A program made the position numbers and the translations under genes. Below, piece by piece: positions 1-64,000 of a stretch of 64,000 bases of DNA (its first letter is position 1; each line of letters opens with the position of its first letter). This DNA is from Candidatus Poribacteria bacterium. Its GTDB lineage: Bacteria; Poribacteria; WGA-4E; WGA-3G. Below the pieces are notes generated by a model. The model made no database searches, had not been told where the DNA came from, and was given only the letters and a program-made list of their open reading frames with translations. Where the stretch lies: the NCBI GenBank assembly GCA_965197475.1, contig CBDANF010000002.1:768001-832000 (forward strand), given 5' to 3'.

Positions 1-281
1 CCAATTTTGTTACGGAACTTGGTATAGGAGTCGGCAAAGAAGTTTTTGTCGGTGATATAGTCAACGAAGGCGTTGTTGTCAAAAATCCAACGCCCATCAA
101 TTTCTTTGAAGAATTTCGATTCAACTTCTTTGTCGGTAAGTAGTAATCTAATAAGGTCGTGGTCAAGTTTCCATGCGCGTTCTCTGACGTTTCCGCGGTG
201 GAGTTCTCCTGCTTCATCAAGAAAGTCGAGGTTGGATTCAAGTAGTTTAGTTAGTTTTTTGTCAAAATTTTCTTTGGACAT
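1..281 (-). CDS. Type III restriction-modification methyltransferase (Mod) N-terminus, partial; runs off the window edge
   Basis: Not in the ORF track. Manual translation from ATG 281 (AAAGGA upstream) gives MSKENFDKKLTKLLESNLDFLDEAGELHRGNVRERAWKLDHDLIRLLL...FFADSYTKFRNKI. The 'DSYTKF.NKI' segment is typical of type III Mod N-termini. The catalytic motifs lie outside the window. Confidence 0.65.
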   Translation of the reverse strand, partial: MSKENFDKKLTKLLESNLDFLDEAGELHRGNVRERAWKLDHDLIRLLLTDKEVESKFFKEIDGRWIFDNNAFVDYITDKNFFADSYTKFRNKI

Positions 282-395
282 AGGGTCGTGTCCTTTCTGT
301 GCAAATGTGTAAGATGGTTGTGATTACCGTTGGTTTTGCATGACATCTGAAATTATTACGTAATCTTACCTAATTTGAAATGGACTAACTGTACA

Positions 396-785
396 TTATA
401 GAAAGGGGTTGTGTGCAACTTCCCAATAAAATCCATCTGGGTCTTTGAAGTACCCGGAATAACCGCCCCAAAAAACCTTCTGCCCCGGTTTTACAAGTTC
501 TGCACCTGCTTCAACCGCTTCTTCAAGAGTACGGTCTACTTCCTCTGGAGAATCGACGTTGTGTGCAAGTGTAAACCTTTGAAAACCTGTTCCTTCAGGT
601 GAGGTCGTAATATCTTCAGCAAGTTTGTCCCTTGGATAGAGTCCAAGTATTATACCTTCCATCTTAAAAAATGCGATACTATCTGAGTCATCCATTCGTG
701 GAAAACCTAACCCGTTTTGGTAGAAATCGATGGCGCGTTGTAAGTCTTCAACTCCAAGTGTAACGATAGTAATATGTGGTTTCAT
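396..785 (-). CDS. VOC/glyoxalase family protein
   Basis: TLGVEDL..AIDFY..LG and WGGYSGYFKDPDG..WEVA motifs. Confidence 0.9.
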   Translation of the reverse strand: MKPHITIVTLGVEDLQRAIDFYQNGLGFPRMDDSDSIAFFKMEGIILGLYPRDKLAEDITTSPEGTGFQRFTLAHNVDSPEEVDRTLEEAVEAGAELVKPGQKVFWGGYSGYFKDPDGFYWEVAHNPFL

Positions 786-860
786 TTGATTCCTTTACGT
801 AGCTGAAACGTGTTCATAATTGTTTTGCACAGCACCACAAAGATGCACTTTTGCGCCGCT

Positions 861-2030
861 TTATTCTAATGTAGCACCTTCTGGGCGTGGTGCTGTTGGT
901 CGGATAAGAGTATTCTGATAGGAACGATAGGCAAGTTCCGACAAATGTGGCGTTTCAAGTCGGATATTTCCTTGTGCACGCGAGTGCATGATAGCATCAA
1001 GAATACCTGTTGTTAGCAAGGTGCGTTCCACAGGATATTGCGGCACACCTGTTACGAACATTTCCTCAATGTTAAGACTCAAATAGCTGAAATGGGCATG
1101 CGGTGGTCCGTTTTGTAGGTAAAATTCGGTTGCTAAAATATCGTCCTTGTGTTTCCCGGCATAAGCGAAGTCGGTGACGTAGCCGCTCAACATCAGTACG
1201 GCGGAACGAAATCCATCCCGATGCTCTATCAGAAACACCGTAGGATTTGGACATCCTTCACGAATCGTTTTGTCGGGACGTTTTTTGATCTGCGCGCACG
1301 CTGTTTCCGCTAATTCCAGTGACCATTCCCCGGATTTAGCTGCTTCCCAGACAGCTTCACCTTCAAGGCATTGAACAGCAACAACACCAGATTCGCCGCC
1401 TTCTCGACGTTCAATCATACATTGCAACGTCTCAAGCGCGTGGAAGCCGTACGACTCAACTCCGCCGTAACCTATCCCAATAGCCGATTCCGACGCGGTG
1501 TCAATTGGGTGTTCCAAAAAGGGTTGCCGCCAACAGACAGGCAACGAAGAACCTGCCATGAACGGCACTTTGAGTTCGTTTGCTCGCTCGTACATCCAAT
1601 CTGCGTCATCCCAATTGTAGGAAAGGTGTTTGTCGCAAAAGACAGGGACAGATCGACAACTTGATGTGAACACACCGCAAATTTGTTCAAACATATAACG
1701 GCGTGGATACATGTGTTGCCCAAATTCATTGTACGGGTAGTCGCCATGTTCCCCTATGAGTAGCACACCGTCAACAGCGAGTTCGTTTCCACCGAGTGTC
1801 AACGCTTGCCGAATGCTCGGATATATCGGGACGTTGTGTTGATCAGCCAAGCCGACCCCGATATCTCGTGAATCTATCTGATCCAGATAGATGGATGCCA
1901 ATTCCACACGCGGCGCGCGATGTTCCTCATCCGTTGGAAATCCCCTCATGTACTTTGTGACAATCACATCTGCATGTGAGTGGGGAAAATAGGTAGTAAT
2001 GATTGCTGCTATCTTCTTACGGTGTTGCAT
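861..2030 (-). CDS. Conserved hypothetical protein, possibly Gfo/Idh/MocA-like Rossmann fold
   Basis: 389-aa ORF with VDGVLLIGEHG, PVFCDKHL and YGFHALE motifs; lies directly downstream of argB. Confidence 0.6.
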   Translation of the reverse strand: MQHRKKIAAIITTYFPHSHADVIVTKYMRGFPTDEEHRAPRVELASIYLDQIDSRDIGVGLADQHNVPIYPSIRQALTLGGNELAVDGVLLIGEHGDYPYNEFGQHMYPRRYMFEQICGVFTSSCRSVPVFCDKHLSYNWDDADWMYERANELKVPFMAGSSLPVCWRQPFLEHPIDTASESAIGIGYGGVESYGFHALETLQCMIERREGGESGVVAVQCLEGEAVWEAAKSGEWSLELAETACAQIKKRPDKTIREGCPNPTVFLIEHRDGFRSAVLMLSGYVTDFAYAGKHKDDILATEFYLQNGPPHAHFSYLSLNIEEMFVTGVPQYPVERTLLTTGILDAIMHSRAQGNIRLETPHLSELAYRSYQNTLIRPTAPRPEGATLE

Positions 2031-2046
2031 GTGAATGCCGAATCAA

Positions 2047-2952
2047 TTATCGGATAATTTCTGTACCGATACCGCCTGCTGTGAGGACTTCCAATAGAAG
2101 GGAATGTGGGGTTCTTCCATCAATAACATGTGTTTTGGCAACGCCGCCGAGAAGTGCTTTTTCGCATGCTTCAATTTTAGGTATCATTCCACCTTTAATC
2201 ACACCGTCGTCAATAAGTGCTTTTATATCGCGCATCTGAATAGTTGAGATGAGTGTAGAGATGTCTTCTGCGTCTTGGCAGATTCCGCGCGTATTGGTCA
2301 AAAGGATCAGTTTTTCAGCTTGGAGTGCAGAAGCGATTTCGCCTGCCATTGTATCCGCATTGATGTTATAGGTTTGTCCATCAACTCCGCTTCCGATAGA
2401 CGCGATTACAGGGATATATCCTGCTTCATCAAGTGTAATAATAGGCTGCGTGTTTACGCCGATAATACTGCCGACATATCCGAAGTCTATTGTGGTTTCA
2501 TTGCCATCGTCATCCGTAATTTGGGGAGTGTATTTTTCTGCCACAATTAGATTGGCATCTTTGCCACAAAGCCCTATCGCCTGACCGCCATGTTGGTTGA
2601 TACGTGCTACAATACCTTTGTTGATGGTCCCTGTGAGCACCATTTCAGCAATTTCGAGAGTTTCGCTATCGGTTACGCGCAACCCTTGCACAAATTCTGT
2701 CTCTTTGCCTACCTTGTCCATCCATGCGCTGATTTTTGGTCCCCCGCCATGTATAACAATCGGGCGCATCCCTACATATTTCATCAAAACGATGTCTTCC
2801 ATAACGGAGTGGATGAGGGATTCCTCCTCCATTGCGGCACCACCATATTTAATCACAATGCAGCGATTATAAAAGCGGCGGATATAAGGTAAAGCTTCAA
2901 TAAGAACGTCAGCAGTTTGATTTTCGATTAGAACATCGGCAGTTTGATTCAT
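2047..2952 (-). CDS. argB: Acetylglutamate kinase
   Basis: VIKYGGAAM, VIHGGGP, GLRVTD, NINAD and GGMIPK motifs. Confidence 0.97.
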   Translation of the reverse strand: MNQTADVLIENQTADVLIEALPYIRRFYNRCIVIKYGGAAMEEESLIHSVMEDIVLMKYVGMRPIVIHGGGPKISAWMDKVGKETEFVQGLRVTDSETLEIAEMVLTGTINKGIVARINQHGGQAIGLCGKDANLIVAEKYTPQITDDDGNETTIDFGYVGSIIGVNTQPIITLDEAGYIPVIASIGSGVDGQTYNINADTMAGEIASALQAEKLILLTNTRGICQDAEDISTLISTIQMRDIKALIDDGVIKGGMIPKIEACEKALLGGVAKTHVIDGRTPHSLLLEVLTAGGIGTEIIR

Positions 2953-3065
2953 GTAATTCTTTAGTATCCTCTTGGTAATGTATATTGTTGAGTATTATAC
3001 GAAATAATGCTTGACGTAGCAAGTGAAATGTTGCACAATTCGGGATATTTTGTTTTTAATCTATA

Positions 3066-4421
3066 CTGATATTTATCAAAATTCTTCATATGTCAATGTT
3101 TATCAATGTTTTCTTGGTATTTGTTCATGAAAATGCTCGCTGAGATCAGACAGCATCTGCCTCTGTCCTGAAAGTTCAAGTTGTCCTTGATGAAAGGTTT
3201 TTCGCACGGAGCGACTGACCTGCTGTATCAAAAGGTAGCTCATCACTTTCACACCTAAGTTCGCATACGCGCCATTCCGTCCTTTTAGGCTCATGGATGC
3301 GAGGTTTAGGTCTGTTTTTAGATACCGCCAATACTGTTCTATACCGTGGTGTTGAGACCATATCCGTAGGATTTCACACGCACGCAGCGGTTTCCCAAAT
3401 ACGAGCATTGTTCGGACTTTGCCACGGTCTGCAAAGAACAACACCACTACTTTTCCAAAAGTTGGACTTGTGGCTTTAGTCCGATAGACCGGTTTATCGC
3501 ACCCCCATTGATTGGAGAGGAGTTGGATCGACTTTTTATGTTCCGAGAGTTTCGCCCTTTTTTCATCAATCGTCATCACATAGTTGCTTTTTCCGTGCAC
3601 AAGGATCGTTTCAAATCCCATTTCTCGCAAGGTGTCAATCAAGTGGCGGCTACCATACCACGAATCAAAGGTGACCGGATAGTTTCGGATATCTATTCCG
3701 GTCCCTTCAAAGAAAGACAAGATTTCCTTGAACATAGTGATGACACAGGAGGGTTTATCCGTATTCCCGCGGCCTTGTTTGCTGATCAGTCGCATATTCA
3801 GGGGAATGATCCGTTTTCCAATCTTTAGGACGATCCCCAATATATTTTGCCCCTTCATCGGCTGTTTTGCTTGAGAAGACCACCAATTGGATGTGTAGGC
3901 GAGACCCTCTCCATAGCGGAAAACAAAGGTATCATCCACACTGATGACGATACACAGACGCGATAGAGAAGCAGCACTTTTTGATACTGCCTCCTGTAGC
4001 ACCTCTAACGCAATAGAACACCCGATACGCACAAAAAGATGCTGCCAGAGATAAAGACTCATCGTGTTCAATTCCCGATATAGCCTCGTTTTCGGAATAG
4101 ACAACGCATCCGCCACTTGATCCGGGTTAGTGAGCCCAAACAGATGGCAGGTTGACAAAAACACTAAGGTATGAACAAAATGCTGTTTCAAGGTCCGAAA
4201 CTGTGAAGATAGAAGTTCTTGAAAAAAAGTGGTAGATTTGATAAGCTGAGTTAGCATGAGATATCCTCCTAATGTTTGTTTATATTCAAATCTGTAATTA
4301 GGATGCTATCTCATGCTATAAAAGTCAAGGAAAATGGACACAGCAAAAACGCATTTTCATGGTGCTATACCTTGTTTCTATTGATTATTATTAGGTTCAA
4401 GACCATTCTGAGAAATATCAG
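3066..4421 (-). mobile_element. Insertion sequence (IS4/IS701-like DDE) with 17-bp imperfect TIRs
   Basis: CTGATATTTATCAAAAT (3066-3082) and ATTCTGAGAAATATCAG (4405-4421) are inverted repeats matching at 15/17; no clear TSD. Confidence 0.65.
3103..4257 (-). CDS. DDE transposase (IS701/IS4-like)
   Basis: ISVDDT, VTFDSWY and HHGIEQYWRYLK (D, D, E with a YREK-like signature). Confidence 0.85.
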   Translation of the reverse strand: MLTQLIKSTTFFQELLSSQFRTLKQHFVHTLVFLSTCHLFGLTNPDQVADALSIPKTRLYRELNTMSLYLWQHLFVRIGCSIALEVLQEAVSKSAASLSRLCIVISVDDTFVFRYGEGLAYTSNWWSSQAKQPMKGQNILGIVLKIGKRIIPLNMRLISKQGRGNTDKPSCVITMFKEILSFFEGTGIDIRNYPVTFDSWYGSRHLIDTLREMGFETILVHGKSNYVMTIDEKRAKLSEHKKSIQLLSNQWGCDKPVYRTKATSPTFGKVVVLFFADRGKVRTMLVFGKPLRACEILRIWSQHHGIEQYWRYLKTDLNLASMSLKGRNGAYANLGVKVMSYLLIQQVSRSVRKTFHQGQLELSGQRQMLSDLSEHFHEQIPRKH

Positions 4422-4432
4422 CCCTTATAACA

Positions 4433-4466
4433 AAACAAGGGCGGAGTTTCAACTCCGCCCTTGTTT
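4433..4466 (-). terminator. Intrinsic terminator-like hairpin downstream of the FadL-like gene
   Basis: Perfect inverted repeat AAACAAGGGCGGAGTT-tc-AACTCCGCCCTTGTTT. Confidence 0.75.
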
Positions 4467-4487
4467 GCTTAAACTGTAAAACTCAAA

Positions 4488-5768
4488 TTAAAACCGATAT
4501 GCTCCTGATACGAAAACTCGATGTGTATTCCGCTTCGTTGTTAGATCGTTACTATGCTGCTGCCAATTGCCCCACATATACGCAAGATCAAATTTCACGG
4601 AATCCTCAAAAATCTTTCCTACACCGAACGTCAAAAAATCACGCTCATTCTCAATCTCGGTTTCTGTAAACGGAATTGTATCGCGGAAATACCCCAGACG
4701 TAGATATGAATTAATCACTGGTATCCGAAATTCAGCACCTAACCTCGTCTGTAAAGTTGTAGTATAGAGTTCCTCAAAGTTATTCTTTGAAATGTCATCT
4801 GCGGGTGCCGGATTATAACGTGTCTGCCGCCAATCCGTAAACTGAATATCACCTGCCAAGACCAACTGTTTATTCAACAGTTTAACGGCAATTCCTGTTC
4901 CGATCTCAAAAGGTCTCTCAATATGAAATGACTGTGCTTCACTCTCTGGATCGGACACTTCTTCTCCATCATCGTACAATATCTCAGTATACTCACGCCA
5001 CCACTCTTCAACTGCTAATTCTGTTGGGGCTACCAATGTTACCCCAAGACTGATCTCATCTGTAAAGTTTGCCAAAACCCCGAGTCTACCACCTACACCT
5101 GAATAGTCCCGGTCAATTTCGTCGTCAAATTTGAAACGTGATAAATCGCCATCTACATTCAACGCATCAGTAGCCGTCACATCCAATTCTTTAAGACTGT
5201 TACCACTCCAGAAATCCACTGAACCGCCAATCAGGAAGTTCTTAGAAATATACACACTTCCGCCAAAACTCCAAATCCCAATGCCACCTGAATTTATGTT
5301 GGTTTCATCAACAAGAAATCCACTGAAAACGTTGCCGGAACTCGGGTCAATTCCTTGAATTGCAGTCTGATAATCAAAGTTTTGCGGACGGTTATAACCG
5401 AATGCTACCGCAAATCCACCCTGTCGGGTGTAGAACGGATAAACAAAACCTATTGAATTCGGACGTAACCGAGAACGACTCGTACCGATTACCTCATCGT
5501 TACTGAAAAAACTATCCGTGTTTGCAATATTATGCGAAAAACTCGTGAAGAATTCAAACTTCTGTATCTGCGCCATTCCAGCAGGATTCCAATATAACGC
5601 GGTGAAATCATCAGCGAGCCCAAGAGAAGCACCGCCCATACCCATCGCCCGCGCACCTACACCAAACGTGTTACCGATAATTATCTCCTCATTTTGTGCG
5701 ACACACACAACTGCCACCAAACCTGTGACAAGTAGACAGACAAATACGCCAAAAATTGTTCGTTTCAC
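4488..5768 (-). CDS. OmpP1/FadL-type outer-membrane beta-barrel transporter
   Basis: GARAMGMGGA..ADD..ALYWNPAG motif, signal peptide, C-terminal YRF. Probable GTG start at 5768 behind AGGAG (ORF track starts at 5819). Confidence 0.85.
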   Translation of the reverse strand: MKRTIFGVFVCLLVTGLVAVVCVAQNEEIIIGNTFGVGARAMGMGGASLGLADDFTALYWNPAGMAQIQKFEFFTSFSHNIANTDSFFSNDEVIGTSRSRLRPNSIGFVYPFYTRQGGFAVAFGYNRPQNFDYQTAIQGIDPSSGNVFSGFLVDETNINSGGIGIWSFGGSVYISKNFLIGGSVDFWSGNSLKELDVTATDALNVDGDLSRFKFDDEIDRDYSGVGGRLGVLANFTDEISLGVTLVAPTELAVEEWWREYTEILYDDGEEVSDPESEAQSFHIERPFEIGTGIAVKLLNKQLVLAGDIQFTDWRQTRYNPAPADDISKNNFEELYTTTLQTRLGAEFRIPVINSYLRLGYFRDTIPFTETEIENERDFLTFGVGKIFEDSVKFDLAYMWGNWQQHSNDLTTKRNTHRVFVSGAYRF

Positions 5769-5821
5769 TTGTTTTCTCCTTTTTTCTCCGTATTCACTTG
5801 CTTTTAAATACCACAACAAAA

Positions 5822-6403
5822 CTAATTTTCATTTCTGTTCCTCGGCCTACGTTGAGGACGGTCAGATTGAGGGTTAAACGAAGTCACACTACGTGAATAT
5901 CGTGACCGACGGTGCTCCGATTGATGTCTTTTCGATACAGCACCTCTCCCATAGGTTCTGCGGGAAGCAGGATAAAATGTTCTGCCGTGATATCTTCCAT
6001 AGTAACCACTGTACGGATAGTAACTTCTATAATAACCGTAATAAGGCACGTGATACCCATACCCATAATGCCAAGGATATGACCAAGAATATGGATAATA
6101 ATGCACAGGTGGATAATACGCATACGGATAGGATGCATAAGGCACCCAATAGGAATCACCCGCGTAGGGGTAGGAAGAACCGTAGCCCGGCTTCCGGCGA
6201 CCGTAATAACCTTCAGACTCATCAGGATCAGTTTCCCCATTAGAATCGGAAACATGTTCCATCTCTTTATCGGTTTTTTCTACATGTTTGTGTTGCTTCT
6301 CTTTGAGATATGCGGGGTCGTAATAACCGAGTTTTGTATAACACCCAACAAGCGTCATCGTTGCAAAGAGAAACAGCAATATAAAAACGGCTTTCTGGTT
6401 CAT
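5822..6403 (-). CDS. Lipoprotein with Tyr/Gly/Pro-rich low-complexity core and Arg-rich tail
   Basis: Lipobox LVGC, AGGAG RBS, Y-rich middle region. Confidence 0.75.
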   Translation of the reverse strand: MNQKAVFILLFLFATMTLVGCYTKLGYYDPAYLKEKQHKHVEKTDKEMEHVSDSNGETDPDESEGYYGRRKPGYGSSYPYAGDSYWVPYASYPYAYYPPVHYYPYSWSYPWHYGYGYHVPYYGYYRSYYPYSGYYGRYHGRTFYPASRRTYGRGAVSKRHQSEHRRSRYSRSVTSFNPQSDRPQRRPRNRNEN

Positions 6404-6652
6404 CTCTCTATCTCCTTTAGATTCAACCGAAACTCTTGATTATTATAACATATCCTTTTTACCCTGTCCATACAATTCTCTATATGTCTGATGTGCGTTT
6501 TCTCTTGTGGGAGGGCTTTCTCTAAGTCCGCTTTATATGGATAGTAGACGTACAGAATTCCGATTCCTGCATTCAAAACCGAAAACTGAATGCCTCTGAT
6601 GACTCTGACTTTCCACTTGCCACTGTCTCGTGTGCATGCTAAACTGGGAAAC

Positions 6653-7561
6653 ATGAGAGTCTTTATCCAAATCGGGCAGGGCATCATCGGTGCCGCCGTA
6701 ATATCTTTTTTCTGCATCTGGCGTGCGGGGAGTTTCGGGGAAGCCAGACACGCTATTAGCATCATCGGCGCAATCGCTATCCTCATTGCAAGCCTCTATC
6801 TCCTCCGAAGCCGATGGATACGTTGGGGCAATCGGCAGATATGGCTAAAATACCATCAAAGATTTGCGTCTTTAGGTTTGTGTCTTGTGCTATTCCACTC
6901 CGCATTCCAACCGATGGCATGGCATTCATGGTTAACTTTTCTACTTGCCTTATCAAATTTAGGCACAGGGATTGCCGTTAGCCTTACTGCACGGAAGTTG
7001 CGTCAGACGCTGCTCAGGTGCCATCTCATCCTCGCGCCAATCCTGTTGATTAGCATTGTCTTTCACGGACAAGCCAAACTTGACCACGATGATTTTTTTC
7101 CGCTTACCGATGTTCATGATGTTCCTTGCGCGAAATGCCACACATCTGAACCGTTCCTTTTCCATCTCAATGCAACAACATTACAACAAGAATTGGATAC
7201 GTCTGAAACGATTCCTGAAGATATCCATTGGTGGTTCTCACAACACGCAATCAAGATAGCCCAAACTGCCAAAATATTAATCAAGGAAGTTGGCAACGTT
7301 TGGACAATTGATGACAAAGAAAACCACCGCAGCTATCACGTTAAGAAAACGACAGACCGACTTGCACTCCATGCGGATACGCCATACCGTAGTTACACAT
7401 GCATCACCTGCCACGAACATAACACACCAGAAATCATTTCAGCACATGAATTGCACGGTGTTAGCGATTTTCACAGATGCCTCGTCTGCCATCAAACCGA
7501 AATAAACGGTACTCGTTACGGTAGACAACGCTTAAATTGGGACTACGATCCTAATTGGTAA
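6653..7561 (+). CDS. Membrane protein with His-containing TM domain fused to a tri-haem cytochrome c domain
   Basis: About 5 TM helices containing His residues; three CxxCH motifs (CAKCH, CITCH, CLVCH). Probable start ATG 6653. Confidence 0.75.
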   Translation: MRVFIQIGQGIIGAAVISFFCIWRAGSFGEARHAISIIGAIAILIASLYLLRSRWIRWGNRQIWLKYHQRFASLGLCLVLFHSAFQPMAWHSWLTFLLALSNLGTGIAVSLTARKLRQTLLRCHLILAPILLISIVFHGQAKLDHDDFFPLTDVHDVPCAKCHTSEPFLFHLNATTLQQELDTSETIPEDIHWWFSQHAIKIAQTAKILIKEVGNVWTIDDKENHRSYHVKKTTDRLALHADTPYRSYTCITCHEHNTPEIISAHELHGVSDFHRCLVCHQTEINGTRYGRQRLNWDYDPNW

Positions 7562-7579
7562 TTGACTCTCGACAAAAAA

Positions 7580-7614
7580 TGGCTTGAACTCAGTAAAATA
7601 CTGAATCCAAGCCA
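7580..7614. terminator. Hairpin between convergent genes; paralogous hairpin at 8591-8621
   Basis: TGGCTTGAACTCAGTA-aaa-TACTGAATCCAAGCCA imperfect inverted repeat. Confidence 0.6.
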
Positions 7615-7639
7615 ACAACATTACCAATTATTATACTTA

Positions 7640-8422
7640 TTAGTGTGATTTGATACTGCCCCAGGTTGTGGCAAGCTTGTCTGTCGGTTCCACAGCCAGA
7701 AATCCACCATCCATAACCTGCTTAATTTCATCTGCAGACAAAGCGCGACCAAAAATATAAAACTCATCCAGAAGTCCCGTGAACCAGCGTGTATTGTTAT
7801 GTTGACCGATTCCTGCCTTAACGCCCCAGTTGTCTGAGAGTTTTCCGGCACCCTTAACTGAGTGAGTTTCCTCGCCATTCAGATAAGTTTTCGCATCACT
7901 GCTCTCGCTATCATAAGTTCCAGCAAAATGAACCCATTCATTTGCTTCAAGAACGGGCCCCGGTCTGATACTGAAAATTTGTGTATTTGTTCCATCACGA
8001 TGAAACCATCTGACACCTTCAGTTTCAATTTCGACGTGGTAAAGTCCGCTCCCATGATCGGTACCGACGGCATCAAACACCGACTGATCATTAACTGAAC
8101 CGGTGTGGTTCACCCAAAACGCAAGTGTGATACCATCAACCGGTGCGTTCTTGAATTCCGGACCGTTCATATCAACCCATACATTGGTTTCTAAAGAAAT
8201 GGCTTTGTCAATAACACCGTCTTCCCATTTAGCATTCCCAACAACCGTTGCGTCATTACCATTGACTGAGCCATCTTCAACGGTTTCACCATCTCCGTCA
8301 AAACTATAGTAAACAGATAACGTTGGGTCCTTAAGATTTGCCTGGACCGAGAGCACACACGCTCCCATTACCACCAAAACAGCAAAATAGACGTGAAACC
8401 ATTTGATCATATCAATACGCAT
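7640..8422 (-). CDS. Secreted LamG/concanavalin-A-like jelly-roll protein
   Basis: Signal peptide, YYSFD, WVHFAGTYD, GLLDEFYIFGRALS, C-terminal AVEPTDKLATTWGSIK. Confidence 0.9.
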   Translation of the reverse strand: MRIDMIKWFHVYFAVLVVMGACVLSVQANLKDPTLSVYYSFDGDGETVEDGSVNGNDATVVGNAKWEDGVIDKAISLETNVWVDMNGPEFKNAPVDGITLAFWVNHTGSVNDQSVFDAVGTDHGSGLYHVEIETEGVRWFHRDGTNTQIFSIRPGPVLEANEWVHFAGTYDSESSDAKTYLNGEETHSVKGAGKLSDNWGVKAGIGQHNNTRWFTGLLDEFYIFGRALSADEIKQVMDGGFLAVEPTDKLATTWGSIKSH

Positions 8423-8441
8423 TTTTGTCCTCCTATATGTT

Positions 8442-8563
8442 CAAGACTTACGCATTCCCCCTTGATAAGGGGGGTTAGGGGGGTTAAATAAGCAGAACTT
8501 TGGTCCTTTAACCCCCTAAATCCCCCTTATCAGGGGACTTTAAGAGGAAATGCGTCCGTCCTG
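8442..8563. mobile_element. 122-bp MITE with CAGGACTTACGCA-type TIR and 5-bp TSD
   Basis: Ends CAAGACTTACGCA and TGCGTCCGTCCTG; ATGTT duplicated at 8437-8441 and 8564-8568; interior has CCCCCTT.ATAAGGGGG palindromes. Confidence 0.75.
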
Positions 8564-8642
8564 ATGTTAAATCCAAATAATCGGGAAACAGCTTGAATCC
8601 AGCAAAACACTGAATTCAAGCCAAAAACAGTAGATATTATGT

Positions 8643-9428
8643 CTACCGATGCGACTTAATGCTGGCCCACGTTGTAGCGAGTTTGCCTTCCGGTTCCACT
8701 GCCAAAAGTGCACCGTTCATTACATCCATAACTTCATCTGCCGACAAAGCACGACCAAATATATAAAACTCATCTAATAGTCCTTCAAACCAGCGTCCAT
8801 TCTTATGGTGACCGATTCCCGCAGAAACACCCCAGTTGTTTGAGAGTTTTCCGGTGCCAGCAGCTGAATGGGTCTCTTCACCATCAATGTAGGTTTTTGC
8901 ATCTCCGCTTTCACTATCGTAAGTCCCTGAAAAATGAACCCATTTATTTCCTTCAATAACCGGACCTGGGTTGATATTGAAAACAGTTGTATTTGTCCCA
9001 TCTCTATGGAAGAATCTAAATCCAGCGGGTCGAATTTCAAAGTGGAAAAGACCATTCTCGTGGTCAGTGCCTATCGCATCAAGCAGCGTCTGCGGACTAC
9101 CGGAACCAGTATGATTGATCCAAACAGCAAGTGTGAACCCATCAACCGGCCCATTCTTAAATTCCGGTCCATTCATATCGATCCACGTGTCGGTTTCCAA
9201 GGCAATAGCTTGATCGTAAACCCCTTCTTCTCGATTAATATCCCCTACAATTTTACCGTGGTTACCGTAAATTGAACCATCCTTTACATTTTCACCATCT
9301 CCGTCAAAACTATAGTAAACAGAGAGTGTCGGATCACTCAGATCAGCATTAGCAGAGATCACGCCTGCTCCGATGATTACCAAAACAACGAAACATACGT
9401 GAAAAAAATTCAATAAATCAAAACGCAT
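8643..9428 (-). CDS. Secreted LamG-like protein; tandem paralog of 7640-8422
   Basis: Clearly alignable to its neighbour throughout; start MRFDLL at 9428 behind AGGAG; C-terminal AVEPEGKLATTWASIK. Confidence 0.9.
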   Translation of the reverse strand: MRFDLLNFFHVCFVVLVIIGAGVISANADLSDPTLSVYYSFDGDGENVKDGSIYGNHGKIVGDINREEGVYDQAIALETDTWIDMNGPEFKNGPVDGFTLAVWINHTGSGSPQTLLDAIGTDHENGLFHFEIRPAGFRFFHRDGTNTTVFNINPGPVIEGNKWVHFSGTYDSESGDAKTYIDGEETHSAAGTGKLSNNWGVSAGIGHHKNGRWFEGLLDEFYIFGRALSADEVMDVMNGALLAVEPEGKLATTWASIKSHR

Positions 9429-9589
9429 TTTTTTTCTCCTATATTGAAAAATAGTGATTATAGAGATACATGGGTCCTCAACACGCTTGAAAGCGAACAG
9501 AACCATAAATCTCTATTGCTTTTATCAGTATCTCATAGTAGCTGAACACATGTTTGCTTCCTGAGATAAATTTCAGATTGTAACACATA

Positions 9590-10356
<767 letters not shown>

Positions 10357-10599
10357 ACATAATATCAAATATGACTTTTTTTGTCAAGATAAAATTTGCC
10401 ATTTAGTTTCCGAAAATTTAGATTTTAGACTCTCCGCTGCGAATCAACGCCAAATGCGCTTGGCAGGTAGCGACATCGTGATCCATGCAAATCCGTGATT
10501 TAGAAAACCAAGGAAGAGGCGCGTGAATTGCACGATTACAAGCGTTGTTGGGTTTCGCAAGCTCTACCCAACCTACGAACTAAAGGTGAATGGTCGGGC

Positions 10600-10902
10600 T
10601 TAGAAGGTTCCCCTCCTACAAGAGCTGTTAACTTTATCCTCCATCGTCTGAGGTCTGTCAATCCGTGTACCAAACTTGAGTGTTGTTGTAATCCGGGGTG
10701 CACCCATCTCATGCACAACCTCATGACACCGTCTAATCGCAGCGAATACAATATCCCATTCACCTTCAACATTGGTGCCGTAAGCGTGAAGTTTCGTCTT
10801 TAACCCAGCTTCTTTCAAGACATTTTCACAAGCGGTGACGTATTTTGAGACCGATACACCGACACCCATTGGAACAACACACAGATCAGTAATGACGTTC
10901 AT
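10600..10902 (-). CDS. MTH1187/YkoF-like thiamine-binding protein family
   Basis: VVPMGVGVSVSKYV..., LHAYGTNVEGEWD, GAPRI.TTLK.GTRID. Confidence 0.88.
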   Translation of the reverse strand: MNVITDLCVVPMGVGVSVSKYVTACENVLKEAGLKTKLHAYGTNVEGEWDIVFAAIRRCHEVVHEMGAPRITTTLKFGTRIDRPQTMEDKVNSSCRRGTF

Positions 10903-10911
10903 TCGTCCTCC

Positions 10912-11850
10912 CTAATTGTCGCGCAATTTTTCAATAATGGCAGTGGGTAAGGGAGCTGTTCCAGAGGTGGCGACACCGTCGTCTATTTGCGCTGGTGTCA
11001 TCATACCCGGCACGACGCTACAGACTGCGGGATGTGCTAAAATAAATTTCAGAGAGGCTTGCGGTAAATTTCGCGCTTTGTTCTTGATTGTGGAGTTAAT
11101 TTCTTCCACACGTTCTAAATCGGCGAGAAATTTCTCACGGGACCATGTCTTCCGATAATCGTTTTCTGCAAATACGGTGTCTGCATTAAGTTGTCCAGAA
11201 AGTAATCCTGATGACAAAGGTTGACGTGCTACAACAGCAATACCTTTTTCCGCGGCTGTTTCCATCACAGGCTTCGCCATGCCTTGGTTTAGGATGTTGT
11301 AGGTTAGCATCAGGGAGGATATACCGGTTTCCGCTATTGCTTTAAGTGCTTGTGCTTCATTTCCGAGGCATAACCCATAAAAACGGATTTTTCCTTCGGA
11401 TTTAAGTTCTTCCATTGTCCCGAATGCTTCATCCCATGCTTCCGCGGACGGTGGCGTGTGGAATTGATAGATGTCTATCACATCCTTTTTCAATCGGGTG
11501 AGACTGCCTTCAGCCGATTGACGGATATAATCTCGCGATGCGTTGAATACAGGAACTTTTCCACCTTGACTAATCCAGCCATCGGAATCCAATTCATATC
11601 CGAGTTTCGTTGCGATGACAACCCTATCACCGAGTGCAGAAAAAGCTTCACCCAAAAGGCGTTCAGCACGTCCACCACCGTATTGGTCAGCGGTATCGTA
11701 AAAGGTGACTCCGTTTTCAAAGGCGTACCGAAGAAGATCAACAGACTCTGTTTCGCTGATATCTCCCCATTCTCGCCCGCCGAGTTCCCATGTTCCCATG
11801 CCAATTTCGGAGACGGTCAACCCTGTGTTTCCAAATTTGTGCTGTCGCAT
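10912..11850 (-). CDS. Aldo/keto reductase
   Basis: GLTVSEIGMGTW, FYDTADQYG, IATK, SLTRL..D.ID.Y..H. Confidence 0.95.
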   Translation of the reverse strand: MRQHKFGNTGLTVSEIGMGTWELGGREWGDISETESVDLLRYAFENGVTFYDTADQYGGGRAERLLGEAFSALGDRVVIATKLGYELDSDGWISQGGKVPVFNASRDYIRQSAEGSLTRLKKDVIDIYQFHTPPSAEAWDEAFGTMEELKSEGKIRFYGLCLGNEAQALKAIAETGISSLMLTYNILNQGMAKPVMETAAEKGIAVVARQPLSSGLLSGQLNADTVFAENDYRKTWSREKFLADLERVEEINSTIKNKARNLPQASLKFILAHPAVCSVVPGMMTPAQIDDGVATSGTAPLPTAIIEKLRDN

Positions 11851-12138
11851 CGTTTTCTCCCTACGCGGAATTAAAATTCACTTTACACAATTTACGTTTT
11901 TTTGTCAACAATTATTTTTGTTATTTCGTTTCAAGATAAATCGGGCTTAAAAAGCCATCCCACAAGAGACCTCCGACAAGGAAGAAACAGGAAAATTGGA
12001 TGATTTTGAAATTACACACAATTACATTGACAGATCGTCTCTGTTTCTGATAAGATATAGTCATTCAAACGCGTGAGGAGAAGTTATTTAGCACGCTTTG
12101 GAAAGACCCAACACGTTTATTAATTTTTAGGTACATAC

Positions 12139-13170
12139 ATGAAATTATTGGTCACTGGTGGTGCTGGATTTATCGGCACAAATTTTATTAGATACTGGCT
12201 CAAGGAGTATCCCAAAGATGTCGTTATTAACCTTGACCGACTGACTTATGCCGGGAATCTCTCTAACCTGACAGACGTAGTCTTAGTTTATTCAGAGCGG
12301 TATTTGTTTGCCAGAGGTGATATTCTTGATGAGGTGTTAGTTTTGGATCTTATAAAAACACATCAACCAGATGTGATTGTCAATTTTGCGGCAGAATCAC
12401 ACAATAGCCGTGCCATTCTACACCCACGCCAATTCTTTAAAACGAACGTAATCGGAACACAAGTTTTATTGGATGCTGCTCGTAAGCACGGCACACCTCG
12501 GTTTCACCATATCTCTACATGTGAGGTATACGGTGAACTGCCTTTGGATGCGCCTGATGCCTTCACTGAAACCGCGCCTTACCGACCACAGACCCCCTAC
12601 AATGCTTCAAAAGCGGCAGCAGACCATCTTGTAAACGCCTATTTTCATAGTTTTAGACTACCGATAACTATTTCTAACAGTTCCAATAATTACGGTCCCT
12701 ACCAGCATCCAGAGAAGTTGATTCCGCTTTTTACAACGAATGCTATACAGAATTTGCCTTTGACGCTTTACCGCAGCAGCCACAACCGCAGAGAATGGAT
12801 GCATGTTGATGACCACTGCCGTGCAATTGCATCGATTATCAACAACGGACAGATTGGAGAAACGTATAACATCGGCAGCGGCGTTGAGAAAAGCATTGAA
12901 GAGATCAGCGATTTTATTTTGGATGTTCTTGGTAAACCTCAACACCTGAAAGCTTATGTGCCTGACAGACCAGGGCATGATTGTCGATATCTCTTGGATT
13001 CAGAGAAAATCTATCAGGAACTTGGATGGAAACCGATAATTGAATTTGAACAAGGCATGCAGCAGACGATACAGTGGTACATCAAAAATCGGGAATGGTG
13101 GGAAAAAATTCAACAGAACGCAGAAACTGAAACAGTTCAAGAAGACAAATGGGAGACATTCGGACGGTAG
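12139..13170 (+). CDS. rfbB: dTDP-glucose 4,6-dehydratase
   Basis: VTGGAGFIG, LTYAGNL, FAAESH, STCEVYG, YNASK, DRPGHD. Confidence 0.93.
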   Translation: MKLLVTGGAGFIGTNFIRYWLKEYPKDVVINLDRLTYAGNLSNLTDVVLVYSERYLFARGDILDEVLVLDLIKTHQPDVIVNFAAESHNSRAILHPRQFFKTNVIGTQVLLDAARKHGTPRFHHISTCEVYGELPLDAPDAFTETAPYRPQTPYNASKAAADHLVNAYFHSFRLPITISNSSNNYGPYQHPEKLIPLFTTNAIQNLPLTLYRSSHNRREWMHVDDHCRAIASIINNGQIGETYNIGSGVEKSIEEISDFILDVLGKPQHLKAYVPDRPGHDCRYLLDSEKIYQELGWKPIIEFEQGMQQTIQWYIKNREWWEKIQQNAETETVQEDKWETFGR

Positions 13171-13250
13171 TGCCGTATGCCTCCCAAAAAGTTGCTGAAT
13201 CAATTGTGTCAATTCATTCCACAAGTGGGTTTCATTCTTGAAATACTTAT

Positions 13251-13967
13251 CTAATTACTACGGGGACACCACGCCATTACTGTGCCAAAACTGGCAAATG
13301 CACTGTTTTCGCCACTTGTTAAAATACGTGAGCCTTGCACAACAATTCTTGCATCTTTACTTGTGATTTTGTAACTGACTGGAGCATCTTTAGCAATCAA
13401 CAGTTCGCTGTTTGTGTCCTTCAGTTTATCCAATCTATAATGCACCGACCTATGTGCAGGCACATCAAATTCGCAAGAAACGTTTTCCATTGCTGTGTCC
13501 TCATAAAGCACCTCTAAGAGACAACGCGTATCTATATCTGCAGTGTTGGAAATACATATAGATTCATGCGAGAAATATCCTTCGCCGTGCTGTTCCCACT
13601 CCTGCTCTGTTGGCGTTAATGCTGCCATATAGCCATCGGGAATCACCCAGATATAAGTACCATCACCATCTGAAGCGTAGAACTTGAGCGCACCCGCTAC
13701 TGTTTCCGAATCTTCCATATCTTCTTCAAGCGAAATCACAAGAAATCGGGAATATAATTGAATTCCTTTTGAAGGATTGTGCTCTGTTAGTTGTCCTGCG
13801 ACATTCAAGCATAATCTGTTTTCATCTAACATTTCAAGATGGCTCACGCCTTGAGATGTTAGCCAATCCCCGAACTTGTCGTTGAGCAGAGTCGTTAGGG
13901 TATCAAGATTTGAGATACCCGCCTGTTTATATTCTCGAATCGTTTCGAATAATATTTCAAATGTCAT
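13251..13967 (-). CDS. ASRT (Anabaena sensory rhodopsin transducer)-like domain with an extra N-terminal domain
   Basis: C-terminal half has WVIPDGY, SHESICISN, VPAHRSVHYRLDKL and IVVQGSR, which resemble the ASRT family. Confidence 0.65.
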   Translation of the reverse strand: MTFEILFETIREYKQAGISNLDTLTTLLNDKFGDWLTSQGVSHLEMLDENRLCLNVAGQLTEHNPSKGIQLYSRFLVISLEEDMEDSETVAGALKFYASDGDGTYIWVIPDGYMAALTPTEQEWEQHGEGYFSHESICISNTADIDTRCLLEVLYEDTAMENVSCEFDVPAHRSVHYRLDKLKDTNSELLIAKDAPVSYKITSKDARIVVQGSRILTSGENSAFASFGTVMAWCPRSN

Positions 13968-13985
13968 AGATTTCTCCTTGAGTTT

Positions 13986-14330
13986 TTATACCATCCACCG
14001 TCCATCAATACCCAGCAGTGCCATTAACACCTGCAAAAGCACAACCTCTGCATCAGGTCCGATAAACTGACGGTGGGTGTCAATATAGGTGCCGTAGTCT
14101 GCTGCCCATTCACGAAAATAGGTTTCGTATTCCCATCCGTTTGCAATGCGGTGGAAACTGGAACGTTCTGGATAAGGAAGTTTTTGATTTAAGAGTGCGT
14201 GTAGTTGTTCAGAGGTCGGTAGCCATAAGTCTTCAGCGTTTTTTGTGGTGGGTTGAAGTGCTTGGATTGCAGGGTGTCGGCACATTTCAAGGTATTTTTG
14301 GGAATGGTCATGTTTTTCTGATGGGGTCAT
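13986..14330 (-). CDS. Hypothetical protein
   Basis: 114-aa ORF co-oriented and closely spaced with its neighbours. Confidence 0.6.
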   Translation of the reverse strand: MTPSEKHDHSQKYLEMCRHPAIQALQPTTKNAEDLWLPTSEQLHALLNQKLPYPERSSFHRIANGWEYETYFREWAADYGTYIDTHRQFIGPDAEVVLLQVLMALLGIDGRWMV

Positions 14331-14372
14331 GGGTTGGTGGCGGCGTTAAAGGAAAATTAAAACTCGGTACTA

Positions 14373-14768
14373 TCACGTCAAAATCCATTGCTGTATGTGA
14401 TCCGCAATAGCGTCAATATCAGTTATGGAACCATCCGCGATCTTAAGACCGAGTTCAATAATTAAATCATCAATGTTGAGACGGAGGGTACAACCGTTAA
14501 ATTCTAAAAACAAAATAGCACAGTTCATACCGATACGTTTGTTTCCATCCAAAAATATATGTCCCTTGATAATGTGATGGGCATACACAGCAGCTTTTTG
14601 AAATAGGGTAGGAAACATTTCTACGCCATCAAATTTACCACCTACTGCATCAGCCAAATAGTTTAACTGGTTTTCATTCAATATCTGATAGTTGCCGACA
14701 TGTCTTTCAGCAACCTCCAGAATTTCCGCAATTGTCAAATATCTTAAATGTTGCCGAGGGTTTTCCAT
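14373..14768 (-). CDS. Death-on-curing (Doc/Fic) family toxin
   Basis: KAAVY...IIKGHIFLDGNKR motif (HxFxDGNKR). Confidence 0.92.
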   Translation of the reverse strand: MENPRQHLRYLTIAEILEVAERHVGNYQILNENQLNYLADAVGGKFDGVEMFPTLFQKAAVYAHHIIKGHIFLDGNKRIGMNCAILFLEFNGCTLRLNIDDLIIELGLKIADGSITDIDAIADHIQQWILT

Positions 14769-15040
14769 GCTTGATCGTAGTGTCGTAGTAATTCGTCTAA
14801 AGCTGTGGTGATATTTATCCCAATGTCACTGGCAGTTGTCATGTCTGATTTCGCCTTTTCCTCTTCTCCAAGGTGCAACCAAGCTTTGCTGCGACAATAA
14901 TAAGCATCGGCATAATCAGATTTAAGTTCTATCGCTTTAGTATAGTCTTCAATAGCAAGGTCTATCTCACCTTTTTTGCTTTTCTCTATGCCGCTGCTAA
15001 AATACTTTTCAGCAAGCTCCTGATTTTGTCCTACCATCAT
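14744..15040 (-). CDS. Short TPR protein overlapping doc; candidate antitoxin
   Basis: TPR consensus AIEDYTKAIELKSDYADAYY; start at 15040 behind AAGGAG; 25-nt overlap with doc. Confidence 0.75.
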   Translation of the reverse strand: MMVGQNQELAEKYFSSGIEKSKKGEIDLAIEDYTKAIELKSDYADAYYCRSKAWLHLGEEEKAKSDMTTASDIGINITTALDELLRHYDQAWKTLGNI

Positions 15041-15264
15041 TTTCTCCTTATGGTGTTTATTGCTTGAAATAATGATAACATACAGAACGAACATATTCAA
15101 CAGAATTTTAGGAGAATTAATCCAATTAAACTTGAACCTACATGCAATCTTTTAGCAAATAAAAGTTCTTGTAAATTCTACATAACTACATTATAATTCC
15201 CGTAGATTCATTTTGAAACATTACACACCACCAATGACCTTAGCAAAATGGAAAGAAATACACA

Positions 15265-16095
15265 ATGAAATTGAGTTGTCTCCCTGTCTCTCTTTACGAC
15301 GACATCTTCACCGGAAAAAGCACTGTTGCGGATTGGATTCGATTCGCCGCAGAATTGGGTTTAGATGCAGTTGACTTTAGTATCAAATTTTTCCCACAGC
15401 GCGACGCAAAAACGGTGAACATAATACGCACTATCCTTGCAAAACGCGGTGTAGAGGCTTGTATGCTCGCCTGCTACTCCGATTTCACGCATCCCGATGC
15501 TACGCAACGCGCACATGAGTTAGCCAACCTAAAATCGGATATTGCATTGGCAAAAGCGTTAGGGGCAAAATTTGTTCGGGTGACAGCAGGGCAAAATCAT
15601 CCCGATACCAAACGCGAGGATGGGGTGCGTTGGGTTGTAAACGGATTTCGGCACGCACTTGATGAAGCAGAAAAGCAAGGTATCACACTTGCTTATGAGA
15701 ATCATACCAAAGGCGCACCGTGGCAGTATTGGGATTTTTCGCAACCGGCAGAGATTTTTTTAGAAATCCTTGACGCACTTTCGGACACGCCACTCGGAGT
15801 CTGCTTTGATACAGCGAACCCTCTTGTCCTCAAAGAAGATGTGTTGGAATTACTGGAAAAAGTTATTGATCACGTTGTCGTGCTGCATGTTTTTGACATG
15901 CGCGAGGTAGGTAAGTTTGAACCTGTGCGTGTCGGTACTGGTGCCTCACCGATTCCGCAAATCTTTTCCCACATGAGGCAAGCCAATTACGACGGTTGGC
16001 TTAGTATAGAGGAAGCCAGTCGTCAAGGACAGAGAGGGTTTGAAGAAGCAATCCAATATGTAAAACAGACGTGGCAACAAGCATCATCCGCGTGA
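15265..16095 (+). CDS. Sugar phosphate isomerase/epimerase (xylose-isomerase-like TIM barrel)
   Basis: LAYENH, CFDTAN, LHVFD, YDGWLSIE. Confidence 0.88.
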   Translation: MKLSCLPVSLYDDIFTGKSTVADWIRFAAELGLDAVDFSIKFFPQRDAKTVNIIRTILAKRGVEACMLACYSDFTHPDATQRAHELANLKSDIALAKALGAKFVRVTAGQNHPDTKREDGVRWVVNGFRHALDEAEKQGITLAYENHTKGAPWQYWDFSQPAEIFLEILDALSDTPLGVCFDTANPLVLKEDVLELLEKVIDHVVVLHVFDMREVGKFEPVRVGTGASPIPQIFSHMRQANYDGWLSIEEASRQGQRGFEEAIQYVKQTWQQASSA

Positions 16096-16935
16096 GGGTT
16101 CACTCATCCGCTCCTGTGCTTGACGTGACAACTCCGCGAGGTGTCCATCATTCGCCATCACCTGTTCAAGGTGTATCTTCCGTTCCGGTGTGGCAGTGTT
16201 TACCATCTTCTCGCCATATTTCCGATCAATCCAGAACCGTGCCGAACCCCCGATATAAGCACGTAAAGCGTCCAACTTATCATCAGGATATCGCTGACAG
16301 AGATTCATAGTAAACATACGCCGGCGTGTGCTACCGCCAAACGCCGCATGTTTGGTGTTATGGTTAAACAGCACAAGATCGCCAGGTGTTGTTTCAAAGA
16401 CGACAGCGGGTACATCTTTTCCGTGTATTTCCCACATCTCCTGACTTCTTCCAATTTGCTGACTCAGTCCGTCTGCATAGTTGTCACCAAAGAGATGGCT
16501 ACCCGGAATAACGCGAAGCGCGCCAGTGTCCCGTGTGAGCGGATCAAGGTAAAACGCAATCTTAATGTGCATCGGATCTTCTAAGCGATGTCCACCGTCA
16601 GAATGCCATCCGGTATCGCCGACATAGAAATTGCCATCACTTCCCATATAGTTAAAATCGTCTCCGAGCAAGGTTTTGGCAATCGCCAGAATTCGCGGGT
16701 CATCCAGCAGCGATGATAACTCTTCACTCTGATCAATGAAAGGCACAATACAAGAACGCGCTGTTCCTGCGTGCGGTTTGCCATTGTGTCCACCGCCGCG
16801 TTCTGACCAAACAGTTTCAAACGCGTCTTGAATCGCTTCAATCCTATCTGCCATCAGTTGTGGAAAACTAAGATAACCGAATGTCTTGAAAAAACTAATC
16901 TCCGAATCGGTGAGGTTGAAATCGTGTTGGTTCAT
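16084..16935 (-). CDS. Phytanoyl-CoA dioxygenase (PhyH) family 2OG-Fe(II) oxygenase
   Basis: FFKTFGYL, GWHSD, GALRVIPGSH, PGDLVLFNH..H; start at 16935 behind GGAGG. Confidence 0.9.
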   Translation of the reverse strand: MNQHDFNLTDSEISFFKTFGYLSFPQLMADRIEAIQDAFETVWSERGGGHNGKPHAGTARSCIVPFIDQSEELSSLLDDPRILAIAKTLLGDDFNYMGSDGNFYVGDTGWHSDGGHRLEDPMHIKIAFYLDPLTRDTGALRVIPGSHLFGDNYADGLSQQIGRSQEMWEIHGKDVPAVVFETTPGDLVLFNHNTKHAAFGGSTRRRMFTMNLCQRYPDDKLDALRAYIGGSARFWIDRKYGEKMVNTATPERKIHLEQVMANDGHLAELSRQAQERMSEPSRG

Positions 16936-17074
16936 TTCACATCCTCCATTGGATACTAAGAATATCGCTATCATAACACAACTATCATTAATTTTACAAC
17001 CCTGAAAACAAATAAGGCATCTGCCTCAGCAGATACCCGATCCAAACCTAAAACTACGACTCACAATTGCAGTG

Positions 17075-18721
17075 CTAAATTGTTTCATCAGAAATCTCAG
17101 CATCTTTTGCGAAGTCACTGAGCAATGCAGGTGTAGCAGTATCAAACCCGACAAAATCCAGCATACCAGCATCTTTCGGATCAGCAATCGAAAAGTTGTT
17201 CGCCACCATCGCAACAACGGCACACTTTGCGGGTCTTCCCATCTCTTGCCGATACATATCCAGTGCTGTTTTCGGGTGGATATCACCATACCATGTTTCG
17301 CTATCTGTGTAGATCGTGAACATGTCTACTTCTAATTTATGTTGCATTGCGTAAAGCATGGGCAGCGCGCAATCGGTACGAGAGAACGGTAAACCAGAAA
17401 CTTTTTCAATAGCACTTGCTAAACTATCGGTTGCCGTAATAGGCACGTGTACAAAATCGCCTGAAAATCCGAAGATATGGTAACTCGGTTCCGTGCGGGC
17501 GGTTACCAGTGCCATTGCAGCAGAAGCATTACGCGGTGTAAGCCCTTCACAACCAGCAACTGTACTTCTTGTCATTGACCCGGAAACATCAAGTGCCAAA
17601 AAAGTGTTCTTTTCACTCGGTTCAACGTTATCAAACGCCATGTAAAACGCAGCGTCTAAAACATCAACAATCTGCGGAACAGGCTCCCAGCTCAAACTGC
17701 CTCTGACTCCAGTGCCTGACCTATATGTTGTTAATGCCATAAGAATCTGGATAGGATGGATCCGCGAATGCTGAATAGCATCTGCCGAGAATCTTTCCAG
17801 TACAGTCTGGACCTCCGGCACAAAAGGTTTTAGCAACCCTACCTGTGTCATCTTACCGAGGTTTCGCACCGTTGCCATCACAGGCATGTTAACTAATAAC
17901 GCTGCCCAGACATCAGGATCATCCTTCCATTCATTTGGTACCATTTCATGCGTAAATTGATATGTTTCAATTAGATTGATGACCTCCGCACGTTTCTGAG
18001 TGTTTTTCAGTTCTTCATATCCAGCAAGCAGTTCAGGCAAAGCGTCCGTTGCATCGTAAGCGGTAGAGACCTTTTCTCCTTCTTCTAAACTGCGTTGCAC
18101 AGTACGCGCTTCAGTATCAAGTCCTTTGATCCAGCGATAGATACCTCGGTTTTCACCGTAGTGGCATTTCGCGAGCACGTCAGCATGCCGCCAACTGTTC
18201 CGAGACTGATATTTCAACACTTGATACGCCAATGCGTCATCATCCTTCGTGCGATACCACTCTCCGATTAACCGCCGTAATGCCCTACCCCATCCTCGCA
18301 TACCGTCCACAAACACCACGAAATTGAACAAGTGCGTTCCGATACGCGCGACATCACAGAACACCTCCTGGACTTTTCGTCTTGTAGCAACATCTCCGTG
18401 GGTAAAAGCGAGTGCTAAAGCGTATAAAGCCGGATCATTTTTCGAGGCACGCCCAGAAACTGAAATCTCACGAATCCGTTCAACAACCTGAACACCATCC
18501 TCGGCAATGCACTGCTTAACGGAATCTACATTTTCCTTTGTCAAATCTTGCTCTTTGGCATAATAGGATCCGCCTTCGGTACCTAAAATCAGAAACCTGT
18601 CAAGGTTTGTCCAGATAGAAACAGGATAAACGTATCCGCCAGCAGAATTCTCAACCTGCTGTTCGTCCAAAGGTTGGCGTTGGTGTGGATGCAATGGGGA
18701 ATATTTACGTAAATAACTCAT
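17075..18721 (-). CDS. rsr: Ro60/TROVE-domain RNA-binding protein (Rsr ortholog)
   Basis: QVENSAGGY, LDRFLILGTEGGSYY, RGWGR, KYQSR, VRNLGKM; vWA MIDAS DVSGSM; TDSET; GMLDFVGFD. True start ATG 18721 (GGTG RBS); the 28-codon extension in the ORF track overlaps a Y RNA. Confidence 0.96.
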   Translation of the reverse strand: MSYLRKYSPLHPHQRQPLDEQQVENSAGGYVYPVSIWTNLDRFLILGTEGGSYYAKEQDLTKENVDSVKQCIAEDGVQVVERIREISVSGRASKNDPALYALALAFTHGDVATRRKVQEVFCDVARIGTHLFNFVVFVDGMRGWGRALRRLIGEWYRTKDDDALAYQVLKYQSRNSWRHADVLAKCHYGENRGIYRWIKGLDTEARTVQRSLEEGEKVSTAYDATDALPELLAGYEELKNTQKRAEVINLIETYQFTHEMVPNEWKDDPDVWAALLVNMPVMATVRNLGKMTQVGLLKPFVPEVQTVLERFSADAIQHSRIHPIQILMALTTYRSGTGVRGSLSWEPVPQIVDVLDAAFYMAFDNVEPSEKNTFLALDVSGSMTRSTVAGCEGLTPRNASAAMALVTARTEPSYHIFGFSGDFVHVPITATDSLASAIEKVSGLPFSRTDCALPMLYAMQHKLEVDMFTIYTDSETWYGDIHPKTALDMYRQEMGRPAKCAVVAMVANNFSIADPKDAGMLDFVGFDTATPALLSDFAKDAEISDETI

Positions 18722-18742
18722 AATGTCACCAATTTTAATGAA

Positions 18743-18805
18743 GTGGCGGGCAAGGGGTGCATTGCGGTCACTGGGATAAAGATAACGCAATACTTCGGCC
18801 CGCAC
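18743..18805 (-). ncRNA. Minimal Y RNA (about 63 nt; Ro-binding stem only), copy 1
   Basis: 5'-GTGCGGGCCGAAGTATTGCGTTATC...CGCAATGCACCCCTTGCCCGCCAC. Terminal stem GCGGGC/GCCCGC, GNCGAAG motif, upper stem TATTGCG/CGCAATG; ends about 21 nt before rsr. Confidence 0.75.
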
Positions 18806-18812
18806 AAAGATG

Positions 18813-18951
18813 GCTCCGGATAAGGGGCAGAGTCCGTTTTGATATGCTCTACCAACTGAGCTATAGCAAGTTTATGCATCACACAAACCTACCAGCAGGA
18901 CTTGAACCTGCGACCACATCATTATGATAACACACTCAATCGACCCGGAGC
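18813..18951 (-). ncRNA. YrlA-type Y RNA (circularly permuted tRNA mimic), copy 1
   Basis: Terminal stem GCTCCGGGT-C-GA / TT-ATCCGGAGC with a bulged C; then T-arm GCAGG-TTCAAGT-CCTGC, closed acceptor-like stem TGGTAGGTTTGTG/CATAAACTTGCTA, then D-arm TA-GCTC-AGTTGGTA-GAGC. Confidence 0.9.
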
Positions 18952-18970
18952 AGTGATGGATTATCTATAA

Positions 18971-19206
18971 TAGGGCTTACGCAATTTTTCGCGTTTTTTC
19001 AAAATTATGACTAAAATGGTGCAATTTCAGCAGAATTCTGAGTTCGTAGCGCGCTTACATGAAGATTAATTTATTATTTCGGTAATTCTAATTATCCCAA
19101 ACCCTGTAGGCGCGCTTTGTAAGCGCGCCTAACTTCTCAGCAGAAATTACCGAATTTATTTTTTAATCTTCATCAAAGCGCGCCTACGGGTTTTGCGTAA
19201 GTCCTG
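18971..19206. mobile_element. 121-bp MITE carrying a nested 115-bp MITE (19059-19173) and two REPs
   Basis: Outer TIRs TAGGGCTTACGCA and TGCGTAAGTCCTG; inner about 31-bp TIRs ATGAAGATTAA..TTCGGTAATT; 236 minus 115 = 121 bp. Confidence 0.75.
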
Positions 19207-19324
19207 TTAAGAAAAAAATTGCTGCATTTCTCTTGTGGGAGGGCTTTGTCCGCCCGATTTTGTTAAATTCAACCCGTTAAACCGGGGTTGAAAACCCGCT
19301 GAATACCATACGCGCATTCGGAGT

Positions 19325-19356
19325 TAGGTTGGGTTTCGCATGCGAAACCCAACCTA
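19325..19356. repeat. Perfect 32-bp palindrome (REP-like, GTAGGTTGGG family)
   Basis: TAGGTTGGGTTTCGCA|TGCGAAACCCAACCTA; related half-sites near 10547-10575, 21455, 24645 and 54461. Confidence 0.85.
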
Positions 19357-19361
19357 TAGAA

Positions 19362-20018
19362 CTACTCAGACTTGCGTTCTAAAGCAATTTTCTGATTAGC
19401 TTCGGATAATGTTAACGCATCTCCTTCAAGACTCCACGTGTATTCAGTACCCTCTTTAAACAGAGCACCCGAAACCGTTGGACTAAACCCTTTTTTGGTT
19501 TCTTCTGCCATATCGTTTTGCAATTGCTCTACTGTGTTGCCTTGAATTTGTTGTTCCCAAACCTCTTTTGGTTCAAGTGTTACAACCACATCTACGTTCA
19601 AATCATGATTCGTAATTGTCAAGGTTGAATCATCTGCGGTATACGTCCCTTCTGATGCGATTGTAATCTCCTGCGTCATTGAAGAAACAGGTTCAGTATA
19701 TTTCTCGGTGAGTATGAACCCCAAAGCACCTGTAAACGAACCGTCGGCATTGAAAACCCAACTGTTTGCACCTAGCATGAATTCCGTTTCAAATTCTGGT
19801 GCTGGATCCTGTGGTTTGAAAAGGTCTTCAAACATTGCACCGTTGATAGTTGCAACCTGCCAAGTCGTGTCAACGAAGTCGAACATAACTTCATCAGGAT
19901 CATCTTTATCAGGATCATCTTTATCAGGATCATCCTCTTTATCAGCACCGCAACCGATGAGGGAAACAAAGAACAGTGCTGTAGCAAAAATAAGCATAAG
20001 CTTAAAAATCGGTTTCAT
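19362..20018 (-). CDS. Acidic lipoprotein, lipocalin/META-like beta fold
   Basis: Start MKPIFK at 20018 (AAGGA); lipobox LIGC; 15-bp tandem repeat at 19893-19934 encoding DDPDK repeats; TTWQV..ING motif. Confidence 0.75.
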   Translation of the reverse strand: MKPIFKLMLIFATALFFVSLIGCGADKEDDPDKDDPDKDDPDEVMFDFVDTTWQVATINGAMFEDLFKPQDPAPEFETEFMLGANSWVFNADGSFTGALGFILTEKYTEPVSSMTQEITIASEGTYTADDSTLTITNHDLNVDVVVTLEPKEVWEQQIQGNTVEQLQNDMAEETKKGFSPTVSGALFKEGTEYTWSLEGDALTLSEANQKIALERKSE

Positions 20019-20074
20019 AACGAAATCCTTTCCAATAAATTTGGATTTAGAAAAATTGAATGATATTGTATCAT

Positions 20075-21021
20075 GAGGGTATTGGTTAAATAATGATGCG
20101 GTAATTAGTGGGTACCCTCTGAACCACTCTGCATCACATTTCAATTAGAGTAGAGTTAATGATAACACTTATGACAAAAATTGTCAATCAAAATCAAACT
20201 AATAAACTGATTTTGATTGACAGATGTATCTAAAACCTATATCCTTATTGAAAACAAACTCGCTGCTCTATAGAGGACACCATGAAGAATTGCCCAAGAT
20301 GTCAACACACTCACTTCGTCAAAAACGGGTTCGTCAAAACTAAACAACGCTATAAATGCAAAAACTGCGGTTATCAATGGACGCGCACAACACCCCGGGG
20401 GAAACCACAAGCACAGAAAACTCTCGCCGTTCTCTTATATTGCCACGGCATCTCAATGAATGCTATCTCAAAACTTGTCGGATGCCACGTAACAACTGTG
20501 CTTCAATGGATACGCACCTTTGCTAAAAAACAGGCACCGAAACAAACACTCACACCCGGCACCACCGCCTGCTTGGAACTTGATGAGATGTGGCACTATA
20601 TTGGGAACAAGAAAAACAAACTCTGGATATGGAAGGCACTTGACAGAAACACAGGATACCTCATTGACTGGGAATGTGGTGGGCGTGATAAACAAACCCT
20701 TGAAAAACTCACGGCAAGGCTCTCAACCCTCAATGCTAAGATATATTACACAGACAAATGGCAGGTCTATGAGTCGGTCCTACCTGCCGTAAAACATGTT
20801 CAGGATAAAGCGGAGACGCATCGCATTGAACGCAACAATGGTCGGATGCGCCACTGGTTCGGACGCTTCAAGCGCAAGTCCATTATTGTTTCCAAAAGCA
20901 TAGAAATGGTGGATTTGACGATTGCTTTGTTCGCACGATTTCGTGTCAATGGCAACGTGTTTGACATTTTAAAACTCGACGGAATAGAAAACATGAATAT
21001 CATTATTTAACCAATACTCTC
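20075..21021 (+). mobile_element. IS1-family insertion sequence (947 bp)
   Basis: 23-bp TIRs GAGGGTATTGGTTAAATAATGAT and ATCATTATTTAACCAATACTCTC (22/23 match); no TSD visible. Confidence 0.88.
20282..21010 (+). CDS. IS1-family transposase (single ORF: zinc ribbon, HTH, DDE)
   Basis: CPRC..KNG...QRYKCKNC; ELDEMWHY; YTD.W; IERNN...RH. Confidence 0.92.
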   Translation: MKNCPRCQHTHFVKNGFVKTKQRYKCKNCGYQWTRTTPRGKPQAQKTLAVLLYCHGISMNAISKLVGCHVTTVLQWIRTFAKKQAPKQTLTPGTTACLELDEMWHYIGNKKNKLWIWKALDRNTGYLIDWECGGRDKQTLEKLTARLSTLNAKIYYTDKWQVYESVLPAVKHVQDKAETHRIERNNGRMRHWFGRFKRKSIIVSKSIEMVDLTIALFARFRVNGNVFDILKLDGIENMNIII

Positions 21022-21082
21022 CTTAATTTTTACAAACAACAATTTAATCTGTTGCGTAAGTCGAGTTTAATTTTCACATAGC

Positions 21083-21160
21083 AGCAGGCAAGGCATGTAT
21101 TACATAGGCGCATATTACTGCGACACTAACGTGAATGGTAAAGTAATACTTCGGCCCGCT
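21083..21160 (-). ncRNA. Minimal Y RNA (about 78 nt), copy 2
   Basis: 5'-AGCGGGCCGAAGTATTAC...GTAATACATGCCTTGCCTGCT. Shares GCGGGCCGAAGTATT and CCTTGCC with copy 1, and the upper stem covaries (TATTAC/GTAATA versus TATTGC/GCAATG). Confidence 0.72.
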
Positions 21161-21167
21161 AAAGACT

Positions 21168-21289
21168 ACTCTGGATAAGAATTGGAATACAAGCTCTACC
21201 GCTGAGCTACAGCAAGGTTTCGCATTACACCCGACCTGCTGGCAGGAGTCGAACCTGCGACCCGATAACGCATTCACACGATCCAGAGT
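21168..21289 (-). ncRNA. YrlA-type Y RNA (circularly permuted tRNA mimic), copy 2
   Basis: Terminal stem ACTCTGGAT/ATCCAGAGT; T-arm GCAGG-TTCGACT-CCTGC; acceptor-like stem CAGCAGG/CCTTGCTG; D-arm TA-GCTC-AGCGGTA-GAGC. Confidence 0.88.
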
Positions 21290-21309
21290 TAAGTTTGTTA
21301 CGACTAAAA

Positions 21310-21354
21310 TGGCTGCTTCTGTCGGAATTGAACCGACTTTAGCAAAGTATGCCC
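21310..21354 (-). other. tRNA 3'-half-like element ending in GCCA
   Basis: ...ACT-TTGCTAA-A-GTCGG-TTCAATT-CCGAC-AGAAGCA-G-CCA; no matching 5' acceptor strand or D-arm found. Confidence 0.6.
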
Positions 21355-21373
21355 ATTTCGCAAATAGTGATAT

Positions 21374-21403
21374 ATTATATCATGTTCATGGACATGCTGT
21401 CAA
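21374..21403 (-). promoter_or_regulatory. sigma70 promoter for the tRNA-half/Y RNA array, with a palindrome in the spacer
   Basis: TTGACA-N18-TATAAT with extended -10 (TGnTATAAT); CATGTTCATGGACATG near-palindrome at 21381-21396. Confidence 0.75.
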
Positions 21404-21464
21404 ATTAATTGAACGCTAATACACTAAATTATGACCACTTCTTATAGTCGTAGTAAACCCAACC

Positions 21465-21982
21465 TACGTGGTGCCACCGATTTGATCTAATTTTCTCAGA
21501 CAACCAAGCCCATCCTAATTGTATTGGGCACGATTCCAGCCACCAACGTAGACTTTACCACTGTGGACATAGATACATAAACCTCGCGTACCCCCACCTT
21601 CTTGAAATATCACCTGCTTCTGATTTTTACTGATGTCACTACACTTGAGAAATGCTGCCACAGTTCGGTTAGTATACGGCCCCTGTGTTGATATGGGGGG
21701 AATCAGGAATATTTACAGCATCGTTTTGGCCATCAAACTGCAATGCCTTGTCAACGATACCTTTAATGGATTTAGGATTTCCAACAAAATTACCATTTAA
21801 TCCGTTTCTTGAGGTGTCTTTGGCACTTCCATCATCAAAAATCCAGTTTCCAGCAACCGTTGTTTCGTCGCTTTGCGCTTCCACCCGCATAGTGGGTAAA
21901 AAAGTAAATGCCAACAAAATAATGCATAATAATGGTAGTACGGGAACTTGTGAAGTGTATCTTTGCTCAATGCTTGAATCAT
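21465..21982 (-). pseudogene. Frameshifted and truncated LamG-like gene
   Basis: GGAG RBS and ATG 21982; segments in different frames (signal peptide...NWIFDDG...ALQFDG; GPYTNRTV...QVIFQEGG; RWHHV); internal TAG; ends at a REP. Confidence 0.75.
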
Positions 21983-22132
21983 TACTAATCTCCTTTGGAA
22001 TTTCTACTTCCTGTGTTCCGGAGGCTATTTTCTTGAGACAGATATCCTTAAAGTATTAGGTATTATGCCAAATTATGCCAAATTAGCGAAATTTAATCAA
22101 TTGATTGTTTTCGTTCGGCAAATTAATCTTAC

Positions 22133-22161
22133 TTGACAAAAAAACGGATATCCGTTATACT
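22133..22161 (+). promoter_or_regulatory. sigma70 promoter of the helicase operon with a perfect 14-bp palindrome
   Basis: TTGACA-N17-TATACT; AACGGATATCCGTT at 22143-22156. Confidence 0.72.
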
Positions 22162-22194
22162 AACATTATAGGATTTCTCAGTATAGGGGGATTG

Positions 22195-24648
22195 ATGCGA
22201 TATAAAGGCTTAGCGTTAGATCGGTTTCAAAAGGAAGCAATTGAAGCGATTAATCTTGAAAACTCAGTAATTGTTACAGCCCCCACGGGTGCCGGAAAAA
22301 CCGTGATTGCTGAATATGCTGTTGAAAAATGCCTCCAGACAAACAAACGCGTTATCTATACCGCACCGATTAAAGCCCTTAGCAATCAAAAATATAGAGA
22401 TTTTCAATCCGAAAATGGTGATAAAATCGGGATTGTCACTGGCGATGTGGTCTTAAATCCTTATGCACAGGTACTATTGATGACCACCGAGATCTTCCGA
22501 AATACAATCTTTGATGATATAGAAAGACTACAAGATGTTTCTTATGTCGTCTTTGACGAAATCCACTATATCAACGATATTGAACGCGGTACTGTCTGGG
22601 AAGAAAGCATCATCTTTGCACCGCAACATATCAAATTTGTCTGTCTAAGTGCAACAATTCCGAATATTAGCTCATTTGCAGAATGGATGCAAAGTGTCCG
22701 AGAAATTGACCTCAAAATTGTTGAAGAGTTAGAAAGACCTGTGCCGTTAGAACATCACATCTATTTCCCAGGCTTTGGAATAGGTAAATTGGAACATCTT
22801 AATAATCTTCAACAAAAAACAAAGCGGCAAACACGAAATAAGGATAAAACAAAAAGGAAATACAATAAATTATCAGATCAAAAGCGGCAAGAAGATACGA
22901 ATGACGGCACCCCTACTAAACCGAAAGGCATAATAGATACCAAACTAATTCCTTACCTCAACGAAAACAAACGTCTCCCATGTCTCTATTTCTGTTTCAG
23001 TCGAAAAAGATGTGAAAGCAACGCCCATTATCATGCATCTTCAGGACAACACGAATTACTTGACACAGAGAAACAGGAACAGATTTTAGAGAAATTTGAC
23101 GCGCTTTGTATTCAATTTGATATTGTTGAAGAGAAAGTAATTACAGATTTTCGTCAATTAATCGCTTGTGGCATAGCCTATCATCACGCGGGCATGCTCC
23201 CTACACTTAAAGAAGTTGTTGAACGTTTGTTTACTTCAGGATTAATTCAACTCCTATTTACTACTGAGACGTTCGCAGTCGGAATCAACATGCCTGCATG
23301 TACAGTCGTGTTTGATAGCCTTGAAAAATTTGACGGTGTCGGTTTCCGTTATCTTAAGGCACGGGAATATCACCAGATGGCGGGGCGAGCAGGTAGACGC
23401 GGGATTGATACCGTAGGCTATGTGTACGCTCAAGTTGATCCGGAATATGCAATACATGACGATGTTAGCAGAACTATTTCCAACACCATTGAACCGATCA
23501 CCAGCCAGTTCAACCTCTCATATTCCAGTATACTCAATCTATATGAGAAATATGGCGATGACATTTACGATGTCTACACAATGAGTTTGAGCAACCACCA
23601 GAATTATAAGCGTATTGCTGATCTCAACAAACAGATTACCCTTCTTGATGAAAAACGTGAATCTCTACCCCTTCCCATCTGTATCCACGACAATATTGAG
23701 GGTATGAAACAGATTGAGAGTTATTACCGACTTAAGCGGGCAAATGGAAAGGAGCATGAAAGATTACAGTTGGAATTAGCGTCTCTCAAATCTCGGATCT
23801 CACGAGGAAAATCGAAAAATAAGGAACAAAAGAAAAAGTTGACACCGATTTACAATCAGATGAAAAATCTTGATCGGCAACTCTCAAAAAATCTTTGCCA
23901 TGGGTGCCACGAACGAAAGCAATGCACCAATAGATATCAGGCAATTCGTAAACAGGAACAGTATATTCAAAATATAAAGCAAAAACAGACACACATTAAG
24001 AGTTATCAGCAAGATCAGATAACGGCTCGTCTTAGCGTGCTTGAGGCACTTGGGTATATTGAAGGGCAGACACTCCTCCCGCGTGGAAACACTGCCTCAC
24101 ATATCTATGGATACGAACTCCAACTGACTCAACTGCTCTTTAGAGGGTTTTTTGAACGGTTGACTGAGGATGAAATCAACTGTCTCATGGTAGCAATTGT
24201 GTCTGAACCTCGTAAAGACGGCTATTTTAAAAAAGTAAAGGATAAAAGATTACTATCTATTCTGGGCGCGGCTTGGGACGAAATTTTAGACATCCAAAGA
24301 GTAGAAAACCAACTTAATGTATCCGAAATTATACCAATGTTAGAACTTCGTTTGTGCTCCGCGATGCTTGCTTGGAGCCGTGGTTGTGAATTTGATAAGT
24401 TGACTGAATACGCAGCACTTGATCCGGGAGATTTTGTCAGAACCTTCCGGCTTGTGATTGACCAACTTCGTCAAATCCGGCGCACCATGGCAGGACACAC
24501 TGCTCTCACAGATAAACTGAATCGTTGTATCGGTAAAATTAATCGTGATGTTGTTGATGCTGAACGCCAACTGCGAATCGGACAGGAAGAACCGTTTGAA
24601 GAGGAAGAGGACACAGTAAACACTGCTCCACGTGAGTATAGTCCGTAG
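22195..24648 (+). CDS. Ski2/Mtr4-like (HelY-type) DExH RNA helicase
   Basis: APTGAGKT, TAPIKALSNQK, DEIH, LSAT, HHAGMLP, TETFAVGINMP, QMAGRAGRRG, DSHCT-like C-terminus (GDFVR..R..D.L.Q); start ATG 22195. Confidence 0.93.
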   Translation: MRYKGLALDRFQKEAIEAINLENSVIVTAPTGAGKTVIAEYAVEKCLQTNKRVIYTAPIKALSNQKYRDFQSENGDKIGIVTGDVVLNPYAQVLLMTTEIFRNTIFDDIERLQDVSYVVFDEIHYINDIERGTVWEESIIFAPQHIKFVCLSATIPNISSFAEWMQSVREIDLKIVEELERPVPLEHHIYFPGFGIGKLEHLNNLQQKTKRQTRNKDKTKRKYNKLSDQKRQEDTNDGTPTKPKGIIDTKLIPYLNENKRLPCLYFCFSRKRCESNAHYHASSGQHELLDTEKQEQILEKFDALCIQFDIVEEKVITDFRQLIACGIAYHHAGMLPTLKEVVERLFTSGLIQLLFTTETFAVGINMPACTVVFDSLEKFDGVGFRYLKAREYHQMAGRAGRRGIDTVGYVYAQVDPEYAIHDDVSRTISNTIEPITSQFNLSYSSILNLYEKYGDDIYDVYTMSLSNHQNYKRIADLNKQITLLDEKRESLPLPICIHDNIEGMKQIESYYRLKRANGKEHERLQLELASLKSRISRGKSKNKEQKKKLTPIYNQMKNLDRQLSKNLCHGCHERKQCTNRYQAIRKQEQYIQNIKQKQTHIKSYQQDQITARLSVLEALGYIEGQTLLPRGNTASHIYGYELQLTQLLFRGFFERLTEDEINCLMVAIVSEPRKDGYFKKVKDKRLLSILGAAWDEILDIQRVENQLNVSEIIPMLELRLCSAMLAWSRGCEFDKLTEYAALDPGDFVRTFRLVIDQLRQIRRTMAGHTALTDKLNRCIGKINRDVVDAERQLRIGQEEPFEEEEDTVNTAPREYSP

Positions 24649-24708
24649 GTTGGGATAATCAAGTATCCTTGCAACACTCGCTCATTTATACAAAATGAAG
24701 GAGAGAAA

Positions 24709-25239
24709 ATGGAAAATAAAGACTTTGACCTGAGAGGAAAACTTAAAGTTCGATCGGCTAAAGAAGACGATGCCAATCATTTACAAACATATTGCTTCCC
24801 TGAGAAAACTAAAGAGGAGGTAGTTGACGACTTGAAAGCCGATTTGGCTGCAGAAAGTCAAACGACCCGTCTCGTTGCTGATGCCAGTGGTTATGCTGTC
24901 GGACACATCACGGTGAGACAACATCCACTGAATGATGAGGTAGGGCAAATTAGCGATTTGGCTGTCTCCGGACCCTTTCGACTGTTAGGCGTTGCAGACC
25001 ATCTTATTCAAGCTGCCGAGGTAGCTGCCACTGAAAATGGTTTGAAAATTCTTGAAATTGAACTCGCCCCCTCAGATGCCCCCATCATACAGAGATATAA
25101 GGATTGGGGGTTCACAGAAAAACCGATCATCACGCTCCAAAAAAACCTCAACACTGAAGATGCGGACGAGGCTGAGGAAGAAGACGAGAAACCTCAGACA
25201 AATGAGGCAGTTGCAGAACAGCAGGAGCTCTTGAAATAA
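24709..25239 (+). CDS. GNAT-family acetyltransferase with acidic tail
   Basis: LAVSGPFRLLGVA..LI and YKDWGF motifs. Confidence 0.75.
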   Translation: MENKDFDLRGKLKVRSAKEDDANHLQTYCFPEKTKEEVVDDLKADLAAESQTTRLVADASGYAVGHITVRQHPLNDEVGQISDLAVSGPFRLLGVADHLIQAAEVAATENGLKILEIELAPSDAPIIQRYKDWGFTEKPIITLQKNLNTEDADEAEEEDEKPQTNEAVAEQQELLK

Positions 25240-25311
25240 ACAGACTGCTTGAGGACGGTTTCCTATACGCTACATGTGCAAATTTCAAATGGATTACATG
25301 GGTAACGGATT

Positions 25312-26199
25312 ATGAAAAAATTTTGTCTTATTTTTGGACTTGCTTTATTTGTAATTGGATGCGGTAACCACAACGAATATCTCGCCAAAGGCAAAGAATT
25401 AATAAAATCCGATAAACGACGGAAAGAAGAACGCGCTGTCCGTGAATTTAAACTTGCAATTGAACAGGAGAATGATAATGCTGAAGCACATTATCTACTC
25501 GGATTTTACAATTCGCAAGAGTTCTACGAAGTCAGCCAACCTGAGTGGGGTCAGGCATCAATCGCTAACAGAGGACAGCATATGTTCAAAGCGTATCAAG
25601 AAGATCCTCGTGAATACCTTGAAATTTTGATTTTTGATACGCTCCGAGACGATGACGTGAATGTACAAAACGCTACGCTGGAGGCACTTACTTTAATTTA
25701 CCAAAAAGGCGATCGTAAACAACTTCTCAAGCAACTACAAAAAGCGATTAAGTCCAAAGATAACCGAGACAGACACGACGCACATTGGGTCATGGCGAAC
25801 ATCGGTAAATCCCATCCAATGACCATGGTGCCGATTTTGATTGAACTGCTAAATCACAATCAGATGGGTACCCGTTTGAACGCTGTAAAAGCACTCGGTG
25901 AGATAGGGAGTGAAGAAGCAATTCCTGTTCTCGCTACCCTGATTGAATCCGGTTCTGCAAAACGCAAAAGTGATCGTGAGGTGCCTGAAGTGCGTCAGTT
26001 GGCTGTCGCAGCACTCGGAAAAATTGGAGGCAAAGCAGTTCCTGAACTTGTCAAAATTACCCAAAACAAAGGGTCTTCTCTGCGAGTTGATGCAATTCGT
26101 GCCCTATCCACGCTCGGAGATGAGAAAGCTGTTCAACCTCTTTTAGATGCATTGAAAGAGAAAAGTAGCAGGGAAGTTGTCGTGGAGTTAAGAAATTAG
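25312..26199 (+). CDS. Lipoprotein with TPR and HEAT repeats
   Basis: Lipobox VIGC; AEAHYLLG; repeated R..A..ALG.IG...A.P.L. Confidence 0.85.
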   Translation: MKKFCLIFGLALFVIGCGNHNEYLAKGKELIKSDKRRKEERAVREFKLAIEQENDNAEAHYLLGFYNSQEFYEVSQPEWGQASIANRGQHMFKAYQEDPREYLEILIFDTLRDDDVNVQNATLEALTLIYQKGDRKQLLKQLQKAIKSKDNRDRHDAHWVMANIGKSHPMTMVPILIELLNHNQMGTRLNAVKALGEIGSEEAIPVLATLIESGSAKRKSDREVPEVRQLAVAALGKIGGKAVPELVKITQNKGSSLRVDAIRALSTLGDEKAVQPLLDALKEKSSREVVVELRN

Positions 26200-26267
26200 A
26201 ACCGATTTCATCAGTTAGGCATGGGTGGAAAGTACCACTATTCTTCGGATGATTGAAAGGAACGCGG

Positions 26268-27692
26268 ATGTTTAGAAATATATTCATAATATTCATTTTT
26301 GCCACTGTAGCCTTTGCGTTTGGATGTGACAACCACTATTGCGATGAACACCTGCAAATGGAAGTACAACAACTTGACAAGGACCTCGAAAATCGATGGT
26401 CTACAAATGGAGTCGTTGTCAACTCTATTAAACCGAACGGTCCTGCAGATAAAGCAGATCTCTCACAAGGAGAACTCATTTCTTACGTAATTGGTGAGTA
26501 CCCTATTCAGAATTCTCAGGATTTCACGCGTGCAGTCAAAAAAGCTATGGCTGATGACAATAACATGTTGTTGTTCCTCAAAGGCAAACAACCCATCCGT
26601 ATTGCAACGCGAAAAACTGGAGACAAGGTCGGTTTAGAGGTTGAAGGTAACGACACCGTTCGTATCAATAAAATTATGCCTGGTACCCCCGCTGCAAATA
26701 GTGACGCTATTCAGATTGGTGATGTTGTTGAGAAGATTGTTGATGAGCGAAAAATCTACAGTTTAGGTGACTACAAGAAAACTGTCAATGAGTTTGCAAA
26801 ATTGAATGTTGATTTGACCGTCAGGACTACAGAACTCATCGGTGTGAAAATTGCGGCTGTCACCGCACTCGGTAATTTAGGTGATGCTCGTGCTGTTGAA
26901 TCTTTGATAGAAATCCTCAAAAACAATCGCGAACTTTCACTCCGAAAAGCTGCAGCGCGAAGTTTAGAACGGCTTGCTGCTTTGAACGAACTCAATCCAC
27001 TCTTTCAAAAGTTTCAACAGGAAGATGTGAATCAACTTCCCGCGGACACGCTTGATAGTCAACAGCGAGAATCTGCAGAAATCCTCGGGTTGCTCTTCGT
27101 TGACCTTGCTGTAAATACGGCAACGCTTGAAGCACCATTCGGCATCCAATTCCGGCACCGTTCGGAAGCACTACATCAGAAAGTCAATGAAGGACAACTT
27201 GTTGAACTTGCCGAACAATATATCCAAATTACCACTGAGCCAGATCAGGAAATTCGCCGTGCATGCCTCTCCATTCTTGGTACTCTTAAGCCTATCTCTG
27301 CGATTCAATCTCTCATCAAGGTACTCATAGACCAAAATGAAATTCCGGGCATACGTTTCCAAGCGGGTTTAGCACTTAGCCGCATTGGTGAATCTGCTGC
27401 CGATGCGCTCATCGCTGCATTCAATGAAGGTGATACCACTGCGCAAGACATCGCTGCTTCAGCCCTCGGCAGTATCGGTGGAACACAGACACGCGACTTT
27501 TTGATTAGTGCCTTAGAAACCACTGACGATCCCGCGATACAATTAACGCTCGTGGACGCAATTGCAAAAATTGGGGATGAACTTTCACTCAGTGCCCTCG
27601 AACGCCAGCGACAACGTTTTCAAGAAGATGATTCCGCCATCCGTATCTTTCTTGATGAGGTCTTTAGCAGCTTGACGACTCCCTCTCAGTAG
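26268..27692 (+). CDS. Lipoprotein with two PDZ domains and HEAT repeats
   Basis: Lipobox AFGC; VNSIKPNGPADKADL..G and KIMPGTPAA...IQIGD PDZ motifs; C-terminal HEAT repeats. Confidence 0.85.
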   Translation: MFRNIFIIFIFATVAFAFGCDNHYCDEHLQMEVQQLDKDLENRWSTNGVVVNSIKPNGPADKADLSQGELISYVIGEYPIQNSQDFTRAVKKAMADDNNMLLFLKGKQPIRIATRKTGDKVGLEVEGNDTVRINKIMPGTPAANSDAIQIGDVVEKIVDERKIYSLGDYKKTVNEFAKLNVDLTVRTTELIGVKIAAVTALGNLGDARAVESLIEILKNNRELSLRKAAARSLERLAALNELNPLFQKFQQEDVNQLPADTLDSQQRESAEILGLLFVDLAVNTATLEAPFGIQFRHRSEALHQKVNEGQLVELAEQYIQITTEPDQEIRRACLSILGTLKPISAIQSLIKVLIDQNEIPGIRFQAGLALSRIGESAADALIAAFNEGDTTAQDIAASALGSIGGTQTRDFLISALETTDDPAIQLTLVDAIAKIGDELSLSALERQRQRFQEDDSAIRIFLDEVFSSLTTPSQ

Positions 27693-27760
27693 ACATTAGT
27701 TTTACTGTTAACTAAAAGTCTCGGGTTTTCAGGAATACGCTGCAAGTTCGCATACATAAG

Positions 27761-28609
27761 ATGAAAATTGGACTCATTTCTGACCTGCACACTGATGCAA
27801 CCGAAACAAACAGGGCGATTGTCCCATTTCTCATTAACACTATCAAAGCTGCTGAACTTGACGTTTTTGTCCTCACAGGTGATATAACCCCCAAGCTACC
27901 TGAATTTTACGAAATACTCGGTGAATTTGACAAAGCAGATTTAACTTGTCAGAAACTCTTTGTTCCAGGGAATCACGATATTTGGGTTAGCAAGGATGCT
28001 AACATGACGAGTGAACAGAAATGCCGAGTGATTTCACAAATCTGTCAAGATCATGGGTTTTATCCACTTATTGATGCCCCCCATATTATAGAAACTGTAG
28101 GATTCTGCGGTACCATTGGTTGGTACGATTATACATTTGCATCTGATGAATACGATTTTTCCACGGAACAGTATGCTGAAAAACAGTTGATGGGAACAGT
28201 TTGGAGTGATAAGCGATACGCTAAGTGGGGGGATACAGACGAGAATGTCGCACACCGTTTTGAGGCAGAACTTGACAAGCAGATCGCTTCCCTCAAAGAC
28301 AAGGTGCAACGCATCATTGTTGTAACACATCATGTTCCATTTCGGGAGTGTATCCGTTATCGAGGCGAATTACCTTGGGACTATTTCCGTGCGTTTATGG
28401 GAAGCGAAGGTCTTGGCACGTTATGTTTACAGGAACCGCTTGTTACACACGTCCTCTTTGGACATGTCCATTATGCTGTCAATCAGCAGATCAAGAGTGT
28501 TAAGGCAATCTGTGCGCCCATCGGCTATTTTCACGAAAAACCTGCCGAAAATTTGCAGTCTTATGCTAAACAACGTTTGACTTGTTTCACTTTAGCAAAA
28601 GGTTCCTAA
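27761..28609 (+). CDS. Metallophosphoesterase (calcineurin-like)
   Basis: DLH, GD, GNHD, HH and GHVH motifs. Confidence 0.92.
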   Translation: MKIGLISDLHTDATETNRAIVPFLINTIKAAELDVFVLTGDITPKLPEFYEILGEFDKADLTCQKLFVPGNHDIWVSKDANMTSEQKCRVISQICQDHGFYPLIDAPHIIETVGFCGTIGWYDYTFASDEYDFSTEQYAEKQLMGTVWSDKRYAKWGDTDENVAHRFEAELDKQIASLKDKVQRIIVVTHHVPFRECIRYRGELPWDYFRAFMGSEGLGTLCLQEPLVTHVLFGHVHYAVNQQIKSVKAICAPIGYFHEKPAENLQSYAKQRLTCFTLAKGS

Positions 28610-28644
28610 AACCAAAAAAGATAAAAGTAGTAAAGGAGACCACA

Positions 28645-29004
28645 ATGGAAATTACTTTAACAAATAGCAACGATGCCGGTTCCCTTGAATTTCCATGGGG
28701 CGCAATAAAATGGTTATGTAATGATCAGATTGATCCAGATGCTGAGATGACGTTCGGTATCGTTTATATCAACGCGGGCGAAGGCAACCCAATCCACTAT
28801 CACCCCAATTGTGAGGAACTTATCTATGTGCTCTCCGGTGAATGCGACCACAAGTTAGGAGATGAAATTATTCCGCTTAAGCCTGGAATGATGTTGCGAA
28901 TTCCGCGCAATGTCAAACACAATGCTGTCAACACCGGTTGGCAACCTGTGACAATGATTATCTGTTACTCAGATGCTGACAGACAAACAGTCTTTTCTGA
29001 TTAA
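28645..29004 (+). CDS. Cupin domain protein
   Basis: HYHPNCEELIYVLSG and IPRNVKH; start at 28645 behind AGGAG. Confidence 0.9.
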   Translation: MEITLTNSNDAGSLEFPWGAIKWLCNDQIDPDAEMTFGIVYINAGEGNPIHYHPNCEELIYVLSGECDHKLGDEIIPLKPGMMLRIPRNVKHNAVNTGWQPVTMIICYSDADRQTVFSD

Positions 29005-29058
29005 AAAAGTTGCAGAACAATATGTTTATTGATATTCGGCAAACAGGAATTATGAACT

Positions 29059-29751
29059 ATGTCCAAAGAATCAAGGTGCAAAGTTAAGATTTGCGGTACT
29101 ACTTCAATCCACGATGCATGCCTTGCTGCTGATGTAGGTGCGGATTACTCTGGTGTATTAGTTGATGTTGCTTCTTCAGAACGATCTTTAACTACTACGC
29201 AAGCGTTAGAAATCGCCAATGCAAGTCCTATTCCAACGGTATTGTTGCTATACAATCGCACAACATCAGATATTCAAGAAGCGGTGTCCCGAATCCAACC
29301 GTTTGCAGTTCAACTCCTTGGGCAAGAGACACCACAACAAGTTGAAAAGCTCAAACGAGTCGTGACATGCCAACTCTGGAAATCTGTTTACTTGCCTGCA
29401 GGAAGTCCTAAAAATGTAGATATGTCAGCAGTTCGGGAACAGATGCAAGCGCACCATGATGCTGGCGCAGATTTTCTCTTATTTGATACCGTTGACATGA
29501 GTCTTAAGACTCCTCGATATGGCGGCACAGGCAAAACTTGTGATTGGCATACCGCTGCAGCGTTAATTTCAGAGAGTCCGCTGCCAGTTTTTTTCGCGGG
29601 TGGAATTCGTCCGGAGAACGTCACAGCTGCGATTAAAACGATAAACCCCTACGGGATTGACCTCTGCTCAAGTGTGGAAGCGTCAAAAGGTGTTAAAGAT
29701 AAGCAAAAACTACAACGACTAATGGAACAGGTCAGAAAATCTAAAACGTAA
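29059..29751 (+). CDS. trpF: Phosphoribosylanthranilate isomerase
   Basis: VKICG, GGTGKT.DW, AGGI.PENV, GIDLCSSVE..KG.KD. Confidence 0.9.
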   Translation: MSKESRCKVKICGTTSIHDACLAADVGADYSGVLVDVASSERSLTTTQALEIANASPIPTVLLLYNRTTSDIQEAVSRIQPFAVQLLGQETPQQVEKLKRVVTCQLWKSVYLPAGSPKNVDMSAVREQMQAHHDAGADFLLFDTVDMSLKTPRYGGTGKTCDWHTAAALISESPLPVFFAGGIRPENVTAAIKTINPYGIDLCSSVEASKGVKDKQKLQRLMEQVRKSKT

Positions 29752-29965
29752 TTATCTAACCACTTAACTCAAATTTGTTGAAATCGTTGTAAATAATAGG
29801 ATATACTTATATTTGAAACAATGTGAAGTGCTTTTACTTGATTAAGAATTAGGAATAAGTTTTGAAAACTTTTGTCCAATTGACGACTTCTTGCTTCGCA
29901 ATTTCCTGTAGAAGCGAGTACTAACAGGCATATTTTATTAATTTGCACAACCTAAGGAGACTTTT

Positions 29966-30736
29966 ATGAAAATCAACACATTTCAGTTGACCTTTATTTT
30001 TTTAATGGTTTGTATAATTTCCGTTGTCGGCACCTCTACTGTCTTCGCAGACAGTCATGAGACTGAAGGAGAAAAAATGAGTCCTGAAGCCGAAAGCAAA
30101 GCAATGAGTCCTGAAGCTGAAGCTATGGAAGAAAAACCGGGTGTTTCAGGATGGTTTCAGATTGATGTTGATGTTTTAGGCACCTATTTCTTGATCGGCG
30201 CAAGCCATCCGATCGGGGGCGTTTCAATCGCTTCCAACATCTATGTAAATGATAAGGACCTGGACAAGAATACGGGTGAATTTGATCTGGGTGTCACATT
30301 TCCCGTTGTGATGTCTGATAATGTATCACTTGCGTTGCAACCGATGGTAGGTATTGGGTTTGACTATACCGGAGCAGATGGACCAGATGCACTATATCCG
30401 CAAATTTTTGCTTTTCTGTCAGCACCTAATATCTTTTTTTTCCACTGGACAATTGGTAGCGTTTCGTCGATATTTAATGACGAGAGTATAAATGACATCT
30501 ACACTCGGAATTATTTGACTTATTCACTGAACGATACCATCGCTATCGGTCCTCAGGTTGAAGCAGTAATTGGTCTCGGTGATGAGAGTGAAATTTGGAG
30601 TCTGACTGCCGGTGGACGACTGAACATCGGCTACGGCAAGAATAACACACTCGGTATATATATTGGGTATGAAACCAAGAAAGGTGAAGATGAAACCGGA
30701 CTTACCGGTAGAATGAATTTCACCCGTTTTTGGTAG
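29966..30736 (+). CDS. Probable outer-membrane beta-barrel protein
   Basis: Signal peptide, alternating beta-strand pattern, C-terminal aromatic (TRFW), duplicated MSPEAE linker. Confidence 0.65.
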   Translation: MKINTFQLTFIFLMVCIISVVGTSTVFADSHETEGEKMSPEAESKAMSPEAEAMEEKPGVSGWFQIDVDVLGTYFLIGASHPIGGVSIASNIYVNDKDLDKNTGEFDLGVTFPVVMSDNVSLALQPMVGIGFDYTGADGPDALYPQIFAFLSAPNIFFFHWTIGSVSSIFNDESINDIYTRNYLTYSLNDTIAIGPQVEAVIGLGDESEIWSLTAGGRLNIGYGKNNTLGIYIGYETKKGEDETGLTGRMNFTRFW

Positions 30737-30884
30737 GATACTTTTTCTTATACCGAAGATCCGCAATAAAGAGAGCGTTCCTACCTGTTAAACATTAGGC
30801 GCGCTTCTGTCTAAGAAGCACGCCTATCTTTATTACAATGATACCTTTTATAGTAGATTTTACAATTAACGATACACTGTAATC

Positions 30885-30959
30885 AGCGCGCTTACAAAGC
30901 GCGACTACCAGTAAATGTAGGAGAGTGAATGTAAGAGGCGCAATGAATTGCGCGACTAC
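30885..30959 (-). repeat. Two GTAG-type REP palindromes
   Basis: AGCGCGCTTACAAAGCGCGACTAC and GCGCAATGAATTGCGCGACTAC. Confidence 0.7.
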
Positions 30960-30986
30960 AAACGCATCAACTCAAAAGAAAATGTT

Positions 30987-31972
30987 CGCTCATGTCAAGA
31001 GTAAGTGCTTTTGACGAGTTTTGCTATAAAATCAACACTGACAGCTTTTAGATTCATGACGAACTCACAGATTGCGACGTAACCGGCGAGGAACTTTTTA
31101 TGAACGCCACGAAAGGGACGAAGGAAGTTTCGCAGCGTCGTCCAGGCACCTTCAATCGTCCTTGTATGGATCTCGTAAAGACCATCACCGTCTGCGTCTC
31201 TTGCCCACTCGCCATCCTTATGGAGAACAATCTCACGGGCGCGCTGAATACGGTTATAGCCACGCCAACCATCCGTATACACCGTTGAAGTCGGCAACGT
31301 CCACTGATGAACGTGTGTTGAAAGCGTCGCAGAATCGGTGTGCCGCACAACACGTAATCTCAGGAGACCGCTTTCGCGACCTTTCGTCCCAACAATAGGC
31401 GGACGATCATTGTCATAAGTCCCATGTCCCCTGCGTTTATTGCCACGCCGACGCGGCGGATCCGAAGCATCAACGTGCTTATCGCCTTTTTCACCGGCGT
31501 TTTGAAACATCTCATCTGTTTCGACTTCAGCATCAGGTAAAGCAGCTTCGGGTTGTATCTGCTCTGCCGAAGTTTGGAGTTTACGTCTTATAGAAAGAAC
31601 GGTTTGACGACTTAGACCCAGTTCACACCCGAGTTGTGCACTTGAAACACCTTGACAGACACCGCGCAAAAGCAGAACGACCTGTGAGGGACGAAACTGC
31701 GTGCCAGCAAAGACCGTCCCGGTATAGAGGTTGTAGATGCTCTCACAGTGTTTGCAGCGATACACTTGTAGACCACTTGTTTCAGTCGGACGGAACTTGC
31801 GTGCCTCCGCCACGCTCGCTTGGCATTTTGGGCAACACAGCCCTTGAAGGTGGAAATGATCCAACACCCACGCTTGAGTTTTTTCTTCATCCATGAGAGA
31901 TTGTATTGGAAAGTCCATAGGTAACACGCTAACATAACTTTGAAAAAATAGCACTTACTTTTTACATGAGCC
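30987..31972 (-). mobile_element. IS1595-family insertion sequence (986 bp) with 8-bp TSD
   Basis: About 25-bp TIRs (CGCTCATGTCAAGAGTAAGTGC versus GGCTCATGTAAAAAGTAAGTGC); AAAATGTT at 30979-30986 and 31973-31980. Confidence 0.93.
30995..31918 (-). CDS. IS1595-family (ISXO2-like) transposase
   Basis: CPKC...YRCKHC zinc ribbon; VETDE; VYTDGW.GY; HT.TIEG.W..L....RGV; probable start MDFPI at 31918. Confidence 0.92.
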   Translation of the reverse strand: MDFPIQSLMDEEKTQAWVLDHFHLQGLCCPKCQASVAEARKFRPTETSGLQVYRCKHCESIYNLYTGTVFAGTQFRPSQVVLLLRGVCQGVSSAQLGCELGLSRQTVLSIRRKLQTSAEQIQPEAALPDAEVETDEMFQNAGEKGDKHVDASDPPRRRGNKRRGHGTYDNDRPPIVGTKGRESGLLRLRVVRHTDSATLSTHVHQWTLPTSTVYTDGWRGYNRIQRAREIVLHKDGEWARDADGDGLYEIHTRTIEGAWTTLRNFLRPFRGVHKKFLAGYVAICEFVMNLKAVSVDFIAKLVKSTYS

Positions 31973-32145
31973 AAAATGTTTACTTGTTTTTATAATTCAC
32001 CATATAAAGGAATTCCCTCCAAAGCACATATTTTACGAGTCTAAAGAGTCCTCATTCAGAACAAATGAATAATCCATATTATCATTACTTTGTTAAACAC
32101 GCATCTGCGCCAAGCAGTGCGCGTTTTGATGTCTTAGAAGGAAAA

Positions 32146-34350
32146 ATGACATGTCTGTCATGGGTTATTATACCATACGTGATTTTATTTTTTTTCTTCT
32201 CTATAAATACCATTAACGCTCAAGTTCCTTTATCGCTAACCCGTTTAACAGAAGCAATTGAAATTGATGGCTTAAGCGATGAACCGGGGTGGCAGAACAT
32301 CCCACCACTCCATCTCACCATGTATAAGCCCACATATCGGGGTGAACCGACCGAAAGAACTGAAATCAGAATTGCTTATGATAGTGATTATTTCTACTGC
32401 TCGGCGCGATGTTATGACACCAACTCTTCTGAGATTCGTGTAAATTCGCTTTACCGCGATCGGTCGAGCGGAGATGATAAATTTGGAATCGTTCTTGATA
32501 CCTTCAACGATAAAAAATCCGCCCTACAGTTTTGGACAACCCCAGCTGGTATTCGAGGTGATAAAGCCATCTATAAAGATGGCAAATCAAATAACAAAAA
32601 TTGGAATACCTATTGGGATGTTGCTGCTGTTCAGAATGAAGAGGGTTGGTTCGCTGAGATGCGGATCCCTTTCTCCAGTTTAAGTTTTCAGGATGAAAAC
32701 GGTAGGGTTGTTATGGGACTAATCGTTTATCGAGATATTGCCCGGAAAAATGAAAGGCTTGTCTTTCCGGATCTGTCTCCTGAACGCGGTATAGATACCC
32801 CGTCTCGAGCACATCCTGTGATTTTAGAACAGGTCCACAGTCAAAAGCCGGTTTACTTTACGCTTTATGTAGTTGGTGGACTTGAACAAAAATCGACGTT
32901 GAATGATGCCGAAACAGCGTATCATCTCAAAAATAATCTTGAGAGAGGTATAGGGCTTGATATTAAATATAACTTTACGAGTAACCTAACTCTGGATACG
33001 ACCCTAAACCCTGATTTCGCGCAGGTAGAGGCAGATGATCAGCAGGTTAATTTAAGTCGATTTTCGCTGTTTTTTCCGGAGAAGCGGCAATTTTTCCAAG
33101 AACGTTCTGGGATCTTTTCCTTTAATTTTGTTGGACGCTCTCGACTTTTCCATAGCCGTCGAATCGGTATTGAGGACGGTGAACAAATTCCTATTATTGG
33201 CGGAGCAAGGTTAGTCGGACGTGTCGGAAATTGGGATCTCGGTTTTCTTGACATGCAAACGACACGTAAGACTGAAATTCCAATTGAAAACTTCGGCGTG
33301 CTGCGGATGCGCCGCCAAGTTCTCAACTCACACTCCTACGCGGGCTTAATGGTAACAAACCGCATTGACGAAAAAGGCAATTACAACTTTGCCTATGGGA
33401 TCGACGGTATCTTTCGACTTCTTGGAAAAGAATATTTAACCCTTAAGTGGGGACAAACTTTTGAAGATGAGATCATTCAAAAACAAACATTTAATTTTTT
33501 GGATGCATCGATGTTTCTGGTAGATCTAACGCGCCGCACCGACGTTGGCTTCGATTATCGACTTACTGCAGCTCGGCGCGGGGATGACTTTTTGCCCGGA
33601 ATAGGGTTTACATCTCGGAAAGATTTCACACAACTGGAAGGCAGTTTTCGTTATGACTGGCTAATGGGAAAACGAACTTCATTTAGACAGATAAGTCCAT
33701 TACAGTTTTCTGGAGATGTCGCGTTCCGAAATGAAAATAGGTCTGTTGAATCTGCCAATGCTGAGTATGCTATTGATCTGGAGTGGAAGTCTGGGGCAAA
33801 TGTATCTATGGATTTGGAAATGGATTATGAAGATCTGAAAAAAGATGAAGACTTTCCAGAAGGGACGATAGTTCCAGCTGGAAGTTATACCACCTTTGAG
33901 ATTAAGGGTGGTTACGATATGCCAGGAGGAAGTTTATTCCGAACCGATTTTGACTGTTCTTTTAGCGGGTTTTTCGATGGTTGGCAACTTGATTTAGGTG
34001 TTAAGCCAAAATGGAATGTTTCCCGATATTTGGAGATGGGAAGTGAATATGAAATTAATGTTGTCCGTTTTCCCAGTCGCAATCAAGGATTTAATGTGCA
34101 TGTGATTCGGCTTCGAACACGGGCAGCGTTTAACACACAAGCCTCTCTGAATGCGTTCGTGCAATACAGTAACGTCAGCGATCAGTTTTCAACAAATATC
34201 CGATTTCGATACAATTTCGGTGAAGGAAATGATTTATGGTTGGTTTATAATGAAAATCTCAATGCATACCGAGATGATGAAATACCGAGGAAATTACTAA
34301 CGAAGAGACGTACACTATTAATGAAGTATACGCATACCTTTGGGATATAG
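32146..34350 (+). CDS. CBM9-like plus DUF5916 outer-membrane protein
   Basis: IDG..DEPGW, W.AEMRIPF.SL.F, LNPDFAQVEAD, FFPEKRQFF, LFHSRRIG. Confidence 0.85.
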   Translation: MTCLSWVIIPYVILFFFFSINTINAQVPLSLTRLTEAIEIDGLSDEPGWQNIPPLHLTMYKPTYRGEPTERTEIRIAYDSDYFYCSARCYDTNSSEIRVNSLYRDRSSGDDKFGIVLDTFNDKKSALQFWTTPAGIRGDKAIYKDGKSNNKNWNTYWDVAAVQNEEGWFAEMRIPFSSLSFQDENGRVVMGLIVYRDIARKNERLVFPDLSPERGIDTPSRAHPVILEQVHSQKPVYFTLYVVGGLEQKSTLNDAETAYHLKNNLERGIGLDIKYNFTSNLTLDTTLNPDFAQVEADDQQVNLSRFSLFFPEKRQFFQERSGIFSFNFVGRSRLFHSRRIGIEDGEQIPIIGGARLVGRVGNWDLGFLDMQTTRKTEIPIENFGVLRMRRQVLNSHSYAGLMVTNRIDEKGNYNFAYGIDGIFRLLGKEYLTLKWGQTFEDEIIQKQTFNFLDASMFLVDLTRRTDVGFDYRLTAARRGDDFLPGIGFTSRKDFTQLEGSFRYDWLMGKRTSFRQISPLQFSGDVAFRNENRSVESANAEYAIDLEWKSGANVSMDLEMDYEDLKKDEDFPEGTIVPAGSYTTFEIKGGYDMPGGSLFRTDFDCSFSGFFDGWQLDLGVKPKWNVSRYLEMGSEYEINVVRFPSRNQGFNVHVIRLRTRAAFNTQASLNAFVQYSNVSDQFSTNIRFRYNFGEGNDLWLVYNENLNAYRDDEIPRKLLTKRRTLLMKYTHTFGI

Positions 34351-34404
34351 CGCACAAACGTCTTAATCATGTCATTTTGACAAAGAACTCATAGCGAGTA
34401 AGAG

Positions 34405-35287
34405 CTAAGCATCGTTGAAAGTTCTCCGAAAGTTTATCATTGAATATGCTAAATTACGAAAACCTAAATGGGTTTCTTTGAGTTTATCATAACTAAGGAC
34501 GAGTTTCCGATAAGTCCCTTGCCAACCAAAGGTTCGCTCCACTTTATATCGGTCTTTGTCCATTTTCTTGTTAAACCACCGGAACGGACGGGCAATTACA
34601 ATAGGTTCTTTGGCATTCCGCCGGTTCGGATAGATCACCGGGAGCAGCCCGTGTTGTTTGATAATCTTATGATTCTTTTTGGAATCAAAACCGGAATCCA
34701 GTGTTAGAGCGGAAGCACTAAGATCCATTCCAATACGATTAGCAAAGGCGATAAGATTCGGTGAATGTTTCGGGCAAAATCTTTGTCCCATGTTGGTTGA
34801 CAGGTTTGATGGTTATCGGGCTGATGATGAACCCTTGATTGTCAGTGATGATCAACTCTTTTTCACCTTTTTGATGTTTGTGGCCTGAATAACCGATGTT
34901 GTCCCCTTTTTTCCCGACGGTATTTGACCCATCTCCATGAAGTTAAGAGGTGTCAAGTTGGTCGGTGTCAAGCAGGTGTATCACTGATGCCTCAAAAAGT
35001 TTCTGATACGAGCCATCTTTTGACCACCGATTATGCCATTTATAGATATTAGACCAATGGAGTTCAGGACACCGGGTTCGGAGTTGATCCCATTGAATAC
35101 CCGTATGTAAAACATAGAGGATATAGTTGAATATCTTGTCCAAGGAGAGTTTCGGTTTCGGGCCTTTGACTCGTTTCGCTAAATGTGGTAAGATATAACG
35201 ATTGAAATCTTTACGGGAAACCTGTTTGGGAATACAGTTGTATTTTGGTGATTTTTGAGCCTCGTTTGCCATAATAACACCTTTCAT
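34405..35287 (-). pseudogene. IS5-family transposase, disrupted
   Basis: ILYVLHTGIQW..L, WSKDG; in-frame TAA at 34943-34945 followed by LHGDGSN..KKG..IGYSGHK; frameshift near 34770; LDSGFD; RYKVERTFGW. Confidence 0.85.
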
Positions 35288-35397
35288 AAAGTAAAGCGGT
35301 ATCTGAAGTGGAAAGAATGGGACATAAATTATACCCTTTTCTTTCCCTATTTTACCACATCCTTATGTTTTACTCAATATGACTTCCATGATTAATG

Positions 35398-35519
35398 CAG
35401 AGCCATTCAATTCTCCGGTAGTTGCTACCTTCTGATCACGGTCCTTCCTCTGTAGGAGCGACCTCCTGGTCGCGTTTAACCACTAAAATGCACATAAAAC
35501 CGAAAACTGAATGACTCTG
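35398..35519. mobile_element. 122-bp MITE of a second TIR family, enclosing a REP
   Basis: CAGAGCCATTCAATT..CGGT and ACCGAAAACTGAATGACTCTG; interior GTAGGAGCGACCTCCTGGTCGC; the same end recurs at about 6578-6598 and 35709-35728. Confidence 0.6.
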
Positions 35520-35749
35520 TGCCGTTTGCCTCGTAGATTGCGTAAATCTGGAACTTCTACTAACATTTCAAATAGATGGCGAGACTTTGGTTTGTCATTG
35601 TTCATCTCAAATGATTTTAGGGTAATCTTTAAGGTGAAGTCCATCATGTGTGGCGCGAAATGTCATGCCACACATGATTATTACCTACACATACATTGAT
35701 ATGTTTTTCGAAAACTGAATGACTCTGATTGCAAGTTTTGATTATGGCA

Positions 35750-37345
35750 TTATAACGAAATTGATGATGGGTGTTCCTGTATCACAGAAATCACATAACT
35801 TCGAATTTTCAAACCTTCAAGGATTTCAGTTTCTACGCGAGGGTTCGGTGTTTTGCGGTGATCAAATACGACGTAATACCCTTCCACGGCTTTTTCTGAT
35901 CCAACGTACGTGGCGAGTTGTGCTTTGCCTGCCTGATACCGAGCATCTCCACCCCAGATTTTTGTTTCAACGATGTATTTTCGGTTATTGTGAAGTATTA
36001 GGATATCCATTCTGCCGCGTCCTGTTTGGACCTCAAGGTACATAGTTCCACCTACAATCTGAACAAATTGGCTCAGATAAGCGAAGAGGAGATGTTGACC
36101 TACGTATTCTTGCGATGTTTCTGGCACTTCTAAAATCTTGAAACCTGCGCGTGCAATAAAATCTCGGAAATTATTGAGGAGTGCTTCCATCTGAATATGT
36201 CCATCCGGGGTGAGGTAATCCTGAAATCCTGTGCGGTTGTCTTCTGGTAAATATTCTTGTTCCAGTCCATTCACTATCGATTTGAATGCTCGCATGATGC
36301 GATATTGATAAATCGGGTTCACAATTTCACACATGCCATCAGCACCTTCAGCAATGACACCATAAGTGGCGAGTTCGCTGATGATTTCACTATCCAAATT
36401 GAAGTCCACGCCCTCATCATAAGAAGCAATTTTAAGGAGAAGTGCTTCAAATCGCCGGTCGCTACGGATATTTGTTATCAGATGATTGATGTTTGTATTG
36501 CGTTCGCGAAGGATTTTTACATGTGCTTTTGAAAAATGTTCCATTGTAATTGGTTCGCTTTTCGGGATATCAAATTCTTCGGTAAGAATCTGTGCAAACC
36601 GATTAACAAGCACGGGTTGACCAGCAGTCTGTTTGTGAATAGATTTGATGACATCGGGGTCAAAGGATTGTCCAACTTCGCCCGTATACTGAGAAAGAAG
36701 TTCTTGCACTTGTTCAAACGTGAAATTGGGTAATTTGAATTCGTCTTGGATATTGAATGGTGAGATAGAGCGATCATAATTCAGTTGGGGGATGCTCTTG
36801 ACACCGACAATGCCAACACTGTAAGGACATCGATCCTTTCCAGAGAGGTATATCTGGCGGAGTGAGTGCAAAAACCCTCGTAAAGCTGGTGGAGTAGCAT
36901 CAAACTCGTCAATAATCATGACAAATCGTTGATTTTCCAACAGACTCCCAAGGGATTCAAAAAACTCTCGCATTGAAACAGAATCGGTTATTTGTGCGTT
37001 CGCCAAAAATTGGTTGAGACTATCAGAAGGATTCTTGCCACGTTTTTGGAATACGTCCTTAATTTTCTTACAAATTTCTTTGCAGAGAGAACTATAAAAG
37101 ACAGAAGTTTCAATGTCCACATATCCCTCAAAATTAAGTTGTATTGGAAAATATCTATTCCCTTTGCTTTCAAGTGCATCAAGCGCGTTTCGGAAAAACG
37201 TAGTTTTGCCTGTCTGGCGCGGCGCAAAGAGAACTATGTATCGCCCCTTTTCCAACCGATCTACAAAATCCGCGAGTTCCTCTGTTCGGGCGACAAAGTA
37301 GTTATCCTCAGGGTACACGGGGCCGCGAGTTTCAAACTATCGCAT
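35750..37345 (-). CDS. AAA-like ATPase with C-terminal PD-(D/E)XK nuclease-like domain; in-frame TAG at codon 3 (possible pseudogene)
   Basis: APRQTGKT, IIDEFD, GRMDI...IVETK. AAGGAG plus ATG 37345 reads M-R-*-FETRGPVYPED. The ORF track starts at GTG 37318. Confidence 0.8.
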
Positions 37346-38006
37346 CTCTTACGCTCCTTAAGTAGTTGAAGGAATTATATCAGAATATTGTGCGGAAGTC
37401 TATAAGAAAGAGGTGTTTTGAAAGAATTTTGTTTTCGCAAAGAACAGGAAGACCTCTTATAAAGAGAAATAAATTTCACGAAAATAAGTTGATTTTGGAT
37501 ATATTTTGTGGTATTCTTAACTAAAGTTGGGACAATTTCTTTCAGTTTCATGTTGCGTTTTCCAGTATTTTTCTGCAGGTTTTGCATGGAATCGTAACTT
37601 GCAGAAAAATCCCGCTGTTGTCCACGCATTTGTATATAAGCCACCATCAGTCCGCGTGTCAGGTGTTTCGGTTTATACCAATGGATACTAAGCGTGCGGA
37701 GCACAGATTCAACTTCAAGAAAGGGCTCGCCTTTTTGTGTTATCTGAAAGGATAACCTCTTTTCTGCTTTCTGTCTCTAAAAAAATGAAAATTGTCCAAA
37801 CTTTAGTAATTGAGTGTGGAGCATAATTGTTTGAAATAGCGCACCGCTTTTCTTGTGGGAGGGATTTACAATCCAGATTTATTCCGGTTCTGCTTTCAGA
37901 AATCGAAATTGAATCGCTTTGACAATTAAACTTCTGAATGGTAAACTGCTTTTGTAGAACATAAGCATCTGCAACAACAATTCAGCTGTCGTAGAAAGGA
38001 CTTGAA

Positions 38007-39581
38007 ATGCTTCTGACACTCAAACAGGCAAGCCAATGGGCATCAGAACACCTCAATAAAAACGTTACAACCGCAAATATATCCTATTTAATTCAGTATG
38101 GACGGATTGAAACCGTTCTTGAAAACGGGTTAACGTTAATTCCCTTGAATAACCTCGAAAATTATTATGGCCAAAGCCTTCGAGAAATGCGATGGAAAGA
38201 TGAACTCGGCGATGACCTGAATTGGACACTGTCCTTTGAAAAGATTAAAGAGACGGAAACAACAAAACACGTCCATCGGCTGCATCCCTACAAAGGTAAA
38301 TTTATCCCCCAATTAGTTGAATATTTCTTAGGTGCACATACCGACGATTTTAAGCAGAACGTCTATTTCCAGCCTGGCGATATTGTCCTTGACCCGTTTT
38401 GCGGCAGTGGGACCACATTGGCACAAGCGAGCGAACTCGGTATGCATGCAATCGGCATTGATATTTCTGCTTTTAATGCTTTCATTAGCAATGCCAAAGT
38501 AGGTACATTCAATTTTGTTCATCTGTATGAGGAAAGTCAGAAAATTACTACAGCACTAAAAAATGTTGTAGCCACATCTGGGATAACCGAATTTGAATCT
38601 AAACTTGCAGATTCCCTTGCCGAATTCAACAATCAGTATTTTCCTATATCCTTCAAACGCCAAGTCAGAACAGGTGAAATTGATCAGAAAAAGTATGGTG
38701 CTGAGAAAGAAACCGCTTTTTTAGAGACATACAAACAACTCGTTGCTGAATACCAAATTGATATTCAGATGCCAACTGATTCTGCTCGTTTTATGAAGCA
38801 GTGGTATCTTCCGGGTGTCAAGGCGGAGATAGATTTTGTCCATAATGAAATTCGCAAAGTAGAAGGGACATCAACACAAAAAGCTTTGATGCTTATTTTA
38901 AGCCGGACAATTCGTTCTTGCAGAGCCACAACGCATGCAGATTTAGGCACACTACGGGAACCTGTAACAACAACCTACTATTGCAGAAAGCATGGAAAGG
39001 TTTGTAAACCACTCTTTTCCATTTTAGGATGGTGGAACCGATACTGCAAGGATAGCATTGAAAGATGGGTTGAGTTCAGTCCGTTAAAAACAGACACTTT
39101 TCAACACTGCATAACTGGTGATTCCCGGACAATTGACATCTTCACGATGTTGAGACAGGCAAATCCACAATTGGCAGAATTTACCCAAAAACAACGAATT
39201 AAAGGCATCTTTACAAGTCCACCTTACGTAGGACTCATCAACTACCACGAACAGCACGCTTACGCCTATGATCTCTTTGACTTTAAAAGGTTAGATGAAT
39301 TAGAAATTGGTCCTCTGTTTAGAGGAAAAGGACGAGAAGCGAGAGAGTCCTACATTCAGGGTGTAGCCGAAGTTTTCAAAAACAGTAAGCAGTTTTTGGC
39401 TGACGATTACGATGTCTTTGTTGTAGCAAACGATAAGTTCAACATGTATCCGACTATCGCTGAAATTGCAGGAATGTCCATTGTTAATCAACACAAGCGA
39501 CCTGTCTTAAATCGGACAGAAAAGAATCGGGAGGCAGCATATTCCGAGACAATATTTCACTTGAAAGAAAAAAGGAATTGA
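38007..39581 (+). CDS. Type II DNA methyltransferase (N4-cytosine type, alpha motif order) with N-terminal HTH
   Basis: HPYKGKF, DPFCGSGTT (motif I) precedes TSPPY (motif IV); promoter-like TTGACA-N17-TAAACT upstream. Confidence 0.9.
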   Translation: MLLTLKQASQWASEHLNKNVTTANISYLIQYGRIETVLENGLTLIPLNNLENYYGQSLREMRWKDELGDDLNWTLSFEKIKETETTKHVHRLHPYKGKFIPQLVEYFLGAHTDDFKQNVYFQPGDIVLDPFCGSGTTLAQASELGMHAIGIDISAFNAFISNAKVGTFNFVHLYEESQKITTALKNVVATSGITEFESKLADSLAEFNNQYFPISFKRQVRTGEIDQKKYGAEKETAFLETYKQLVAEYQIDIQMPTDSARFMKQWYLPGVKAEIDFVHNEIRKVEGTSTQKALMLILSRTIRSCRATTHADLGTLREPVTTTYYCRKHGKVCKPLFSILGWWNRYCKDSIERWVEFSPLKTDTFQHCITGDSRTIDIFTMLRQANPQLAEFTQKQRIKGIFTSPPYVGLINYHEQHAYAYDLFDFKRLDELEIGPLFRGKGREARESYIQGVAEVFKNSKQFLADDYDVFVVANDKFNMYPTIAEIAGMSIVNQHKRPVLNRTEKNREAAYSETIFHLKEKRN

Positions 39582-39584
39582 TAG

Positions 39585-40355
39585 ATGTCCTTACAACGAC
39601 TGACGATGATAAAACAGAAAATTAAGGAATATATGCGGGATAAGTTCCGGTCGTACAACCCTGAAACACGTCACATGCCATTCCACTATCGCCTGCTTGG
39701 CAAAGATAGGATGGCTTTATTTTCTTTCATTCAATCCTTAAATACAACATTTGGTATCTCAATATATGAACCGGTAGCGATTGCATTGGCGAGTGGAAGG
39801 TTTAGGGTGGCAAAAAGCCAAGTTAAACCCGCTGACGAAATAAGTTCCGAAGCACATCAGCAAATTCAGACAATAATGGATGAGTTGGCAGTGGCTGATA
39901 GAGAACCCGATAAATCTGTTGAAATAGAAGAAATTAGAAAAGTTTGTCGAACTGGAATTGTAGACAAAGTAAAACTGACGAGGGTAGATATCTGGTTGGA
40001 AAACTATGAAGGTGAGTTATTTTTATTTGATCTTAAAACTGTGAAACCTAACAAAGGTAATTTTAAGGAATACAAACGAACTCTCTTGGAGTGGACCGCC
40101 GCCGAATTAGCAAGAGATCCAGAGGTAGTCGTGAATACAATGATTGGCATTCCTTACAACCCTTATGAACCGAAACCTTATCAACGGTGGACGCTGAAAG
40201 GGATGTTAGATCTCCAGCATGATATTTTAATAGCAGAAGAACTGTGGGATTTTATTGGTGGAGAAGGAACTTACGCAGACCTTTTGAAAGCTTTTGAGCA
40301 GGCTGGAATTGAGTTAAGAGATGAAATTGATGAATATTTTAAACAATTCAGCTAA
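39585..40355 (+). CDS. Type II restriction endonuclease, TdeIII/MjaII-like
   Basis: MPFH.RLLGKDRM..FSFI.SLNT.FG, VD...FDLKT.KPN, IPYNPY; adjacent to the MTase. Confidence 0.85.
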   Translation: MSLQRLTMIKQKIKEYMRDKFRSYNPETRHMPFHYRLLGKDRMALFSFIQSLNTTFGISIYEPVAIALASGRFRVAKSQVKPADEISSEAHQQIQTIMDELAVADREPDKSVEIEEIRKVCRTGIVDKVKLTRVDIWLENYEGELFLFDLKTVKPNKGNFKEYKRTLLEWTAAELARDPEVVVNTMIGIPYNPYEPKPYQRWTLKGMLDLQHDILIAEELWDFIGGEGTYADLLKAFEQAGIELRDEIDEYFKQFS

Positions 40356-40436
40356 TCAAATGTTGATCAGGGTGACAGATGCTTTCTCAAGTTATTTAAA
40401 GATTTTTGGTGAAACCTAAAAAGTGGAGGATAAACA

Positions 40437-41168
40437 ATGTCTCAAATCAAATCAGTGTTACTATGGGAAAACCAACGGAGGTATGTCCGCGAAGCAATAG
40501 ATGCTGGCACCCTCAAAGGTGCGATCATCCCCACAGGAAGCACAGAACAACACAACGAACACTTGGCGATGTATCACGATACACAAAGTGCGGTGTACGT
40601 CTCCAAATTGGCAGCTGAAAAGTTGTTCCCGCAGGTGATTGTCACTACGCCTTTGGCAATCGGCGTGTCAGAACACTGGATGGATCACAAAGGCACGCTC
40701 ACGCTTCGTGCGGAGGTTTTTGGTGAGGTGCTATACGATGTCGCCGATAGTATGCGTCGACACGGTATTGACAACATCCTGATTGTCAACGGACATGCAG
40801 GCAACTCAGGTCCAGTACATCAGCGGTTGGATGGTTATCAAGAGAAACTCGGTATCAACATCGCATTTCATTCCTATTGGGAAGCGTACACTGGCGAGTT
40901 GGTCAAAGAGCAGATGGAATCCGGTGTCTGTCCTGGGCACGCAGCGGAGTTTGAGACAGCGTTTGCCCTCGCCGCTTTTGCAGAAAACGTTGATTGGAAC
41001 GGCGTGGATTACGATAGCGCAAAACTCACCATCTCTAATGAGGGGCAGGCGAAATCTGACCGAGAATATCACCATCAAGCGAAACTCGCCACCTCAGAAA
41101 AAGGGCAAGTGATGATTGATGTCGCTGTGGACTGGGTTGCAGAAAAGATGCAAGAGATGATGTCGTAG
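40437..41168 (+). CDS. Creatininase family protein
   Basis: PTGSTEQH..HL...D, GVSEH, NGHAGN, HAAEFET. Confidence 0.92.
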   Translation: MSQIKSVLLWENQRRYVREAIDAGTLKGAIIPTGSTEQHNEHLAMYHDTQSAVYVSKLAAEKLFPQVIVTTPLAIGVSEHWMDHKGTLTLRAEVFGEVLYDVADSMRRHGIDNILIVNGHAGNSGPVHQRLDGYQEKLGINIAFHSYWEAYTGELVKEQMESGVCPGHAAEFETAFALAAFAENVDWNGVDYDSAKLTISNEGQAKSDREYHHQAKLATSEKGQVMIDVAVDWVAEKMQEMMS

Positions 41169-41176
41169 CCCTCACT

Positions 41177-41233
41177 GTAGGCGCGCTTTGTAAGCGCGCC
41201 CTTCCGTCATGCGCGGTTGAAAACCGCGCCTAC
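41177..41233. repeat. Inverted pair of GTAG REPs (REPIN-like) between convergent genes
   Basis: GTAGGCGCGCTTTGTAAGCGCGCC (same as 19106-19129) followed by GCGCGGTTGAAAACCGCGCCTAC. Confidence 0.8.
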
Positions 41234-41247
41234 AAAATTGCCTTTTT

Positions 41248-42036
41248 CTAATGTCCCTCAAGAGCCTTCTGAAGTTCATCTCCATGTTGTCGCCACCAAC
41301 TGTAGAGGATCGAAATATCGGTGCCGATGCAGAAATGCCGCACGCCCATATCAAGGAAACGTTTCGCGCCATCAGCATTCCCAATTTCTGCGCGCGGCGG
41401 CACACCCATTTTCAGCGCAGTCTCAAACACTCTTCGCTCTGTTTCTTGAATTTCAGTTGAACCACGCTGACCCACCTTCCCGATGCTCATAGAATAATCC
41501 GATCCACCCCACTGAATCATGTCAAGACCTTCAACAGATAATACCTCTTCAAGGTTTTCAACTGTCCCCTTCTTCTCAATCATAATGACAACCACAACAT
41601 CACGGAGTGCCTGCACATACTGCGATCCTCCGCCATACCCCATATAAGCGAACCTGCGAGTTGCCACGCCATAACTACCGCCATCTTCAGGTGTATCTGC
41701 ACGCGTAATCTTAACACACTCTTTCACATCTTCAACGTTTTGGCAATCCGCGTATAGCACACTCTGAAAGCCAGATCCGATTGCGCGTTGTGCGATGAAA
41801 CCCCGCGGCTCCTGGTCAACTTTTATCATAGTAGAGATGTTATGAAGTTCCGCTGCTCTGCACAAATTATCTAAATCGTGCAGGTCAAATGGGCCATACT
41901 CTCCCACAAATTCGACATAGTCATACATGCCAGTGTGACCAATCGCCTCAACAATGGATGGCCAAGTGGTATGAATGTGTGTTCCAACGGTCGGTTTGTC
42001 AGCATTGAGCAGTTCACGAAAGGTATTTTTTCTCAT
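41248..42036 (-). CDS. HpcH/HpaI aldolase family protein
   Basis: EYGPFD, VIMIE...VENLEE.LSVEGLD....G.SDYS.S.G; start MRKNTF at 42036. Confidence 0.88.
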   Translation of the reverse strand: MRKNTFRELLNADKPTVGTHIHTTWPSIVEAIGHTGMYDYVEFVGEYGPFDLHDLDNLCRAAELHNISTMIKVDQEPRGFIAQRAIGSGFQSVLYADCQNVEDVKECVKITRADTPEDGGSYGVATRRFAYMGYGGGSQYVQALRDVVVVIMIEKKGTVENLEEVLSVEGLDMIQWGGSDYSMSIGKVGQRGSTEIQETERRVFETALKMGVPPRAEIGNADGAKRFLDMGVRHFCIGTDISILYSWWRQHGDELQKALEGH

Positions 42037-42214
42037 ATATTTTCCTCTTCTGTTTGGGTAAGAACAATCTGTGATCACGATGCTTCGGCTTCTAAATGCG
42101 TTTATATTAACAGGAATCCACACTTTTTTCAACTGCAAAATAACGTTTGCTAATGGACGCAATTTTTGTTAAACTGATAGTGCATCGCAACTTGGAGCAG
42201 AACGGAGGAATCCC

Positions 42215-42997
42215 ATGCAAAACTTGATTAAATTGCCTACAAATTTCGCTGATTATTTACAGATTGAAAACGCCGACCTACGTTTTACCGAGGCAACCGA
42301 CGTTGCCAAACATATCACAGGAGCAGGTGTGGAAATCTATCCGAACATGGATCACGCCGCCATTTTCTGTGACCCGCCGCACCTTGTCGCCGATGGCTTA
42401 AAACAACTCGGCTATGTTAACGGATGGGATGCACGGTGTTATCCATCGCCTGTTGACGGATGCGACTATATTAATGTATCTGCCCAATTGTCCGCGGATA
42501 GTCCAGCACACGATGATGGATGGTTTGACTACGTCGCAGTAGTTCATCCCGTTGACAAAACAGCACTGCAACACATGCTCGGACAAGGATACGGCAATCC
42601 GTTTATCCATCACCTGACGTGGGGACTTGTTCCGCCAGAACGCACCACCGCAGATGATTTTGAATATGCAAACCATGTTGTGCCGTTTATGGTAGAAAAA
42701 CGACAGGTCATCGGCGATGCAATCGGTGATGCACCGGGCACACTCATTATCGCTTTGCCAGAAAATGTTATGGCACACCCGAACTTTGAAGACACACTGC
42801 CAGAATGGATTGGTGACCTTGACGCAGAAGAATATCAGGTTGAATCGATGCAGGGTGGTGGATTCCTAATCCAGTTTTTTGTGTTGACAGGTGGTAGAAT
42901 TGAGGTTGCGCTGCGCGTTGACACGACGCAGACGTTCAACCCGAAAAGCGTTCATAAAATCTCTGAAGATGAGATTAGTGCTGTGCAGGGGGAATAG
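42215..42997 (+). CDS. Hypothetical protein, possibly VOC-like metalloenzyme
   Basis: GGAGG RBS; DH, HH and E residues spaced like HPPD/VOC metal ligands (inference). Confidence 0.55.
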   Translation: MQNLIKLPTNFADYLQIENADLRFTEATDVAKHITGAGVEIYPNMDHAAIFCDPPHLVADGLKQLGYVNGWDARCYPSPVDGCDYINVSAQLSADSPAHDDGWFDYVAVVHPVDKTALQHMLGQGYGNPFIHHLTWGLVPPERTTADDFEYANHVVPFMVEKRQVIGDAIGDAPGTLIIALPENVMAHPNFEDTLPEWIGDLDAEEYQVESMQGGGFLIQFFVLTGGRIEVALRVDTTQTFNPKSVHKISEDEISAVQGE

Positions 42998-43081
42998 TGT
43001 ATTCCTTATTTCTGTGAATTCTGATGTTAATAGTGGTATAATATTAATTGAAAGTTGATGTTATGTGAAATGGAGAAACCG

Positions 43082-43327
43082 ATGAATTGTCCAAATATTC
43101 CACAGACCGATTCTATTCAAGAACTCGCTGATTTCTGGGATACACATGACTTAACTGATTTTGAAGACGAACTTGAAGAGGTAAGCGAATCTGTCTTTGA
43201 AAATTTAGTTGCTGTTTGCCTTGAACCTGAAGAATTTGAGATTATTGAAACACTTGCCAAGTCACGTGGTATATCACCTGAGAATCTAATTCGGGAGTGG
43301 ATTGTTGAACGTATTGCGGCAAGGTAG
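43082..43327 (+). CDS. CopG/BrnA-like antitoxin
   Basis: IP..DSI.ELA.FWDTHDLTDF; C-terminal RHH LAKSRGI....LIREWI. Confidence 0.8.
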   Translation: MNCPNIPQTDSIQELADFWDTHDLTDFEDELEEVSESVFENLVAVCLEPEEFEIIETLAKSRGISPENLIREWIVERIAAR

Positions 43328-43335
43328 GCATTAAA

Positions 43336-43644
43336 ATGGAAAATAAAGAAAATATGGAATGCAGCATAATGGACGAAGTTCGCGAAATGCGGCGTAAAAT
43401 CTCAGCGGAATTTGGAGATGATCTTGATCAATTGGTTGTGTATTATCAAAAGTTAGAGAACGAAATGCGGGAGTCTGGTAAATACAAGTTTGCAGATCTG
43501 CCAAGCGAGAAGTTTGAAATAGAAAAAAATATTTTTAATATATTAGTTTCTGTTCGGCGAAAACCCGAAAAACTTGAGATTATTAATGCACAAACCAAGT
43601 TGTTGGAATATCTCCTTGGAACTCAGTTCAGAGTAAGTTGTTGA
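43336..43644 (+). CDS. Small hypothetical protein
   Basis: I.DEVR..R..I...FG.DL..L motif; co-oriented with neighbours. Confidence 0.55.
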   Translation: MENKENMECSIMDEVREMRRKISAEFGDDLDQLVVYYQKLENEMRESGKYKFADLPSEKFEIEKNIFNILVSVRRKPEKLEIINAQTKLLEYLLGTQFRVSC

Positions 43645-43689
43645 GCGTATTTAAGTTTTAGTAAGGATAACCATTGCAGGAGGTTTAAG

Positions 43690-44544
43690 ATGGATGAAAA
43701 AGTACCTGAATTGCTTGATTTAACGAAAAAACTTTTAGATCAATCTGTAGAAATTGTTGACGACTCAATTCCACTAACTGAATCTGTTGCTGCTGACAAA
43801 ATTCGATACACAATCTTCCTCCTTGTTCAAATGAGTGAGTCTTTAAAGTTTGGCTATGGTGCTTACTACAGTTGTAAGCATGGTTGGGGACATGGAGGAA
43901 TCGGAGCGGCGCGCTCTATATATGAAATCCTGATTGATATTAAATACGTCAATCAGGATGACTCACCTAAAAAGGAACGCTTTACGAGGTTAGTGGATCA
44001 CGGTGCGGAACAGCTCTACCACGAAATGCAAATAATGTGTCTGTTGGGGGAGAAGGTATCCCAAGAAGATCAAGATGAACGGACAAATAAGTACGAGTGG
44101 TTGAAAAAGAAGTACAAAGACAAATACGATCAAGATATTAAATCAGGTGTGCCAAAAGCGGATGCAACCCCTCGTTACCGTCCATATAATTGGGCAGGAA
44201 TTGACCTTAGCAAAAAGAATAAAACGGTTAAAATGGATAATTTGGAGAGATTCCACCAATTTTATAAATATCTTTCAAACTTATCTCATGTTAGTATCGG
44301 CAAAACGCTTGACGCAATCACGGGGTTTACTGAAAATCAATATAAGATAAATTTGAAACTTTATCCGAGCCCTGACCACTGTTATATTGTTTTAATAGTA
44401 GTGTTTCCTTGCATTTATTGGATTTTAGAGGAATATATGGAGCACTTTGGAATTGACCTTTCCCACTACCCTAATCTTGAAAAAATTGAGGAAGATTATA
44501 AGAACCTTTTAAAGGAAGAAGACAACGAAAATGAATCTTATTAA
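43690..44544 (+). CDS. DUF5677-like helical protein
   Basis: ARSIYE..I...Y, NWAG and Y..LS.LSH motifs; GGAGG RBS. Confidence 0.6.
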   Translation: MDEKVPELLDLTKKLLDQSVEIVDDSIPLTESVAADKIRYTIFLLVQMSESLKFGYGAYYSCKHGWGHGGIGAARSIYEILIDIKYVNQDDSPKKERFTRLVDHGAEQLYHEMQIMCLLGEKVSQEDQDERTNKYEWLKKKYKDKYDQDIKSGVPKADATPRYRPYNWAGIDLSKKNKTVKMDNLERFHQFYKYLSNLSHVSIGKTLDAITGFTENQYKINLKLYPSPDHCYIVLIVVFPCIYWILEEYMEHFGIDLSHYPNLEKIEEDYKNLLKEEDNENESY

Positions 44545-46264
44545 ACGAACTCGTTCTCTCATTTTAGTATTACTTCTTGCCTCAACCTTTTTCGTCTCAA
44601 ACAGTTTCGCACAAGATTACGTTCACTATAAAACCCTTACCGGATCTAATAATGATGGGTGGGTTGAATGCGTTACGTTTAGTCCTGATGGTCAAACGCT
44701 CATCAGCAAAAACTTTAACAGCATCCATTTATGGGACGTTGGTACAGGTAAACACATCCGAACTTTCGTATTTTCTGAGAGCATGCATGAGGTGATGCCT
44801 CAAAACCCTACTTCGTTTAGTCTCGATGGTGAGATACTGGCAGTTGGGAGTTTAAATGGATCTATCTATTTGTGGGATCCTACCACAAGTGAAACTATCT
44901 TAAGGGGTGGTGTTTTCTATGATAAGATAGGTGATGCTTTCATAAGTAAGCACTTGAACACCATCACAGGACATACAGAAAAGGTCTTAGGTGTTGCGTT
45001 TAGTCCTCATGGGTCTACTCTCGCGAGTGGAGGTTATGATAATATTATTCATCTGTGGGATGTTTGGACAGGAAAATCCAAGAAAACTCTCAGAGGACAT
45101 ACAGATGGGGTCTCTAGCGTTGCATTTAGTCCTGATGGTAAAATTCTTGCTAGCGGAAGTTGGGACGATACCGTTCGTTTATGGGATGTATCTACTGGCA
45201 AACTCTTAAAAACAATCCTTACAAATCATGGAGGAGTATGTAGAGTAAATTTCGCCCCAGATGGTCTTATTCTCGCAAGTGGTGGTGATTTCGGTAGTGA
45301 TAATACAGTACGTCTCTGGGATGTACAAAATGGAAAGCTAAAAACCACTTTTGAGGGACACACAGGTACGGTACTAAGCGTAGTTTTCAGTCCTGATGGT
45401 AAAACCCTTGCAAGTGGAAGTGGGGATTGGACTGTACGTCTCTGGGATGTAAAAACTGGAAAGCACAAAACCACACTCACTGGACATACCTCTGACGTGT
45501 GGACTGTTGCATTCAGTCCTGATGGCAGTATGCTTGCAAGCGCGGGACATGACAAAACTATCCGCTTATGGAAATTAACTTCTCCTCATCCGATAAAACC
45601 TGATTACCTCACACCACCAAAACCCACTGCAAACCAAGTCTACAGCAACGCCATCCGCTCTGTCATGTGGGTAGTTAACCCCAATATAGGTGAAGGCAGC
45701 GGCGTTCTCATCGATAAAAAATCCAAACTTGCCGTCACCAACGCACACGTCACAGGTAAACAGAACACAATAGACGTATATTTCCCCGCCCCAGACGAAA
45801 AAGGCGAACTTATAAAAGATCGTAACTTCTACCTGACAAACGGCGGTGTGCTAAAACGACTCGGCTATTACACCAAAGGACACGTCATCGCAAGGAATGA
45901 GAAAACGGATTTGGCAATCATCAGACTTGATGGATTACCCGAAACCGCCCGCGAAATTGATTGGAACTTCACACCACCTAAAACAAAAGCAGGCGAATTA
46001 GTTTACATCCTCGGCAACCCCGCTAAACAAGACCTTTGGCGTTGGACACTTGGCGAATTCCTTAACGACCACGGAGATTTCCTGCATATCCAATCCGATG
46101 TGTTCGGCGGCAACAGTGGCGGACCGGTGCTTAACAAACAGGGTATCCTGATCGGCATTGTGGCACGCAGCGATCAACTCATGAATGCAGCAGCTATTCC
46201 TATAAGACACATAAACAGGCTGCTATCTGAATCAAAGGTGAAACACTCACGGATGCGGAGATAA
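44531..46264 (+). CDS. Secreted WD40-repeat protein fused to a trypsin-like serine protease
   Basis: Signal peptide; about 7 GH...V.FSPDG..LASG..D.TVRLWD repeats; catalytic triad TNAHV, DLA, GNSGG. Confidence 0.92.
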   Translation: MNLIKRTRSLILVLLLASTFFVSNSFAQDYVHYKTLTGSNNDGWVECVTFSPDGQTLISKNFNSIHLWDVGTGKHIRTFVFSESMHEVMPQNPTSFSLDGEILAVGSLNGSIYLWDPTTSETILRGGVFYDKIGDAFISKHLNTITGHTEKVLGVAFSPHGSTLASGGYDNIIHLWDVWTGKSKKTLRGHTDGVSSVAFSPDGKILASGSWDDTVRLWDVSTGKLLKTILTNHGGVCRVNFAPDGLILASGGDFGSDNTVRLWDVQNGKLKTTFEGHTGTVLSVVFSPDGKTLASGSGDWTVRLWDVKTGKHKTTLTGHTSDVWTVAFSPDGSMLASAGHDKTIRLWKLTSPHPIKPDYLTPPKPTANQVYSNAIRSVMWVVNPNIGEGSGVLIDKKSKLAVTNAHVTGKQNTIDVYFPAPDEKGELIKDRNFYLTNGGVLKRLGYYTKGHVIARNEKTDLAIIRLDGLPETAREIDWNFTPPKTKAGELVYILGNPAKQDLWRWTLGEFLNDHGDFLHIQSDVFGGNSGGPVLNKQGILIGIVARSDQLMNAAAIPIRHINRLLSESKVKHSRMRR

Positions 46265-46318
46265 ATTGGATACACTAAGGCATAATTTGTGATACTACTC
46301 TTTAGGAGGGTTAACACA

Positions 46319-46924
46319 ATGGCGTATAGTAATTTTACATTAGACATAGTACGCTCGGCGTTTCAGCTCGAAATCGTTGAATCCGCGGGTGTCTTTTCTG
46401 AAATAGAAACGGTTGTGCCGAGGGAACGTTTCATTGCGGAATTAGAGGAAAAAGTGCAGTTAGCTATTTCCATAGGTACAGAGAAAGCCCGGTCAGAACT
46501 GATTGTAACTGATGTGTTGTTTGAACTCCGAGAACAATTTGATCGTAACATCAGTTTCTTTTCAGGTATTGACTTTAACGTTGATGATGATAAGGGATTA
46601 ACCGGTGTGTGCGATTTTTTGGTAAGTCTGTCACCAATCCTCTCTTTTTTAGAGGCACCTATCATTATTCTTGTTGAGGCAAAGAAGGATAATCTGACAC
46701 TTGGCTTCGGACAATGTGCAGCAGAGATGCTCGCCGCCCAACGTTTTAATGCTGAAAAAGGAAATAACATTCCTTGCCTCTATGGAGCTACAACCTCTGG
46801 AACAGATTGGCGGTTCCTTAAATTAGAAGGACAAAGACTCCACATTGATAGATCGCTCTATTCAATCGGACAGTGTGAAAAAATCCTCGGTATCCTCTCA
46901 AACATGGTAGAACAAAAGGCATAA
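46319..46924 (+). CDS. PD-(D/E)XK-fold hypothetical protein
   Basis: MAYS.FT, EKARSE, G.CDF, VEAK, GQC.AEM.AA; AGGAGG RBS. Confidence 0.75.
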   Translation: MAYSNFTLDIVRSAFQLEIVESAGVFSEIETVVPRERFIAELEEKVQLAISIGTEKARSELIVTDVLFELREQFDRNISFFSGIDFNVDDDKGLTGVCDFLVSLSPILSFLEAPIIILVEAKKDNLTLGFGQCAAEMLAAQRFNAEKGNNIPCLYGATTSGTDWRFLKLEGQRLHIDRSLYSIGQCEKILGILSNMVEQKA

Positions 46925-46962
46925 GTGTTTCTAAAAGACAAATTTCCTTCAGGCAAATAAAT

Positions 46963-46991
46963 TTGCAATTTTTCCATACACATGGTATAAT
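46963..46991 (+). promoter_or_regulatory. sigma70 promoter of the pyr operon
   Basis: TTGCAA-N17-TATAAT with extended TG. Confidence 0.7.
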
Positions 46992-47021
46992 TTTTAACAA
47001 TTGACCTTGATGTTCAGAAAG

Positions 47022-47055
47022 CCTTTTTAATCCCATCCGGAGAGGTGGAAAAAGG
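47022..47055 (+). promoter_or_regulatory. PyrR-binding RNA element (anti-antiterminator)
   Basis: CCTTTTTAA..CCATC-CGGAGA-GGTGG-AAAAAGG: the UUUAA motif and CNGNGA hexaloop match the PyrR binding-loop consensus. Confidence 0.85.
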
Positions 47056-47243
47056 ATGTTCCGCTACACATCGGGACCTAAAGTTCCCTACAACTGTTCA
47101 CAGAAAAAAAGCACTTGCAGTGCATGTTTTCCAGAACAGCAACACAAATTGCAGCATCGAATCCATAAGATTTGCGGTAATTTTCATAAATCGTTTTTAC
47201 ATTTAAGCCACCTCTTTTGTAAAAGTAAAATATTGAATTGCAC

Positions 47244-47274
47244 CCTTCTCACTTTGTAGTGAGAAGGTTTTTTT
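47244..47274 (+). terminator. Attenuator terminator upstream of pyrR
   Basis: CCTTCTCACT-ttgt-AGTGAGAAGG followed by T7. Confidence 0.88.
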
Positions 47275-47302
47275 ATGCTGTCAAGCAGCACGTTATTGGT
47301 AA

Positions 47303-47863
<561 letters not shown>

Positions 47864-47890
47864 TCTGATTTAGGAGAAAACATAACAAAG

Positions 47891-49177
47891 ATGGACAGTG
47901 TGCTTATCCGCAATGGACATATCATTGATCCGGCGAATAACGTTGATGAAGTTGGTGATGTTCTTATCATTGATGGCAAAATCGCCAAGGTTGGCGGAAC
48001 TATAGCGGAAGATGTCAACAATGTGATTGACGCAACCGACATGACCGTTACACCTGGTCTAATAGATATGCACGTTCATCTGCGTGAACCCGGGTATGAG
48101 CATAAAGAGACAATTGCCACGGGGACAGCAGCGGCAGCAGCGGGTGGGTTTACGTCCGTTGTTTGCATGGCAAATACATCACCGGTGACAGATTCTCCGG
48201 ACAAAATTAAGCACATTTACGAGATTGCGAATCGGAATTCGGAGCAACAGACTTCTCCCACAGCGAATGTCTTCACTGTTGGAAGTATAACAAAAAATCT
48301 TGCGGGTGAAGAACTGACCGATATCCGTGGTATGCTTTCCGCTGGAGCGGTAGGTGTCAGTGACGATGGCGTTACCGTGATGAATTCTGCGTTGATGCGT
48401 GAAGCGTTAACATTGAGTGCAAAACTTGACTTTCCTGTGATGGTGCATTGTGAAGAGCATAATCTGAATGCTCGTGCCGTGATGAATCTCGGTGAAACAT
48501 CACGAAAATTGAATCTTGTGGGCAGCCCGAATGCAGCAGAGGACATTATCGTAGCACGCGATATCATGCTCACAGAATTGACAGGTGGACACGTACATAT
48601 TCTACATGTCAGTACTGCAGGCGCGGTTGAATTAGTGCGGTGGGGAAAGCAACGAGGAGTCAACGTCACTGCGGAAGCTTGTCCACATCATTGGATTTTG
48701 ACTGACGCAGAGTTAGAAAAACAGGGGACTAATGCCAAAATGCACCCGCCCCTACGAACACAGCGAGATATTGACGCTGTCCTTGAAGGTTTGCAAGATG
48801 GAACAATAGATGCTATTGCTACTGACCACGCGCCACATACACCGTCTGAAAAGGCACTCGGCATGAAAGATGCTCCCAACGGGATTATCGGACTTGAAAC
48901 ATGTGTGCCACTTGTCTTGACATATTTGGTTGATACTGGACATCTTACATTAACAGAGGCGATTGCAAAGTTGACATGTATTCCTGCGGACATCGTTGAA
49001 ATTGATCGTGGAACACTTTCTATCGGTGCTGTAGCAGATGTCACAGTTATTGATACACAAAAGGTTGCAAAAGTTGACGTAGAAAGATCGTGTTCAAAAA
49101 GCCGAAATACACCCTTCGCTGATTGGCAGCTTAAAGGTTGGCCGGTGATGATAATCCGAAAGGGAATTCAAGGTTAG
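47891..49177 (+). CDS. pyrC: Dihydroorotase
   Basis: DMHVHLREPG, KMHPPLR, IATDHAPH, SKSRNTPF. Confidence 0.96.
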   Translation: MDSVLIRNGHIIDPANNVDEVGDVLIIDGKIAKVGGTIAEDVNNVIDATDMTVTPGLIDMHVHLREPGYEHKETIATGTAAAAAGGFTSVVCMANTSPVTDSPDKIKHIYEIANRNSEQQTSPTANVFTVGSITKNLAGEELTDIRGMLSAGAVGVSDDGVTVMNSALMREALTLSAKLDFPVMVHCEEHNLNARAVMNLGETSRKLNLVGSPNAAEDIIVARDIMLTELTGGHVHILHVSTAGAVELVRWGKQRGVNVTAEACPHHWILTDAELEKQGTNAKMHPPLRTQRDIDAVLEGLQDGTIDAIATDHAPHTPSEKALGMKDAPNGIIGLETCVPLVLTYLVDTGHLTLTEAIAKLTCIPADIVEIDRGTLSIGAVADVTVIDTQKVAKVDVERSCSKSRNTPFADWQLKGWPVMIIRKGIQG

Positions 49178-49189
49178 AAAATCCCTACA

Positions 49190-50335
49190 ATGAGGAAAGA
49201 TATGAAAGCAATTCTTGCATTGGCGGACGGAACCGTTTTTGAAGGACAACAGTTTGGCGCGACAGGTGAGACTGTCGGTGAAGTTGTCTTTAATACTAGT
49301 ATGACAGGGTATCAGGAAGTTCTAACCGATCTGTCCTATAAAGGGCAGATTGTTACAATGACCTATCCGTTAATTGGTAACTACGGTTGTAACGAAGTGG
49401 ATATTGAATCTATCGGTCCACAGGTCGAAGGATTCGTTGTGCGTGAATATAGCGCATATCATAGCAACTGGCGTTCAAAATGGAGTTTGGACACCTACTT
49501 AGCTGAAAACGGCATCATCGGAATTCAGAATATAGATACGCGCGCGCTAACTCGCCGCCTCCGTGTTCACGGTGTCATGAACGGATATCTTGCTACAGAA
49601 GGTGTCGATGGAAATCTTGATGTAGCAAACCTTGTCGCTAAAGCACAAGCATGGCACGGTTTAGTAGGATGGGATTTGGTGCAACGTGTCACCTGCCCGA
49701 ACCCTTACGCGTGGAATCAACACCCATCAAGTTCAGTAGGACTACAATCAGAGGATTCAACTTCATCAGAAAATGGAAAATTTCGTGTAGTCGCAATGGA
49801 TTTCGGCATCAAATACAACATTTTACGACAACTGAGGGAACATGGATGTGAGGTACAGGTAGTCCCTGCAAAAACAAAAGCTGAAGAGATCCTCGCAGCA
49901 GAACCCGATGGTGTCTTTCTTTCAAACGGTCCCGGAGACCCGATGCCGCTTGACTATGCGATTAAAACAATACAAGAATTGATGGGTAAAAAACCTATTT
50001 TCGGCATCTGTTTAGGACACCAACTTCTGGGACTTGCTCTCGGTGGGAAAACCTATAAACTGAAGTTCGGACATCGCGGGGCAAATCAACCTGTAAAGTA
50101 TCTGGAAACCGATCAGGTTGAGATTACCTCGCAAAACCATGGGTTCTGTGTTGATATTGATTCACTGCCGAACACCGTTGACATAACACATATCAACTTG
50201 AATGACAACACACTTGAAGGGATACAGCATCGGGAGTATCCTGTTTTTTCTGTACAGTATCATCCAGAGGCATCGCCTGGTCCGCACGATGCAAGTTATC
50301 TGTTTTCACGATTTACGCAAATGATGGAGGAATAG
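49190..50335 (+). CDS. carA: Carbamoyl-phosphate synthase small subunit
   Basis: GEVVFNT.MTGYQE, SNGPGDP, GICLGHQ, QYHPE. Confidence 0.98.
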
Positions 50336-50366
50336 TTTTCGGCAGTTGATTGCCATTATATATAAA

Positions 50367-53300
50367 ATGCCAAAGCGAACAGATATAGAAAAAATCTTAA
50401 TTATAGGATCCGGCGCGATTATCATCGGGCAAGCGTGTGAATTTGACTACTCCGGAACACAAGCATGTAAAGCACTCAAAGAAGAGGGCTATCAGATTGT
50501 TCTGGTTAATAGCAACCCTGCTACAATAATGACCGACCCAGATTTCGCCGACCGCACCTATATTGAACCGATTACAGTAGACACGGTCGAACTTGTCATA
50601 GAGAAAGAACGACCACACGCGTTGTTACCGACATTGGGCGGACAAACCGCGTTGAACGTTTCGGTTGAACTAGCTGAATCGGGTGTGCTGGATAAATACG
50701 ATGTTGAACTGATCGGTGCAAAACTACCAGCGATTCAGAAAGCGGAAGACCGTGCGTTGTTCAAACAAGCGATGAAAAAAATCGGTTTAACTGTTCCTAA
50801 GAGCGGCATAGCACACTCTTTGCAAGAAGCAAATAAGCTTATTGATCCAATTGGTTTTCCTGCAATTATTCGTCCTGCATTTACACTCGGTGGCACAGGC
50901 GGCGGCATCGCATACAACATTGAAGAATACCAGAAAATGGTCGCAGCAGGTCTCGCTTTAAGCCCTATCAGCGAATTGCTCATTGAAGAATCTATCATCG
51001 GTTGGAAAGAATTTGAATTAGAGGTGATGCGCGATGGTGCGGATAACGTGGTCATCATCTGCTCCATCGAAAACGTTGATCCAATGGGTGTTCATACTGG
51101 GGATAGTATCACCGTCGCCCCCATCCAAACATTAACGGATAAAGAATATCAGTTGATGCGAGATTCAGCGATTAAAATCATCCGAGAAATCGGTGTGGAT
51201 ACGGGTGGATCCAATATCCAATTTGCTGTTGATCCGAAAACAGGTACACAGGTTGTCATTGAAATGAACCCGCGTGTCTCTCGTAGTTCCGCGCTTGCTT
51301 CAAAAGCAACGGGTTTCCCTATTGCCAAAATTGCTGCGAAGTTGGCTGTCGGTTATAATCTCGACGAAATCCCAAACGACATCACCGCTGAAACTCCTGC
51401 CTGCTTTGAACCGACTATTGACTATGTTGTTGTCAAAATTCCGAGATGGGCATTCGAAAAGTTTCAAGGCACCGATGAAACACTCACAACACAAATGAAA
51501 TCAGTGGGCGAGGCGATGTCAATCGGTGGCACCTTTAAGGAAGCACTCCAGAAAGGATTACGTTCTTTAGAAACCGGATGGTCCGGATTTGATAACCACC
51601 CCATTGAAGAAATGCCACTTTCAGAACTCTCAAGCAAATTAACAATCCCGAACGTTGAACGTATCTTTTACATCAAATCTGCTCTCAAACGTGGGATGAG
51701 CATTGAAGAAATCTATTCCTATACACATATCGATCCGTTTTTCCTATACAACTTCCAAGAAATTGTAGATTTTGAAAAACGCCTTACTGCTCCACACGCA
51801 CGACCCATAATAGAAAACGGAAACCAACCGGATGCAGAAGTCATATCTCTCTTACGACAAGCGAAACAACTCGGTTTTTCTGATCGACAACTCGCTGAAA
51901 TCTACGATATGTCAGAAACTCAAATTAGAGAAAAACGAAAAACACTCGAAATCGTAGCAACGTTCAAAACCGTTGATACTTGTGCAGCAGAATTTGAGGC
52001 GGAGACACCTTATTATTATTCAACCTATTCAAGTGAGGATGAGGTGCGTCCTACAGATAAAGAGAAAATCATGATATTAGGTGGTGGACCTAACCGTATC
52101 GGGCAGGGGATCGAATTTGACTACTGTTGTGTGCACGCCGCAATGGCACTTAAAGCGGATGGTTACGAAACCATCATGGTAAACAGCAACCCCGAAACGG
52201 TAAGCACTGATTATGACACCTCCGACCGCCTCTACTTTGAACCGTTGACATGTGAAGATGTCTTGAACATTTATGACAAGGAAAAGCCCTCTGGAGTCAT
52301 CGTACAATTTGGCGGACAGACACCACTGAATTTAGCAATGGCACTGCAAGAGGCAGGCGTTCCGATAATCGGAACAAGTCCAGAAGATATTGCGCGTTCT
52401 GAAAATCGCCAGCTTTTCAAAGAGGTGTTAGATGAAATCGGACTGATGCAACCGCCGAACGGCACCGCAACTTCAAGCGAGGAAGCTGTCCCCATTGCAG
52501 CAGCACTCGGATATCCGGTGATTGTCCGCCCCTCGTTTGTGCTTGGTGGACGCGCTATGCAGATTGTTTACGATGAAAAGCTCCTACAGGAATATATGGA
52601 CACCGCTGTTCAAGCCTCACCTGAGCATCCTGTGTTAATTGACAAATACCTTGAGGAAGCAATCGAAGTGGATGTAGATGCTATCTCTGATGGGAATTTA
52701 ACTGTCATTGGTGGTATCATGGAGCATATTGAAGAGGCAGGTGTCCATTCTGGTGATAGTGACTGCGTGCTTCCACCGTATACACTGGTAGACGATCAGA
52801 TTGACCAACTCAAAGAGTACACTTATGCACTTGCGGAAGCACTAAACGTACGCGGATTGATGAATGTACAGTATGCGATAAAGAACGATGAAATTTATGT
52901 CCTTGAGGTGAATCCACGTGCTTCTCGAACGATACCGTTTGTCAGCAAAGCTATCGGTGTGCCGCTGGCAAAATTAGCAGCGCGTGTGATGGCAGGAAAA
53001 ACACTTCATGAACTCGGGTTTACAAGCGAAATTGAACCTACCTATTTTAGTGTGAAAGCACCCGTTTTTCCATTCAACCGATTCCCCGGTGCCAATTCTC
53101 GACTCGGTCCCGAAATGAAATCAACTGGAGAAGTCATGGGAATTGACTACGATGTCTCTCGCGCTTTTGCAAAAGCACAAAAAGCGTGTGGTTATACTTT
53201 ACCCCTGAAAGGCAATGCTTTTATCAGTGTGAGAAACAAGGACAAACGCGCGGTCATCTTTATAGTTAAAAAACTCACCGATATGGGTTTTGAACTCATA

Positions 53301-53603
53301 GCTACACACGGCACAGCGAAAGTCCTACTACGTAATGGAATGGACGTTCAACTCGTCTATAGCATCGGAAAGGGCAGACCAACAATTCATGACTATATCA
53401 AAAACCATGCGGTTGACTTGATTATCAACACGCCGACAGGCGATTTGCACCGAACTAATGAACTACTTATCCGTCAGATGGCGATAGAGCATGATATTCC
53501 TATCTTCTCAACTATTCCAGGTGCAGCGGCTGCCGTCAACGCTATTGACGCACTACAACGCGGAGAAATATCAGTCACACCACTCCAAGATTATCATAAA
53601 TAA
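50367..53603 (+). CDS. carB: Carbamoyl-phosphate synthase large subunit
   Basis: [18 protein letters not shown], duplicated ATP-grasp domains, MGS domain. Confidence 0.98.
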
Positions 53604-53613
53604 AGGTAAAAAA

Positions 53614-54414
53614 ATGGCAAACGATTCTACTCAAAGAAACACACGTTGGGTTCAGGCCCTTGATAGAATACTTCAGGTAATTAACCTTGACGAGGATCAT
53701 CCTGTCAGAATTCTGACAATTGAAGACGGCAGAGAAGTGGTTGTCGTACAACCGAACGCTTTCACAGTCTCACGGATTTATGCTTCAGGCCGCCCTGATG
53801 GCGCGTGTCCTCACGGAATGGATTCATACTACGACTATTTTTATGGAAAATTGGAAAAATATGAAGAAGAAAACGGTAGCCGAGAAGGTTTTGAATTGAC
53901 TGAGGAGGAGTGGGAAACGTTGTTTGAGGAATCTTTCCATCGATATACTCGTTATTTACTATTCGCTGGCATTAAACGGTGGCAAGATGTGCGACGTGAT
54001 ACAGACACAAATTTATCCGCAACTAATTTGGCACGAGAATTCGCACCATCAGAGATCGCTTGGCGAAGTTATCAGTATAAAGGGTATATGATTATGATGA
54101 ACAGTATCGCTAAAGCGGAATTGAGCCTACAAGAGGATGATACGGACACCGCTTTACAACAAATTGACAGTGGCATTCAACAGATTGGGGAATTCTGCGG
54201 TGAATGTTTGCGCGAAGAGCACGGGGAAGCAGAGAATATTACACGTGAACGCTATCTTAGCAACTTGATTGAATTCCGATCTGATTTAGAAACACTCGGA
54301 ACAGAAGATGAAAACGGTGATGAGACAAATGAAGATCAGGACGATACAGATCTTTTGACTGAATTAGAACGTCTATTGAACGATGTAGACACACCGCAAC
54401 AGGAAAGAGAGTAG
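53614..54414 (+). CDS. Conserved hypothetical protein with acidic tail
   Basis: GRPDG..PHG.DS motif; probable start ATG 53614, 10 nt after the carB stop. Confidence 0.65.
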   Translation: MANDSTQRNTRWVQALDRILQVINLDEDHPVRILTIEDGREVVVVQPNAFTVSRIYASGRPDGACPHGMDSYYDYFYGKLEKYEEENGSREGFELTEEEWETLFEESFHRYTRYLLFAGIKRWQDVRRDTDTNLSATNLAREFAPSEIAWRSYQYKGYMIMMNSIAKAELSLQEDDTDTALQQIDSGIQQIGEFCGECLREEHGEAENITRERYLSNLIEFRSDLETLGTEDENGDETNEDQDDTDLLTELERLLNDVDTPQQERE

Positions 54415-54540
54415 GTGGACACAAGGTTCCCCACTGGAATGCCCCAATCAATAGTATTTGCCCAACCTACTCATATTATCTACCATGTCTTACAAGACAA
54501 TTCTAACAATTCTTTAGACACTACTTAGAATTTCCATTCT

Positions 54541-55158
54541 TCATCCCTCGTTTCTCGTTTCTCGTCGTGCCTGCAGTAGCACACCACCTAAAAATAGGAA
54601 GGCAACGCCTCGGATCAAAACGTGCCAGTAGAAGTTGACCACTGGGATAAAGGTAATCGCAAAGACGATTGCTGAAAGTATCAGCAGGTACGCAGAAGGC
54701 GGATTTCCCCACGAACGGAGTGATATGCCATAACAGAGTGCTGCCATAGAAAATAGGAACGCTCCAATGAGTGTAAGAGCTTGTGCCCATTCGTTCCATA
54801 CCTCGCTGAATGTATTCCCAAAATCCTCCGTTGCTGTCGCTTGTATTAATTCATTAAGAGTATTCAGTGGTGCAGTTTGCGAACAGTGTGCTATCAGTTC
54901 CAGCACTATCCAAAGTACTGCGAACCCCACCCCTAAAAGCGCACCTGTTTTCGCCTCTTTGATTAGTAGAACAGTCGTTGCTACAACTGTCGGGACTACC
55001 AAAATAAGCATCACTACACTGACACCATGCATAGCCTCATGGTTTGACTCAGATTGGACAATGAACCAAATACTTGTGAATACCATGAGGACCCCACTGA
55101 GAATGGAAGTTGCGCCACCGAGCATATATAAATTCTTTGAATCATCAATCATATACAT
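54541..55158 (-). CDS. Integral membrane protein (about 6 TM)
   Basis: Hydrophobic segments. Confidence 0.7.
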   Translation of the reverse strand: MYMIDDSKNLYMLGGATSILSGVLMVFTSIWFIVQSESNHEAMHGVSVVMLILVVPTVVATTVLLIKEAKTGALLGVGFAVLWIVLELIAHCSQTAPLNTLNELIQATATEDFGNTFSEVWNEWAQALTLIGAFLFSMAALCYGISLRSWGNPPSAYLLILSAIVFAITFIPVVNFYWHVLIRGVAFLFLGGVLLQARRETRNEG

Positions 55159-55641
55159 AACCCCTTTTTATAACCCTTATGTAAATTGATAGATATTTCG
55201 ATATGTCAAATATATCATATAATTTTTATCAAACATAGTAATCTCTAAATTTCACGAATATAAATCGTTGAGTTTACTGTCAAATTGATTTCCTTACAAT
55301 AGAAATGCATACAGAAAAAATAAAGATACTATTTCAATAGTATACTCAAGAGTGGCTTCAAAGTCAACTAAAATTCCAAAAGCATATTTCCCTGATTCAG
55401 ACACTTCACAAAATATGTCCAATCCCATTACAAACATTCTTGTTGACGAACAATAAAAACATCAGGTATAATCTATACAGAATGGGTGTGAGCGAATTTG
55501 AGATATGCTGTATTGATAAGACAAATAAACAAAGTTCAGTAAAACACATAACCATTTTCTCGTAAGCATGCTTCAAGCAGGACGGGTATACGGATCCATC
55601 ATATTGACTTTACTACATTCTCAAGGAAAGAGCAGAAGGCA

Positions 55642-57069
55642 ATGAACATCCAAAAAAACGTATTGATTGTAGATACTGATACCCGACAACGTGAGGTTAT
55701 TTGCCAAACCCTTGACGGTGAAGGACTCAATCTTATTGTCACAGAAAATATGTACCAGGCTTTTCATCGAATTGAACATCTGAAGATGAACATCCTGATC
55801 GCGCCTCTGAAAGCAGAACGGATTGATGGGTTAGCCTTATTAGAAGCTGCAATTCGTCACCATCCTGATGTTGGTATCATTTTTATCACTGCTCCCAACG
55901 TTTTAGAAACCGATATCGGTATCAAAGCGATGCTGGCACATGAAGGAACTTATTTTGTCTACAAACCGCTTAATCCTGTTCACCTGAAATCTCTCCTCCA
56001 TAAAACACTTCAGAATCAACGACTCACTTTTGAAAACCGCCAACTGCGATCACAAATTGACGAAAAGGAAGGGCTATGTAGACTTACGGGTAAATCGCCA
56101 CAACTCATACATATTCGGGAGATGATTACGCAAATTGCACCGACAAAGGCGACAGTTATGATTTATGGTGCGCGTGGAACTGGGAAAGAACTGGTGGCAC
56201 GTGCCATACACCATAGGAGTTTGCGACAAGGGGATCTCATCGCTTTTAACTGCGCAACCCTTAATGAGAATTTGGCAGAATCCGAACTCTTTGGACATGA
56301 ACGCGGTGCCTTCAGTGGTGCTTATTATTTGCGTAAAGGGAGATTTGAACTCGCGCACGGCGGCACGCTTTTCCTTGACGAAGTTTCTCAACTTAGTCTT
56401 TCTAATCAAGCACGCCTACTACGCGTGCTTGAAGAGCGAGAATTTGAACGCGTGGGGGGAGATAAGACGATTCAGGTTAACGTCCGAATTATCTGTGCTA
56501 CGAACCATGACTTAGAAGCCACCTGCAGTAGAAGGGAATTTCTACACGATCTCTATGATCGACTTAACGTTGTTTCCATTAACCTACCAACGCTTCAAGA
56601 ACGGATTGAAGACATACCACTACTTGTCAAAGATTTTCTTGAAGAATTTTGTAGAGAAAACGGAAAAGCATTGAGAACCCTCACGCCAGAAGCGGTTCGA
56701 GCGTTGATGAAATACAGCTGGCCCGGCAATGTACGCGAATTGAAAAACTGCATTGAAGGGCTTGTCGTTATGTCAACACAAGAGACTTTACAACTTACGG
56801 ACCTACCTGAACGTATCCTCAAGGCTACAGACGAAACGAATTCTATCATCTCTTCAGTCCCAACCCTCCACAAAACAGGTTCTTCTGACAACGGAAGTAC
56901 CCACCTTAACGTTGCAGTCGGCATGTCGCTTGAAGAGATTAATCGAGAAGTTCTCAGAGCTACACTGGAATATACGGACAATAATAAGGCAAAGGCAGCT
57001 AAAATACTTGATATAAGTCGGCGGACAATTCAACGGAAAGCCAAAGAATACGGGCTTTGTGATGATTAA
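55642..57069 (+). CDS. NtrC-family enhancer-binding protein with a degenerate receiver domain
   Basis: GARGTGKE, ESELFGHERGAFSGA, LFLDE, WPGNVREL, Fis-type HTH. Confidence 0.92.
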   Translation: MNIQKNVLIVDTDTRQREVICQTLDGEGLNLIVTENMYQAFHRIEHLKMNILIAPLKAERIDGLALLEAAIRHHPDVGIIFITAPNVLETDIGIKAMLAHEGTYFVYKPLNPVHLKSLLHKTLQNQRLTFENRQLRSQIDEKEGLCRLTGKSPQLIHIREMITQIAPTKATVMIYGARGTGKELVARAIHHRSLRQGDLIAFNCATLNENLAESELFGHERGAFSGAYYLRKGRFELAHGGTLFLDEVSQLSLSNQARLLRVLEEREFERVGGDKTIQVNVRIICATNHDLEATCSRREFLHDLYDRLNVVSINLPTLQERIEDIPLLVKDFLEEFCRENGKALRTLTPEAVRALMKYSWPGNVRELKNCIEGLVVMSTQETLQLTDLPERILKATDETNSIISSVPTLHKTGSSDNGSTHLNVAVGMSLEEINREVLRATLEYTDNNKAKAAKILDISRRTIQRKAKEYGLCDD

Positions 57070-57318
57070 GGGTAGTAGGCACGCTTCGCGTGCCGTAAAC
57101 AAGTTCAAAGAGACACCAAATGCCAGGCGCGCATTTGGCATTGGTTGATTCACCGAAGAAATTGGGATTAGAAAGCCTTCCACAAGAGAGAATGGCGTTC
57201 AACATATCCGTTTTACGCTATTAACCTACAGTTCTAAATCGCCATTTATGCGTTCACGTTATTCAACACAACCTATGTACTGTTACTGTAGGCGCGCTTA
57301 TTGGGAATGCTACTGTTT

Positions 57319-58104
57319 CTATTGAGACTGAAGTTTCAGTTTATTTGCATACGACCTTTTGTAGTAATCTGTCTCTTTCAGACCTGATGCCGCGGCTTCA
57401 TCAATTAAAACGACTGTTTTTGGATGCATCTGTAAAATTGATGCGGGCAACATTGCTGTAATCGGACCTTCTACCGCTTTTGCGATTGCAGCCGATTTTG
57501 AAGTACCACTTGCCAAAAGCAAGCACTGTCGCGCCTCCATAATGGTGCCAATTCCCATCGTAATCGCCATTCCTGGAACCGCGTTAATATCCCCACCGAA
57601 ATGTGTAGCATTTACCGTAAGAGTACTTTCTGACAGGGTTACTATGCGGGTTCGTGACGCAAGGGATGAATTCGCCTCATTAAAGCCGATATGTCCATCA
57701 GTACCGATACCAAGTACTTGAATATCAATCCCACCAGCATACACAATCGCTTCCTCATACACTTGACAAAACGCCTCATGGTTATCAGCAATATTCTGGG
57801 GAATATGTTGATTCTTCAGTGGAATGTTGACATGGTCAAAAAAGTGCTTCACCATGAAAGTGTGATAACTTTCGGGGTGTTCACGGGGAATGCCAACGTA
57901 TTCATCCAAATTAAAGGTAGTAACCCCAGAAAAATCAAGGCCATCATCTTTGTGCATACGGACGAGTGCTTTGTAAAACCCTATGGGTGTACTCCCTGTT
58001 GCCAATCCTAAAACAAGGTTAGGCTTCTTTAGGAGCGCATCCCGAATGATTTCGGAGGCGATAGCAGCGAGTTCCTGATAAGCGGGTTGAATTATAACTT
58101 CCAT
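57319..58104 (-). CDS. nagB: Glucosamine-6-phosphate deaminase
   Basis: LGLATGSTP, FNLDEY, GIG.DGHIGFNE, AITMGIGTI. Confidence 0.96.
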   Translation of the reverse strand: MEVIIQPAYQELAAIASEIIRDALLKKPNLVLGLATGSTPIGFYKALVRMHKDDGLDFSGVTTFNLDEYVGIPREHPESYHTFMVKHFFDHVNIPLKNQHIPQNIADNHEAFCQVYEEAIVYAGGIDIQVLGIGTDGHIGFNEANSSLASRTRIVTLSESTLTVNATHFGGDINAVPGMAITMGIGTIMEARQCLLLASGTSKSAAIAKAVEGPITAMLPASILQMHPKTVVLIDEAAASGLKETDYYKRSYANKLKLQSQ

Positions 58105-58118
58105 TTATATACTCAACG

Positions 58119-58907
58119 TTATACTTCTCCAGCAATAATTTTGTTCATATCCGCACTAATTTGATGTACCGTGCTTTCCGGATCGTCCGCACCGACAGGG
58201 AGTTCGGCTGTCATGTAGTCATCATATCCAACATCTTTTAGAGCAGTCATCACAGCGTTCCAATCAATTGTGCATTCTTCAATCAAGTAGGTAAACCGGT
58301 GCTCATTTGCATTGAAGCCTTTCACATGCACCTTGGAAATCCGAGAACCGAGCGAACGGATCCAGTGTTGTGGAAAACCGTATGCCACAATATTACCGAC
58401 ATCAAAATAAGCTGTCACTGCATCACTCTCAAATTCATCAAGGTAACGCGAAAATTCTATAGGGCTCAGCAGAAATTTATTCCATACGTTCTCTATTGCA
58501 ATTGTCAGTCCTTTTTCTTTGGCAGTGGGGATCAATTTCCGTATTTCTTTTTGGGAACGATGGTACGCATCTTCATAAGTCGTCTTCTGATTGACAACTG
58601 CTGCAACGAGCAGCACCGCATCAGCACCTATAACGTCAGCAGTTGCCAAAGAATCAAGCATTGCATGATGCGAAACTTCACGGACTGAAGGATCGGCATC
58701 TGAAAGCGGATGGGACCAGTGTTTTCCATTCATTACACTGCACAACTCAATTCCGTTATCTGTGGCTAGCTGTTTTATTTTGACACGTTCTGTCTCGCTT
58801 CTTAAAGTTCCAATTTCAACGCTGTCAAATCCTGCTTTTTTCGCGAGATGAAACCGGGCATTCGTTGAATCACCAGGTAATGACCCGATACATATTCCTT
58901 TTTTCAT
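58119..58907 (-). CDS. Sugar phosphate isomerase/epimerase (hexulose-phosphate epimerase-like)
   Basis: IENVWNKFLLSP.E, YFDVGN, VHVK; start MKKGI at 58907. Confidence 0.88.
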   Translation of the reverse strand: MKKGICIGSLPGDSTNARFHLAKKAGFDSVEIGTLRSETERVKIKQLATDNGIELCSVMNGKHWSHPLSDADPSVREVSHHAMLDSLATADVIGADAVLLVAAVVNQKTTYEDAYHRSQKEIRKLIPTAKEKGLTIAIENVWNKFLLSPIEFSRYLDEFESDAVTAYFDVGNIVAYGFPQHWIRSLGSRISKVHVKGFNANEHRFTYLIEECTIDWNAVMTALKDVGYDDYMTAELPVGADDPESTVHQISADMNKIIAGEV

Positions 58908-59096
58908 TATGTTCCTCTGTATGTGGGAGTTTATATATTGTAGTATAGACAAACAGAATTTATAAATTAAGAGAATTTATATGTTTCACAAAAATACGGT
59001 GAAAGAAACAGGATAGGTGGGATTCTGTTAACGTACAAATAATGAGGAAAATATGAGGCAGCAAGGGACTGCCTCATATACTGGTATATAGATAAT

Positions 59097-59888
59097 TTAT
59101 CTTGCTTTGAGTTTTCCCCACGTTGTCGCAAGTTTATCTTTCGGTTCAACAGGTAGGAGTAGACCGTCCTTAATATCTGTAATGTCATCTACACTGAGAG
59201 CCCTGTTGAAGATATAGAGTTCATCAAGGTGGAACGTAGCAGCTCTATAATTGGGACTTTTCCCGATATACAGTTTATCCGCACCTTGTGTATGCGCGGC
59301 GGGAACATTATATTGACCTCTTGAAACCCCGTCAACATAAAAGGTTAATTGTCCACCAGCTTTAATACCAGCAATGTGATACCATTTCTGGGTTTCAAAC
59401 TGGGTGTTGTCGCCATTGGGACCAACGTAACCAGCACCTCCGTTACCTGGGTTAAACCGGTAGTGAATCCCTAATTCATTCGGACGGACCCAAATACCTG
59501 GTGAACGGTCTTCGCCCGGGGCAGGTTTAGCAATAATTTGGCTCCAAGCACCGTTCGTGCCTTGAATGAAATAGACCCAAAAGAGATAACTGTTGTCCTG
59601 GTACTCTGCTAACTCCTTGAAAGATTCAACATGAACGCTCGCGTTCTGATCTCTGATTTCCAGAGATCCTAATCCATGAACCTTCTCCTGGGTTGTTATT
59701 TCTGCACCAGCCATAAGCACACCGTCATTTCCTCCATTGGTTCCATCTGTAACCTTGCCACCATTTTCTCTATCAAAACCGAGGTAGAGGATCAAACCTT
59801 CATCACTGACAGCGGCCTGTGATGACAATTGCCCTCCTCCCTACGCAATACTGAGAGTTATAATGCATAGATACGTAACAAATCTCAT
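59097..59888 (-). CDS. LamG-like protein with an in-frame TAG in its signal peptide
   Basis: AGGAGG plus ATG 59888 reads MRFVTYLCIITLSIA*GGGQLSSQA; KWYHIAG, LDELYIFNRALS, PVEPKDKLATTWGKLK. Confidence 0.82.
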
Positions 59889-60339
59889 TAGTGTATACCT
59901 CCTTAAAGTATACAAATAGGTTTAATGTTATGATGCAGGTCCGTTTTAGTGACCAGCAGATTATTTTACTAACAACCTATTTTACAAAAAACGTTTAAAT
60001 TTGTCAAGAAAATTAAGAATTAATATAGGGTCATTTAGTTTTCTGAAAATAAAATGGCCAAAAAGCTAAAACTATGGTAAATTAACGTCAGTTCGAAATT
60101 AGGATTCAATGCAGTGCTTTGTCTACTTTCAAATTGTAGTTAAAATTGTTTAGATATCGGATACCTTTGTTGACAGCAACCCTTCTTCTGTAGGAGCGAC
60201 CCGATAAATGCCACACGCCAAGTGTCATAAGCGCACTCGGCGTTGATTCATTGGCCGCGACTTTTATACCATAGATATAGGTGGACATAGCACTGGAAGA
60301 CCGTTGAATTGATATCTATTTTGTCAAACCCACATCATA

Positions 60340-63300
60340 TTAACGCTGCACAACCAGTTTCCGAGTTGTAGAAAAACTACCAGCCTCAAGCCTATAAAAA
60401 TAGATGCCACTCGCAACGACTTCGCCCATTACATTTCGTCCATTCCAATGGGCAGTATGTTTGCCAGATAGCTGGAATCCCAGCGGTTGATGTAATATTA
60501 GACGACCCTGTGCATCGTAGATGGAGAGGCTAACTTGTAAATCTTTGGCAAGCGAATAAGGAATCCAAGTTTCGGGATTAAACGGATTAGGATAGTTTTG
60601 GAAAAGTTGATTTCGGAGTGACGAGGTAGAAAGTGTTGTTTGATAAGATCGATTTTCTGGTTGTCCTTCAACTGCAAGGTTCAAACGATCTGTGTGAACG
60701 CGAAACATTTTGAGTTCGTATAAGTCACAGACGTAAAGTGCGCTGTTGTTGGCGACGAGATCAAAGGGAGCTAGTAGATGTGTATTGCGAGAGAGGCGAA
60801 GCATTGTACGCGTATCTATAATTTGAAGACTTTCACTATCAAGCAGGTAAAGATGATCCTCATTTACTGCAGCAGCAATCGGTAACCTTGTCTCTGTATA
60901 TTCTGCCAAAACCGTTAGTTCGTTCGGGTTTTGCGCATCCATTTGTAAAACTCCCTTGCGATTATCTAAAACATATACGTGTTCTCCATCAAGAGCGACA
61001 TTTGTTGCTGCACCTTCTGTTGGAAAGTGAGAGATAGGACGTGGAAGCGCAGGTTCAGAAATATCAAAGATATGAACCCCACCTTCAAGTGAAGCAACAT
61101 AAGCGTGCGAAGTGTTAAAAGCAATTTTATATGCGCTACCTTTGAACGCTCGCCTTGAAACAATTTGGCTACGTTCAGGATCGCTAATGTCAACTATAAT
61201 AAGAGATTTGGCACATAGGTATGCATAACCGTCTATTATCGCAATTGCCCAAACAGGGTCTGATGTGCGGATATGTGTGTAGGTTTCTCCTGTCTTCAAA
61301 TCAACAACATCCATTCCGATATCCGTGCCAACGAAAGCATGTTGGTTTTCAATCTTAACACTTAGCGCACCTTGAGTACCGGTAATGGTACGGATATCTT
61401 GTGTTATCTTTCCGTTGTAAGGATCAGTCAATTCAGCTATTTTTAATCCACCGGTCCCATTCGCGATAGCGATGGTCGTTTTATCAACATCGTTGCTAAC
61501 ATCAAGCGCATAAGCGATTCCGCTTGCATCATAGTGATTTATCCAAATCGGCATTTTGGGCTTTGTCACATCAAGGGTTTGTATACCACCCTTTCCATCT
61601 GCAATATATGCATAAGTTGCATCATTATTGTTAGAACGCCAGAATGTAACATTTTCTGCATTTCCAATAGTGGGTTGAGATGAAATCACACGCGGTATAT
61701 CTAAATTATTCACATCAACAATATGAAGACCTGCCTGCTGGTCAGTCAAGTAAAGTAAACCTTCGTAGAACTTCACGCCTGAAACCAACCCTGGTGTATT
61801 TACCTGAGAAATCGGTTCTGGTGCTAAAGGAGCACCAATATTCAGAATACGTAAATTACTGGAAGCGATGAGCGCATATTCCCCAAGAATCTCAAAATCA
61901 AGTGCCAGCAATGGAATTGTGTTTGTAACTGCAAAATCGCCAAGAGGGTCTGGAGTCAAAATGTATAGTCCCTGTGTATTGTCACTTAAATAGACTTTTC
62001 CTTCAGCGTTTGTTGAAACTTTAAAAGGTGTTCCCGCCGTTATAAAGGTTTGTTTTGGATGTGGGTTTTGATTGTTGCGGATGTCCTCTTGTCTGAAAAC
62101 CAAAAGTCCACGTCCTGTATCAAGCGCATATAAGTTTCCGTTTGCTAAATGAATATCGCGTGCATCTTGAAACCCACCGAGTGTTTTTAATAATTTGGGT
62201 GAGGTTAGCGGATTAACTTCAATAACTTGCACACCCGATTTACCGTCTGCAATATAGACAGTGTTTCCCTCAACGGCGACAGCTTGCGCGTTACCCGGTG
62301 TCGCAATTTCGCCAATTCGCGTGGGCGAAGGGTCTAAAGAAAATATTTCCAACCCCCAGTCACTCGCAGCAAAAGCTTTATCTTCTTGAATTACAATCTC
62401 GTGATAATTGCTTGATAGGTGGATTTGTGTCATGGGTTCAATTTTAGGAGACAGATTTGATGCGATTAAGGAAGATCCCACATGACGACCTAAACTAATC
62501 GATTCCGAGTTACTACTTGGGAGGTAGACTACTGAATTAGGGGGCAAAAGGTGTTGGGATTTTTCCAAATCCCTTCGTGATATTTTGGGCAATTTTTCTA
62601 TGTCAATCTCTGCATCCGCTGCTCCATGTTTGGCAACATATCGGAACGTTTGCGGGTATTCAGAAGTGACGATTAACAGAATTTCTCCTTCATTCCTTAA
62701 ATTACCAATTTCAATCTGGTTCGTATGGTGTGTATCTCCAGCATTTATATCTGAGATGGACGGAATAGGTTTGACGACCAGGACGTTAGTATTCGGCGCA
62801 AGATAGACAATATTGGCGTAAAGACGGGCTTGCGTGTCTGCTTGTAGCGTAAGTTGAAGGTTTTCGGGTAGATTTTGAAAAAGAACGTATTGTGTGCTCC
62901 AACTGTCAATTGGAAAATCATCAGAAGTAGTCGGATAACGTGTGATGCGTGGGGTATGCGCTGTAATTTTCCGATTAAGTAGGTTCAGATAACCAAAGGA
63001 TTTTCCCTGCGTTGTGTCGTTAAACCAATTCGCGATTCCCCAATTGAGAAACACATCGGCAAAATTTTCGTTTTCACCTAATGTTGCAGCAATTGCGGAC
63101 AGACCGAGTGTGTCTTCAGCTGCGAGTTGGCGAATAAAGTTAATACCACCGTGATTTTCATAGAGGTAAAGAACAAGCATAAAAGCTGCGCCGTAATAGG
63201 TATCAGTATTATTTGCAGTTGTTAGGGACATACTTGGGGCTGCGAGATAATTATCAACAAAAAGCGTATGCACTGTTCCGTAAACACCCCATTCTGTGAA

Positions 63301-63969
63301 TGAGGCGATACCTTCCTCTAACCAACGTTGATCAGATGTGCCGCCATTCTGATACCAGTTAACAAGATGCGCAAATTCGTGAGCAAGACTACTATAAAAG
63401 GTGTGTCGCTCGCGTTGTTTGAATTGATAGATATCCATATAGAGTATATCACGTCGATTGCTGGTCGGATATGTGGGATGTTGGTCAACTGGTGAAAAAT
63501 ACCCTCCGTAGTCCTGCCCGGAAGCGTTCATGCCGACATCGTGGAATAAGATAGTTATCCTGTTGTCACGATCTAAACCGGGTTTAAATTCAGAGCCGAT
63601 CCAGTGCTGAACCTTGGGATAGATATTCGTGTCAAAAGTATTGGCGATTGCTACAGCATTAGCGTTAGTTAGCATATCCTGCACAGTGTTGTCAACATAT
63701 ATATAGCAGTGTACGCCTACTGCAACACAGGTAGCCTTGACAGACGTTTCCGGTATGTGAATGAAAAATCGATCTATTTGCCCTAATTGTGCAGGTGCCG
63801 CTAAAATGCTCTCTGCATTTCTCAATTTAAAATCTTGAACTAAATGGTGCGAGTGTTCAATTAACAGAGGTGTGCCGCACTTCCAAGGTTCCGCATGCAA
63901 GACGAGATTCAAACAACAAAACCACCCTATAAGAATGGCAAAACGGATTCTTGAAAAATAACGTAGCAT
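60340..63969 (-). CDS. Large secreted zinc metallopeptidase (M30-like) with LVIVD repeats and a FlgD/T9SS-like C-terminal domain
   Basis: Signal peptide; AHEFAH...WLEEG; repeated YAY.AD...GL.I.D; QNYPNPFNPETWIPY...WNGRN..GE.VASGIYFY. Confidence 0.85.
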   Translation of the reverse strand: MLRYFSRIRFAILIGWFCCLNLVLHAEPWKCGTPLLIEHSHHLVQDFKLRNAESILAAPAQLGQIDRFFIHIPETSVKATCVAVGVHCYIYVDNTVQDMLTNANAVAIANTFDTNIYPKVQHWIGSEFKPGLDRDNRITILFHDVGMNASGQDYGGYFSPVDQHPTYPTSNRRDILYMDIYQFKQRERHTFYSSLAHEFAHLVNWYQNGGTSDQRWLEEGIASFTEWGVYGTVHTLFVDNYLAAPSMSLTTANNTDTYYGAAFMLVLYLYENHGGINFIRQLAAEDTLGLSAIAATLGENENFADVFLNWGIANWFNDTTQGKSFGYLNLLNRKITAHTPRITRYPTTSDDFPIDSWSTQYVLFQNLPENLQLTLQADTQARLYANIVYLAPNTNVLVVKPIPSISDINAGDTHHTNQIEIGNLRNEGEILLIVTSEYPQTFRYVAKHGAADAEIDIEKLPKISRRDLEKSQHLLPPNSVVYLPSSNSESISLGRHVGSSLIASNLSPKIEPMTQIHLSSNYHEIVIQEDKAFAASDWGLEIFSLDPSPTRIGEIATPGNAQAVAVEGNTVYIADGKSGVQVIEVNPLTSPKLLKTLGGFQDARDIHLANGNLYALDTGRGLLVFRQEDIRNNQNPHPKQTFITAGTPFKVSTNAEGKVYLSDNTQGLYILTPDPLGDFAVTNTIPLLALDFEILGEYALIASSNLRILNIGAPLAPEPISQVNTPGLVSGVKFYEGLLYLTDQQAGLHIVDVNNLDIPRVISSQPTIGNAENVTFWRSNNNDATYAYIADGKGGIQTLDVTKPKMPIWINHYDASGIAYALDVSNDVDKTTIAIANGTGGLKIAELTDPYNGKITQDIRTITGTQGALSVKIENQHAFVGTDIGMDVVDLKTGETYTHIRTSDPVWAIAIIDGYAYLCAKSLIIVDISDPERSQIVSRRAFKGSAYKIAFNTSHAYVASLEGGVHIFDISEPALPRPISHFPTEGAATNVALDGEHVYVLDNRKGVLQMDAQNPNELTVLAEYTETRLPIAAAVNEDHLYLLDSESLQIIDTRTMLRLSRNTHLLAPFDLVANNSALYVCDLYELKMFRVHTDRLNLAVEGQPENRSYQTTLSTSSLRNQLFQNYPNPFNPETWIPYSLAKDLQVSLSIYDAQGRLILHQPLGFQLSGKHTAHWNGRNVMGEVVASGIYFYRLEAGSFSTTRKLVVQR

Positions 63970-64000
63970 TAGGATAAACTGCGTTGGCTTTTTATTGTGT

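Follow-up and report, generated by a model that had tools for sequence, protein, structure and literature searches.

A duplicated array of predicted Y RNA genes at the rsr (Ro60) locus of a Candidatus Poribacteria genome, split by an insertion

In M. smegmatis, YrlA and YrlB are encoded upstream of rsr and mature from a common precursor (Chen et al., 2014, PMC4201824). In Deinococcus radiodurans, the region upstream of rsr yields a polycistronic precursor that gives rise to at least two Y RNAs (Yrn1/Yrn2) and also includes a tRNA (Chen et al., 2014). A Y RNA tethers Ro60 to PNPase in Deinococcus and Salmonella. The YrlA (RF02553) of the Salmonella Typhimurium rsr-yrlBA-rtcBA locus consists of a Ro60-docking stem and a permuted domain made of a T arm, an acceptor-like stem and a D arm (Wang et al., 2018, bioRxiv 10.1101/312249). 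Previous work reported 355 YrlAs in 276 genomes, and Table S1 of that study contains many rsr loci that have two YrlA-like genes, several with three, among them those of Eikenella corrodens CC92I, Calothrix PCC 7507, Mucilaginibacter paludis and Chryseobacterium indologenes, and four in Neisseria elongata (Chen et al., 2014, PMC4201824). The table covers tRNA-like YrlAs only, interleaved hairpins lying outside its search, and Poribacteria are not among the loci in its parts 1 and 2 of 5.

Here, we analyzed a window of 64,000 nt from a sponge-associated Candidatus Poribacteria genome, in which four predicted Y RNA genes lie upstream of rsr on the same minus strand. The order along that strand is promoter, tRNA 3'-half-like relic, YrlA-like gene, hairpin gene, insert, YrlA-like gene, hairpin gene and rsr. 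As in M. smegmatis, the tRNA-mimic Y RNA upstream of rsr has a small Y RNA behind it on the same strand; unlike in M. smegmatis, there are two such YrlA-like/hairpin units, whose paralogue types have diverged, the hairpin lacks a T arm, and the array is split. The resemblance to Salmonella Typhimurium lies in the docking stem with its permuted tRNA-like domain and in a second Y RNA of the hairpin type with a pyrimidine-rich loop, but the Salmonella RNAs are encoded downstream of rsr. Several YrlA-like genes less than 4 kb from rsr on the same strand are also a feature of the multi-copy loci of Table S1 (Chen et al., 2014), and, whereas the D. radiodurans precursor holds a tRNA, the Poribacterial leader holds just a relic of a tRNA 3' half. 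We put at roughly 85% the probability that these are four Y RNA genes belonging to the rsr transcription unit in Candidatus Poribacteria, forming a duplicated array that was split by an insertion. The first-pass annotation had proposed a Ro60 locus with two tRNA-mimic and two small Y RNAs, and we found the elements at, or at most 1-2 nt from, where it had placed them.

rsr, its leader and the array in related genomes

The rsr gene (17075..18721, minus strand) encodes a Ro60 orthologue of 548 aa that has the domain order of bacterial Ro60/Rsr proteins, a TROVE (HEAT-repeat ring) domain (Pfam, 1.1e-32, residues 23-330) and then a vWA domain (vWA_Ro60, 4.6e-61, residues 374-538). The open reading frame from a GTG covers 17075-18805; homologues favor the ATG at 18721 as the start, and 26 Poribacteria orthologues with 72-88% identity align from residue 1. 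The reading frame is intact, rsr is the sole TROVE gene of the genome, and PNPase is also encoded in the genome. RtcB is a frequent neighbor of rsr. The first-pass annotation had noted no rtcB in the window, which was correct and extends to the whole genome (92.7% complete), whereas the Salmonella Typhimurium operon includes rtcBA.

YrlA-like modules adjoin rsr in 26/26 Poribacteria loci. Two YrlA-like genes with two hairpins (a 2+2 array) were found in 13 of these loci, one YrlA-like gene with two hairpins in 2, one of each in 10, and one YrlA-like gene with no hairpin in 1. In the 2+2 arrays of relatives all four genes are contiguous, within ~480 nt before rsr, and the distance between the two YrlA-like genes is 97-251 nt in 14 related genomes compared to 2216 nt here. 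In the window, the YrlA-like copies, both on the minus strand, lie 91 nt (proximal) and 2446 nt (distal) ahead of the rsr ATG, within the 4 kb on the same strand in which YrlA genes are sought. Over 39 pairs, the YrlA-like 3' end is separated from the hairpin start by 6 nt (2 pairs), 7 nt (18 pairs) or 8 nt (19 pairs). A spacing of exactly 7 nt had been claimed for both window pairs; it holds for the distal pair, and the proximal pair is 8 nt apart in the model register, a value that hinges on the hairpin start. In the ancestral layout, the spacer between the pairs is ~30 nt long, and 20-25 nt separate the last hairpin from the rsr start codon.

A sigma-70-type promoter with TTGACA and TATAAT 18 nt apart and a TG upstream of the latter is located at 21374..21403 (minus strand). 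This promoter, whose presence had been noticed before, matches the consensus at 12/12 positions, and both its -35 and -10 boxes align in 17/17 related leaders; in several of these, ~8-25 nt separate the end of the promoter from the 5' end of the YrlA-like gene. This promoter differs from the Salmonella rsr operon, which is under RtcR/sigma-54 control. The tRNA 3'-half-like relic (21310..21337, minus strand), likewise already seen, begins with a T-arm-like hairpin (21337-21321), after which come 7 nt, a G and CCA (21320-21310). Its T-arm match is weak (E 0.19), no parent was found among the 48 tRNAs of the genome (best match at most 17/32 positions), and, in degenerate form, it is present in only one other of the 17 aligned leaders (L006).

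Structure and conservation of the YrlA-like and hairpin RNAs

The distal YrlA-like RNA (type A, 122 nt; 21168..21289, minus strand) has the terminal stem ACTCTGG/CCAGAGT, and the proximal one (type B, 139 nt; 18813..18951, minus strand) combines the terminal stem GCTCCGG/CCGGAGC with a long acceptor-like stem and an additional V-like hairpin. In an alignment of 40 orthologous and paralogous copies, the T arm, acceptor-like stem and D arm follow each other in permuted order inside a long covarying 5'/3' docking stem, which is the architecture that distinguishes YrlA; further tRNA-like traits are the T-loop, a D-loop with GG, UA linking the acceptor-like stem to the D stem, and a junction of zero nt between the T stem and the acceptor-like stem. 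Standard pairs made up 97.7% of pair cells compared to 33-52% when the partners were slid, and double-sided changes occurred in 14/35 pairs, which was equalled by 0/500 shuffles. In the acceptor-like stem 7/8 pairs covary. The compensatory changes reported earlier for the terminal and acceptor-like stems are real; the covariation largely splits the two paralogue types, so independent events are fewer than the cell counts imply. The fold z-score was -3.96 for the proximal copy and -1.99 for the distal copy, the latter not markedly beyond shuffles.

The Rfam YrlA model RF02553 matched the distal copy at 21166-21288 over the full model, spanning all helices, with 41.2 bits (E 5e-7 with 2.9 kb searched and 5.6e-8 with 326 nt searched), and the proximal copy at 18840-18919 over the tRNA-like core only, with 28.4 bits (E 0.0024 and 0.00019). 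Neither score reaches the gathering threshold of 69 bits, and a default Rfam scan of the window in gathering mode gave 0 matches. In addition, neither copy in the window has the complete GNCGAAN0-1G motif, a proposed Ro60 contact near the YrlA 5' end: the proximal copy carries GNCGA only and the distal copy neither form, and among the 40 copies 3 have the full motif and 26 have GNCGA. Because both copies score below the RF02553 gathering threshold, we classify them as a divergent YrlA-like subgroup and not as curated YrlA members. By contrast with Rfam, R1, a YrlA-like model made from orthologues, scored the distal copy at 126.9 bits and the proximal copy at 112.9 bits, and these are its only strong matches in the 5.7 Mb genome.

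The proximal hairpin Y RNA (short type, YrlB-like, ~61 nt; 18744..18804, minus strand) has a lower stem with a bulged C, the motif GCCGAAG and a pyrimidine-rich loop, and the distal one (long type, 79 nt; 21082..21160, minus strand) also carries GCCGAAG. The hairpin Y RNA model, R2, scored the short type at 71.2 bits (18744-18804) and the long type at 58.6 bits (21082-21160), its only two matches in the genome; the latter score falls inside the range of orthologous long-type hairpins (54.5-64.7 bits). The fold z-score of the short type was -4.14, with 0/200 shuffles equally stable, and that of the long type was only -1.09, not markedly beyond shuffles. Among 37 aligned hairpins, 97.5% of cells were paired compared to 33-55% with partners slid, and double changes were found in 3/16 pairs, which was reached by 13/500 shuffles. 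Structure and motif place both RNAs with the hairpin-type Y RNAs (YrlB/Yrn2 class of Chen et al., 2014). A covariance-model search, the check proposed at the outset, succeeded below gathering for the YrlA-like copies and failed for the hairpins: no Rfam family was recovered at E<=1 on either, and a weak match to a nematode sRNA family (E 0.63) was not significant. Covariation in orthologous loci was found in both RNA classes, and the window RNAs are duplicated paralogues under structural selection, as had been suggested.

The insert and alternative interpretations of the array

The two pairs are separated by a strain-specific insert of 2102 nt (18967..21068), confirming the insertion that had been called, which is absent from relatives. 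Sponge RNA-library contigs, which may come from contaminating DNA, connect 18966 with 21069, apart from 2 intervening letters, in 3/4 runs and represent the uninterrupted form. The flanking sequences on the rsr side (18952..18966, minus strand) and the promoter side (21069..21081, minus strand) fit the spacer consensus of relatives and are remnants of the inter-pair spacer. The rsr-side end of the insert is formed by a repeat element (18968..19209) that is bounded by terminal inverted repeats and contains nested palindromes (I1, I3, I6 and direct repeat D7). BLAST found 35 partial matches to it in the genome, and a similar repeat end is found at 21052-21067. Between them are a lipocalin-like lipoprotein passenger gene (19362..20024, minus strand; Pfam Lipocalin_4 2.9e-5, signal peptide and L-I-G-C lipobox), which is single copy in the genome, and an IS1-family element of 947 nt (20075..21021, plus strand) with 23-nt terminal inverted repeats (I2) and a transposase gene (20282-21010, plus strand; DDE_Tnp_IS1 2.4e-28). 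The genome contains 19 near-full-length copies of this IS1, three of them at least 99% identical. An IS1-less joint (20074 to 21022) was detected in 1/4 runs (X2), and the IS1, being polymorphic, is recent. Homologues of either insert protein were found at 0/29 related loci. The description of the array as polycistronic is not supported in this genome, where the pairs are 2.1 kb apart across an antisense IS1 and the lipoprotein gene; a single precursor is likely only from the contiguous ancestral form in relatives.

It is unlikely that the hairpins are cis-acting parts of the rsr leader, either processing or stabilizing hairpins or an Rsr operator on its own mRNA. Such a role would agree with their position, always 6-8 nt behind a YrlA-like gene and, for the last hairpin, ending 22 nt before the rsr ATG, as well as with their escape from every Rfam family. 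However, the published Ro60-contact motif GNCGAAN0-1G is kept in full in 33/37 hairpin copies, including both in the window, and thus better than in the YrlA-like RNAs. Furthermore, the hairpins fall into at least three length classes that have recombined independently of the YrlA types, two loci (L003 and L004) with a single YrlA-like gene retain both hairpins, the distal hairpin is not adjacent to rsr, and M. smegmatis YrlB, which lies between YrlA and rsr, is a stable Rsr-bound RNA (Chen et al., 2014, PMC4201824).

We give even less weight to the idea that the split orphaned the distal pair, or silenced rsr and the proximal pair, leaving the array partly a decaying remnant. In its favor, the insert contains the antisense IS1 and, downstream of the lipoprotein gene, a hairpin formed by a perfect 16-bp palindrome, a search ahead of the proximal pair and rsr in this genome turned up no promoter better than 9/12, and the distal YrlA-like copy has a docking-stem G-to-A change seen in 1/40 copies. 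Yet the R1 and R2 scores of all four copies, the distal ones included, fall inside the span seen among their orthologues, the rsr frame is intact, the IS1 is recent, and RNA-library contigs with zero mismatches (records 3 and 27) extend out of the insert and into the YrlA-like gene of the proximal pair. It is very improbable that the tRNA-like modules are tRNA pseudogenes that were rearranged, or artefacts of tandem tRNAs, with no connection to Ro60. Their D-arm and T-arm sequences do resemble tRNA, R1 weakly matches (25-37 bits) genuine tandem tRNA genes, and the leader holds the tRNA relic; but ARAGORN found 0 tRNAs, that is, no canonical cloverleaf with an anticodon arm, in the window and none near rsr among the 26 Poribacteria loci, its sole call being ~4.8 kb upstream on the opposite strand at L022. 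The permuted modules inside a covarying docking stem beside rsr at every locus, and the full-length Rfam YrlA match of the distal copy, also argue against such an origin.

Proposed expression and function of the split array

The gene identities, conserved structures and conservation of the array, together with the insertion and its boundaries, are established, and we favor the interpretation of a duplicated Y RNA array within the rsr transcription unit. The ancestral order, retained in about half of the related species, is a sigma-70-type promoter, YrlA-like gene, hairpin, ~30-nt spacer, YrlA-like gene of the other type, hairpin and rsr. Since rsr has no space for a promoter of its own in this layout, the four RNAs would most likely be co-transcribed with rsr and cut from the 5' part of its transcript, as for YrlA/YrlB of M. 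smegmatis. Each RNA may dock on Rsr via its bulged terminal stem, so that the tRNA-like or hairpin module would stay free for effector recruitment. A 2.1-kb mobile cassette entered the inter-pair spacer as a repeat-bounded lipoprotein gene, with IS1 added later. The distal pair retains the ancestral promoter, and the proximal pair and rsr would have to depend on read-through or on a promoter within the insert.

The high novelty originally claimed was to lapse if such arrays were already catalogued, and multi-YrlA loci are present in Table S1 of Chen et al. (2014); the M. smegmatis YrlA and YrlB precursor upstream of rsr reduces it further (Chen et al., 2014, PMC4201824). Arrays of this kind are already known, and novelty is low. 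What is new is the phylum, the hairpin Y RNAs undetected by Rfam, the reshuffled module types and the split array.

Anatomy of the array and evidence for its RNAs

Read on the minus strand, the order of elements upstream of rsr is the one that the first-pass annotation had claimed. A TTGACA/TATAAT promoter with an upstream TG (21403–21374; 12/12 match) is followed by a piece resembling the 3′ half of a tRNA (21337–21310), then by a distal pair formed by a YrlA-like RNA of type A (21289–21168) and a hairpin RNA (21160–21082), and finally, beyond about 2.1 kb of other DNA, by a proximal pair formed by a YrlA-like RNA of type B (18951–18813) and a second hairpin RNA (18804–18744), about 22 nt after which the ATG of rsr is reached. 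The rsr gene (17075–18721, minus strand) encodes a protein of 548 aa matching TROVE (1.1e-32) and a Ro60-type vWA (4.6e-61); the genome (5.7 Mb) has no other TROVE gene. Relatives of the protein were found in 26 Candidatus Poribacteria loci (72–88% identity) and in three distant outgroups.

From the window together with its orthologous loci, we assembled alignments of 40 YrlA-like and 37 hairpin RNAs. Type A YrlA-like RNAs (25 of the 40 copies) are 122–132 nt long and have the terminal stem ACTCTGG/CCAGAGT, and type B RNAs (15/40) are 134–141 nt long, with the terminal stem GCTCCGG/CCGGAGC, an additional small hairpin 5′ of the T arm and a longer acceptor-like stem. The compensatory differences that had been noticed between the two copies in the window are real and lie at pairs 1/158, 5/154 and 17/138 and in the acceptor-like stem. 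The consensus structure obtained with RNAalifold comprises a docking stem around the T arm, an acceptor-like stem of at least 7 bp and a D arm; by reading the alignment, we found that tRNA rules are followed in the T loop, in the GG-containing D loop, in the two nucleotides (UA) that part the acceptor-like stem from the D stem, and at the junction of T stem and acceptor stem, which is direct. The hairpin RNAs fall into three length classes (57–64, 69–74 and 79–81 nt) and fold into a lower stem of six pairs, a single bulged C, two further pairs and an upper stem of seven pairs. The Ro60-contact motif GNCGAAN0-1G is complete in 33 of 37 hairpins versus 3 of 40 YrlA-like RNAs; in the window, both hairpins carry it in full, and of the two YrlA-like copies the proximal one shows just GNCGA and the distal one lacks both forms. 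A YrlA-like 3′ end is separated from the next hairpin by 6–8 nt in all 39 pairs. The exact 7-nt gap previously given for both pairs holds for the distal pair, but in register the proximal gap is 8 nt, a difference that hinges on one boundary choice.

At curated thresholds, Rfam gave no match in the whole window, and ARAGORN called no tRNA there. In E-value mode, the only meaningful matches were to YrlA (RF02553), which aligned over the full model with the distal copy (41.2 bits; E 5e-7 when 2.9 kb were searched and 5.6e-8 for 326 nt) and over the tRNA-like core with the proximal copy (28.4 bits; E 0.0024 and 0.00019), both below the 69-bit gathering score. The Rfam Y_RNA and YrlB models returned nothing at E ≤ 1 on either hairpin, and a match to a nematode sRNA family (E 0.63) was not significant. 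Rfam models recovered both tRNA mimics, below gathering score, but not the hairpins, a class that standard annotation therefore misses. Since the gathering score and the full motif both failed, the RNAs were not filed as curated YrlA members; we file them as a divergent YrlA-like subgroup together with YrlB-class hairpins.

Covariation across the orthologous loci was found for both RNA classes. In the YrlA-like alignment, 97.7% of pair cells are standard, compared with 33–52% when the 3′ partners are slid by 1–3 columns; changes on both sides occur in 14 of 35 pairs, a count reached by none of 500 shuffles, and the acceptor-like stem covaries in seven of its eight pairs. The hairpin alignment, scored on a structure that we specified ourselves, pairs in 97.5% of cells versus 33–55% when slid, with both-side changes in 3 of 16 pairs, which 13 of 500 shuffles also reached. 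Because this covariation largely separates the paralogue types, it represents fewer independent events than the cell counts imply. Covariance models built from the two alignments (R1, YrlA-like; R2, hairpin) were run on the whole genome, where the only strong matches were the two YrlA-like and two hairpin elements of the array; weak R1 matches (25–30 bits) sit at or near real tRNA genes, and matches to tRNA genes were likewise excluded as false positives by Chen et al. (2014; PMC4201824). We regard the Y RNA array as real and well supported.

Conservation and shuffling of modules

Gene content was compared among the 26 Poribacteria loci. Two YrlA-like and two hairpin genes are present in 13 loci, one YrlA-like gene with two hairpins in two (L003 and L004), one RNA of each class in ten (weakly in L026), and a YrlA-like gene without a hairpin in one (L015). 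In the loci with two of each, the four genes follow one another without interruption in the roughly 480 nt that directly precede rsr, with an inter-pair spacer of about 30 nt. Each of the 17 leaders examined has an aligned TTGACA/TATAAT promoter with upstream TG, which in several of them ends about 8–25 nt before the first YrlA-like gene. At E ≤ 1e-5, R1 matched 37 of 151 sampled genomes of the phylum, a sample that overlaps with the 26 loci and is not independent of them. The matched genomes include 32 of the 38 further members of the present genus and both genomes of one genus of another family, but none of 56 from the largest sister genus. Two R1 matches of at least 90 bits were found in 17 of 33 genus genomes; the copies are 97–251 nt apart on one contig in 14 of these, on different contigs in two, and 2216 nt apart in the present genome only. 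In the two genomes with strong YrlA-like matches on different contigs (G009 and G131), the cause could be a second locus, a split in the assembly or contamination.

The modules are not arranged uniformly. The type order is A–B in most species and B–A in L005, L011 and L019; hairpin length classes are combined differently between species; and a chimeric third YrlA-like type, with the terminal stem of type A, the extra hairpin of type B and a very short acceptor-like stem, occurs in L001 and as the rsr-proximal copy of L011. The chimeric copies and the swapped order point to recombination between modules, as do the varied hairpin combinations.

The leader piece at 21337–21310 has a perfect 5-bp T-arm hairpin, then 7 nt, G and CCA, and is without a 5′ half. 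No convincing parent was found among the 48 tRNAs of the genome (best 17/32). Among the 17 aligned leaders it recurs in degenerate form in L006 only; elsewhere the site is deleted or the leader is absent altogether. We take the piece for a relic that brings to mind the tRNA of the Deinococcus precursor, rather than for a conserved functional element. A second short remnant, comprising the 3′ end of the relic and downstream sequence, lies at 19005–19019, inside the insert. Near rsr, ARAGORN called no tRNA in any of the 26 Poribacteria loci. The outgroup locus from Solirubrobacter soli (L027) has a true tRNA-Arg (4688–4763) about 240 nt upstream of rsr, where R1 matches weakly (18 bits); this tRNA is reminiscent of the one in the precursor of the Deinococcus Y RNAs.

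RtcB was not found in the whole genome (92.7% complete), which places rsr of this lineage outside any rtc RNA-repair operon; PNPase is present. The neighbours of the locus, a PhyH-family dioxygenase and a xylose-isomerase-like TIM-barrel protein, are conserved in relatives. The array adjoins a divergent Ski2-like RNA helicase gene (22105–24648, plus strand; DEAD, Helicase_C and DSHCT), with a small conserved ORF (21685–22059) in between. The helicase was rejected as a conserved array partner, as it was found next to the array in just three of the 26 loci (L006, L009 and L019) within the flanks examined.

The 2.1-kb insert and two alleles

In this genome, an insert (18967–21068) splits the inter-pair spacer. 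It holds a repeat element (18968–19209) that has inverted repeats at its termini and contains nested palindromes, a lipocalin-like lipoprotein gene that is single-copy in the genome (19362–20024) and an IS1-family element (20075–21021) with 19 near-full-length copies in the genome; similar repeat ends lie at 21052–21067 and 19193–19209, with an inverted partner at 18968–18984. Three IS1 copies in the genome are 99.3–100% identical to 20075–21021, which suggests that IS1 was recently active. No homologues of the two insert proteins were found in the 29 related loci. The insert looks like a mobile cassette, and the simplest reading is that a repeat-bounded cassette entered the spacer between the pairs, with IS1 inserting into it at a later time.

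In three of four sponge metatranscriptome runs from one study, contigs join 18966 to 21069 with two letters between, a joint that skips 2102 nt and matches the spacer consensus of relatives. One of the four runs also contained a form lacking exactly the 947-nt IS1 (joint 20074→21022). Contigs matching without mismatch (records 3 and 27) start in the insert and reach into the proximal YrlA-like gene, although contigs cannot prove transcription; the rsr bins 17655–18089 have zero cover in all four runs, but holes in contigs prove nothing, and the word depth of 17–45 in the Y RNA bins can neither rank genes nor measure differential expression. The bin at 19105–19249 has a summed contig word depth of 255–363 in all four RNA libraries, with many different loose ends, and overlaps a nested palindromic repeat (19049–19195) with arms of 39 and 22 nt; these features indicate an element in multiple copies, spread over many contexts or organisms of the samples. 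The model scores of the distal RNAs are within the range of orthologues, so no decay is visible. Before the proximal pair and rsr, no promoter better than 9/12 was found in this genome.

Proposed working and relation to known Y RNAs

In the ancestral form, the last hairpin lies too close to rsr for a promoter to fit between them, so that array and rsr are probably one transcript. The conserved promoter would serve both, and the RNAs would be cut out of the transcript; each may bind Rsr through its bulged terminal stem, with the tRNA-like or hairpin module engaging an effector. The known cases described by Chen et al. (2014; PMC4201824) include YrlA and YrlB of M. smegmatis, cut from one transcript, and Yrn2 and Yrn1 of D. 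radiodurans, from a polycistronic precursor with a tRNA; in Deinococcus, a Y RNA tethers Ro60 to PNPase (Wang et al., 2018; bioRxiv 10.1101/312249). In the present genome, the proximal pair and rsr are no longer directly joined to the array promoter. A more far-reaching reading, to which we give a probability of roughly 0.1, is that all four RNAs are released by cleavage of the 5′ leader of rsr mRNA, that the proximal hairpin may also serve as an operator for Ro60 feedback on its own translation or mRNA processing, that the recombining modules (two or three YrlA-like types and three hairpin classes) are effector-specific adaptors for a single Ro60, and that the YrlA-like RNAs, whose acceptor-like stems have at least 7 bp, are further matured by RNase P. 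The two natural alleles, one carrying the 2.1-kb insert and one lacking it, occur together in the same sponge samples, and on this reading they would be a natural test of how far expression of rsr depends on the array promoter.

The unit of tRNA-mimic Y RNA, small Y RNA and rsr is the layout of M. smegmatis. The novelty first proposed for the four-RNA array did not survive comparison with Chen et al. (2014), who reported 355 YrlAs in 254 bacteria and 22 phages and listed all YrlA-like matches that fall within 4 kb of rsr; parts 1–2 of the five of Table S1 already hold multi-copy loci, with two YrlA-like RNAs in many species, three in five and four in Neisseria elongata. Since arrays of two to four YrlA-like RNAs and the YrlA, YrlB and rsr layout were published there in 2014, the current picture of Ro60 and its Y RNAs is unchanged. 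In the literature library searched, no paper treats Poribacteria and Ro60 together. What is new is the presence of Y RNAs in the phylum Candidatus Poribacteria (uncultivated sponge symbionts), hairpin Y RNAs undetected by any Rfam model, the shuffling of module types, and a split allele coexisting with an intact one. Bacterial Y RNAs are thereby extended to Candidatus Poribacteria, with two covariance-supported alignments (40 sequences for the YrlA-like class and 37 for the hairpin Y RNAs). Before rsr, the Y RNA modules appear to behave as cassettes that are shuffled, and a mobile insertion can uncouple rsr from the array promoter.
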